Assembly: GCA_002269645.1 (NCBI GenBank)
Contig: NIVC01002204.1
Span: forward strand, 62,001 to 126,000
Direction: 5' to 3'
DNA length: 64,000 nucleotides
DNA from: Macrostomum lignano
Lineage: Eukaryota
A program made the translations under genes and the position numbers. The notes below the pieces were generated by a model. The model worked only from the letters and a program-made list of their open reading frames with translations, made no database searches and was not told the origin of the DNA. This document shows, in pieces, positions 1-64,000 of the stretch. Position 1 is the first letter of the stretch. Each line of letters opens with the position of its first letter.

Positions 1-729
1 AAGTCTACTGAGAGTTACATTTTCCTCCAAATGAAGGTTTGTTTTGCAAGGATATTGTTCAGGATGGTATTTTTGAGAAGAAATTCCCGAGTTGCTCATC
101 TCACTTTGTTGAAGTGAAATATTCAATGAGAGAATCTTGAGGCGTTAAATAAAGAGCTCCTCTTTTTAGAAAGTTGTTGCGATCCGGTATAGCAAAGGTT
201 GCATATGCATCGATCGAGATGAGCTCTTATTTGAGTCCATCAAGTGAACAGGTTTAGCAACAAAGTGGGAGGAGCCTACAAAGAAGCGAAAGCAACAAAG
301 CGAAAGAGACATACTTCACAAGAAATTCTTTACCTGCCAATTAAGAAGGACCCGCTTTAGAATTGACACCTGTGACCAATAGCTATGCACTGTGGATTGA
401 TTGATTTTGATGAGTTGGTGAAACTCAAAAGGCGGACGGAAGAAAGAACTTCAAACGGTTGTTTGGAGTCAAATTTCTGCCTTTGCCTTTTTCTTATGCA
501 CTGTTTCAAGATTCAATTCTTCGTTTACAGCGTGTCACTAATAGCTTCAATTCTACATTTTACGAGCTATGCAGTCAAGAATGTATTTTCGACTGATTCT
601 ACAAAGACTGAATTAAGTAGATAAATACACGTGTGGTACTACTAGAGACATTACCCATCTGAGATTAACCTCTGCGAATTCACGCGGACCTCGTGAAGCT
701 TCGAGGGTTGCTCGAGTTTTCTGACCCCT

Positions 730-1225
730 GATCTAGAGATGTAAACGCCCTATCTAGAGATCCTGTCGCAACATTTAGAGATCCGCATGTACACGAGTAA
801 CTGCACTATCTATGGATCCAAGCGCTCCATCTAGAGATTCTTAGATCCTATTTATAGATCTAAAAACTCCCCATCTAGAGATCCTTACGCCCCATTCGTA
901 GATCTAAACTCCCATCTAGAGATCTAAACGCCCCATTTAGATATCTAATCGCCCCATCTAGGGATATAAACTCCCCATCTAGAGATTCTTAGATCCCATC
1001 TATAGATCTTAACTCCCCATCTAGAGATCCTTACGCTGTAGATCTAAACTCCCATCTAGAGATATTAACGCCCCATCTGTAGATCTAAACTTCCATCTAG
1101 AGATATTAACGCCCCATCTAGAAATCTAACCACCCCATCTAGGGATATAAACTCCCCCATCTAGAGATCTAAACGCCCCATTTAGAATTCTAAACGCCCC
1201 ATCTAGAAATCTAAACGCCCCCAGA
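730..1225. repeat. Degenerate ~21-bp minisatellite (CCCCATCTAGAGATCTAAACG)
   Basis: Tandem units rich in TCTAGA/AGATCT palindromes, upstream of Tbx2/3. Confidence 0.85.
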
Positions 1226-1386
1226 TCTTGGTTCTTGCAGTCGGGAGATTCTTAAATGAGGTCGACTTGAGGTCGACACATGTATCCTGCTAGCTATAGT
1301 TGCATGTACATCGGTGGGCTGTTTTTTATACATTAGGAAACAAGCTTCAGCATTAATGAAATCCGAAATTGTCATCATCCAACACC

Positions 1387-1464
1387 CATTGGTGTGTGAG
1401 CCATCCGCTGCACAAAACTCCGGGCCAATCAGAAGCTGTGCCAGCCATCTTCAAGCCTCATTGG
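1387..1464 (+). promoter_or_regulatory. CCAAT-box cluster upstream of the Tbx2/3 ATG
   Basis: CATTGG at 1387, GCCAATCAG at about 1424 and CATTGG at 1459, 90-170 nt before the ATG; motif evidence only. Confidence 0.3.
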
Positions 1465-1553
1465 TCAGATGACGAAAGACTGTTAATACGATAAAAAGGC
1501 TTTGCAGAATTGAGTTTTAAATTCTAAACTTATAAGCGCTGTAGTTTGTAATA

Positions 1554-4500
1554 ATGTCTTCGTTTAATCCTTTCGAATTGTCATTTTTTCATTCGCTAGG
1601 CCAGCAAACCAGTTACAGTACAGCCTCGTCAGGCGTTGCTGAAGGAACCTTCAATTGGCCTATGATGAAGCTGCCGCAGTTTCTTCAAGGCCAGCCGGCG
1701 ACGGGAGCGAATTATGAGCACGCGAGAGTTGACCTAATAGAGAAGGAGCTTTGGCAACAGTTTCACGCCCTAGGAACTGAAATGGTGATTACTAAGAGTG
1801 GCAGGTGAGGTTCTGGATGCATGGCTATCATTGGGAAGCTTGCAGATTGTGTTTAAGTAAAGTCGATTTTGTATTTTCGGGAGTGGAGCTTCAAGAAATA
1901 AGTTAAATTTAGATGTCATTTCTAGCGCCACTTCTGTAGCGCGAAATGTATAGCGCCACTTTTATAGCGCCATCTCTATAGCCCCAACTCTGTAGCGCCA
2001 TCTCTATAGCGCCACTTCTTTAGCGCCAAATGTATAGCGCCACTTGTAGCACCACTTCTATAGCGCCACTTCTTTAGCGCCAAATGTATGGTGCCACTTG
2101 AAGCGCCACTTCTTTAGCGCTATCTCTATGGCAACATCTCTATAGCGCCAACTCTGTAGCGCCATCTCTAAGCGCCTACTCTATAGTGCCACTTCTTTAG
2201 CGCTATCTCTATAGCGACATCTCTATAGCGCCAAATCTGTAGCGCCATCTCTATAGCGCCAACTCTATAGCGCCACTTCTTTAGCGCTATCTCTATAGCG
2301 ACATCTCTATAGCGCCAAATCTGTAGCGCCATCTCTATAGCGCCAACTTTATAGCGCCACTTCTTTAGCGCTATCTCTATAGCGCCACGTCTGTAGCGCC
2401 ACCTTCTATAGCGCCATTTCTTTAGCGCTATCTCTATAGCGACATTTCTATTGCGCCACTTCTATTACGCCACTTCTGTAGCGCCATCTCTATAGCGCCA
2501 CTTCTTGCCCCAATAAAATGCCCTGTGCATGTAAGCTGCGTAATGTACTGTGCGTCAATAGTTTCTCAATGAACTAACAAGTGAAAATTTTGTCCATTTG
2601 TTTAGTTTCTATGCCCGTTGTTAGCCAGTTGACTTCTCCATAATGTAAATAGTACAGGACATCGCTGCGATTGTATGGACAACTAATTATTAGACAGCTA
2701 ATGCATTTGAGTAAGCAAGCAGTTTTGGCGACACAATGTCTGCGTTTGTTTGCGCAACTCTGCTTTTTTGTGCCCAAGTAGAGCGTTTTAGTGTATGACA
2801 TGGTGTTTTGTGAGTTATCGCTTGCATCTCTGCACACTGACTCTACTCTGTGCAAAATAATTCTGGGTTGAAATTTATGTTGAAAGACAGATGAGCCTTG
2901 CTGACTTGAAAACAGAGGCAGGGATAGGAAGGGTAGAGAGTGAGGGTGGAGATAGAGAGAGAAGATGAAGAGGGAGAGAAGATAGAGAGGGAGAGACGAG
3001 ATATAGATAGAGAGGGAGAGAAGATAGAGAAGGAGAGAGGATAGAGAGGGGAGAGGAGATAGAGATAGAGAGGGAGAGAAGATAGAGAGGGAGAGAGGAT
3101 AGAGAGGGGAGAGAAGATAGAGAGGGGAGAGGAGATAGAGATAGAGAGGGAGAGAGGATAGAGAAGGAGAGAGGATAGAGAGGGGAGAGGAGATAGAGAT
3201 AGAGAGGGAGAGAAGATAGAGAAGGAGAGAGGATAGAGAGGGGAGAGGAGATAGAGATAGAGAGGGAGAGAAGATAGAGAGGGAGAGAGGATAGAGAGGG
3301 GAGAGAAGATAGAGAGGGGAGAGGAGATAGAGATAGAGAGGGAGAGAGGATAGAGAGGGGAGAAGATAGAGAGGGAGAGAAGATAGAGAGGGGAGAGGAG
3401 ATAGAGATAGAGAGGAAGAGAAGATAGAGAGGGAGAGAGGATAGAGAGGGGAGAGAAGATAGAGAGGGGAGGGGAGATATAGATAGAGAGGGACAGAGGA
3501 TAGAGAGGGAGAGAGGATAGAGAGGGAGAGAGGATAGAGAGGGGAGAGGAGATAGAGATAGAGAGGGAGAGAGGATAGAGAGGGGAGAAGATAGAGAGGG
3601 GAGAGGAGATAGAGATAGAGAGGAAGAGAAGATAGAGAGGGAGAGAGGATAGAGAGGGGAGAGAAGATAGAGAGGGGAGAGGAGATATAGATAGAGAGGG
3701 ACAGAGGATAGAGAGGGAGAGAGGATAGAGAGGGAGAGAGGATAGAGAGGGGAGAGGAGATAGAGATAGAGAGGGGAGAGGAGATAGAGATAGAGAGGGA
3801 GAGAGGATAGAGAGGGAGAGAGGATAGAGAGGGAGAGAGGATAGAGAGGGAGAGAGGATAGAGAGGGGAAAGGAGATAGAGATAGAGAGGGAGAGAGGAT
3901 AGAGAGGGGAAAGGAGATAGAGATAGAGAGGGAGAGAGGATAGAGAGGGAGAGAGTATAGATGGTGATAGAGAGAGGTGATAGAGGGAAAGAGGAGATGG
4001 TGAGGGAGAGGAGGAGAGCCATAAAAAGCAAGTATAATTTTGAGTCAAGAATCGGGTTTTGCACTAGGAGTCAGAATTTCCAGAAACTTCTGCACGTGCA
4101 TGCCATGCGCACATAACTGTGTGTCAATCCGTCATAAAATCTAATTTATTGAGTCCATGTAATTACGCTCGTAGAAATCAATTACCTTTGCCTCCAAGAC
4201 CAAGTAAAGCAATCAGCACAATGTAAACAATGCTCTTTTGTAGGCGATTTTTCCTGAAAAGAAACTGTGTTTCTTTTGCTATTATTATCGTTTCTGCAGT
4301 CAATTCTATCTTAGCCAATTCAGCAGGCTGCTTTTAAGACACATCACATTTTTTCTTTTTGTGTGAATTAGCGTCAAAAGCCCAGATTTGAATTGGCGCC
4401 AAAAACCCTGATTTGAATTGGCGCCGAAACCCAGTTTAAATTGGTGCTAAAAAACTCTTCCCTAGAACTTGGGGTTCAAATTAAATTCAAACTACAACAT

Positions 4501-7500
4501 TCGTGATACTGATATCTATTTAAATTTTTCTTTGGTTGTTTCGTTCGTTTTTTGTTACCGGCGTTCAATTTAAACCGACACATTAAAACATATTTTAGTA
4601 ATAACATTAAATTGTAACACAAATTCGTTAAAAAAACTACTCAAAATTAACCCTTTCGTTGCAGACGAATGTTTCCACCGTTTAAAGTGAAGATATCCGG
4701 TTTGGATAGAACAGCCAAATACGCAATGCTGATGGATATTGTGCCTGTTGATGACTGCAGGTGAGTTTTTCTATACTTTTATGGATAGCCTTTGACCAGA
4801 TATTTTTGGGTCGTTATCAACATGCTTTTTGTGTCCGTGGTAGTCAGTTTTATGATTAGTTTTTGGTGTGCGACGGGTAATTTTGTACATGTAGTTTTGT
4901 GTCTGTCTGTGACAGGTAGTTTTGTGTCTGTGACAGGTAGTTTTGTGTGTGTGACAGGTAGTTTTGTGTCTTCGGTAGGTAGTTTTGTGTCTTAGGGCGG
5001 ATGCTGCAGTGTCAGGAGAGACAAACGATTCACATTTCTCCAATCGCAGGTACAAATTCCACAACTGCAGCTGGGTAATAGCTGGCAAGGCCGACCCGGA
5101 AATGCCCAAAAGGATTTATATCCACCCGGACAGCCCCTGCACAGGGGAGCAGTGGATGCAAAAGATTGTCAGCTTTCACAAGCTTAAGCTGACCAACAAC
5201 GTGTCAGATAGGCACGGATTTGTAAGTTGCTTTTGATTTAACTTTCCCGCCACAGTTTCAAGGTCGTTTTTTAAAAGGAGATTTTTACAAAATGGTTTCA
5301 GTTTCCTTTTAAAGTTAAACTTTTCAACTGCGATTCCAAGGTCATCTTCAAACGAAAACTTTCCATCAAATAGTCTGCAAGGTTATCATTCATCTTCATT
5401 AATCTTCATCAATTATCTTATTCATCTTTAAACGAAAACTTTCCATCAAGACTTCAAGGTCATTTCTAAAATAAAAATTTCCATCAAGGTCATATCCAAA
5501 CGAAAACGTTCAAGACTTCAAGACTTCAAGGTCATCTTCAAGGAAAGATACAAATTTCAAGGTCATCTTCGACCGAAAACTTTCGATTAAGACTTCAAGG
5601 TCATTTCCAAGTTAAAAATCTCCACTTAGACTTTTAAAACCATTTCCAAACGGAAACCTCTCATGGCTTCCAACCACCCTTCCGCCAACAGACCATCTTG
5701 AACTCCATGCACAAGTATCAGCCCAGATTTCATCTGGTTTGCGCCAGCGAACTTCATCGCTTGCCATTTGCGCCCTATCGATCGTTCGCCTTCGCCGAGA
5801 CGCAATTCGTGGCCGTGACAGCCTATCAGAATGAGCGAATTACGCAGCTCAAAATCGATCACAATCCGTTTGCTAAAGGCTTCCGGGAGAGCGGCGGCGG
5901 TGGGAGGAGCTCAAAGAAAATGTTTGTTGAGCTTTGACTGATTTCATTTGACTCTGGGGTGTCAGTTGGTTGTCCAGTGATGTGTCAGCTGGTTGTCCAG
6001 TGATGTGTCAGCTGGTTGTCCAGTGATGTGTCAGCTGGTTGTCCAGTGATGTGTCAGCTGGTTGTCCAGTGATGTGTCAGTTGTTTGACTGAAGTGTCAG
6101 GGTAGACTGTAGCGTTTCAGAGTAGACTACGTCAGTGTAGGGTGGCAGTATAGACTGTAGGGTGTCAGGGTAGACTGTAGGGTGTCAGGGTAGACTGTAG
6201 GGTGTCAGGGTAGACTGTAGGGTGTCAGGGTAGACTGTGGGGTGTCAGGATAGACTTTAGGGTGTCAGGATAGACTGTAGGGTGTCAGGATAGACTGTAG
6301 GGTGTCAGGATAGACTTTAGGGTGTCAGGGTAGACTTTAGGGTGTCAGGGTAGACTGTAGGGTGTCAGGGTAGACTGTGGGGTGTCAGGATAGACTTTAG
6401 GGTGTCAGGATAGACTGTAGGGTGTCAGGATAGACTGTAGGGTGTCAGGATAGACTTTAGGGTGTCAGGGTAGACTGTAGGGTGTCAGGATATAGACTGT
6501 AGGGTGTCAGGGTAGACTTTAGGGTGTCAGAGTAACCTGTAGGGTAGACACTAGGATGTCAGAAACAACCCTGCGATGGCACAGAAGACACTACAAATTC
6601 TCCCCTCCACAAAACCAACCGCAGAAAACTGTCAGTTGATCATCAGCTCGAACAGCAGTGCGGCCAACACCAGTCTCATCTTGTGCGCCGCCGACCGCAG
6701 AGTCAAGTCGCTGACAGCAGCTTCGAGCGACGCCTGCAACTGGAATTCGATCAAGAGGTGCCACCTGAGGAGGAGACTTCCAGGTGGCGACTGGAATCGG
6801 ACGAATCACGGAGCCGGAGGAACCCCCAGCGTCCGTTGACGAGGGCAGACGGAGGGTCCAGCCCGGATAACACGGTCACTTCTAGCGACATGCCCGACTG
6901 TACGAGTCGCGAAGGTAGGGCTTGATTCTTGAGCCATCCCTACCCCTCTGAGCCCCGCCATCCCTACCCTTCTGAGCCCCGCCACCTCATTCCTACCCTT
7001 CTGAGCCCCGCCACCTCATTCCTACCCTTCTGAGCACCGCCACCCCATTCCTACCCTTCTGAGCCCCGCCACCCCATCCCTACCCTTCTGAGCCCCGCCA
7101 CCCCATCCCTACCCTTCTGAGCCCCGCCACCCCATTCCTACCCTTCTGAGCCCCGCCACCCCATTCCTACCCTTCTGAGCCCCGCCACCCCATTCCTACC
7201 CTTCTGAGCCCCGCCACCCCATTCCTACCCTTCTGAGCCCCACCACCCCATTCCTACCCTTCTGAGCCCACAACCCCATCCCATCATTCTGAGCTCCACC
7301 ACCCCATTCATACCCTTCTTAGCCCCGCCACCCCATCCCTACTCCTCTCGACCCCGTCACCCCACTCTAAACCCTATCTACAGTCATAATAAACCGACTG
7401 TGATGAGTGGTTTTACATTCGTTTATTCTGTTGAAATAACTCCTGTTTCATTATGGTTTTCTCCACTTGTAGGCATATTTTCTGCACAAAAGCTAACCAT

Positions 7501-10500
7501 TGATTTCGTCTTTTTTCGAGCGTTTTTTAATCCCGCCACTGTTTATCTAGGCTATCAACCAACCTGTCATAAATTATGTGCAGGGAAATTTATAAAAATT
7601 CCCGTATAGTTTACAATTCTGTTGAGCGAAATGGCCACCTGTCGAAGTGATGTAAGCATGTCAATCACAGATGGGCTTCTGGGCATGATTTTCGGGGATT
7701 TCTGATTACCTAAAAAATGTGCCTACGATTTTGAGGGCTTTGATTAAAAAAAGCAGTTTCAGAACTGGCACGTTTATATAGCATGGGAGAAATTTGGGAG
7801 ATAGGATAGAGGAATGTTAATTAGGAAGTTGGGCAATATAGGACAGGGACAGAAAAATGAGAAGGATATTGATGGGGGAGATAAGAGACGGATATTGGGG
7901 GAGATAAGAGACGGATATTGGGGGAGATAAGAGACGGATATAGGGGGAGATAAGAGACGGATATTAGGGAGATAAAAAACGGATATTGGGGAGATAAGAG
8001 ATTGATATTGGGGAGATAAGAGACGGATATTGGGGGAGATAGAAGACGGATATTGGGGGAGATAAGAGACGGATATAGGGGAAGATTAGAGACGGAGATT
8101 GGAGGAGATTATAGACGGAGATTGGAGGAGATAAGAGACGGAGATTGGAGGAGATAAGAGACGGAGATTGGAGAAGATAAGAGACGGAGATTGGAGGAGA
8201 TTAGAGACAAAGATTGGAGGAGCTTAGAGACGGAGATTGGAGAAGATAAGAGACGGAGATTGGAGAAGATAAGAGACGGAGATTGGAGAAGATTAGAGAC
8301 GGAGATTGGAGAAGATTAGAGACGGAGATTGGAGGAGATAAGAGACGGAGTTTGGAGAAGATTAGAGACGGAGATTGGAGAAGATTAGAGACGGAGATTG
8401 GAGGAGATAAGAGACGGTGATTGGAGGGGATAAGAGACGGACATAGGGGGTGATTAGAGACGGAGATTGGAGAAGATAAGAGACGGTGATTGGAGAAGAT
8501 TAGAGACGGAGATTGGAGGAGATAAGAGACGGTGATTGGAGAAGATTAGAGACGGAGATTGGAGAAGATAAGAGACGGAGATTGGAGAAGATAAGAGACG
8601 GAGATTGGAGAAGATTAGAGACGGAGATTGGAGGAGATAAGAGACGGTGATTGGAGAAGATTAGAGACGGAGATTGGAGGAGATAAAAGACGGAGATTGG
8701 AGAAGATAAGAGACGGAGATTGGAGAAGATTAGAGACGGAGATTGGAGAAGATTAGAGACGGAGATTGGAGGAGATAAGAGACGGAGATTGGAGGAGATA
8801 AGAGACGGAGATTGGAGGAGATAAGAGACGGTGATTGGAGAAGATAAGAGACGGTGATTGGAGGGGATAGGAGACGGATATAGGGGGAGATTAGAGACGG
8901 AGATTGGAGGAGATAAGAGACGGTGATTGAAGGGGATAGGAGACGGATATAGGGGGAGATTAGAGACGGAGATTGGAGAAGATTATAGACGGAGATTGGA
9001 GGAGATAAGAGACGGAGATTGGAGAAGATAAGAGACGGAGATTGGAGGAGATTAGAGACAAAGATTGGAGGAGCTTAGAGACGGAGATTGGAGAAGATAA
9101 GAGACGGAGATTGGAGAAGATAAGAGACGGAGATTGGAGAAGATAAGAGACGGAGATTGGAGAAGATTAGAGACGGAGATTGGAGAAGATTAGAGACGGA
9201 GATTGGAGGAGATAAGAGACGGAGTTTGGAGAAGATTAGAGACGGAGATTGGAGAAGATTAGAGACGGAGATTGGAGGAGATAAGAGACGGTGATTGGAG
9301 GGGATAAGAGACGGACATAGGGGGTGATTAGAGACGGAGATTGGAGAAGATAAGAGACGGTGATTGGAGAAGATTAGAGACGGAGATTGGAGGAGATAAG
9401 AGACGGTGATTGGAGAAGATTAGAGACGGAGATTGGAGAAGATAAGAGACGGAGATTGGAGAAGATAAGAGACGGAGATTGGAGAAGATTAGAGACGGAG
9501 ATTGGAGGAGATAAGAGACGGTGATTGGAGAAGATTAGAGACGGAGATTGGAGGAGATAAGAGACGGAGATTAGAGAAGATAAGAGACGGAGATTGGAGA
9601 AGATTAGAGACGGAGATTGGAGAAGATTAGAGACGGAGATTGGAGGAGATAAGAGACGGAGATTGGAGGAGATAAGAGACGGAGATTGGAGGAGATAAGA
9701 GACGGTGATTGGAGAAGATAAGAGACGGTGATTGGAGGGGATAGGAGACGGATATAGGGGGAGATTAGAGACGGAGATTGGAGGAGATAAGAGACGGTGA
9801 TTGAAGGGGATAGGAGACGGATATAGGGGGAGATTAGAGACGGAGATTGGAGAAGATAAGAGACCGAGATTGGAGGAGATTAGAGACGGAGATTGGAGAA
9901 GATAAGAGACCGAGATTGGAGGAGATTAGAGACGGAGATTGGAGGAGATTAGAGACGGAGATTGGAGAAGATAAGAGACGGAGATTGGAGGAGATAAGAG
10001 ACGGTGATTGGAGGGGATATGAGACGGTGATTGGAGAAGATTAGAGACGGAGATTGGAGGAGATTAGAGACGGAGATTGGAGAAGATAAGAGACGGAGAT
10101 TGGAGGAGATAAGAGACGGTGATTGGAGGGGATATGAGACGGTGATTAAAGGATAAGATAATCAAACAACAGGCAGAATAAGTTTTCGCTCTGACACACT
10201 TGCAGACTTACCAACTCGCAGCAATGGGAATCTTTCCTGGCACCTGCACCAGCCGTGGCTGCAACTTTCGACTCAAGAGAACCAGCTGCCACTAATGCTT
10301 CATCAACCTGGTCTATCATCGATATCGACATCGACGGAAACTCGAGCCGTCCAGGTGACTGCGGCGGCTGCGGCGGCAGCGGCGGCGGCTGCGGCAGCGA
10401 CGGCCATTGAGCTGTCGCAGCAGCTCATCCTGAGAAGGCATCAAACATTGCCTACGCGGAGTTCTAAGCGATTATCGTCGAATGATTTTTCCAAAATTCA

Positions 10501-10570
10501 CACTCTCATTGAAACAAAAGCCAATGACGAATCTGAGGCTGAAGCGAGTACGACTGCAGAGATTAATTAA
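1554..10570 (+). CDS. TBX2/3: T-box transcription factor, Tbx2/3 (optomotor-blind) subfamily; 6 exons, about 467 aa
   Basis: Exons 1554-1804, 4665-4760, 5050-5221, 5692-5921, 6625-6914, 10206-10570 join in phase (1404 nt). T-box reads [33 protein letters not shown]...[65 protein letters not shown]...[24 protein letters not shown], typical of Tbx2/3. Exons 5-6 rest on splice signals and phase only; the exon 4 donor is a weak GTTTGT. Confidence 0.93.
1921..2510. repeat. 14-bp minisatellite (TAGCGCCATCTCTA)
   Basis: Tandem units in Tbx2/3 intron 1. Confidence 0.9.
2932..4015. repeat. Purine-strand GA-rich tandem tract (GATAGAGAGGGAGAGAG variants)
   Basis: About 1.1 kb almost free of C on the + strand; Tbx2/3 intron 1; source of ORFs 2574-4064 and 2843-4048. 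Confidence 0.95.
4853..4990. repeat. Short ~21-bp array (GGTAGTTTTGTGTCTGTGACA)
   Basis: Several units in Tbx2/3 intron 2. Confidence 0.75.
5330..5660. repeat. Degenerate array (AAGGTCATCTTCAAACGAAAACTTTCCATC-like)
   Basis: Repeated CAAGGTCAT/CGAAAACTT motifs in Tbx2/3 intron 3. Confidence 0.6.
5958..6560. repeat. Adjacent 23-bp (GTCAGCTGGTTGTCCAGTGATGT) and 20-bp (GTCAGGGTAGACTGTAGGGT) arrays
   Basis: They fill Tbx2/3 intron 4; both units contain GTGTCAG. Confidence 0.92.
6932..7375. repeat. 29-bp minisatellite (CTACCCTTCTGAGCCCCGCCACCCCATTC)
   Basis: Starts about 17 nt after the exon 5 donor of Tbx2/3. Confidence 0.92.
7868..10146. repeat. 23-bp minisatellite (GAGATTGGAGGAGATAAGAGACG) with a ~850-875-bp higher-order duplication
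   Basis: About 2.3 kb in Tbx2/3 intron 5; rare variants recur at offsets of 851 and 874 nt. Confidence 0.95.
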
Positions 10571-10649
10571 CCTGAATATTTGACCTTCACTTTTCTATCA
10601 AATGTTTAGCATTGGACTGTATGTACAGTAGAAACTGCTCCTATGACCT

Positions 10650-11118
10650 TAATTATTCCAGGCGCCCCGAATGACTATTTGGCACCTCCAATGACCATTT
10701 AGAATAGTCAATGACCATTTTGGCGCCTCCAATGACCCTTTGGAATCTCCAATGACCCTTTGGCATCTCCAATGACCATTCAAAACCTCCAATGACCATT
10801 TACAACCTCCAATGACCATTCAAAACCTCTGATGACCATTTAGAATATCCAATTACAATTTGGCATCTCCAATGACCATTTGGCATCTTCAATGACCAGT
10901 TAAAACCTTCAATGACCATTTAGAATCTCAAATGACCATTTTGCATCTCCAATGACCATTTGACTCCTTCACTGACCAATTAAAACCTTCAATGGCCATT
11001 TAGAATCTCAAATGACCATTTTGCATCTCCAATGACCATTTGACTCCTTCACTAACCAATTAAAACCTTCAATGGCCATTTAGAATCTCCAATGACCACT
11101 TGAAATCTCCAATGACCT
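10650..11118. repeat. 21-bp minisatellite (CCAATGACCATTTAGAATCTC)
   Basis: Begins about 80 nt after the Tbx2/3 stop codon. Confidence 0.88.
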
Positions 11119-11774
11119 GTTTGATCACTTTTGATGACAATATTTCACAATAAGAATCGATCATCTACATCTCAAAAATCAATGAAAACGCAATAAAAAA
11201 CTGTTTGATAAAAATAGCTATTTACCGTATTATCCATCGAAAGTAGATTCGTCTCGCGCAGTCTCTGCAGTTTTATAAGTTCTTCTCTTTAAGGCTTGGA
11301 AAAAAGTCTCAACAACTTTCGAAACCAAAAACGAGATTACGAGTATTAGGGAAGGATTCGATGCTAATCCACTTTAAGACCTTGGAACAATGCCTCATCA
11401 GGGTCTGTCGCTGGCTCCCCTGAGAGTCGCTTTGCAAAGAAATGTAAAACCGAGCGTGAAATACCCTTGAAGATTCGCGAAACTCCTTGCCATTAGATCA
11501 GCTAGTTCCTGTCCCATCAAAGTCCTTATCTTGTTACTCTCTGCTCCGATCCTTCAACTCTACGACTGCCAGCGTGATTGGCTTCTGAGTTTTGCTTTTC
11601 CCAATTCAATTGCTTTGATTGCCGCTGATCAGCCTCTTTTGCTTCTGGCTGGGCTTGGAAATGATAATTTTGTTCTGCAACTGGCTGACTTTTTATGTCT
11701 GAATGTAACCATAGATGCATTCTATCTTCTCTTTACCTGTGACCCTTGCTCTTCCTTGTGTCCCCTTCTCCTCC

Positions 11775-13050
11775 TCTCTTCATCTTCTCTCACCCTCTCT
11801 TCATCCCCTCTCCCCTCTCTTCATCCCCTCCCCCCTCTCTTCATCCCCTCTCCTCTCTCTTCATCCCCTCCCCCCTCTCTTCATCAGTTCCCCCCCTCTC
11901 TTCATCCCCTCCCCCCTCTCTTCATCCCCTCTCCCCTCTCTTCATCCCCTCTCCCCTCTCTTCATCCCCTCTCCCCTCTCTTCATCCCCTCCCCCTCTCT
12001 TCATCCCCTCTCCCCTCTCTTCATCCCCTCTCCCCTCTCTTCATCCCCTCTCCCCTCTCTTCATCCCCTCTCCCCTCTCTTCATCCCCTCTCCCCTCTCT
12101 TCATCCCCTCTCCCCTCTCTTCATCCCCTCCCCCTCTCTTCATCAGTTCCCCCTCTCTTCATCCCCTCCCCCTCTCTTCATCCCCTCTCCCCTCTCTTCA
12201 TCCCTCTCCTCCTCTCTTCATCCCCTCTCCCCTCTCTTCATCAGTTCCCCCCCTCTCTTCATCCCCTCCCCCTCTCTTCATCCCCTCCCCCCTCTCTTCA
12301 TCCCCTCTCCCCTCTCTTCATCCCCTCTCCCCTCTCTTCATCCCCTCCCCCTCTCTTCATCCCCTCCCCCCTCTCTTCATCCCCTCTCCCCTCTCTTCAT
12401 CCCCTCTCCCCTCTCTTCATCCCCTCTCCCTCTCTTCATCCCCTCCCCCCTCTCTTCATCCCCTCCCCCCTCTCTTCATCCCTCTCCCCTCTCTTCATCC
12501 CCTCTCCCCTCTCTTCATCCCCTCTCCCCTCTCTTCACCCCCTCTCCCCTCTCTTCATCCCCTCTCCCCTCTCTTCATCCCCTCTCCCCTCTCTTCATCC
12601 CCTCTCCCCTCTCTTCATCAGTTCCCCCCCTCTCTTCATCCTCTCTCCCCTCTCTTCATCCCCTCTCCCCTCTCTTCATCCCCTCTCCCCTCTCTTCATC
12701 CCCTCTCCCCTCTCTTCATCAGTTCCCCCCTCTCTTCATCCTCTCTCCTCCTCTCTTCATCCCCTCTCCCCTCTCTTCATCCCCTCTCCCCTCTCTTCAT
12801 CCCTCTCCCCTCTCTTCATCCCCTCTCCCCTCTCTTCATCCCCTCTCCCCTCTCTTCACCCCCTCTCCCCTCTCTTCATCCCCTCTCCCCTCTCTTCATC
12901 CCCTCTCCCCTCTCTTCATCCCCTCTCCCCTCTCTTCATCCCCTCTCCCCTCTCTTCATCCCCTCCCCCCTCTCTTCATCCTCTCTCCTCCTCTCTTCAT
13001 CCTCTCTCCTCCTCTCTTCATCCTCTCTCCTCCTTCTCACCTTCTCTCCT
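11775..13050. repeat. 20-bp pyrimidine-strand minisatellite (CTCTCTTCATCCCCTCTCCC)
   Basis: About 1.3 kb; source of the three Pro/Ser/Leu ORFs at 11531-13148. Confidence 0.95.
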
Positions 13051-13536
13051 CACTCACCTTTTTAACTATGATTCACACATCTAGGCATCGCAGCTTCAGA
13101 AGTTTCACTTGGTTTTCAGCAGCTACTGTACAAAAACAGCTAAGCTAAGATTGCTTGTGTGCATTGAAAATATGCTGGTTATAGCCAGACTAGCTGGCGT
13201 CAGATCAAAAGATTTCCATTTCTTGTTGACTATTTGGAAACAAACCAACCTAACGCTTGCAGTGTTGGGTGGAGACCTCATGCTGAGACAAAAATATCTG
13301 TATTTAGCTGTGACTCTGTTTCATGCTCCCCTTGTTGGGCATTCTTAGGGTAATTATTCTAGTATATAAGGGCTACATGTACATGTACTTTCAACGCTGT
13401 TGTTCAAGCAAATTATCGACACAGGCGCCACAGTCAGTTGCACTGAAGTTTGAAGTGTCTGCTTTTTCTGACCATTTTTTCTCTGCAAGCTGACTGCACT
13501 TGTATTTATTGACTGCGGCTCATTCCTTTTTCTACA

Positions 13537-14710
13537 GTGGGTCACTCCGTCTGTCAGTGGGTCACTCCGTCTGTCAGTGGGTCACTCCGTCTGTCAGTGG
13601 GTCACTCCGTCTGTCAGTGGGCCACTCCGTCTGTCAGTGGGTCACTCCGTCTGTCAGTGGGTCACTCCGTCTGTCAGTGGGTCACTCCCTCTGTCAGTGG
13701 GTCACTCCCTCTGTCAGTGGGTCACTCCCTCTGTCAGCAGGGCACTCCGTCTGTCAGTGGGTCACTCCGTCTGTCAGTGGGTCACTCCGTCTGTCAGTGG
13801 GCCACTCCGTCTGTCAGTGGGTCACTCCGTCTGTCAGTGGGCCACTCCGTCTGTCAGTGGGTCACTCCCTCTGTCAGTGGGTCACTCCCTCTGTCAGTGG
13901 GTCACTCCCTCTGTCAGCAGGGCACTCCGTCTGTCAGTGGGTCACTCCGTCTGTCAGTGGGTCACTCCGTCTGTCAGTGGGCCACTCCGTCTGTCAGTGG
14001 GTCACTCCGTCTGTCAGTGGGTCACTCCGTCTGTCAGTGGGTCACTCCCTCTGTCAGTGGGTCACTCCCTCTGTCAGTGGGTCACTCCGTCTGTCAGTGG
14101 GTCACTCCGTCTGTCAGTGGGCCACTCCGTCTGTCAGTGGGCCACTCCGTCTGTCAGTGGGTCACTCCGTCTGTCAGTGGGTCACTCCGTCTGTCAGTGG
14201 GCCACTCCGTCTGTCAGTGGGCCACTCCGTCTGTCAGTGGGTCACTCCGTCTGTCAGTGGGTCACTCCGTCTGTCAGTGGGTCAATCCCTCTGTCAGTGG
14301 GTCACTCCGTCTGTCAGTGGGTCACTCACCCGCTCAGTGGGTCACTCCCTCTCTCAGTGGGTCACTCCCTCTGTCAGTGGATCACTCCCTCTGTCAGTGG
14401 GTCACTCACTCTGTCAGTGGGTTACTCCCTCTGTCAGTAGGTCACTCCCTGTGTCAGTAGGTCACTCCCGCTGTCAGTAGGTCACTCCCTCTCTCGGTGG
14501 GTCACTCCTTCTGTCAGTAGGTCACTCCCTCTGTCAGTGAGTCACTCCCTCTCTCAGTGGGTCACTCTTTCTATGAGTGGGTCACTATATTTATCTTTGG
14601 GTCATTCTATCTATCAATAGGTCACTCCATCCATCAGTGGGTCACTCTATCTACCAGTGGGTCACTTCATCTATCACTACGTCACTCATCCATCTATCAG
14701 TGGGTCACTC
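13537..14710. repeat. 20-bp minisatellite (GTCACTCCGTCTGTCAGTGG) decaying toward its right end
   Basis: Homogeneous to about 14280, then progressively degenerate. Confidence 0.95.
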
Positions 14711-15387
14711 TCTTTTCTTACAGAGTAGCCTATTCTATCAGGTTTCCTATGCATGAACTATTTTCTTATATTCGCGTATGTTATAAAATTAAAAAATCCT
14801 AACTACACTACTTAATTCCTCAGAAAGTAGTGCAGTTTGCATTTTTACACTGAGTCCGATACTCATAATATAGCCTAGTTTTGATGTCAATTAAAATTTT
14901 AATTAAATGCGACAAATATATAGATATATACGTCAATAAAGTCAGAAAAAAATGGTTATAAAAAGGTTGAACATAGTTTTTAATATATTTAATATCCCGG
15001 CTGCTTTGATATTGGTCGCAAAAAATTACGTTATAGAAGTGTAGGAAACAAATTGAATAGGGCGCAAGTAGAAAAAAGCTGTTAAAATGGAATAAAGTGG
15101 TATCTAATGAGCATTTTATTGAGGTGAATTTAAACTTCAACGAATAACTGTTTTGTTTGAGATTCGCTTCAAAAAACTCGGTTCGGGTTTATTTTACACA
15201 ATAGAATAGTTTATTAATATGGGATAGCTCGAGTAACTTATAAAAAACCTAACAGTAGAAAGATCAATATCTGAAGTTTTAAAGCGATTTCTCTTGTAAG
15301 TTATCACAACCTTTAAATTAAATATTTTCTTTATTTTGTGTCCGGAACTTGTTTAGCTTTGTATCATAATTTGTATAATAGAAATTA

Positions 15388-15790
15388 TAGCTTTGTGTCA
15401 GGAGCTGGTATAGCATTGTGTCAGGAGCTGGTATAGCTTTGTGTCAGGTGCTGGTATAGCTTTGTGTCAGGTGCTGGTATAGCTTTGTGTCAGGAGCTGG
15501 TATAGCTTTGTGTCAGGTGCTGGTATAGCTTTGTGTCAGGAGCTGGTATAGCTTTGTGTCAGGAGCTGGTGTAGCATTGTGTCAGGAGCTGGTATAGCTT
15601 TGTGTCAGGTGCTGGTATAGCTTTGTGTCAGGAGCTGGTATAGCTTTGTGTCAGGTGCTGGTATAGCTTTGTGTCAGGAGCTGGTGTAGCATTGTGTCAG
15701 GAGCTGGTATAGCTTTGTGTCAGGAGCTGGTATAGCTTTGTGTCAGGAGCTGGTATAGCTTTGTATCAGGTGCTGGTGTAGCATTGTGTC
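15388..15790. repeat. 23-bp minisatellite (TGTGTCAGGAGCTGGTATAGCTT)
   Basis: About 330 nt downstream of the LRRD1 stop; unit contains GTGTCAG. Confidence 0.92.
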
Positions 15791-16117
15791 ATAAACTGAT
15801 AGGATAATGCCAGGAACTGGTTGATTCTTGTCAGGAATCGGTATGTTTGTGTCAGGAACTCAATATATTGTGCTTCAGAGCTACGAAAAAACTATATTTT
15901 TGGAGAAAAAAACTGAAAATAATCCCAACAATTCACCGATAAAGGCTTCCTTACTTTGTATCAGAAACTCAAAGTTGTGTCCGGGAAGTTAGGTAAATAT
16001 TTAGTAAAATTATGTCTGTAGGAGTTGAACTTTAAGAATAGTTAATAAGTCACGCGAAGAGTACATCTGTACGTAGCTAACGATGCTTGAGCACTGCATT
16101 TCACTCCAACTGCCAAC

Positions 16118-19100
16118 TCACAGTCTAATCATATCTGTGACGGCTTTCTGCGAGCGCAGCTCAGCGCTCATCTTGGTCAGACCGATCAGGTGCAGAATTC
16201 GAATTAATTCGCCTGAAGTTGCTAAATGAGATTTCTCCTCTTGCCAGGCTAGAAATCCCTGCATTGGTGGTAGTTGAGATGGAGATGTGGATGCTTGGAT
16301 TGATGTCCAGTACTAACAGATGCACGTGTGCCAGCTGCAGCGGGGCGCGCCAACTACAGATGAGGCGCCAGCTACAGAGGGGGCGCCAACTACAGATGAG
16401 GCGCCAGCTACAGAGGGGGCGCCAGCTACAGATGGGGCGCCAGCTACAGAGGGGGCGCCAGCTACAGAGGGGGCGCCAGCTGCAGATGGGGCGCCAGCTA
16501 CAGAGAGGGCGCCAGCTACAGAGGGGGCGCCAGCTACAGAGGGGGCGCCAGCTACAGAGGGGGCGCCAGCTACAGATGGGGAGCCAGCTACAGAGGGGCG
16601 CCAGCTACAGAGAGGGCGCCAGCTACAGAGGGGGCGCCAGCTACAGAGGGGGCGCCAGCTACAGATGGGGCGCCAGCTACAGAGGGGTCGCCAGCTACAG
16701 AGGGGGCGCCAGCTACAGAGGGGGCGCCAGCTACAGAGGGGGCGCCAGCTACAGAGGGGGCGCCAGCTACAGATGGGGCGCCAGCTACAGATGGGGAGCC
16801 AGCTACAGAGGGGCGCCAGCAACAGATGGGGCGCCAGCTACAGATGAGGCGCCAGCTACAGAGGGGGCGCCAGCTACAGAGGGGGCGCCAGCTACAGATG
16901 GGGAGCCAGCTACAGAGGGGGCGCCAGCTACAGATGAGGCGCCAGCTACAGAGGGGGCGCCAGCTACAGATGGGGCGCCAGCTACAGAGGGGGCGCCAGC
17001 TACAGATGGGGCGCCAGCTACAGAAGGGCGCCAGCTACAGAGGGGGCGCCAGCTACAGAGGGGGCGCCAGCTACAGATGGGGCGCCAGCTACAGATGGGG
17101 AGCCAGCTACAGAGGGGCGCCAGCAACAGATGGGGCGCCAGCTACAGATGAGGCGCCAGCTACAGAGGGGGCGCCAGCTACAGAGGGGGCGCCAGCTACA
17201 GAGGGGGCGCCAGCTACAGATGAGGCGCCAGCTACAGAGGGGGCGCCAGCTACAGATGGGGCGCCAGCTACAGAGGGGGCGCCAGCTACAGAGGGGGCGC
17301 CAGCTACAGAGGGGGCGCCAGCTACAGATGGGGCGCCAGCTACAGAGGGGGCGCCAGCTACAGAGGGGGCGCCAGCTACAGATGGGGCGCCAGCTACAGA
17401 TGGGGAGCCAGCTACAGAGGGGCGCCAGCAACAGATGGGGCGCCAGCTACAGATGAGGCGCCAGCTACAGAGGGGGCGCCAGCTACAGATGGGGAGCCAG
17501 CTACAGAGGGGGCGCCAGCTACAGATGAGGCGCCAGCTACAGAGGGGGCGCCAGCTACAGATGGGGCGCCAGCTACAGAGGGGGCGCCAGCTACAGAGGG
17601 GGCGCCAGCTACAGATGGGGAGCCAGCTACAGAGGGGCGCCAGCAACAGATGGGGCGCCAGCTACAGATGAGGCGCCAGCTACAGAGGGGGCGCCAGCTA
17701 CAGAGGGGGCGCCAGCTACAGATGGGGAGCCAGCTACAGAGGGGGCGCCAGCTACAGATGAGGCGCCAGCTACAGAGGGGCGCCAGCTACAGATGGGGCG
17801 CCAGCTACAGAGGGGGCGCCAGCTACAGATGGGGCGCCAGCTACAGAAGGGCGCCAGCTACAGAGGGGGCGCCAGCTACAGAGGGGGCGCCAGCTACAGA
17901 TGGGGCGCCAGCTACAGATGGGGAGCCAGCTACAGAGGGGCGCCAGCAACAGATGGGGCGCCAGCTACAGATGAGGCGCCAGCTACAGAGGGGGCGCCAG
18001 CTACAGAGGGGCGCCAGCTACAGAGGGGGCGCCAGCTACAGATGAGGCGCCAGCTACAGAGGGGGCGCCAGCTACAGATGGGGCGCCAGCTACAGAGGGG
18101 GCGCCAGCTACAGAGGGGCGCCAGCTACAGAGGGGGCGCCAGCTACAGATGGGGCGCCAGCTACAGAGGGGGCGCCAGCTACAGAGGGGGCGCCAGCTAC
18201 AGATGGGGCGCCAGCTACAGATGGGGAGCCAGCTACAGAGGGGCGCCAGCAACAGATGGGGCGCCAGCTACAGATGAGGCGCCAGCTACAGAGGGGGCGC
18301 CAGCTACAGATGGGGAGCCAGCTACAGAGGGGGCGCCAGCTACAGATGAGGCGCCAGCTACAGAGGGGGCGCCAGCTACAGATGGGGCGCCAGCTACAGA
18401 GGGGGCGCCAGCTACAGAGGGGGCGCCAGCTACAGATGGGGCGCCAGCTACAGATGGGGAGCCAGCTACAGAGGGGGCGCCAGCTACAGAGGGGGCGCCA
18501 GCTACAGATGAGGCGCCAGCTACAGAGGGGCGCCAGCTACAGAGGGGGCGCCAGCTACAGACGGGGCGCCAGCTACAGATGAGGCGCCAGCTACAGATGA
18601 GGCGCCAGCTACAGATGGGGAGCCAGCTACAGAGGGGGCGCCAGCTACAGATGGGGCGCCAGCTACAGATGGGGCGCCAGCTACAGATGAGGCGCCAGCT
18701 ACAGATGGGGCGCCAGCTACAGATGGGGAGCCAGCTACAGAGGGGGCGCCAGCTACAGAGGGGGCGCCAGCTACAGATGGGGCGCCAGCTACAGAGGGGG
18801 CGCCAGCTATAGAGGGGGCGCCAGCAACAGATGGGGCGCCAGCTACAGATGAGGCGCCAGCTACAGAGGGGGCGCCAGCTACAGATGGGGCGCCAGCTAC
18901 AGATGGGGTGCCAGCTACAGATGGGGCGCCAGCTACAGAAGGGCGCCAGCTACAGATGGGGCGCCAGCTACAGAGGGGGCGCCAGCTACAGATGGGGCGC
19001 CAGCTACAGAGAGGGCGCCAGCTACAGATGGGGCGCCAGCTACAGAGAGGGCGCCTGCTACATAGATAAAATACGTCCTTATAGATTTTAGCATCTACAC

Positions 19101-21561
19101 TCACTTGAGGAATTCTCTCCTTGGACTTCTCCTTGCCCTTGAATTCGTTCTCAATGGCGGTCATGCGATCCTCGGAGACCCCCAGCTTTCTAAACAGATG
19201 CCGGAAGTCGGCCTTGTCGATTCTATACTGAATAGCTTCGATCATGCGCTTGACGAGGCTCTCTGTTAAACAAAGTAGTCAAGGACTTTCAAATATTAAA
19301 ACATTGTTACTTTTTGTTGGTTCTACCACCGACAGAGGACTACCACCCCAAGCTCTAAACCTCAAGGACTACCACCCCAAGCTCTAAACCTCAAGGACTA
19401 CCACCCCAAGCTCTAAACCTCAAGGACTACCACCCCAAGCTCTAAACCTCAAGGACTACCACCCCAAGCTCTAAACCTCAAGGGCTACACCTCAAGGGCT
19501 ATACACCTCAAGGGCTATACACCTCAAGGGCTATACACCTCAAGGGCTACACCTCAAGGGCTACACCTCAAGGGCTACACCTCAAGGGCTACACCTCAAG
19601 CTCTAAACCTCAAGGGCTACACCTCAAGGGCTACACCCAAGGTGCAGCGCGAACTTACGCTCTCGTTCGTCGTATTTGTGCACAAAAGCTCCAATTGGTT
19701 TGACTTCTCCGCCAAAGACAATCTCAGCTGGTGGCACTTTACTAGGATTACCTTCGGCATTGAAATTTACTGACTGACCGCCGAGCTCTTCAATGCTGCG
19801 AGGCAAATAGGCGATGAGGTTGTTCTCCAGTTTCAGCGTATTCAAGCTCTTGAGCTGGCGAACAGCGTCTGGAACGACTTTGAGACGGTTATTTTGTAGC
19901 AGCAGGTCGCGAAGCTGAGTCAGGCGACCGAGTGTTTCAGGCAAGCTGGTCAACTCGTTGTCTGACAGATCCAGATGAGTCAGCAAGTCCAGGCAGCCGA
20001 TGTCTTCGTGAATTTGCAGCAGCTTCTTGCCCGAGCCTTGGTGAAGACGCAGCTGTCTGAGAGCCGGCACGACGCAGACCTCGGTGGGAAAGTCACTAAA
20101 GTTGTTATTGGACAGGTTGAGACTTTCCAAGCAGGTGAGTTGCTTCAAATCTTCTGGCAATTGGGCGATGCGATTGCCGGCCAAGTCCAGCTGCTCCAGC
20201 TGCTTCATCCGGCAGAGGACATCGGGAAACTCCTCGATTGCGTTGCCTGGCAGCTGCAGGATGCGAAGCTGTCGGAGTTTCTTGAAGTCGTCGGGCAAAT
20301 TGGCGAGCCTGTTTCCCGTCAAGTTGAGCACCTGAAGCGACTCGAGTTCGCATAGTGACTGGGGAAATTCTTCAAAGTCGTTGTTCTCCAGAGTCAGCTG
20401 TTTCAGGCGTTTCAATCGGCCAAGCTCGTCGGAGACATCAGTCAGGCGGTTGTCTCCTAGTAGCAGAACCTCCAGAGCCGGAAGGGTGGCGATGATCTCC
20501 GGGAAAATCTCCAAGCCGTTGGAGCTCAAGTCGAGAATTGAAAGAATCTTCAAATTAGAGAACTCAAGCGGCAAAAATAGGATTCCATTCGATGCCAGAT
20601 TGAGAACTCGGAGATTCGAGCAGAAGCAGAAGTTTTCGTCAAATTCTGTCAGGTCGGCCTTGCCCAAGTTCAGCTCCAGCAGGCAGCCCAATCGAGCCAG
20701 GCTGGTGGGAATCAGCTGCAGCGGATTGCCCTCAGCGTTCAGGTTCTTCAGCTCACTTAGGTAGCCAATCTCGTTAGGCAGCTCCTCGATATTATTAAAC
20801 GACAGGTTGAGAATATCCAGTCTGGCTAACTTTGCTATTTCCTCCGGAACTTCGTTTATTTGGTTGTGCGACAAGCCGAGCTCGACGAGACTCTCCAGAT
20901 CAAAAATTTGGCAAGGCATGAATTCGAACTTGTTGTTGTCAAGCCGCAAAATTTGCAACTGTTCTAAACTGTCAAGCTGCCGGGGGAGCGAAGTCAATGA
21001 ATTGCCATTCAATCGCAATGATTGGAGAGCAACCAAATTGCAGACGCTACCGCTGAGCTCCGTGAAACAGTTTGACTCAAGCACCAACGATTTCAGAGTC
21101 CAGTTCTTTGATCCGATCTCTGGTAGGCATTTAATTCGATTCGACCCAAGCGAAAGAACTTCGAGTCTTCGGAAAGAAAAGCAGAAATCAGGTATTTCAG
21201 TGATGCTATTCGAGCAGAGGTTAAGGAACTTTAAACTCTTGCATGATTCAAGAGAACCAGGCACTTCCCTTAGTCTGTTAAATGAAAGGTCTAAGCAAGT
21301 CAATTGGTAAAGGTTAATAGAAGACTTGGGAAAGCTCTCAATTCGGTTGTTGTTCGCCACGAAGTATTTCAATCCTTTTGCTGCCTCGAGAAAATCGGAA
21401 ATCGAATGTAGCTCATTATCGCTAACGCATAAAAATCCAAGTTTCTTAATATCAAAAGCCTTCGCAGGGATCTTCTTTAGCCCCCTGTTGCTCAGATTTA
21501 AACACACAGTACCGTTTGAAGTGTAGCATTCATCCGAAAGCTTTTGCTTGGCTTCAGTCAT
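16118..21561 (-). CDS. LRRD1: Leucine-rich repeat and death domain-containing protein 1 orthologue; 3 exons, about 733 aa
   Basis: Exons 21561-19659, 19262-19105, 16258-16118 (2202 nt, in phase; donors C|GTAAGT and CAA|GTGAGT). Roughly 25 LRRs, then EGNPSKVPPAEI...KYDEREQ and a C-terminal death domain split over two exons (SLVKRMIEAIQYRIDKADFRHLFRKLGVSED...ERIPQ|GFLAWQEEK...ELIRILHLIG). The atypical repeat LHQGSGKKLLQI and the linker match recalled human LRRD1 (ISQIKGRKLTRL; DDNPLLRPPVEI..ADERDE). Start taken as gccATG at 21561. Confidence 0.88.
16342..19057. repeat. 18-bp minisatellite (GCGCCAGCTACAGAGGGG) with 17-bp variants and a ~305-bp higher-order unit
   Basis: Fills almost all of LRRD1 intron 2 (16259-19104). 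Confidence 0.96.
19336..19640. repeat. 29-bp array (AGGACTACCACCCCAAGCTCTAAACCTCA) grading into a 14/16-bp array (CTACACCTCAAGGG)
   Basis: LRRD1 intron 1. Confidence 0.9.
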
Positions 21562-22216
21562 GGCTTCAATATATGCCCAATATTTTAAACAGGCATGACA
21601 CGTAGAAAGCGAAATGATTATAAAAAATCGACTCAAAATGTTAAACTAAAAGTAAACTATAGAGACAGATATTACTAGTTTATTTTTGTATGAAGGACAA
21701 AAAAATACAATAAAACATTTTTTCAACTAATTCCATTACTTTTTGAGTTAAAACTCAGGCAAAAATATTATTACGCAGTAGCAGTTGTTTTAATAGGAAA
21801 TTTTTCTTGCTAATTTTACGTGTCATGAATTTGAATTTGATTCTACAGTATTTACTATTAACCATCGATTATATCCTGCATTCATTAACTGAGAGCTCCC
21901 TCTGATTTTTGAAAGACGTGATACCATATTACCGTCTATGCCGTAAAGCGTAAATCTATTCTGCTTATCAAAAATATGATATTAATATCAGATCAGTATT
22001 TAAACATATTTGATTCAAATTAATGCAGTTTTATATTCAATTAAAAACAATTTTTCAGCAGAAAGGCATATCCATATGCCGTATGGCATGCAGAAACAGC
22101 TAGTTTTTTAATTAAATGTATAAATTCTTATAAGATTTAAATTTTATTTAAAATTAAATCTTAAGATTTCAGTTTTTTGACAAATTTTGAATTAGTGCTA
22201 CAACAACATAGGTCTA

Positions 22217-22650
22217 GGGGTCTCCCTAAAACATACTGCACCCAGAGCTACAAATTATAACATTTTTTGTCAATGCAGTATTTGATTGCTGAGAGAACTA
22301 TTTATTGTAAGACAAGAGTAATGGAATAAATACCTTAAATTATTAGGCCTATATTAAATATTGTTAGGGCCTATTTTTCTTATTCTCATTATCATTATTA
22401 AATTACATTATTAATATTATTAATATTATTTTATTATTATTACTAATAGTTTTTATTCACCAAATTTTAGATAATAAAGTAATAAAGAAACATAAATTTC
22501 TTAAACACTTTAAAGCGTAACAAAAAATACGTTTTAAAATGTCTTTAGTTATAGCCTAGTGCAATTTGTTTTAATGTATAGCTATATATATAAATATAGG
22601 CCCCTAACATAAGCTTTAAACTAATGTGGTACATGTTTTAGGGAGACCCC
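22217..22650. mobile_element. MITE-like element bounded by a perfect 18-bp inverted repeat
   Basis: GGGGTCTCCCTAAAACAT (22217-22234) and ATGTTTTAGGGAGACCCC (22633-22650) around an AT-rich non-coding interior; no clear TSD. Confidence 0.5.
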
Positions 22651-25600
22651 AACATAGTGCTTCTAATCATAGATACTTTTCGATTGAGCAATTGATAGAG
22701 ATTAGAGAAATAAATAGAGCTCTAGCCCATGGCACCTAGTTAGAATCATAGAACAAATCGTATTAAAAAAGTTTGCTTGTGCTATGTACTAGAACTATTC
22801 CTATCAAATAAGTCTTCTTGTGCTGTGTGCTATAAATTTATTAAAAAAAGGATAAGAACATAATTTTCTATCTGAAAAAGTAAAACCAATATTTTAATTA
22901 AAATATTATATTATTAATACACTAGCAAATAAAAAGTGCTAATGTAAAGATCTCCAAATAAGATACAAAGTAGACTACTATAAGTAGCAACATGAAGATG
23001 CAAAAAACTCAAATGTTACAAAAATTGCAAATTGTCATAATCTATTTTTAAAGACCATGAAAATAACAAGTGACCATCTTTTGCAACATTTAAATTTAGA
23101 ACTCCAAATATGGTATCGGCGCTCAAAGTATTCTATAGGGGTCAAATTTCCAAAGCACTAAACTGTCACCTACTAAAAATAAGCTGTTTCTCAAGAATTT
23201 TTCCTATAAATATTGTACAAGCCAAAATCCGAGCTAAAAATCTCAGACTCGGAGCAGCCTCTAAAGATCTTGGAGCTTGTTGGAACAGCTAAGCGAGGCT
23301 ACATCTCTGAAAGAGAAGTAAACCAATTGGTGAGCCGTTGCTTGAGCCTTTGTTATTGATTTTGAGAGCGACTTATTGCCAGCCGCTACTGTCCAGTCGA
23401 TTTGACTGAGTTCATTGAATTTGAGGACTCCCATTTTCCTAAGGGATTAAACAGGATCTGCGGACCGATTCCGATACCCTTAGAGGATTATCAATTGATT
23501 GATTTTGGTTATCCTAGATTAACCAATAGGAGCACACAACTTCGATTCTGTTATTTCTAGAAGAAGACGCCCTTCTTGGAGGACCTCGTTGTTGTTACAG
23601 AAAGTAGATTTTATTACAAGGGTGCTTTGTTGATATTGATTACTGAGCTTAAGGCCTATATTGATTTGCATTCGAGAAATACTGCGACGTCGCCTGATTT
23701 GATCGTCACGTTCTCATTCGGCCGATTCAAGACTTCAAGAAGATTCCTCCAGAGAAGAAGAAGATTTGAAGAAATGAGCTTAGAGAACCTGCACTACACA
23801 GAAGAGGAGCCCGCAACAGTAAGTGATCACTTTATTTTGTTCCCAGGCTTAAGTGTCTGGAAGTGGGAGTTTTTGGGAGACTGATCACCTCTCGAATCAA
23901 CTCTTCACTAATAAAAAAATTGCTAATTTTCTGTCTACAAAAATATCCTCTCCAAAGTTTTTGTCTTGCACTATATTATACCAGACTTTTCATTAATAAT
24001 TATGCCAAAATATGCTAGTGTACTTGCAGTACATGTCCAACCCCTTTTTATGCTTATAATTTTCCATAAAAAAGGTCATTTTCCTGACTGTAGGCAATAG
24101 CTAAGCCTAGTGGAGAAGTAAATAGAGCAACAGATAGAGCAGTAGAATGCAGATAGAAAAATAAATAAAGCTAGGGGCTAGGGGATTTTCTAATACCATT
24201 TCCCATCCCATTTGGTCAGATAATTTTTTACTATTGGCATGTTTATATTGAAATACCAATTCAAACTTTAAATAATATCACAAAACAAACTAAAATATTG
24301 CTAAATTTTGGGCAATGTCCTAGATCTAGGCCTATTTTCCTATATTTAATTGTTTTTGCATAAAAGTTAAATTAATTAAAGCAAGCTTATTAAAGTATTC
24401 TTAAGGTCTGCTAAGCTATTGCTGCCAATTATTTAGTAGTAGCTAATATATATATATTGCCTGGGACATATATTTTGACTGATAGTTAGCAAGCATACAA
24501 TCTAGGATAGAATCTTTGCATGGCAATTTTGGAATAAAAAGTTGCACTTAAGTTTTTTTACCTTAAACTGTGCAAGTGTTTTAGCACTTTCATTTTAAAA
24601 GCAACTGTTTTTATGATGTTTTATACAAATTTTAAATAAATATGTAAAAATAAATTTTTATAAATATCTTTTATAGTAGTAATATAATACTAAGTGGAAG
24701 TGGCTTTGTTTTTAAATGTAATGACTTTATTTTATTGTAAAAAGTATAATATTCAACATTTTCAAATGGTATATTGCAAGTTTTTTGAACAAATAAAAGT
24801 TGTACACATGTAAACCTTTTTAGAATTGTGCAAGTGCCAAAAATATGCACGCAAGTGCACAATTTTTGTTTGTACACATGAAATGCATTTATGATTTTGT
24901 ACAAAAATTTCATCCAGGCATATAATGCACTTCTAACCACATGTTTGCCAAATATCATCTGCAGTTCATTGATCCAAACAGTCCTACTATATATATAAAA
25001 ATTATCACTTAGGCACATGTGAAGGCAAAGTTCTATAGCCAGCACAGCATTAGCTATATAGCAAATTGGTCCCCAAGCATTTGGACCAAATTGATGCTTG
25101 TTGGACCAAATTAAATGCTATTGTATTACTAGCCTTGCTACCATAGACAAAAGGTCTGTTACATTGGCAAACATGTAAGCTTTAATATGTGCTTATTATT
25201 ATATGTTACATTACATGTTAAATTATTATATTATTACATATGCTTAATATCTTAGCACTTTATCTCCCATCTCTCTAAGCCTTGGAATCTTAAAAACCTA
25301 ATGATTCTATTATTTCTTTTATTTCATTAAGTTTTCTTCACTCTAAAAAACTTTGTATATAAAATATAAAAAATGTATATAAAAAAATTAAAACCCTGTT
25401 GGTTGCATTAACAGTTAGTCTATTAATATCTAGGCTAAGATCTTATTGAATCAATCACAGGAATTGTAACACTTTAGATTAATACTTGCATTAAGTAAGT
25501 TAAAATACATCATAGGAAACAGTTATGATATAATCAATTTCTTAGTCAACAGTATTAGTCTCTATTATTAAAGCTAGTATAAAATAGTAGAGAATGCAAG

Positions 25601-27193
25601 CAAGCAATTAAATAATTGATGGCAAAGTTAATGGATTTTCTTATTGTGTATGGTCAAAGCCATGAGCATTACTATAGCCAAATAAATAATGTGGACACAT
25701 AATTGATAAATTTCTCAGTAACTTAGCAAATTTCTATTGCTCTTCAAAGATCGACGGCTAACCGTGATACTGTATATTTAATAAGCCAAAAAGTGGTACA
25801 AAAAGTGATTATGTAATATAAAAAATGGAAAAAACTAGTACACACAACTCAGGGAAAAGTATAAAATGAAATTCTAAAAGATTTTCTTCAGTGAAGCTGT
25901 CCAATATATGACAAAAAACCTGGAAATCTGCACAGCAGTCTCTTTGCTCAAGCACACTCATTACCAGTTCATATTTTTTGTTGCTTATCTTGGCATATGG
26001 ACCCCATGCTACTGCCACCTGAACTGGTTCTCCAAGAGTGTCCTCTGTGGTGACAAAACTCTCTCCATCCTCCTTCAGAATTTTGTAATCCTCAATGTTG
26101 ATTGTGTCCATTTTGAGCCGCTATCAAGATCAGTTCACATAAGAACTGAGAAAATTTATCAGTTGTATGCCTGCATTATTTATTTGGTTGTAGGAATGCC
26201 CATAGCTTTTTGAGAATACCCACAGGAATTTGAGAACAGTTGAATGAGATTGAATTCAATACAGAAAGTGTAAAATTATTGTGAAGCGCTAAATGAAAGA
26301 AAAAACAAATAATGCATTGTCTAGTGCAATAAGCACTTTTTTGTTTGCTGGTGTATTGATAGCTTTTTCAATTAAAATATGTTAACATTGTATTTGTACA
26401 AAACAGATTCAAATACAAGTTTTACCAGTATTTTTCAAATGAAAAATACAGATTTTGTGTTTTGTGTTTTTTTTCAAAATAAGTTCAAGCACACAGCATA
26501 ATCAAAACTTTTTAATATAATTTGTTCCAGTGCAGGCATGCCATGATCCTGACTATGGCTCACACAGTAGGCCATTACAACCTTCAACCTAAACCCTCCT
26601 TCAACCTCAATATAAAACAAATTTATGTACATTACAGTGGCACAGCCATAGTGGCTTACTTTTGCATATTGTTGCATATATATATTATTGTGAAGGCATA
26701 TTTGGGTCATTTGTTTTGTACTATTATCTACTTACTTATAATATAGGCTAATTTTTATCTATAACTTAAGTGCTATTCTTCCTGTAAAAATTCACACTTG
26801 CAACTGGATCTCCAATTCTCAATTGACTTATTCTCGACCTCGAATTTTTTATAAAATTCTCACTCAATCTTGCTCAAAAACCAAAATCTGGTATTGGTCA
26901 GATAAGGTTTGTGTCATGACACTATGACAAAGAACCTAAACATTATGGTCAGATATTTATGATAATGTCTTTTCCCAAATGCTAGTTAATTTCTTTGTCT
27001 TTGTCTATTTTTTTACAAAAATGCTTAAACCTTATAATATTTAGAGGGTTTTTCAGCTATGATGCTTTTTAAAATGTTTTAATAACAAATCTTTTATCAA
27101 AACATCCTTGAGACTAAAAATAGTTTAGTAGCATTATAAATCCAAACTCAAATTTCAGCTGTCAATTAAGCTTTGTCAACCAAATAAACAACA

Positions 27194-27862
27194 ATGCAGT
27201 TAGCCAACTTCACTCTACTCCGCCTGCTGAGCCCAATCTCCATCAGGTGCACTCCAGCAGCAGTCATCAATCGCACTCTGCACTCTAGTCCGGCTCTGCT
27301 TGGCAAAAAGTATGCAAAATATTATTTCACACCAAAGAAAATCTTTCGCAAAGAAGAAATCTACAGGGTGCCAAAGACTCAATTGATTTTGCCGCACGAG
27401 CGCCTTGATCCATTGAATATCCCGGAGCCTTCGGCGCCAACTGCAACTGAATCAGGCCTCCTTGAACAGTTAGCTTCCGCTGTCAATCATGAGCAGTCAA
27501 CATCCGGCCGACCCTTTGCCATAGTCCACCTGGTTGGCAAGCAGTACAAAGTGTCCGAAGGCGATCTAGTTCAATTAGTTGGCAAAAGTTTGCTAGCCGA
27601 GCTGGGCGACGAACTTGTCTTAGAGAAGGTGCTGGCTCTGGGATTCACAGACTTCACTCTCTATGGCAGACCCATTCTGTCTCGGGATTGTGTCACAGTC
27701 CGAGCCACCGTAGTCGAGAAGACCCTGGAGCCGCCAAAAATTCGATTCGAATTTCGTAAGCGACAAAATTTTCGTCGAATGAATATCCATCAAACTAATG
27801 CGACTGTGCTGCGTATTGGGTCGATTGAGTTTAATAAGCCAGCGGTTCAACAGGCTCTGTAA
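27194..27862 (+). CDS. MRPL21: Mitochondrial ribosomal protein L21 (bL21m), intronless, 222 aa
   Basis: Basic, acid-poor transit-like N-terminus; L21 domain FAIVHLVGKQYKVSEGDLV...VLEKVL...GRPIL....V.VRATVVEKT..PPKIRFEFRKRQNFRR. Confidence 0.93.
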   Translation: MQLANFTLLRLLSPISIRCTPAAVINRTLHSSPALLGKKYAKYYFTPKKIFRKEEIYRVPKTQLILPHERLDPLNIPEPSAPTATESGLLEQLASAVNHEQSTSGRPFAIVHLVGKQYKVSEGDLVQLVGKSLLAELGDELVLEKVLALGFTDFTLYGRPILSRDCVTVRATVVEKTLEPPKIRFEFRKRQNFRRMNIHQTNATVLRIGSIEFNKPAVQQAL

Positions 27863-28166
27863 ATTATTGATCAAAGCGTGTTCAAAACAACAGTTAGTTT
27901 AGTTGCTATTGCAGTTTGTCTGGAAGTTTTGACTGCGTATTTTTATTGCCTACTAAGAGTAGAAACTAAAGCGTTTGCTTTTTGTCGCATTTTTTAATTT
28001 ATTCATCTAATTGTTTGAAAAATAAACAGATAGATAACCTTTGCTTGATATATTTCTGTTTCAGTTGCTGATTTTTTTAATTACCAATCATTTTGGAAGA
28101 GGTAACGGTGTCCAATTAATGATTATTAATGTAGGGTATAGCGTTGAACGATTATTAATCTAGAGA

Positions 28167-28899
28167 GATAGCGGTTCCCCTGAATAATAATTAGTTTAGG
28201 GGGTAGCGGTTCCCCGGAATGATAATTAGTTTAGGGGATAGCGGTGCCCCTGAATGATAATTAGTTTAGGGGGGATAGCGGTTCCCCTGAATAATAATTA
28301 GTTTAGGGGGGTAGCGGTTCCCCTGAATGATAATTAGTTTAGGGGGATAGCGGTTCCCCTGAATGATAATTAGTTTAGGGGGATAGCGGTTCCCCTGAAT
28401 GATAATTAGTTTAGGGGGATAGCGGTTCCCCTGAATGATAATTAGTTTAGGGGGATAGCGGTTCCCCTGAATGATAATTAGTTTAGGGGGATAGCGGTTC
28501 CCCTGAATGATAATTAGTTTAGGGGGATAGCGGTTCCCCTGAATGATAATTAGTTTAGGGGGATAGCGGTTCCCGTGAATGATAATTAGTTTAGGGGGAT
28601 AGCGGTGCCCCTGAATGATAATTAGTTTAGGGGGATAGCGGTTCCCCTGAATGATAATTAGTTTAGGGGGATAGCGGTTCCCCTGAATGATAATTAGTTT
28701 AGGGGGATAGCGGTTCCCCTGAATGATAATTAGTTTAGGGGGATAGCGGTTCCCCTGAATGATAATTAGTTTAGGGGGATAGCGGTTCCCCTGAATGATA
28801 ATTAGTTTAGGGGGATAGCGGTTCCCGTGAATGATAATTAGTTTAGGGGGATAGCGGTGCCCCTGAATGATAATTAGTTTAGGGGGATAGCGGTTCCCA
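28167..28899. repeat. 36-bp minisatellite (GATAGCGGTTCCCCTGAATGATAATTAGTTTAGGGG)
   Basis: About 20 near-identical units between MRPL21 and NDUFV2; no unique spacers. Confidence 0.95.
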
Positions 28900-29112
28900 C
28901 TGATTCATCGATCCAGGGAATAGTAGTAACTTCAAATGCTTCAGACTCGAGAGATATTCAAAAGTGGCATTGCTCATTGAAGTCCTGAAATAAGTGTCTG
29001 TAATCGCTTTGAACTTGTTGCATGGTTGAATCAAATTAATCAAAATCAATCAATAGAGTCTTGACAGAAGAGAACAGTTATTATAGCCAATAAAGATTGA
29101 AGCGCTCGCACG

Positions 29113-29850
29113 ATGCTGTCATTTCTATCTCGTCGAATCTTGGCTGCTCCCGCGCGGCTCTCTCTGCCCCAGCGCTGCCTTAGCGACAAGCTATTCGTCC
29201 ATCGGGACACGCCAGAAAACAATGTAGACACTCCGTTCGAATTTACGCCAGAAAATCTCGAACGAGCTCGAAGTTTGATTTCAAACTATCCTGTTGGACA
29301 CGAGCGCGCCGCTATGATGCCGCTGTTAGATTTGGCTCAGCGCCAGCACGGCGGCTGGTTGCCGATTTCTGCTATGCACTGCGTTGCCGACATGTTGAAG
29401 GTGCCGCGTATGCGAGTGTACGAAGTGGCCACCTTCTACACTATGTACAATCGCGACCCGATTGGCAAATATCATGTACAGATCTGTACTACAACTCCCT
29501 GCATGCTGGGCGGCTGCGGCTCCGGATCAATATTGGACACTTGCAAACGGGTGCTGGGGTTGAAGCCGGGCCAGACAGACTCTGAGCGGCTGTTCACCCT
29601 GTCTGAAGTGGAATGCCTTGGCGCCTGCGTCAACGCGCCAATGGTGCAGATTAACGACGACTACTACGAAGACCTGACACCGGAGGATACTGAAGCCATC
29701 CTCATGGCGTTGAAGCGGGGCGAGAAGCCGCCGAAACCCGGGCCGCAGTCTGGCCAGGACTGGCGGCACTGCTGCGAACCCAAGGGCAATTTGACCTCGC
29801 TGACCGAACCGCCTAAAGGTCCTGGATTTAAAGTTCTGCCTGAACTTTGA
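29113..29850 (+). CDS. NDUFV2: NADH:ubiquinone oxidoreductase 24 kDa flavoprotein subunit, intronless, 245 aa
   Basis: [52 protein letters not shown], [2Fe-2S] ligands CTTTPC and [12 protein letters not shown]-terminal PGP.SG...[17 protein letters not shown]. Confidence 0.97.
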
Positions 29851-30171
29851 ATCTTGATTTATCTGCTTATCAATGACCTGTCAGCAACACGTTAATCAAC
29901 TTATTCAATTCAATTTAGTGTCAGATAAGAAACAGTTAGAATAAAACTAGAATTAAAACTTGTTTGTCAGCAGTACTACAATTAGCTACTTCTCTTGTAT
30001 ATTTCAATTGTCTAGTTTAATAGAGATATGTTTATATTTAATAAAGATTAGACCGACACGCATCGTTTCGTAACTATATGCTAAATATAGTAATATTATT
30101 ACTGACAATATGTAATGTGATATGTGACTTTTGCTTACTTTCGGTGTGTTAAAATTATAGCCATCGTAGTT

Positions 30172-30478
30172 TTAAGGTCAGTTACAGGTCACTCTATAGG
30201 CTACGAATTAAGGTCGGATTAATGGTCAGTTAAGGTCACACTTCAAGCTACGGGTTGAGGTCGGATTAAGGGTCAGTTAAGGTCAGATTAAAGGTTAGCT
30301 AAGGTCACACCATATGCCATAAATTAAGGTCGGATTAAGGGTCAGTTAAGGTCACACTTTAAGCTACGGGTTGAGGTCGGATTAAGAGTCAGTTAAGGTC
30401 AGATTAAAGGTTAGCTAAGGTCACACCATATGCCATAAATTAAGGTCGGATTAAGGGTCAGTTAAGGTCACACCATAG
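30172..30478. repeat. Degenerate array built on TTAAGGTC motifs
   Basis: Between NDUFV2 and SLC35B1; contains a duplicated ~110-bp block. Confidence 0.75.
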
Positions 30479-30570
30479 GTTTTTAAACAGAAGAATCAAT
30501 ATAGATCTGCATGTTGCTATCCTCTTCACATGGTTATTCGTTGCATTTCAGCTAATACCTCGCCGCTATC

Positions 30571-33557
30571 ATGTCGCAAAAGCACTCTCAATCGATGATA
30601 AAATTCCTGGTATTTGCTTTAGGAATTTTTATTAGTTATTTTGTCTACGGATTGTTGCAGGAGAAAATGTGAGATTTTTCTATAACTGATAAAAATGCTT
30701 TATATTTATGCAATAAATATGTTTATTGCTGCTAGCTAAAATTTAACTATAATTTCATTTCGCAGCACAAAGACTGAGTACGGTCTGGACAAACAGACTT
30801 TTACGTTCACCTGCAGTATGGTGCTTATTCAGTGCGCCATTAATGCGGCATTCGCCGTGATTGGTGAGTCTAAGTGTATTTGTGTGTGTTGGGGATCTTT
30901 GTTTCTTTTGAAATTGTGCTTCTCATTCTTTATTTCTGCTATATTATTGTCAGACTTTATTTCTAATGTTGTTCAGTCTTTGTTTTTGATGTATGCCGGT
31001 CTTTGTTTCTGATGGTAGGCGGCATTTGTTTCTTATGTGTGTCGGGTCTTTGTTTCTGATGTGTGACGGTCTTTGTTTCTGATGTGTGTCAGTCTTTGTT
31101 TCTGATGTGTGTCAGTCTTTGTTTCTGATGTGTGTCAGTCTTTGTTTCTGATGTGTGTCGGTCTTTGTTTCTGTTGTGTGTCAATCTTTGTTTCTGATGT
31201 GTGACGGTCTTTGTTTCTGATGGTAGGCAGCATTTGTTTCTTATGTGTGTCGGGTCTTTGTTTCTGATGTGTGACGGTCTTTGTTTCTGATGTGTGTCAG
31301 TCTTTGTTTCTGATGTGTGTCGGTCTGTTTCTGATGTGTGTCGGTCTTTGTTTCATGTCTTTGTAATAGTTAATACATAGATTTCCTGCATTCCAGTTCC
31401 CGTGGTAATTTCATCTGGATCTTCATCGGCTGACAGCACCTGGCGAGTTCCACCGTCAGCCTCCGTGTATTCATTTGCACTGGCTGCGTTTACCTACATC
31501 ACCGCAATGTGGTCTAGTAATGCCGCACTTCAGTTCGTATCCTATCCCACACAGGTGAGCTCAATAGTTATGGATTTATAATTTACAGTCATTTTAGGAA
31601 GGGCAAATTAGGTGCAGGGAGATCAGGGTGTGGGGTGCAGGGAGATCAGGGTGTGGGGTGCAGGTAGATCAGGGTGTGGGGTGCAGGTAGATCAGGGTGT
31701 GGGGTGCAGGTAGATCAGGGTGTGGGGTGCAGGTAGATCAGGGTGTGGGGTGCAGGTAGATCAGGGTGTGGGGTGCAGGTAGATCAGGGTGTGGGGTGCA
31801 GGTAGATCAGGGTGTGGGGTGCAGGTAGATCAGGGTGTGGGGTGCAGGGAGATCAGTGTGTAGGGTGCAGGTAGATCAGGTGTGGGGTGCAGGTAGATCA
31901 GGTGTGGGGTGCAGGGAGATCAGGGTGCAGGGAGATCAGGGTGCAGGGAGATCAGGGTGCAGGGAGATCAGGGTGCAGGGAGATCAGGGTGCAGAGAGAT
32001 CAGGGTGCAGGAAGATCAGGGTGCAGGGAGATCAGGGTGCAGGGAGATCAGGGTGCAGGAAGATCAGGGTGCAGGGAGATCAGGGTGCAGGGAGATCAGG
32101 GTGCAGAGAGATCAGGGTGCAGGAAGATCAGGGTGCAGGGAGATCAGGGTGCAGGGAGATCAGGGTGCAGGGAGATCAGGGTGCAGGGAGATCAGGGTGC
32201 AGAGAGATCAGGGTGCAGGAAGATCAGGGTGCAGGGAGATCAGGGTGCAGGGAGATCAGGGTGCAGGGAGATCAGGGTGCAGGGAGATCAGGGTGCAGGG
32301 AGATCAGGGTGCAGGAAGATCAGGGTGCAGAGAGATCAGGATACACGGGAAAAGGTACAAAGCCTGTGCCTCTACCAATCGACATCCCAGGTGCTGGGGA
32401 AGTCATGCAAGCCAATCCCAGTGATGCTGTTAGGCCTGCTATTCGGCAAACGCTATCCAATGATAAAATACCTGCTAGTGCTGATCATTGTTGTTGGCGT
32501 ATCGTTATTCCTGATGAAAGACAGCAAAGGCACAGGCCCGGACACCGATCACAGCTTTGGTTTTGGAGAGTTTCTATTGGTAAGTTAATGCTTGTTGTGT
32601 TTTTGTTTCAATTGGTTTCAATAATTGGAAACCTGTCTTGAATTGTTAATATTTCCTATTGACAATCATTTCAGCTGGTCTCTCTGCTATGCGACGGACT
32701 CACTGGTTTAGTGCAGGATCGAATCTGTTTAAAGCATAACTCAGTGTCCAGCTTTGCTATGATGTTCCAGATGAATTTGTGGTCTACTATCTATCTGTTT
32801 GTTGGTAAGCTTTATTGCTCTCTATTTCATTGAAAATTTTGAGGCACTTTTGTTTGCAAAGCACTGCTTCTTCTGTTAGCAAAGCACTGCTTCTTCTGGT
32901 AGCAAAGCACTGCTTCTTCTGTTAGCAAAGCACTGCTTCTTCTGTTAGCAAAGCACTGCTTCTTCTGTTAGCAAAGCACTGCTTCTTCTGTTAGCAAAGC
33001 ACTGCTTCTGTTAGCAAAGCACTGCTTCTTCTGGTTGCAAATCACTGCTTCTTCTGGTTGCAAATCACTGCTTCTTCTGGTTGCAAATCACTGCTTTTTC
33101 TGCTTATTTTGCCTTTAAAATCACAGTTTTTGTCAAAAATTGACTACCCGACAATTCAATTAAGGATTCTCTCCCTTCTGTCACTGTTTTAGTTGCCGTA
33201 GCAACAGGCGAACTGCCTCAGTTCGTCGCATTCGTCGTGCAATACCACACCGTACTGTGGGACATCCTGCTGTTTAGCCTGTGCAGCGCCCTCGGCCAGC
33301 TGTTCATCTTTGCCACCGTGGTTAATTATGGCCCGTTGAACTGCTCCTTGGTGACCACTACTCGAAAGTTCTTCACCATTCTCGGCTCCGTGATTCTGTT
33401 TGGTCACCCGCTGACTAACAGGCAGTGGCTTGGCACCTGCCTGGTCTTTGTTGGCCTTTTTGGCGAGTCTCTGGTTAAGAGGAAGCCGAATCTGGTTGCT
33501 CCTGCTGCTTCTGCTGACGCTGCGGTTGCTAATGGCAATGGGAAGAAAGCTCAATAG
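30571..33557 (+). CDS. SLC35B1: Solute carrier family 35 member B1 (UGTrel1/AXER-like ER transporter); 6 exons, 345 aa
   Basis: Exons 30571-30668, 30766-30863, 31397-31554, 32391-32579, 32675-32804, 33193-33557 (1038 nt, in phase). Motifs [82 protein letters not shown]; C-terminal KKAQ ER-retrieval-like signal. Confidence 0.94.
30995..31350. repeat. 23-bp minisatellite (GTCTTTGTTTCTGATGTGTGTCA)
   Basis: SLC35B1 intron 2. Confidence 0.9.
31612..32340. repeat. 23-bp (GGGTGTGGGGTGCAGGTAGATCA) array contracting to a 16-bp (GGGTGCAGGGAGATCA) array
   Basis: SLC35B1 intron 3; source of the three repeat ORFs at 31835-32641. Confidence 0.93.
32855..33100. repeat. 23-bp minisatellite (GCAAAGCACTGCTTCTTCTGTTA)
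   Basis: SLC35B1 intron 5. Confidence 0.9.
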
Positions 33558-33611
33558 AATTTTTTTAAGTGTTTAGAACTTTAAGATTTTAATTGTTCTT
33601 CTATAGCTTTG

Positions 33612-34222
<611 letters not shown>

Positions 34223-34813
34223 GTCGGTCTTAACAGCTGTTTTTCTCTCTATCTATTATATGTATTCAAATTTGTATTGTATAAATCCTTTCAACTCAAT
34301 ATACCAGCATCAATATTTAGCCTGTGTTCTTGTTCGGATTTTCAAAAATCCCGATATACTCACTATCAATCTATTATAAATTTACTGCTACCGATAAGTA
34401 GTGCTGTTTGCTTGTTTCGTATATTACTTTGTGTTTTCACAGGGTTATCTTAGTCAAACTTATAAAGTTTCTGGCTGTTAGAGATATTTAGGATCTTCCA
34501 ATCAAAAGATTTTGAATCCCTAGTCAGACACTCGATAAGGCGCATTAGTCGGATTTTTAATCCTCGATGTTTTTATTTACGGTAATTAACAATTAATTTG
34601 CATCTTTACTACTAGCGCGTCTTGACGTTTAAGTAGTTACAGTGCGTATCGATGCGAAAATTAAATGATTTTACATCTAAAAAGAAGTTTGTCGGATCAT
34701 CATTCTCACTAATTTTTTGTTTTTTATTCAGTTTTTAGTTGATTGGTGTTTGATAAATTAAACGTTTTTAAAATATTTTATGATGATGCAAATCTGCTTC
34801 TTAAGCGGAGCTA

Positions 34814-35754
34814 TAGGGATCAGCTTAGCTGAGAAAGACCAGCCTCCCAGATCCTCAGTTTCTGGGCCAGCCTCCCAGATCCTCACTTGCTGGGCCAGCC
34901 TTCCAGAGTGTCATTTGCTGGGCCAGCCTCCCAGAGTGTCAGTTGCTGGGCCAGCCTCCCAGAGTGTCAGTTGCTGGGCCAGCCTCCCAGATCCTTAGTT
35001 GCTGGGCCAGCCTCCCAGAGTGTCAGTTGCTGGGCCAGCCTCCCAGATCCTTAGTTGCTGGGCCAGCCTCCCAGAGTGTCAGTTGCTGGGCCAGCCTCCC
35101 AGATCCTTAGTTGCTGGGCCAGCCTCCCAGAGTGTCAGTTGCTGGGCCAGCCTCCCAGATCCTTAGTTGCTGGGCCAGCCTCCCAGAGTGTCAGTTGCTG
35201 GGCCAGCCTCCCAGAGTGTCACTTGCTGGGCCAGCCTTCCAGAGTGTCATTTGCTGGGCCAGCCTCCCAGAGTGTCAGTTGCTGGGCCAGCCTCCCAGAT
35301 CCTTAGTTGCTGGGCCAGCCTCCCAGAGTGTCAGTTGCTGGGCCAGCCTCCCAGATCCTTAGTTGCTGGGCCAGCCTCCCAGAGTGTCAGTTGCTGGGCC
35401 AGCCTCCCAGAGTGTCACTTGCTGGGCCAGCCTTCCAGAGTGTCATTTGCTGGGCCAGCCTCCCAGAGTGTCAGTTGCTGGGCCAGCCTCCCAGATCCTT
35501 AGTTGCTGGGCCAGCCTCCCAGAGTGTCAGTTGCTGGGCCAGCCTCCCAGAGTTTCAGTTGCTGGGCCAGCCTCTCAGAGTGTCAGTTTGCTGGGCCAGC
35601 CTCCCAGAGTGTCAGTTTGCTGGGCCAGCCTCCCAGAGTGTTAGTTGCTGGGCCAGCCTCCCAGAGTGTTAGTTGCTGGGCCAGCCTCCCAGATGCTAGG
35701 CCAGACTCACAGAGCCTCATGAGCTTCATGTTAACTTCGCTAAGCTGATCCCTG
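34814..35754. mobile_element. TIR-bounded non-autonomous element whose interior is a 28-bp minisatellite
   Basis: Perfect 15-bp inverted repeat AGGGATCAGCTTAGC (34815-34829) / GCTAAGCTGATCCCT (35739-35753); ends read TAGGG...CCCTG, as in hAT-type termini; no convincing 8-bp TSD. Confidence 0.45.
34838..35697. repeat. 28-bp minisatellite (GCTGGGCCAGCCTCCCAGAGTGTCAGTT)
   Basis: Inside the 15-bp inverted repeat; many units contain GTGTCAG. Confidence 0.95.
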
Positions 35755-36761
35755 CCATAATAAACGAATACGCTACTGCATATATTCCGCTATTGCCAAA
35801 GAAAATAATTTTCGTTGTATTTTGTGCCTCCTGCCAGTTTAGTTTATCGGTAATTTTGTGCAAAAAGTGCAAACTTTATCTTTTGCAAACAGTGTTTACT
35901 TTTCCTTTGTGCTTTTCCGCAATGTCTCTATTTAAAAACCAATGGCTGTTAAATGCACATTTTAAAGCAATGCCGTTGTTTCAACTCTTGCTATATAAAA
36001 AAGAAAAAAACTTTAATCTAAGTACTTTCGACCTTGCGTAAGTAGCATCAAGGAAATTCTGCTACCGAAAATTGCTTATCAATGAAAAAGCGTTGCATAA
36101 TTTTTCCACCAATATTTTCTCTAACGCCGCTTCTTATTGCTAATGCGATCGACATCTTCTTGTCTTGCTGTTTGCAAACACGTTTCCATTGTTCGTTGCA
36201 AGTTTTGCCCGCAAGAAGAATGCTTAATAAAGAGTGCGTTATTTTGTTGTCTGCCAAAAATGTTCACCTTGTATTTGATTTGTTTTAGTTAATCTCTCAT
36301 TGATTAGTGACCAGTTTCTTTTGATTTTGTTGTTGGTTTTTCATTTCTTGAGTATGCTGTTGTTTTGCTTATGAATTTCTTGTGTTTAACCTAAATGCTA
36401 CTATTTATTGGTGTTCAATTTTCAGTCTATTATTGCTTTTCTGTGTTACGTAAAGTGGATAATTCAAAATCAAAAACGTTTATTTAAGTTTGTGGTTTAA
36501 CAAGAATATATTGCTTCTTGCTGCAGCTGCTTTAGCTGTCTGTTAAATGTTTTATTGACAAAATGAAATTCAATTGTGCGTAAGAAATCAGTTATTGACT
36601 CTTTAGTCAGCTTTTATTATTTTCACCGGACTGACTAATTGGCGTGAGCTGTTGGGTGGTGGGCGCTGGGCGCTTAAATTTTAAGTGACAGTTCGCTGAG
36701 AATATGGCAGCTGAAATTTCCTTTCCTTCCTCGGGGCTTGCGGCCTCAGGATCAGAATGAA

Positions 36762-36975
36762 CAGCCAATGAGAGAGCAGTAAAGAAGAGAGTTCAAAGTC
36801 AGACGGACGAAATTCAGCCTAGAAGACAGCTCCAATCTAGCTCAGCCAATGAGAGAGCAGCAAGGAGAGAGGTCAAGGTCAGACGGACGAAATTCAGCCT
36901 AGGAGGCGGCCCCTATCTATTGATAGTTCAGCCAATGAGAGAGCAGCAAGGAGAGAGGTCAAGGTCAGACGCAAG
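36762..36975. repeat. Three ~81-86-bp direct repeats, each beginning with a CCAAT box (CAGCCAATGAGAGAGCAG)
   Basis: Copies start at 36762, 36843 and 36929. Confidence 0.8.
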
Positions 36976-37619
36976 CGGTGCAGGAGTAAAATCAAGCTGT
37001 TTATCGGCCTTGCTGGAGGCTGCCACCCCTTTTCTCTCTTGCTCGCTATGCAACACGCACTAAGAGCTAGATTTGGAATTTTCAAGTTTGTCTGCAAGCT
37101 TCAGATTAAAATCTGGGCCTAAACAGCTCTAAAAGGAGCACATTTTTGCCTAGAAACCCAGATATTCGCGTATCTTTTCCGCAGACTGATGGTAGTAGTA
37201 ATTATATTTGACTTAATTTTTTCCCCAAAGCACTAAAGATGCATATATTCAGCATGCTACTCATGTAAGTAGTAGCGTAGCGTTACCTAAATAAGCATGT
37301 CATCCGTGATCGCGTTTCGGATTAGCGAATCAGGCTAAACCATAGGGCTGCAATGCCATTGATTGGCCTGAAATTTGGCATGAAAGTCATATCAAACGCG
37401 ATAAGTCCTGCACTTCTCTACTGACCAGCGTGAGTCGCATTGGCTATAAGCCAGTAGTTATTGGCTGTTCAAGATTGCCGCTTCTCGCAAAGCATTTTAA
37501 GCTGAATACGCTGGGTCAAGTTCTCAACTTTAGTGATAGCTTTGGAGACACTCAGGTAAGTCACTCTGTAGCCTCTTGACTGACTCTCATCTGGCACCTG
37601 CACCTGTCTCCGCTCAACC

Positions 37620-38160
37620 TCTGCACCCTCTCTCTCTGTCCTCTCTCCCCCTCCCCCACTCCCTCTGCCGCCTCTCCCTTTGCCCCATCTCCCTCCCCCC
37701 TTTCCTCTCTCCCCCTCCCCCACTCCCTCTGCCGCCTCTCCCTTTGCCCCATCTCCCTCCCCCCTTTCCTCTTTCCTCTGTCCACTCTCCTCTGCCCCAT
37801 TCATTCTGCCTCCTCTCCTCTGCCCCTCTCCTCTGCCCCCTCTCCTCTGCCCCCTCTCCTCTGCCCCTCTCCTCTGCCCCTCTCCTCTGCCCCCTCTCCT
37901 CTGCCCCTCTCCTCTGCCCCTCTCCTCTGCCCCTCTCCTCTGCCCCTCTCCTCTGCCCCCTCCTCTGCCCCTCTCCTCTGCCCCTCTCCTCTGCCCCCTC
38001 TCCTCTGCCCCTCTCCTCTGCCCCTCTCCTCTGCCCCCTCTCCTCTGCCCCACTCCTCTGCCCCTCTCCTACTGCCCCTCTCCTCTGCCCCCTCTCCTCT
38101 GCCCCCTCTCCTCTGCCCCCTCTCCTACTGCCCCTCTCTTTGCCCCCTCTCCTCTCTCTC
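37620..38160. repeat. 14-15-bp pyrimidine-strand array (CTCTCCTCTGCCCC)
   Basis: Source of the ORFs at 37469-38211. Confidence 0.9.
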
Positions 38161-38255
38161 TCTTATACTGCCCGAAGGGGGGGCTACTACCTGGCTAGTC
38201 CTATTTACTAAAAATGAATTTTCTGTCTCTAGGTAAGAGTGCGATTGATTTCAGA

Positions 38256-38286
38256 AAAACGGCTCAACCGATTTTCATGAAACTTG
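38256..38286 (+). mobile_element. Motif resembling Helitron/Helentron-associated interspersed elements (DINE-1/Lep1-like)
   Basis: AAAACGGCTCAACCGATTTTCATGAAACTTG resembles the ACGGCTGAACCGATTTTGATGAAATTTG motif recalled from such elements; element ends not identified. Confidence 0.3.
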
Positions 38287-38849
38287 CACCGTTAGGTCAG
38301 AAATTTTGTGACGGTTCATGTGTCGTGGCTAAGAAATTGCTCAGTGCTAAGGGGATTAAATATTCGAGAAACATACGCTCGTAGTATCTAATTGTTACCA
38401 TTCAAAAGCACTAAAAATGAGTCACTAGATGTCTTTCCAAATGAATATTTTACAGAATAAAAGAATACTTCAGAAACACAAGAGCAGAGAAAAAATTTTC
38501 GCCTTTTTAATCGCTTTTGTTACACCCCCCCCTATCCTGCCAAATTCTGCTTAATAAAGCTCTAAACAGATTCCTAGCGTAGCCCTGCATTGCTGCTGGA
38601 TAATTGGAAAGCAGGAGAAAAAGGCTTAAAGCTTTTTCGCAGCAAAACAGCCAGACTTACGGCAGACACATGTGGCCTAAAATGAGATTCATTCATGGGT
38701 TTCAGCAGTATTTAGCGGTGCATGCCTTCATTGTTCTGCAAATATATTTTGAGCTACCTAAACAGAGCGCTGAAATTCGATTTGAATCTCAAACTGCACT
38801 ATAGCGGCTTGCTAATTGTCATAGCAGTCCCTAGAATTCACTATAGAAA

Positions 38850-39520
38850 TCACTCTGGGAGTCACTATAGGAGTCACTCTAGAAGTCAATCTGCGAGTCA
38901 CTCTAGGAGTCACTCTGGGATCACTTAAGGGATCACTCTAGGAGTCACTCTGGGATCACTTAAGGGATCACTCTAGGAGTCACTCTGGGATCACTTAAGG
39001 GATCACTCTAGGAGTCACTCTGGGATCACTTAAGGGGTCACTCTAAAAATAACTCTAAGAATCACTCTAGCCATCAATCTAGGAATCACTCTAGGAGTCA
39101 CTCTAGGAATCACTCTGGGAGTCACTCTAGAAGTCCCTTTAAGAGTCACCCTAGGAGTCACTCTAAAAATAACTCTAAGAATCACTCTAGCCATCAATCT
39201 AGGAATCACTCTAGGAGTCACTCTAGGAATCACTCTAGGAGTCACTCTAGAAGTCCCTTTAGGAGTCACTCTAGGAGTCACTCTGGGATCACTCTAGGAG
39301 TCACTCTAGAAATCCCTTTAAGAGTCAATCTAGGAGTCACTCTGGGATCACTTAAGGGGCCACTCTAGGAGTCACTCTAAAAATAACTCTAAGAATCACT
39401 CTAGCCATCAATCTAGGAATCACTCTAGGAGTCACTCTAGGAATCACTCTAGGAGTCACTCTAGGAATCACTCTAGGAGTCACTCTAGAAGTCCCTTTAA
39501 GAGTCACTCTGGGAACTCTG
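38850..39520. repeat. 12-bp array (GAGTCACTCTAG) with larger duplicated blocks
   Basis: Upstream of the peptide-gene ATG. Confidence 0.9.
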
Positions 39521-39789
39521 GGAATATCCCTAGCTATTTCTCGTCCCCTGTTTCTCATTCCCTGCTTCTCATCTTTATCACTAATTAGTTACTCAAACGC
39601 TGAGTAGCATCCTTCCCGTCATTATCATTAGGGAACCCCAATATTTTGTTGGTTCACAATCGGACTTCTTAGAATATGTTTATAAAACATTCAGCTCGCA
39701 TTCTCGCATGCCAGGGCGCTCGCACATCGCCGCGGCTCGACAACTGTTGAAATAGCATCGAATCACGCCACCAGCATAATTTAACAGCC

Positions 39790-41608
39790 ATGAAAATCTC
39801 TCGCCGCGTAGCCGCCCAGCTTCTGCTAATCTTCATCGCCCAATCAGCGCTGATGTACAGGGAAACTGAAAGCATGAAACTCCTGCAAGCTGGTGAGGAT
39901 CTGGCTTTCTTACATTTTATCGCGCCTTATAAAGTCATTTTCACTACATATCGGTTACAAGAAGTCCGAATTCCAAAATGTATTTTTCGCCTTTTAAAAA
40001 ATCTAGTGTAAATCTATCGGCAGGTCTATCTAAACGGGACATCTATTACATCTCTATCTGTTACATCTATTACATCTATTTACATCTATTACATCTCTAT
40101 CTAAACGGGATTAGAGATCCCGATTTGTTTGCATGGTTTAGAATTTTTTTACGCTGCATATCGTCTTAGTAGATCTTTGCATTTGTGCGCCTTGTAAAGT
40201 TATTGACGCTACATATCGACGGTTTTTGACTACGCAAACAGCTCTGCAGATTGTACTTTTGGCAAGAAAACCTTAACGACTTTCTAAGAGTAAATTGTAG
40301 ATCTCATTCTTCAGAACTTCTCTGAGCCTTCACAAACAAAGATTAGAGGACCAAAAGAGGGACAACGCAAGGACGCAGCTGCGAGGCGAGAAAGTCGAGG
40401 CTGTAAAATGTAGCAGCCAGAAGGCTAAGACGGAGCTCAAAGGAAGAATAAGTCTCCTTTTCTGCTAACTGTCAGTTGCTGCGTGACTAGCATCGTGTCG
40501 TCACAAGCTCTGTCTGGCACTCGGTACTTTCCAAAGCGGGGACATTTCGGATTCTAAATCTAACAATTTGGCTGCAAACAGAGCAACGCCTTTTATGAGC
40601 TTATTCAGACCTCGGTCATTATCGGTTGATTATCCAATATTTGCCTGAGCACGAGTCCGAAATTTATGCGGGCGGCCTATTTTCGGACAGCACAAACTCC
40701 TCTACAAGGTTCTCGTATACATGACATCCTATCAGTTCGTTTGCGTTATACGTTGAAAATATTTTTATTATCGCACGGAATCGAACCCGGGCACTTGCGT
40801 TTAGAGTCGGACGCGTTTACCGCTGAGCTACTGCGACCCCCTCCTTCTAGGCAGTTTGACAGGCTATGTAAAGTTCTTAAAGCCCCAAACACCTCTACTG
40901 CACCTCTAAACACCTCTAAACATCTCTAAACACCTCTAAACACCTCTAAACACCTCTAAACATCTCTAAACACCTCTAAACACCTCTAAACACCTCTAAA
41001 CACCTCTAAACACCTCTAAACACCTCTAAACACCTCTAAACATCTCTAAGCACCTCTAAACATCTCTAAACACCTAAACGTCTCTAAACATCTCTAAACA
41101 TCTCTAAACACCTCTAAACATCTCTAAACATCTCTAAACACCTCTAAACATCTCTAAACACCTCTAAACATCTCTAAACACCTCTAAACATCTCTAAACA
41201 CCTCTAAACATCTCTAAACATCTCTAAACACCTCTAAACATCTCTAAACATCTCTAAACACCTCTAAACATCTCTAAACACCTCTAAACATCTCTAAACA
41301 CCTCTAAACATCTCTAAACACCTCTAAACATCTCTAAACACCTCTAAACATCTCTAAACACCTCTAAACATCTCTAAACACCTCTAAACACCTTTAAACA
41401 CCTCTAAATATCTCTAAACACCTCTACTGCAGGCGCTGCCTACAAGCGATTTCTGTACTATTCGAACGGCAACTGCGAGACATTCGATATACGATGCTTC
41501 AGCCAGCGCGACTGCCAGATGGCTTACGGTCCGGGGCATCAGTGCGTGATTCTGAGATGCTCCCTGAGCTGCCAGCTGCTGCCATCTGACAGAGGCCGCA
41601 TCGCCTGA
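39790..41608 (+). CDS. Uncharacterised secreted cysteine-rich peptide precursor; 2 exons, 92 aa
   Basis: Exon 1 39790-39892 (gccATG; MKISRRVAAQLLLIFIAQSALMYRETESMKLLQA; donor G|GTGAGG) joins in phase 1 to exon 2 41433-41608 (acceptor CTGCAG): GAAYKR-FLYYSNGNCETFDIRCFSQRDCQMAYGPGHQCVILRCSLSCQLLPSDRGRIA*. Signal-peptide-like N-terminus, KR site, six Cys; TATAAAA at 39681, AATAAA at about 41760. Confidence 0.72.
40770..40837 (-). pseudogene. Degenerate tRNA-like sequence (tRNA pseudogene or SINE head) in the peptide-gene intron
   Basis: Minus strand GTCGCAGTAGCTCAGCGGTAAACGCGTCCGACTCTAAACGCAAGTGCCCGGGTTCGATTCCGTGCGAT: A box, B box and partial acceptor stem (TCGCA/TGCGA), but unpaired anticodon stem and shortened T arm. 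Confidence 0.6.
40888..41428. repeat. 10-bp array (CTCTAAACAC/CTCTAAACAT)
   Basis: Peptide-gene intron; runs right up to the exon 2 acceptor. Confidence 0.95.
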
Positions 41609-41827
41609 GTCAGTTCGGCATCAACTCAAACTAAAATGATTTCAAGACCAATGCAACAACTTCGTCTACATTTAAGTAGGGAATGATTCAACATGTTGCC
41701 AACTCTGAACCAATTAAAACAATTTCTTCATTTTATCGGCTACTGACCTTTTTTGGAGAAATAAACATAAAGACAAAAGGTTCGATTGGAATTTAATTCT
41801 TGGTTAACCACATTTCAGAGCAAGAAT

Positions 41828-42232
41828 ACATTCTACTCTCATTGCATTCTATTCTGTACTCTCACTGCATTCTATTCTCTACTCTCACTGCATTCTATTC
41901 TCTACTCTCACTGCATTCTATTCTCTACTCTCACTGCATTCTATTCTCTACTCACACTGCATTCTATTCTCTACTCTCATTGCATTCTATTCTCTACTCT
42001 CACTGCATTCTATTCTCTACTCTCATTGCATTCTATTCTCTACTCTCATTGCATTCTATTCTCTACTCTCATTGCATTCTATTCTCTACTCTCACTGCAT
42101 TCTATTCTCTACTCTCACTGCATTCTATTCTGTACTCACACTGCATTCTATTCTCTACTCTCATTGCATTCTATTCTCTACTCTCATTGCATTCTACTCT
42201 CTACTCTCATTGCATTCTATTCCCTACTCTCA
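41828..42232. repeat. 23-bp minisatellite (CACTGCATTCTATTCTCTACTCT)
   Basis: About 220 nt after the peptide-gene stop. Confidence 0.93.
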
Positions 42233-42597
42233 TTGTTTTCGATAAAAGAATTCTACAAACCGAAATTTTAATATCATAGCAGCACTGGAGATGGACGTAT
42301 ATGGATGGAAACGGCGATGAACACATGCAGGAGACTGATACAGTGTCAGTGAGGAATCCAGAATTTTCGGGAACACAACCCCGCACTAGCGCACAGAAAC
42401 TCGAGAGCAGTCATGCTGCATCGAATGCAGTTGCGCTCGCTCTGTTATTCAGAACTTCAAAAAAACAAACATATTGTTCTGTCTTGAACTAATTCCCACC
42501 ACGTGCAGCAGATTAGGTGTATGATTGAAATATTTTCTCTGGTTTTTTTAGTTTTCCTTGCTAGGTCTTAGTTAACTGGTTTGTTATTTTGTTGGGT

Positions 42598-42696
42598 AGC
42601 TAGCTAGTTAGTTAGTTAGTTAGTTAGTTACTTAGTTAGTTAGTTAGTTAGTTAGTGAGTTAGTTAGTTAGCTAGCTAGTTAGTTAGTTACTGAAG

Positions 42697-42748
<52 letters not shown>

Positions 42749-42796
42749 GAGTTAGTTAGCTAGTTAGTTAGTTAGTGAGTTAGTTAGTTAGTTAGC

Positions 42797-42843
<47 letters not shown>

Positions 42844-42880
42844 CTAGCTAGTTAGTTAGTTAGTTAGTTAGTTAGCTAGC

Positions 42881-42947
<67 letters not shown>

Positions 42948-42952
42948 CTAGC

Positions 42953-43035
<83 letters not shown>

Positions 43036-43136
43036 CTAGTTAGTTAGTTAGTTACTTAGCTAGTTAGTTAGTTAGTTAGCTAGTTAGTTAGTTAGCTAGT
43101 TAGTTAGTTAGTTAGTTAGTTAGCTAGTTAGTTAGC

Positions 43137-43175
<39 letters not shown>

Positions 43176-43290
43176 CTAGTTAGTTAGTTAGTTACTTAGC
43201 TAGTTAGTTAGTTAGTTAGCTAGTTAGTTAGTTAGCTAGTTAGTTAGTTAGTTAGCTAGTTAGTCAGTCAATCAGTCAGTCAGTGAGTGA
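42598..43290. repeat. (TTAG)n microsatellite ending in short (TCAG)n and (TGAG)n runs
   Basis: About 690 nt with CTAG interruptions. Confidence 0.96.
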
Positions 43291-44046
43291 GTGAGTCAGT
43301 ACACTGCTCCCGCCTCCCAGTCGTTAGCTTTGGTGTCTCCCACGCAAGCACTTTAACTGTCGCCCACGCAGGTAGGAAATATTTGAATTCAGCCGCAGAA
43401 AAAATATAATTTCGATAGCTTGCGGCGAATTTCTGTTGTCAATCGAATAGAGAGCCTTTCTATCTTTGATTTTCAAGCTGGCATGCATAGGTTATGATGA
43501 TGAATATAGATCCGACTGCAAATAAGCCAATAGTCTCACCTAGCACAACCGACAAAGAGGAGCAAATTTTCACGCGCCGAACTCTTCTCAAGTGCTAATA
43601 ATATACTCCTAGCTCGTAATGGATTCGAATCACCACAGTGCCGGCCATATTTGCTGATTGTGTGGGAGTGAAGCCAGAGGCGCGAGTTGGTTGCATAGAG
43701 ACCTCACCTTGCCCCACCCAATTACAAGTTTATAGCGTCAACTTTGCGCTGCCCAGGGTCGGTCAGGCGCACAATTAAGATAATTAATTGAATAGGCTCG
43801 AAAGTGCTAGACAATATAATAATGACTTTGTCCACTTTGCAATGCTGAGAAGTAGAAAAAGAACTTTTCTAGCAATTATGGGTGACTAAATGAATATCTG
43901 TTTGAAATATATCTTTCTTTATCTAGAAAACAAAACCAGTCTCTCATTCCCATCTAGACAAAGGCGAGGTGTAACTGGCGTTAGATTTTAACATGATTTT
44001 CCTATCTTATATAATTATCTAAAGCTTAATTAGGAAGATGACATAG

Positions 44047-44725
44047 TGGTGTACATTTGGGTGGGTGGCTGGGGGCTGGTCGTGAGCGAGTACATTGGGG
44101 TGGGTGGCTGGGGGCTGGTCGGGAGCGAGTGTACATTGGGGTGGGTGGCTAGGGGCTGGTCGCGAGCGAGTGTACATTGGGGTGGTTGGCTGGGGGCTGG
44201 TCGTGAGCGAGTGTACATTGGGGTGGGTTCCTGGAGGCTGGTCGTGAGCGAGTGTACAATAGGGTGGGTGGCTAGGGGCTGGTCGGGAGCGAGTGTACAT
44301 TGGGGTGGATGGCTAGGGGCTGGTCGGGAGCGAGTGTACATTGGGGTGGGTGGCTAGGGGCTGGTCGTGAGCGAGTGTACATTGGGGTGGGTGCCTGGAG
44401 GCTGGTCGTGAGCGAGTGTACAATAGGGTGGGTGGCTAGGGGCTGGTCGGGAGCGAGTGTACATCGGGGTGGATGGCTAGGGGCTGGTCGGGAGCGAGTG
44501 TACATCGGGGTGGATGGCTAGGGGCTGGTCGGGAGCGAGTGTACATTGGGGTGGGTGGCTAGAGGCTGATCGTGAGCGAGTGTACATTGGGGTGGATGGC
44601 TAGGGGCTGGTCGGGAGCGAGTGTACATTGGGGTGGGTGGCTAGGGGCTGGTCGGGAGCGAGTGTACATTGGGGTGGGTGGCTAGGGGCTGGTCGTGAGC
44701 GAGTGTACATTGGGGTGGGTGCCTG
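44047..44725. repeat. 41-bp G-rich minisatellite (GAGCGAGTGTACATTGGGGTGGGTGGCTAGGGGCTGGTCGT)
   Basis: About 16 units, intergenic. Confidence 0.93.
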
Positions 44726-45204
44726 GGCGTCAAGCTTTAAGAGTACTTGGTTTTAAAGCCGAAAAAAAGCGAAAAATTAGCAGCCAGCCACATTTTAGTA
44801 GTTTTAGCACCGTAATTGCTTTGGGGAAATATGCACGTAAATGTTTGTTTTGCTTCAGTATATTTTTGGTATTATTTTAAACTGGTTGCTTAAATGCATT
44901 AAGCTGGTTAAAAGCGATTTGAAACAGTGCAGAGAAATGCTTGATTATTGATTGAGAAAGAAACAAATTGCAATCGAGAGAAACCAATATTAAATAGGTT
45001 GGACATAGATTATAAAAAGTAAAATTGGATAGCAATTGTAATTGCAAAAGCCAAAATGCATAATATTGCTAATAGTAAATTTGTTGCAAAGAGAAGTATG
45101 AAAATAACGATATTTAATAAACCAATGATTGCAAAGTCCAAGTTTGTACAAAAATCAATAAAAGAGAACAAATAGTTCAATTGAATAGGAAGATGTGTAA
45201 GGAT

Positions 45205-45745
45205 TCCCATCCAGGTCTGTAGGAAGATGGGTCAAGATCCCCATCCAGGTCAGTAGGAAGATGGGTCAAGATCCCCATCCAGGTCAGTAGGAAGATGGGT
45301 CAGGATCCCCATCCAGGTCAGTAGGAAGATGGGTCAAGATCCCATCCAGGTCAGTAGGAGGATGGGTCAGGATCCCCATCAAGGTCAGTAGGAGGATGGG
45401 TCAGGATCCCCATCCATGTCAGTAGGAAGATGGGTCAGGATCCCCATCAAGGTCAGTAGGAGGATGGGTCAGGATCCCCATCAAGGTCAGTAGGAGGATG
45501 GGTCAGGATCCCCATCAAGGTCAGTAGGAGGATGGGTCAGGATCCCCATCAAGGTCAGTAGGAGGATGGGTCAGGATCCCCATCAAGGTCAGTAGGAGGA
45601 TGGGTCAGGATCCCCATCAAGGTCAGTAGGAGGATGGGTCAGGATCCCCATCAAGGTCAGTAGGAGGATGGGTCAGGATCCCCATCAAGGTCAGTAGGAG
45701 GATGGGTCAGGATCCCCATCAAGGTCAGTAGGAGGATGGGTCAGG
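45205..45745. repeat. 34-bp minisatellite (GATGGGTCAGGATCCCCATCAAGGTCAGTAGGAG) abutting the MCM10 stop codon
   Basis: Array edge at 45745; stop codon at 45746-45748. Confidence 0.95.
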
Positions 45746-48700
45746 CTACTGACCCACGAACTTTCTCTCCTCGCCCCTAGCCAGCAGCACGTCCCTCTCC
45801 AGCGTGGGCCCCTTGCGCTCGGTAGCGAAGCTGGTCTTCTCGTAGCTCTGCCCGCCGCAACGGCGGCACGGCTCGGTTGGATAGCGGCAGTCCAAGGTGA
45901 ACGTCGTCTGTTTGCAGTCCTTGCACCTGGTGAAATTAAGTAGTTTAATTAGGTCATGATCCACAAAATACCAAAGCGATTTAAATTTTGTGATTCCATA
46001 TGAACTTTTTGTGCCGATCCCGCATCGAGAGTCCCGATCCCACATCTAGAGTCCCGATCCCACATCGAGAGTCCCGATCCCACATCTAGAGTCCCGATCC
46101 CACATCTAGAGTCTCGATCCCACATCTAGAGTCTCGATCCCACATCTAGAGTCCCGATCCCACATCTAGAGTCCCGATCCCCATGAAGAGTCCCGATCCC
46201 ACATCTAGAGTTCCGATGCCACATCTAGAGTCCCGATCCCGATGAAGAGTCCCGATCCCCATGAAGAGTCCCAATCCCAACAGCAAGCAAGCATGAGTCT
46301 CACTTGAACGGCCTCTTCACCGCAGTAGTCCAATTCAGCTGGTGTCCCTCTCGTTTGCACCTCTCGCTAGGCTGCTGACACCTCACTCCGCACTGGGCGC
46401 AGTCGGCTACCCGAACTTTCCTCTCCGTAATGGTGGCCAATTTAGCTTCGACTTGCTCCTTTCGCTCCAGCGTATTGAAATAGCTGTCCTGCTCTTTGCT
46501 GACGCGATCGCTAGCTAATTCGGCGTAGGCAGACGATTGCGACATTAGACGAAGGAATTCCGGCGATTCAGTATCGATGTTGCCTAACAGCCGGTGTTGC
46601 CGAGCAGGCTTGCTAACCGTTGAGGCTTGAGTCTCGGCGGCATCTCCAACAGAATCTTCGTTGAGTCGCTGGTTGAGTTCGGCTAGACGGCGCTGGCTCT
46701 GCTGCTGTTGGAGCTGCTCCATGCCGCCCGCTGCTCGCATCTGACAGAAGGGGGGGGGGGGGGTGAGACGGAGCTACTCTGTTGTAAGCCTGATTGTGCA
46801 CGGTTTTGGGCGCTTCTGACACTAATTATAAAGGTTCCATATTTCATTTGGGACGTCTGACATCTTAGTAGGCGCGTCTGTCATCTTAATCTGAGCGTCT
46901 GACACCTTATTTGGAGCGTGACACCTAATTGGGAGTATCTGACACCTAATTGGGAGTATCTGACACCTAATTGGGAGTATCTGACACCTAATTGGCAGAT
47001 TATCTGACACCTAATTGGCAGATTATCTGACACCTAATTGGCAGATTATCTGACACCTAATTGGCAGATTATCTGACACCTAATTGGGAGTATCTGACAC
47101 ATAATTGGGAGTATCTGACACCTAATTGGCAGATTATCTGACACCTAATTGGGAGTATCTGACACCTAATTGGCAGATTATCTGACACCTAATTGGCAGA
47201 TTATCTGACACCTAATTGGCAGATTATCTGACACCTAATTGGCAGATTATCTGACACCTAATTGGCAGAGTATCTGACACCTAATTGGCAGATTATCTGA
47301 CACCTAATTGGCAGATTATCTGACACCTAATTGGCAGATTATCTGAGACCTAATTGGCAGATTATCTGACACCTAATTGGCAGATTATCTGACACCTAAT
47401 TGGCAAATTATCTGACACCTAATTGGCAGATTATCTGACACCTAATTGGCAGATTATCTGACACCTAATTGGCAGAGTATCTGACACCTAATTGGCAGAT
47501 TATCTGACACCTAATTGGCAAATTATCTGACACCTAATTGGCAAATTATCTGACACCTAATTGGCAGATTATCTGACACCTAATTGGCAGATTATCTGAC
47601 ACCTAATTGGCAGATTATCTGACACCTAATTGGCAGATTATCTGACACCTAATTGGCAGATTATCTGACACCTAATTGGCAAATTATCTGACACCTAATT
47701 GGCAGATTATCTGACACCTAATTGGCAGATTATCTGACACCTAATTGGCAGATTATCTGACACCTAATTGGCAGATTATCTGACACCTAATTGGCAGATT
47801 ATCTGACACCTAATTGGCAGAGTATCTGACACCTAATTGGCAGATTATCTGACACCTAGTTGGCAGATTATCTGACACCTAATTGGCAAATTATCTGACA
47901 CCTAATTGGCAGATTATCTGACACCTAATTGGCAGATTATCTGACACCTAATTGGCAGATTATCTGACACCTAATTGGCAGATTATCTGACACCTAATTG
48001 GCAGATTATCTGACACCTAATTGGCAGATTATCTGACACCTAATTGGCAAATTATCTGACACCTAATTGGCAGATTATCTGACACCTAATTGGCAGATTA
48101 TCTGACACCTAATTGGCAGATTATCTGACACCTAATTGGCAGATTATCTGACACCTAATTGGCAGATTATCTGACACCTAATTGGCAGATTATCTGACAC
48201 CTAATTGGCAGATTATCTGACACCTAATTGGCAGAGTATCTGACACCTAATTGGCAGATTATCTGACACCTAATTGGCAGATTATCTGACACCTAATTGG
48301 CAGAGTATCTGACACCTAATTGGCAAATTATCTGACACCTAATTGGCCAGCACGATTATCTGACCCCTAATCTAAGACATTAAGTCTGAAGTTTTTCAGC
48401 ACTTTTGGCTTCTTTGGGCGTGGGAATGTCGCTAATGCAAAAAAGAGAAAATGGCAACTTGTTTTTTGTCGCAATGATTAATGGGGAACAAACGTCTGGG
48501 TGTGTAATTTATGAATAAAGGCGAGCAGCCTATGCTATAAAAGGTAAGTTGTAATCATTGTTTTCATAGGCAATAAGATTATAAGATGTAGAACAGAGTT
48601 AAAAGAGAAAACGAAAAATAAAGTTGAATAGGAAAACTATCGGTAATATACTTTTTTGCTACTTATGAGTAGCAAGTAAAAAACTCTTGCTTTTAGAGAA

Positions 48701-51700
48701 AACACGTATTATATGCATTTCTTCGAAGTCTATGGAGTAACGTGGGTGCCTGTGAAGTGAGGTGGGTGCCTGTGAAGTGAGGTGGGTGCCTATGGAGAGA
48801 GGTGGGTGTCTATGGAGTGAGATGTGTATCAATGGAGAGTGTTGGGTGTCTATGGAGAGAGGTGGGTGTGTATGGAGAGAGGTGGTTGTCTATGGAGTGA
48901 GGTTTGTATGTCTATGGAGAGAGGTGGGTGTCTATGGAGAGAGTTGGGTGTCTATGGAGAGAGGTGGGTGTCTATGGAGAGAGGTGGGTGTCTATGGAGT
49001 GAGATGTGTATCAATGGAGAGTGTTGGGTGTCTATGGAGAGAGGTGGGTGTGTATGGAGAGAGGTGGTTGTCTATGGAGTGAGGTTTGTATGTCTATGGA
49101 GAGAGGTGGGTGTCTATGGAGAGAGTTGGGTGTCTATGGAGAGAGGTGGGTGTCTATGGAGAGAGGTGGGTGTCTATGGAGTAAAGTGGGTGTCTATGGA
49201 GTGAGATGTGTATCAATGGAGAGTGTTGGGTGTCTATGGAGAGAGGTGGGTGTGTATGGAGAGAGGTGGTTGTCTATGGAGTGAGGTTTGTATGTCTATG
49301 GAGAGAGGTGGGTGTCTATGGAGAGAGTTGGGTGTCTATGGAGAGAGGTGGGTGTCTATGGAGAGAGGTGGGTGTCTATGGAGTAAAGTGGGTGTCTATG
49401 GAGTGAGGTTTGTATGTCTATGGAGAGAGTTGGGTGTCTATGGAGAGAGGTGGGTGTCTATGGAGTAAAGTGGGTGTCTATGGAGTGAGGTTTGTATGTC
49501 TATGGAGAGAGTTGGGTGTCTATGGAGAGAGGTGGGTGTCTATGGAGAGAGGTGGGTGTCTATGGAGTGAGCTGGGTGTCTATGGAGTGAGGTGGGTGTC
49601 TATGGAGTGAGTTGGGTGTGTATGGACTGAGATGGGTGTCTATGGAGTGGGGTGGGTGTCTATGGAGAGAGGTGGGTGTCTATGGAGAGATGTGGGTGTG
49701 TATGGAGTGAGGTGGGTGTCTAAGGAGTAATCTGGGTGTCTTTAAAAGCAATACCGGTATTAAATGAAAGAAAACTGAATAATAATAGAGATATTGCTTA
49801 CCTTCTTAATTGCCTTCAACTTGGCAATCTCTCCAACAGACATCACAGTCGGTTTGGGCAGCACCGGACCAGCCTGATTACTTGGACAGGTGTCGTTCAA
49901 ATCGACGATGTCGCCAACCCCACAGCCTCGGCCGAGAGTTGGCCGAAAATCTCGATTCATTCCGGCCGCAAATTCTGAGAATGCCAAATTTGTGCCGCTG
50001 CTAGGATCCGGCATGCCGACCCGGCTGATGCCGGAAAATGGAACCGAAGAAGATTGGCTCTGTTGCTGCGACTGGTTTTTCTGCTTCTGTGTCGTGACTG
50101 ACACTTCAATAGACCGACGCAGCATTCGAGCACCGGGCGAATTGCTGGCCGAAGCGTTCTGCTGCTGCAGGAAGGCTCGAATTCCGCTGACGCCACCGCC
50201 GCCGCTTGTCGCGGAGGCCTGCGACGTTGACAAGCTTGACGAAGGAGACTGGCCAAATTTGATGCTGCTGTTGTTGTTGCTCTTCAAAAATGTGACGCCA
50301 ATCGGACTGGCGGCTGCCGCGGCCAACGGCTTGTGGGGCTGTGGGAAGAGAAATTGAGTGGGGTGGGTATTTTCGGAGTGAGGTGGGTGTCTACGGAGTG
50401 AGGTGGGTATTTGCGGAGTGAAGTGGGTGTCTACGGAGTGAGGTGGGTGTCTGTGGAGTGGTGGGTGTCTGTGGTGTGAGGTGGCTGTCTAGAGAGTGAG
50501 GTGGGTGTTTGTGGAGTGAGGTGGGTGTCTGTGGTGTGAGGTGGGTGTCTGTGGTTTGAGGTGGGTGTCTGTGGTGTGAGGTGGCTGTCTGTGGTGTGAG
50601 GTGGCTGTCTAGAGAGTGAGGTGGGTGTTTGTGGAGTGAGGTGGGTGTCTGTGGTGTGAGGTGGGTGTCTGTGGTGTGAGGTGGCTGTCTAGAGAGTGAG
50701 GTGGGTGTTTGTGGAGTGGGGTGGCTGTCTAGAGAGTAAGGTGGGTGTTTGTGGAGAGTGGGTGTCTAGGGAATGAGGTGGGTGTTTGTGGAGAGTGGGT
50801 GTCTAGGGAGTGAGGTGGGTGTTTGTGGAGAGTGGGTGTCTAGGGAGTGAGGTGGCTGTCTAGAAAGTGAGGTGGCTGTCTAGGGAGTGAGGTGAGTGTC
50901 TGCAGAGTTGTGTGGCTGTCTGCGGAGTGAGGTGGGTGTTTCCAGTGTGAGGTGGATATCTGCGGAGTGAGAAGGGGGGTCTGAAGAGCAACGTTAGAAG
51001 CTACGGAATGACTAAGAAGGCTAGGAAGAGTGGTGGATACTCGTACCCTCAAAGCGGTCCCTCACCTCGCGATACTTCCTAGGCTCCACTCCAACAAAGG
51101 TGGACGCCACATCCGACCGTTTGCTAGCCAGCCTCCTGTACTCCTGACCAGCGTGATACTCGCACACCGGACACACGGCCAAATTAACGGCATTCTGGCA
51201 GCGGCCACCGTTGTTTCCGGATTTAGTCGGCCGGCCGCAGACTCCATAATCGGCTGCTTTGCCCAGGATAAGCAGCTGCTGCGGATTGTCTATGGCCAGA
51301 CTCATTCCTGAGAGATGGTTTTTTAATATGGAATCTTATGTCTGATATCTAGGAGACAATGACTCAACATTTAATCTGTGATATCTAACCTAAACTATGT
51401 CTGCACCTCTACCTTTGACGGCTCACCTTCGATCTATGAGACCGCACTATCCAACCTAACTCCTATGTAATCTCAACTAGTGACCTATGAGATATTTGAA
51501 CCCTTTAATCTAGGAGGTCTTAACCTATCATCTATGAGATCTTATTTATATCCGCTAACGTTAGAGATCTAACTTTTTATTGATGAGATCTGAACCTTTA
51601 CTTATTATATCTCACCCTCTATCGATGAGATCCCAACTTATGATCTATGAGATCCCAACTAATGACCTACGAGATCTCATCTTTTGATCTATGAGATCCA

Positions 51701-54145
51701 ACTAATGACCTACGAGATCTCATCTTATGATCTATGAGATCCAACTAATGACCTACGAGATCTCATCTTACGTTCTATGAGATCTCAACTTAGGATCTAT
51801 GAGATCCCAACTAATGACCTACGAGATCTCATCTTATGATCTATGAGATCCCAAGTAATGACTTACGAGATCTCATCTTACAATCTATGAGATCTCAATT
51901 TATTATCTATGAGATCTCGATTGATTATCTATGAGATCCCAACTAATGACCTACGGGATCTGAACTTATGATCTATGAGATCCGACTAATGACCTACGAG
52001 ATCTCATCTTATGATCTATGAGATCCAACTAATGACCTACGAGATCTCATCTTATGATCTATGAGATCCAACTAATGACCTACGAGATCTCACCTTCAAT
52101 CGATGACATCTTAACTCACCCATGATATCTCATCCCTGATCTAGGTAACAACAATCGAAACGAACCTGAACTGCCGCTACTGCCAGCCCGAGCCGGCAGA
52201 ATGCGCGGCTGCAGCACCGCCACTGCCAGCCCCGTGGCCGCCTCCTTCCAGTGCGCCTCGTGCACTTTGCCGAACAGGAACAGGCCCGCAGGCTGCTGGT
52301 CCAGTCGAGCTAAATCTGCCAGACGCCAAATCGAGTACGAAGATTTACTACTGCCAGACTGCCGCTTCTGCTGCTGAACTGCTCCAACCAGCACGGCAAC
52401 CAGCACCGGCTGCACACCATCGCTGCGGCACTGCTCCAACTGTCTGCCCAGCTGGTCTGCATTGGTTGCCATGGCAACTAGGCGTCTGCCGCGCATCAAC
52501 CGTTGCTCCCAGTCTAATGAGGACACTTTCAAACGGGTCAGGCGGAGTCGAGTACCGGCAAGGACTGTGAAGTCGCCTGGATCGGAAGCTGTGCTGGATT
52601 TTCGAGTTGAAAAATCTGATTTGATTGCGGCCACGAGAGATTCTCGTTTGGCTTTCAATTCTTCTGCTAGGGATTGCTGCTTCTGCTCAGATTGCTGCTG
52701 CTGTTTTGTTGCTGAAAGAGAAACGGTTAAACTTGCTTGAGCAGAGAAAAAAATAAGTATTGGCGCGCCTGTGTGTTCATAATAATAAATAATAATAATT
52801 ACACCTGCCCTAATTGGGCCAGATGTGCAACCGACAGCTCAGCCGCAGCTATTGTGCGGCGCATCTGAAGGCTGCGTACGGCTGTTCAGTCCATGGACGG
52901 GGGGTCGCAACACACATCCTCAATTACCTCAGCTATGCTCAGCTAATGCGCTAGGATGTCCCCACAGTCCTCCTGTGAATAATAATTATTTAATAATACA
53001 TTTTTTCTGACGTTAAGGTCTCTATTAAAAATCTATTTCGATACATATCGGTAGCTAGGGTAAGCTACAGCGGGAATAAAAAAAGAGCTCTATTTCTAAT
53101 ACCTTAATGAAGGGTTGCAGCCTAGTGGTTAGAGCGCCGGACTCACGACTGAAAGGTCAGGGGTTCGATTCCCGACCCACTCGGAACAATTTGCGTCCTT
53201 AAGCAAGACACTTAACTCTGCATTGCTTCAGTTCACCAAGCTGTAAAATGGGTGATTGAGGGTGTGTGGCGACCCCCCAGTCCTTGGACTGAACAGCCGT
53301 ACGCAGCCTTCAGATGCGCCGCGCAATAGCTGCGGCTGAGCTGTCGGTTGCACATCTGCCCATTAGGGCAGGTGTAATCAGTTATTCTTTTTATTATTTA
53401 CTGAAGAATTATTTTTTAAATTTTTTTATACTACTCATTATTGAATTTCTATCGTAGTAGTGCGAAAGGACATTACTCTCTAATTAAAGCTATCGATGCA
53501 AAGACAATCTAAAACCAATAAAACTTATTTTTGCTTTGCTATCAAACCTTTATCCTCCGCAGATGCCGAAGCCTTGGCGCTAATACTGTCGTTCAATCTC
53601 CGGTCCCTGCTTCTATCCTGGGACTCTTCCTCCAACAGTCGCATTCGCTTATAAACCAGCTGTCCAAACTCTGAAAACGCCTCCCCCTCATCGTCGACGT
53701 TTCGGTCATTTGAGTCGAAAGCGGCGGCATCGGCGGCTTGCCGCTTCTGCGGTCGCCTGGAGACGGTCCCGTCATCGTCTAGCTCGTCGATGCCCAGACG
53801 TTCACCATTGTCAACGCTTGAGCCTCGTGGCAGATAGGAGCCGCCGCGTCTCTCCAGCTCTTTATTGACTTTGTCTATTAATCTACTGGATGAAGCAGCT
53901 GAGGCTGAAGACGAGGCGGGAGACGGGCTATTAAGAAAAGATTCAATGCCGATATCTGTGTAGCCTGACGAACTTTGTTGCAAATTTTTCTGCTTCTCCA
54001 ATTGTCTGGCTTTGAAATCTTCCATGCTCTCCTCCTGGATGCAGTCCCAATCGGAGTCAGAGTCGGAGTCAGACTCGTCGTCTGATGGCGCGGATTTGCG
54101 CGCCTCATCATCGCACTCGGAAGCTGGATTGTGCTGCTTCGACAT
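45746..54145 (-). CDS. MCM10: Minichromosome maintenance protein 10; 6 coding exons, about 846 aa
   Basis: Exons 54145-53548, 52711-52166, 51307-51066, 50338-49802, 46740-46304, 45926-45746 (2541 nt, in phase). OB-fold region (YSIWRLADL, LFLFGKVH..HWKE, VAVLQP), zinc finger SLAIDNPQQLLILG.A.DYGVC...RCQNAVNL..CPVCEYH, C-terminal YFNTLERKEQVEAKL, CAQC, KRPFKCKDC, ARGEE. An acceptor TTCCAG lies directly before the ATG, implying an upstream non-coding exon or trans-splicing. Confidence 0.92.
46012..46280. repeat. 20-bp minisatellite (AGAGTCCCGATCCCACATCT)
   Basis: MCM10 intron 5. Confidence 0.9.
46915..48370. repeat. 23-bp minisatellite (TCTGACACCTAATTGGCAGATTA), about 60 copies
   Basis: MCM10 intron 4; the sense strand carries AGGTGTCAG in nearly every unit. 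Confidence 0.96.
48740..49740. repeat. 20-bp minisatellite (GGGTGTCTATGGAGAGAGGT) with ~180-200-bp higher-order blocks
   Basis: MCM10 intron 4. Confidence 0.93.
50357..50985. repeat. ~20-bp GT-rich minisatellite (GTGGGTGTCTGTGGTGTGAG)
   Basis: MCM10 intron 3. Confidence 0.9.
51500..52095. repeat. ~43-bp degenerate array (GATCTATGAGATCCAACTAATGACCTACGAGATCTCATCTTAT)
   Basis: MCM10 intron 2. Confidence 0.85.
52780..52927 (-). mobile_element. 5'-truncated copy of the same SINE, inverted orientation
   Basis: Reverse complement matches 53252-53400 nearly base for base (GCGACCCCCC.GTCC.TGGACTGAACAGCCGTACGCAGCCTTCAGATGCGCCGC.CAATAGCTGCGGCTGAGCTGTCGGTTGCACATCTG...TAGGGCAGGTGTAAT) and ends in a (TTA)n tail. 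Confidence 0.8.
53113..53397 (+). mobile_element. tRNA-derived SINE with a CORE-like central domain, apparently full length
   Basis: A-box-like GCCTAGTGGTTAGAGC, B-box GGTTCGATTCC (about 53162-53172), central GTCCTTAAGCAAGACACTTAAC...CTGTAAAATGGG resembling the CORE/MIR core, T/A-rich tail, candidate 9-bp TSD TTAATGAAG (53104-53112) / TTACTGAAG (53398-53406). Confidence 0.75.
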
Positions 54146-54204
54146 CTGGAAATTGAAGTATTGTAATAGTGAAGCATCACTTTCAATTCGTTCTATGCCG
54201 ATTT

Positions 54205-55020
54205 TCGACTTATACCGCTCTTTGATCTATACCGCTCTTTGATCTATACCGCTTTTTGATCTATACCGCTTTTTGATCTATACCGCTTTGATCTATACCG
54301 CTTTGATCTATACCGCTTTTTGATCTATACCGCTTTTTGATCTATACCGCTTTGATCTATACCGCTTTTTGATCTATACCGCTTTGATCTATACCACTTC
54401 TTGATCTATGCCGCTTTTTGTTTTATACCGCTCCTTGACAGATGCCGCTCTTTGATTCATGCCACTCTGATTTATACCGCTCTTTGATCTATGCCGCTCT
54501 TGACTTATACCGCTCTTTGATCTATGCCGCTTTTTGATCTATCCCGTTTTTTGACTTATACCGCTCTTTGATCTATACCGCTCTTTGATCCATACCGCTC
54601 TTTGATCTATGCCGCTTTTTGATCTATCCCGTTTTTTGACTTATACCGCTCTTTGATCTATACCGCTCTTTGATCTATATCGCTCCTTGATCTATACCGC
54701 TCTTTGATCTATCCCGTTTTTTGACTTATACCGCTCTTTGATCTATACCGCTCTTTGATCTATACCGCTCTTTGATCTATGCCGCTTTTTGATCTATCCC
54801 GTTTTTTGACTTATACCGCTCTTTGATCTATACCGCTCTTTGATCTATACCGCTCTTTGATCTATACCGCTCTTTGATCTATGCCGCTTTTTGATCTATC
54901 CCGTTTTTTGACTTATACCGCTCTTTGATCTATACCGCTCTTTGATCTATATCGCTCCTTGATCTATGCCGCTCTTTGATCTATGCCGCTCCTTGATATA
55001 TGCCGCTCTTTGATCTATTT
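54205..55020. repeat. 17-bp minisatellite (GATCTATACCGCTCTTT)
   Basis: Immediately upstream of the MCM10 ATG exon, probably in a 5' UTR intron or outron. Confidence 0.92.
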
Positions 55021-55947
55021 GACAGATGATTTATAATGCTCTAAATTCCGTTTTACTATGCTGCACTCTTTCGGCTGACAAAAAAAACACAGAAGCAGAA
55101 ACACGGCGGAATTAATTAAAATTGCCAAATATGTATATTAGATATTATTTATTTATAAATACGAAAATGATAAGTTTGAGAATTTGGTATAACACATATG
55201 ACATATAATACTACATAAAAGAATATTTGCATCTTTTAATACTACTTGTATAATCCATAGTGAGTAGTCAACGTTTGGAACTTCTGTTAGAAAAAATCAG
55301 GCGTTTATATGCGAGAGATAAAAATGTTGCACAATACGCAGGGGTAAGTTAACTAATCAACTTGCAACCACGATAGTGCATAGAATTTAACACAGCAGTG
55401 GAAAAACAACAACAACAAACTAACACTACTACTAATAGTAGTAAAATAAGTTAAAATAAACAACTATTGATAGAAAAAAATATCACGAATTTTAGCTAAT
55501 TGACAAAATCGATCTAATAATAGAAAAACAAACAACAAACGACTAGAACATAAAGATTTCAGTGTACTACTTTAGGTAGTATGCATTGCATCAATCTAAA
55601 TAAGCTCTACGTGTATACGGATAAAGAAGTGTAAAAAACCTCATTTAAATTGCTCGTTAAAGACGAATTTGAAACACAGGAAAGCAGTAAATAGAAGAAA
55701 AAAACAAAATAACAATGTCAATACAAAGCTATAAGCTGATTTATATTTCAGCATAAATCACTTTTTCAGCAGTCGCAAATAAGCAGAGGTAACAAATGCG
55801 ACATAAAAGTAAGCGACTGTGCGTCTTCAATAAAATTATCTTATATGCCATGGGACGCAATATTTAGGATGCAAGATTAACAAACGATTAGTAAGGAACA
55901 TGTTGGTAGCAATGTTTGAAAATATTGGGATCATTCAAGAACCGCGG

Positions 55948-57440
55948 GGATTAAGCTACAGTGATCTGGGAGATTAGGGGATTAAGCTACAGGGATCTGG
56001 GAGAATAGGGGATTAAGCTATAGGGATCTGGGAGATTAGGGGATTAAGCTACAGGGATCTGGGAGAATAGGGGATTAAGCTATAGGGATCTGGGAGATTA
56101 GGGGATTAAGCTATAGGGATCTGGGAGATTAGGGGATTAAGCTACAGGGATCTGGGAGATTAGGGGATTAAGCTACAGGGATCTGGGAGATTAGGGGATT
56201 AAGCTACAGGGATCTGGGAGAATAGGGGATTAAGCTACAGGGATCTGGGAGATTAGGGGATTAAGCTACAGGGATCTGGGAGAATAGGGGATTAAGCTAC
56301 AGGGATCTGGGAGAATAGGGGATTAAGCTACAGGGATCTGGGAGATTAGGGGATTAAGCTACAGGGATCTGGGAGAATAGGGGATTAAGCTACAGGGATC
56401 TGGGAGAATAGGGGATTAAGCTACAGGGATCTGGGAGATTAGGGGATTAAGCTACAGGGGTCTGGGAGATTAGGGGATTAAGCTACAGGGATCTGGGAGA
56501 TTAGGGGATTAAGCTACAGGGGTCTGGGAGATTAGGGGATTAAGCTACAGGGGTCTGGGAGATTAGGGGATTAAGCTACAGGGATCTGGGAGATTAGGGG
56601 ATTAAGCAACAGGGATCTGGGAGATTAGGGGATTAAGCTACAGGGATCTGGGAGAATAGGGGATTAAGCTACAGGGATCTGGGAGATTAGGGGATTAAGC
56701 TACAGGGATCTGGGAGAATAGGGGATTAAGCTACAGGGATCTGGGAGATTAGGGGATTAAGCTACAGGGATCTGGGAGATTAGGGGATTAAGCTACAGGG
56801 ATCTGGGAGAATAGGGGATTAAGCTACAGGGGTCTGGGAGATTAGGGGATTAAGCTACAGGGGTCTGGGAGATTAGGGGATTAAGCTACAGGGGTCTGGG
56901 AGATTAGGGGATTAAGCTACAGGGGTCTGGGAGATTAGGGGATTAAGCTACAGGGGTCTGGGAGATTAGGGGATTAAGCTACAGGGATCTGGGAGATTAG
57001 GGGATTAAGCAACAGGGATCTGGGAGATTAGGGGATTAAGCTACAGGGATCTGGGAGAATAGGGGATTAAGCTACAGGGATCTGGGAGATTAGGGGATTA
57101 AGCTACAGGGATCTGGGAGAATAGGGGATTAAGCTACAGGGATCTGGGAGATTAGGGGATTAAGCTACAGGGATCTGGGAGATTAGGGGATTAAGCTACA
57201 GGGATCTGGGAGAATAGGGGATTAAGCTACAGGGATCTGGGAGATTAGGGGATTAAGCTACAGGGATCTGGGAGAATAGGGGATTAAGCTACAGGGATCT
57301 GGGAGATTAGGGGATTAAGCTACAGGGATCTGGGAGATTAGGGGATTAAGCTACAGGGATCTGGGAGAATAGGGGATTAAGCTACAGGGATCTGGGAGAT
57401 TAGGGGATTAAGCTACCTGGATTTGGGAGAATTGGGGGAT
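55948..57440. repeat. 31-bp minisatellite (GGGGATTAAGCTACAGGGATCTGGGAGATTA)
   Basis: About 1.5 kb, beginning about 145 nt downstream of the NALCN stop. Confidence 0.96.
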
Positions 57441-57584
57441 TATTAAGCTAGAGGTATCTGGGGAAAATCAAAGTAACTCAAAAGTAAAAAGTAGAAAAAA
57501 GGTGAAAATCTGCAGATAACAACAAGCTCAAGAACAACGGACACTGACTAGAGTAACAAGTTCAATTTACAAAGAAGCTCAAGC

Positions 57585-63414
<5,830 letters not shown>

Positions 63415-63574
63415 TTAAAGGAGAAAAAATAAATCAATATAAAATATAAAATATAAAATTATTCATAGTATATATATATATATTTTGAATGTATATATAT
63501 TTTGAATGTATATATATTTATACTATATATATATATATATATATAATTTGAATGTTTCTAATCCCAAGTCTACC

Positions 63575-64000
63575 TAATCTCAAATCCATCTTATCCCAAG
63601 TCTATCTTATCCCAAATTTATCTAATCCCAACTCTATCTAATCCCAAATCTATCTAATTCCAAATCTATCTAATCCCAACTCTATCTAATCTCAAATATA
63701 TCTAATCACAAATATATCTAATACTAAATCTATCTAATCCCAACTCTAACTAATCCCAACTCTATATAATCCCAAATCTATCTAATCACTAATCTATCTA
63801 ATCCCAACTCTATCTAATCCCAAATCTATCTAATCACAAATATGTCTAATCCCAAATCTATCTAATCACTAATATATCTAATCCCAAATCTATCGAATCC
63901 CAACTCAATGTAATCACAAATATATCTAATCCCAAATCTATCTAATTCCAACTCTATCTAATCCCAACTCTATCTAATCCCAAATCTATCTAATCACAAA
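63575..64000. repeat. 16-bp minisatellite (CTATCTAATCCCAAAT)
   Basis: NALCN intron running off the window edge. Confidence 0.9.

Follow-up and report, generated by a model that had tools for sequence, protein, structure and literature searches.

A predicted secreted six-cysteine peptide with a KR processing site, and its family of paralogous genes, in Macrostomum lignano

Several described classes of cysteine-rich peptides invite comparison with the gene product presented here. Domains of the ShKT type (PF01549; ShK, BgK) have a mainly helical fold with disulfides C1-C6, C2-C4 and C3-C5 and carry six cysteines in about 35–40 residues, ending C-x3-C-x2-C, while WAP domains (PF00095; SLPI, elafin, omwaprin) are small disulfide-rich secreted domains with eight cysteines and a central CC. 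Defensin genes typically form small lineage-restricted families, in which a phase-1 intron parts the signal exon from the exon for the mature peptide. The prepropeptides of prohormones and toxins (e.g. conotoxin precursors) place a signal, a pro-region and a dibasic KR before a Cys-rich mature part. In conotoxin-type precursors it is the signal and pro-region that are conserved and the mature part that varies, and a conserved mature domain under purifying selection is the opposite of the usual pattern among toxins and antimicrobial peptides. The innate effectors of flatworms are poorly catalogued. We describe a genuine transcribed gene of the flatworm Macrostomum lignano, encoding a 92-aa preproprotein; our reading of it as a whole, with the processing and the extracellular role proposed below, has a probability of roughly 0.6.

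The gene lies on the forward strand of the window, by which we mean the whole 64-kb stretch of DNA analysed. Coding exon 1 (39790..39892, 103 nt) opens with the ATG at 39790 (Met1), reaches one base into codon 35, specifies the signal peptide (approximately aa 1–19, 39790–39846) and the start of the pro-region, and ends in the donor CTG|GTGAGG. It is followed by a 1540-nt GT..AG intron in phase 1 (39893..41432) and, after the acceptor CTCTACTGCAG|GCGCTG at 41432/41433, by coding exon 2 (41433..41608, 176 nt), which runs from the remainder of the pro-region through the KR site and the six-cysteine domain to the C-terminal tail and a TGA stop codon at 41606–41608. The two exons sum to 279 nt (103 + 176), that is, 92 codons plus the stop. 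This two-exon model with its phase-1 junction had been proposed in an earlier note on this DNA and is confirmed here; the joined exons translate to the same 92-aa protein. Only the lack of a start codon, with in-frame stops just upstream, kept exon 2 off the list of open reading frames. A tblastn search of the window with the paralog domains matched exon 2 only and thus revealed no further family copies within the 64 kb.

The gene is not hidden, as the note had described it, for its coding sequence is already in GenBank from transcript evidence. It corresponds exactly, boundaries included, to PAA60013.1 (BOX15_Mlig004136g3, "hypothetical protein") on NIVC01002204.1 of M. lignano assembly Mlig_3_7; the gene span of 1819 nt equals that of 39790–41608, and every base of the GenBank locus is the same as window 29790–51608. 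Since the GenBank model has the same CDS and boundaries, the two-exon reading is more than chance. The BOX15 annotation rests solely on assembled RNA-seq (StringTie/TACO together with a de novo transcriptome), in which TransDecoder called the ORFs (PMC5730564), and by way of this transcript-based annotation there is indirect support that the junction 39892/41433 is probably used in transcripts. The older automatic models at the Mlig004136 locus are clearly wrong fusions. One of these, WormBase/UniProt A0A1I8FFU4, joins upstream transporter exons (window 32405–33485) to '...GESA-MKISRR', which needs an acceptor at 39786..39787. A candidate 3' splice acceptor AG is found there (+ strand; aacAG|CC ATG), separated from the start codon by two bases, and may serve as a spliced-leader trans-splice or read-through acceptor; polycistronic, trans-spliced units have been reported in M. 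lignano (PMC5730564). The candidate TATA box (TATAAA, 39681..39686, +), about 105 nt upstream of the ATG, and the candidate polyadenylation signal (AATAAA, 41760..41765, +), about 150 nt past the stop, are pattern positions with putative roles. An ATTAAA pattern is also present at 41713, 3' of the gene.

The intron is rich in repeats. A 10-bp minisatellite (AAACACCTCT; 40887..41426, +; about 54 copies) extends right up to the exon 2 acceptor and provides the pyrimidine-rich stretch before it, and a smaller second repeat is located near 40020–40110. A degenerate tRNA-like element on the opposite strand of the intron (40768..40838, −) was reported by ARAGORN only at a lowered threshold; missed both at ARAGORN's default settings and by Rfam (E ≤ 1), it was rejected as a tRNA gene and is probably a tRNA-derived repeat or pseudogene.

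Although the peptide had been considered an orphan, in the strict sense it is not, the window gene belonging to a family of four M. lignano loci. Mlig004136 itself has two near-identical extra genomic copies (g1 and g2) of the same architecture, with intact ORFs in all three, and an exhaustive phmmer search identified three older paralog groups, Mlig025436, Mlig006190 and Mlig017203 (E = 6e-8 to 3e-5). Common to all four groups are a signal-peptide exon (exon 1 of 103, 97, 91 and 103 nt), an intron invariably in phase 1, and a domain exon. In every group K-R-F leads directly into the conserved start F-[LM]-[YF]-x-S-[NG]-G-x-C, and the spacing of the six cysteines is 6,5,9/10,4,3. Across eight aligned members K39, R40, F41, S45, G47, C49, C56, F57, D61, C62, C72, C77 and C81 are invariant; the pro-regions and C-terminal tails are unalignable.

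The six-cysteine domain is under purifying selection, with dN/dS between paralog groups of 0.06–0.42 at a dS of about 1–3. Among the Mlig004136 copies the CDS diverges by 1.4–2.5%, as against up to 10% in the intron plus upstream sequence. Exact copies of the minisatellite number 47 in the window gene versus 76–78 in the other two, which accounts for most of the difference in intron length (1540 nt versus 2190 and 2201 nt). The four-locus family is uncharacterised, and the conservation seen in its sequences is between paralogs and not between species, because no relative was found outside M. lignano.

The signal-peptide and cleavage calls were made by simple heuristics (hydropathy and the (-3,-1) rule), which agree with the earlier description of a hydrophobic, signal-like N-terminus. 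The n-region is basic (K2, R5, R6), the h-region VAAQLLLIFIA comprises 11 residues with a mean Kyte-Doolittle hydropathy of 2.66, and the candidate cleavage site is IAQS|ALMY; a hydrophobic h-region and (-3,-1) cleavage candidates recur in each of the four groups. As had been stated, the Cys-rich part is immediately preceded by K39-R40 (41444..41449, +), the predicted proprotein-convertase site, which is invariant across the family alignment and in all four groups. The residue after it, F41, is invariant too, so that the KR-F junction occurs in 8/8 aligned sequences, next to an unalignable pro-region. It is this conservation among paralogs that supports KR as a dibasic processing site. Residues P4–P1 before the cleavage are AYKR, RAKR, ISKR or KTKR in the four groups, Mlig017203 having K at P4. 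Three of the four groups thus lack a P4 arginine and misfit the strict furin consensus R-x-K/R-R; judged by their sequence, such sites would be compatible with PC1/PC2-type processing.

The predicted mature peptide comprises F41–A92 (52 aa; 41450..41605, +), with its cysteine core, C49–C81, at 41474–41572 (+), and the spacing C-x6-C-x5-C-x9-C-x4-C-x3-C read from the DNA has been verified. Its net charge is +1, that of Mlig025436 is −1, and those of two other paralogs are +5 and +3. The suggestion that the C-terminal R-G-R might be an amidation signal finds no support in conservation among the paralogs: R-G-R-I-A ends all three Mlig004136 copies, but the tail is not conserved and none of the three other paralog groups has a Gly-basic motif there.

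That the cysteine pattern fits no named family is borne out by the Pfam, PDB sequence, Foldseek and hhalign results. At E ≤ 10 Pfam produced nothing relevant for the window protein, its paralogs or the isolated domains. Sub-threshold matches to Late-nodulin, PAN_3 and DUF5332 were taken as noise; the 'Late nodulin' match to Mlig006190 scored 19.7 bits with the whole protein (cut-off 30.4) and reached its best E-value, 2e-4, with the domain alone. Searches of PDB sequences, first by the single protein and then by a profile of the family, produced chance matches only (E ≥ 0.65). Exhaustive phmmer against 1.84 billion representatives returned only M. lignano proteins and one duck protein, XP_071890466, which was rejected as a repeat-inflated chance match: it is made of an 81-aa unit repeated five times in tandem, and only three cysteines align in each unit. 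No similarity to named hormone or toxin families appeared in the Pfam, PDB and phmmer sequence searches. Word-indexed homologue searches with the window protein, the domain alignment and one paralog yielded M. lignano entries only, a weak negative because known paralogs were missed. Back-translated motifs had 122 pattern matches in a metagenome scan, but tblastn confirmed none of them, and the gene IDs, accessions and peptide motifs of the family were not found in the searchable literature.

An AlphaFold2 model built from the domain alignment predicts, with only moderate confidence (mean pLDDT 73; 85–87 in the core), a compact domain with a beta-alpha-beta-beta arrangement. Foldseek comparison of this model with the PDB revealed no match below E = 2 and no probability above 0.28, the best of these non-significant matches being to the WAP domains of SLPI, elafin and omwaprin and to scorpion toxins.

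A short protein without a Pfam domain or a homologue outside M. lignano, lying in a window of which about 46% is tandem repeat and where the earlier automatic models are plainly erroneous, might be a transcribed but meaningless ORF taken up by TransDecoder. We consider this very improbable: frame, intron phase, KR and six cysteines have been kept in four diverged groups with dN/dS well below 1, and the ORF is intact in three genomic copies whose CDS is more conserved than their intron. That there is a real gene for a secreted, KR-processed cysteine-rich peptide is, in our estimation, highly probable. Such a peptide could be some other secreted gland product, for instance a protein of the seminal fluid or of reproduction, an inhibitor of proteases, or an accessory peptide for adhesion or the eggshell, in which the KR is incidental or serves maturation only. 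The prostate and other glands of M. lignano express many small lineage-restricted secreted proteins (PMC5977470), the failure of phmmer, the metagenome scan and the homologue searches to find relatives in other organisms would suit one of these, and the weak top Foldseek matches are to protease-inhibitor domains. However, no WAP or Kunitz HMM match was obtained, and the paralogs, being old (dS ≥ 1) and under constraint, contrast with the rapidly evolving reproductive proteins described in Macrostomum. Neither the gene IDs nor the motifs of the peptide occur in the supplementary text, itself possibly incomplete, of the M. lignano seminal-fluid screen and other expression papers, which is weak evidence because these studies may use other ID schemes. 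We regard a gland product of this kind as improbable.

The exon layout within a small lineage-restricted multigene family would equally suit a host-defence (antimicrobial, defensin-like) or toxin-like peptide whose targets would be microbial membranes or lie in other organisms, with no endogenous receptor involved. The predicted beta-alpha-beta-beta order recalls the cysteine-stabilised alpha/beta peptides, the weak WAP and scorpion toxin matches and the sub-threshold 'Late nodulin' match of Mlig006190 point the same way, and two of the paralogs are cationic. Nevertheless, the window peptide is almost neutral and Mlig025436 anionic, every structural match is non-significant, the CxxxC and CxC motifs are missing, and selection has been purifying, not diversifying, the mature domain being the most conserved part of the precursor. 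We therefore judge a defence or toxin-like role to be rather unlikely, if less so than a gland product.

Between a signalling ligand and a defence peptide, for what would be a three-disulfide peptide, signalling is slightly favoured. Its sequence suggests that its most likely role is that of an extracellular ligand, acting as a peptide hormone or in the manner of a neuropeptide, because the mature part, including its cysteine-free N-terminal residues, is what has been conserved, and because signal, pro-region and net charge vary while the KR fits PC1/PC2. Counted within the share of probability given to a real secreted, KR-processed peptide gene, signalling nonetheless stands somewhat short of an even chance; a two-exon gene in a small multigene family, with a helix-plus-hairpin model, would fit a defensin-like peptide equally. 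In the mechanism we propose, the signal peptide would be cut near Ser19/Ala20 as the protein enters the ER, the C-terminal domain would form three disulfides, and a subtilisin-like proprotein convertase would cut after K39-R40, removing the short unconserved pro-region. A peptide of about 52 aa would then be secreted with the conserved F-L-Y-x-S-N-G-x-C motif at its N-terminus.

Quite tentatively, the four Mlig loci might constitute an undescribed cysteine-rich hormone or neuropeptide family, restricted to flatworms and possibly to macrostomids, in which the conserved N-terminus F-[LM]-[YF]-x-S-[NG]-G, exposed by the convertase, would activate the receptor from a three-disulfide scaffold of a fold absent from the PDB. 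A signalling-peptide family would enlarge the flatworm neuropeptide repertoire by a lineage-specific ligand, and a defence peptide would represent an effector family for flatworms. In practical terms the gain is a modest one in either case: for a "hypothetical protein" there is now the architecture of the precursor, a likely site of processing and a definition of the family.

The affinity to ShKT or WAP domains suggested by the earlier note is unsupported. The first three spacers are comparable in length to those of ShKT peptides, and as in these the last three cysteines stand close together, but all four groups end C-x4-C-x3-C, no member has a Pfam ShK match at E ≤ 10, and when hhalign compared the family alignment with four ShK-type toxins the probability was 1.4%. 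The predicted domain, moreover, has one helix and a beta-hairpin, and no ShK structure is among the Foldseek matches. UniProt automatically names A0A267DLA0 (Mlig025436) 'ShKT domain-containing' and other Mlig025436 models 'BPTI/Kunitz'; the two labels are inconsistent with each other, and both prove unsupported; there was no Pfam match to PF00014 even among the models bearing the Kunitz name. The likeness to WAP domains resides in a local C-x-S-x-x-D-C, noted earlier, and in Foldseek matches that are the best obtained though non-significant (E 2–10, TM 0.39–0.43); the window peptide has only six cysteines and no CC, and lacks a Pfam WAP match.

Defensin-type peptides share with the family six cysteines and the gene layout, and the predicted order of secondary structure is compatible with theirs. 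C-x6-C-x5-C-x9 comes near the opening of the beta-defensin pattern, but the terminal CC of beta-defensins is absent, as are the motifs of the cysteine-stabilised alpha/beta class; scorpion toxins were matched by Foldseek only at E 3.5–6.5, and the net charge is not consistently cationic. The precursor as a whole has the plan of the prepropeptides of prohormones and toxins, with signal, pro-region and dibasic KR before the Cys-rich mature part. It differs from the conotoxin type in that conservation in the M. lignano family lies in the mature part, while signal and pro-region vary.

The gene was read on the plus strand over 39600-41800. Its start codon ATG lies at 39790, and exon 1 (103 nt) ends at 39892, followed by the donor GTGAGG; a phase 1 intron of 1540 nt with the 3' end CTCTACTGCAG leads to exon 2 (41433-41608, 176 nt), which closes with TGA. 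In-silico splicing and translation of the 279 nt CDS gives MKISRRVAAQLLLIFIAQSALMYRETESMKLLQAGAAYKRFLYYSNGNCETFDIRCFSQRDCQMAYGPGHQCVILRCSLSCQLLPSDRGRIA, in which the cysteine spacers are 6, 5, 9, 4 and 3 residues. On the same strand TATAAA is found at 39681 and AATAAA at 41760. Since exon 2 contains no start codon and has in-frame stops immediately upstream, it was missed by the start-to-stop ORF list. The two-exon model, the junction and the translation proposed in the earlier note were all reproduced by splicing the two exons; the observation stands, and support for the precursor architecture is good.

The description of this gene as hidden does not hold. The protein is 99-100% identical to M. 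lignano proteins in GenBank and 100% identical to PAA60013.1 (BOX15_Mlig004136g3), where the same CDS is deposited as a "hypothetical protein". The locus of PAA60013.1 on NIVC01002204.1 (GCA_002269645.1, Mlig_3_7) covers 1819 nt which are exactly 39790-41608, and its 21.8 kb surroundings (L002) are identical to window 29790-51608; the gene was therefore already annotated. The BOX15 annotation was built solely on transcripts assembled from RNA-seq (StringTie/TACO together with a de novo transcriptome), with boundaries set by the TBONE pipeline and ORFs called by TransDecoder (PMC5730564). Because the annotation is RNA-seq-derived, the 39892/41433 junction has indirect transcript support.

Earlier WormBase/UniProt models of this locus are plainly erroneous fusions. 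In P0005 (A0A1I8FHC4, 230 aa) residues 1-71 of the peptide run into a translated 20 bp minisatellite (49834-50319), a clear annotation artefact which persists in UniRef. P0004 (A0A1I8FFU4, 177 aa) joins exons of the upstream transporter (32405-33485) to the peptide via an AG that precedes the ATG by two bases. This candidate acceptor (39786-39787, plus strand) hints at read-through, at a trans-splice/spliced-leader acceptor or at a polycistronic precursor, polycistronic or spliced-leader arrangements having been described for ~7% of M. lignano transcription units (PMC5730564); the join could also be a prediction artefact.

Two further copies of Mlig004136, g1 on NIVC01001016.1 and g2 on NIVC01001279.1, have exon boundaries identical to those of the window copy. 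All three share one gene order, being preceded by a UAA/TPT nucleotide-sugar transporter and followed by Mcm10, which is encoded on the opposite strand. The annotated neighbours in the window are the end of a gene for a 2Fe-2S thioredoxin-like protein (~29790-29850), the UAA/TPT/EamA transporter (30565-33557, plus strand) and Mcm10 (45746 to at least 51608, minus strand). The copies diverge by 1.4-2.5% in the CDS as against up to ~10% in their introns and upstream sequence. Such a set of copies fits the hidden polyploidy published for the species (PMC10733133).

The introns of g1 and g2 measure 2190 and 2201 nt compared with 1540 nt here, and this gap of ~650 nt is mostly minisatellite copy number: a 10 bp minisatellite at 40887-41426, reaching up to the 3' splice site, has 47 exact units in the window copy versus 76-78 in the other two. 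A degenerate tRNA-like cloverleaf within the window copy's intron at 40768-40838 (minus strand), found by ARAGORN at a lowered threshold only and reported by neither default ARAGORN nor Rfam, may be the remnant of a tRNA-derived repeat. Tandem repeats make up ~46% of the 64 kb window (TRF score ≥100), as dozens of separate minisatellite arrays with units mostly of 10-40 bp in introns and intergenic DNA, among them 7873-10147 (23 bp x 99), 16330-19062 (18 bp x 153) and 46919-48347 (23 bp x 63). These arrays account for numerous long but spurious ORFs in the mechanical list.

Run exhaustively against 1.84 billion representative proteins, phmmer recovered three paralog groups in M. lignano, Mlig025436 (E = 6e-8), Mlig006190 (9e-7) and Mlig017203 (3e-5), so that the peptide is not an orphan in the strict sense. 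A duck protein (P0007, Anas platyrhynchos XP_071890466.1, 4e-7) was rejected as a repeat-inflated chance match; it consists of five identical 81-aa repeats and scores via a repeated C-x6-C-x5-C stretch. All four groups have a phase 1 intron, with exon 1 measuring 103, 97, 91 and 103 nt from the Met and the remainder of the CDS in a single exon. The invariant residues begin at the dibasic site and comprise K39, R40, F41, S45, G47, C49, C56, F57, D61, C62, C72, C77 and C81; no alignment across groups was obtained for the signal and pro-regions. The cysteine spacers of the three paralog groups are 6, 5, 10, 4 and 3, compared with a third spacer of 9 in the window peptide. Over 37 alignable domain codons dN/dS is 0.06-0.42 (Nei-Gojobori) and synonymous sites are close to saturated; it follows that the duplications are old and that purifying selection acts on the domain. 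Together these comparisons argue strongly for a functional protein family. Outside M. lignano no relatives came from word-indexed searches, whose negatives are weak in that they also missed known paralogs, and none was accepted from the exhaustive phmmer or a metagenome motif scan; the family is apparently lineage-restricted. The gene identifiers, accessions and peptide motifs do not occur in the searchable literature or in searchable supplementary text of M. lignano papers.

The signal-peptide-like N-terminus was borne out heuristically in all four precursors: a hydrophobic core with a mean hydropathy of 2.65-3.42 across 11 residues follows an N-terminus that is basic or neutral, and the (-3,-1) rule yields candidate cleavage sites, IAQS|ALMY in the window protein. 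Of the processing features, the KR site has the best support: its flanking residues vary, yet the KR-F junction is the same in every group. Proprotein convertases PC1/3 and PC2 cleave at dibasic sites, whereas furin follows the strict consensus R-x-K/R-R. Residues P4-P1 are AYKR, RAKR, ISKR and KTKR; only RAKR matches the furin consensus, and the other three appear better suited to PC1/3- or PC2-type cleavage. All three copies of Mlig004136 retain the C-terminal R-G-R suggested to be an amidation/cleavage signal; the paralogs, whose tails are unrelated, have no counterpart. Such a signal is possible but unsupported.

Nor could the suggested nearness to ShKT and WAP be upheld. No family member matched Pfam (E ≤ 10) beyond sub-threshold noise, the best score being "Late nodulin" (19.7 bits versus a cut-off of 30.4), and PDB sequence searches with the single protein and the family profile gave chance matches only. 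AlphaFold2 with the family alignment gave pLDDT 64 for the whole precursor and 73 for the domain alone (core 85-87), modelled as a compact unit with a short strand, one helix and a beta-hairpin. Foldseek against PDB yielded no match under E = 2; the highest-ranking matches, none of them significant, were WAP domains (SLPI, elafin, omwaprin) and scorpion toxins. Profile-profile comparison with four ShK-type toxins gave a probability of 1.4%. The automatic UniProt names of Mlig025436 models (P0006, P0009, P0012), one "ShKT domain-containing" and the others "BPTI/Kunitz inhibitor domain-containing", are mutually inconsistent and were not reproduced by Pfam HMMs. As the defining motifs of ShKT, WAP, Kunitz and defensin classes were tested and are absent, the family is not filed under any of them.

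This is a real, constrained gene family of small secreted-looking precursors with a conserved dibasic junction. The precursor would enter the ER, form three disulfides and be cleaved by a convertase after KR, whereupon a peptide of ~48-53 aa would be secreted. We slightly favour an endogenous signalling ligand (probability roughly 0.4) on three counts: conservation resides in the mature part, its cysteine-free N-terminus included; net charge ranges between -1 and +5 across groups; and the domain evolves under purifying selection. A role in defence or as a toxin-like peptide ranks second and is rather unlikely; the defensin-like gene layout, the helix-plus-hairpin of the predicted structure and the cationic nature of some paralogs speak for it. 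Another gland product or an inhibitor comes third and is unlikely, and a non-functional ORF is very improbable. With defensins the family shares the layout of the gene, but not the motifs which define that class; the peptide is an uncharacterised variant within a well-known class, that of secreted propeptides rich in cysteine.
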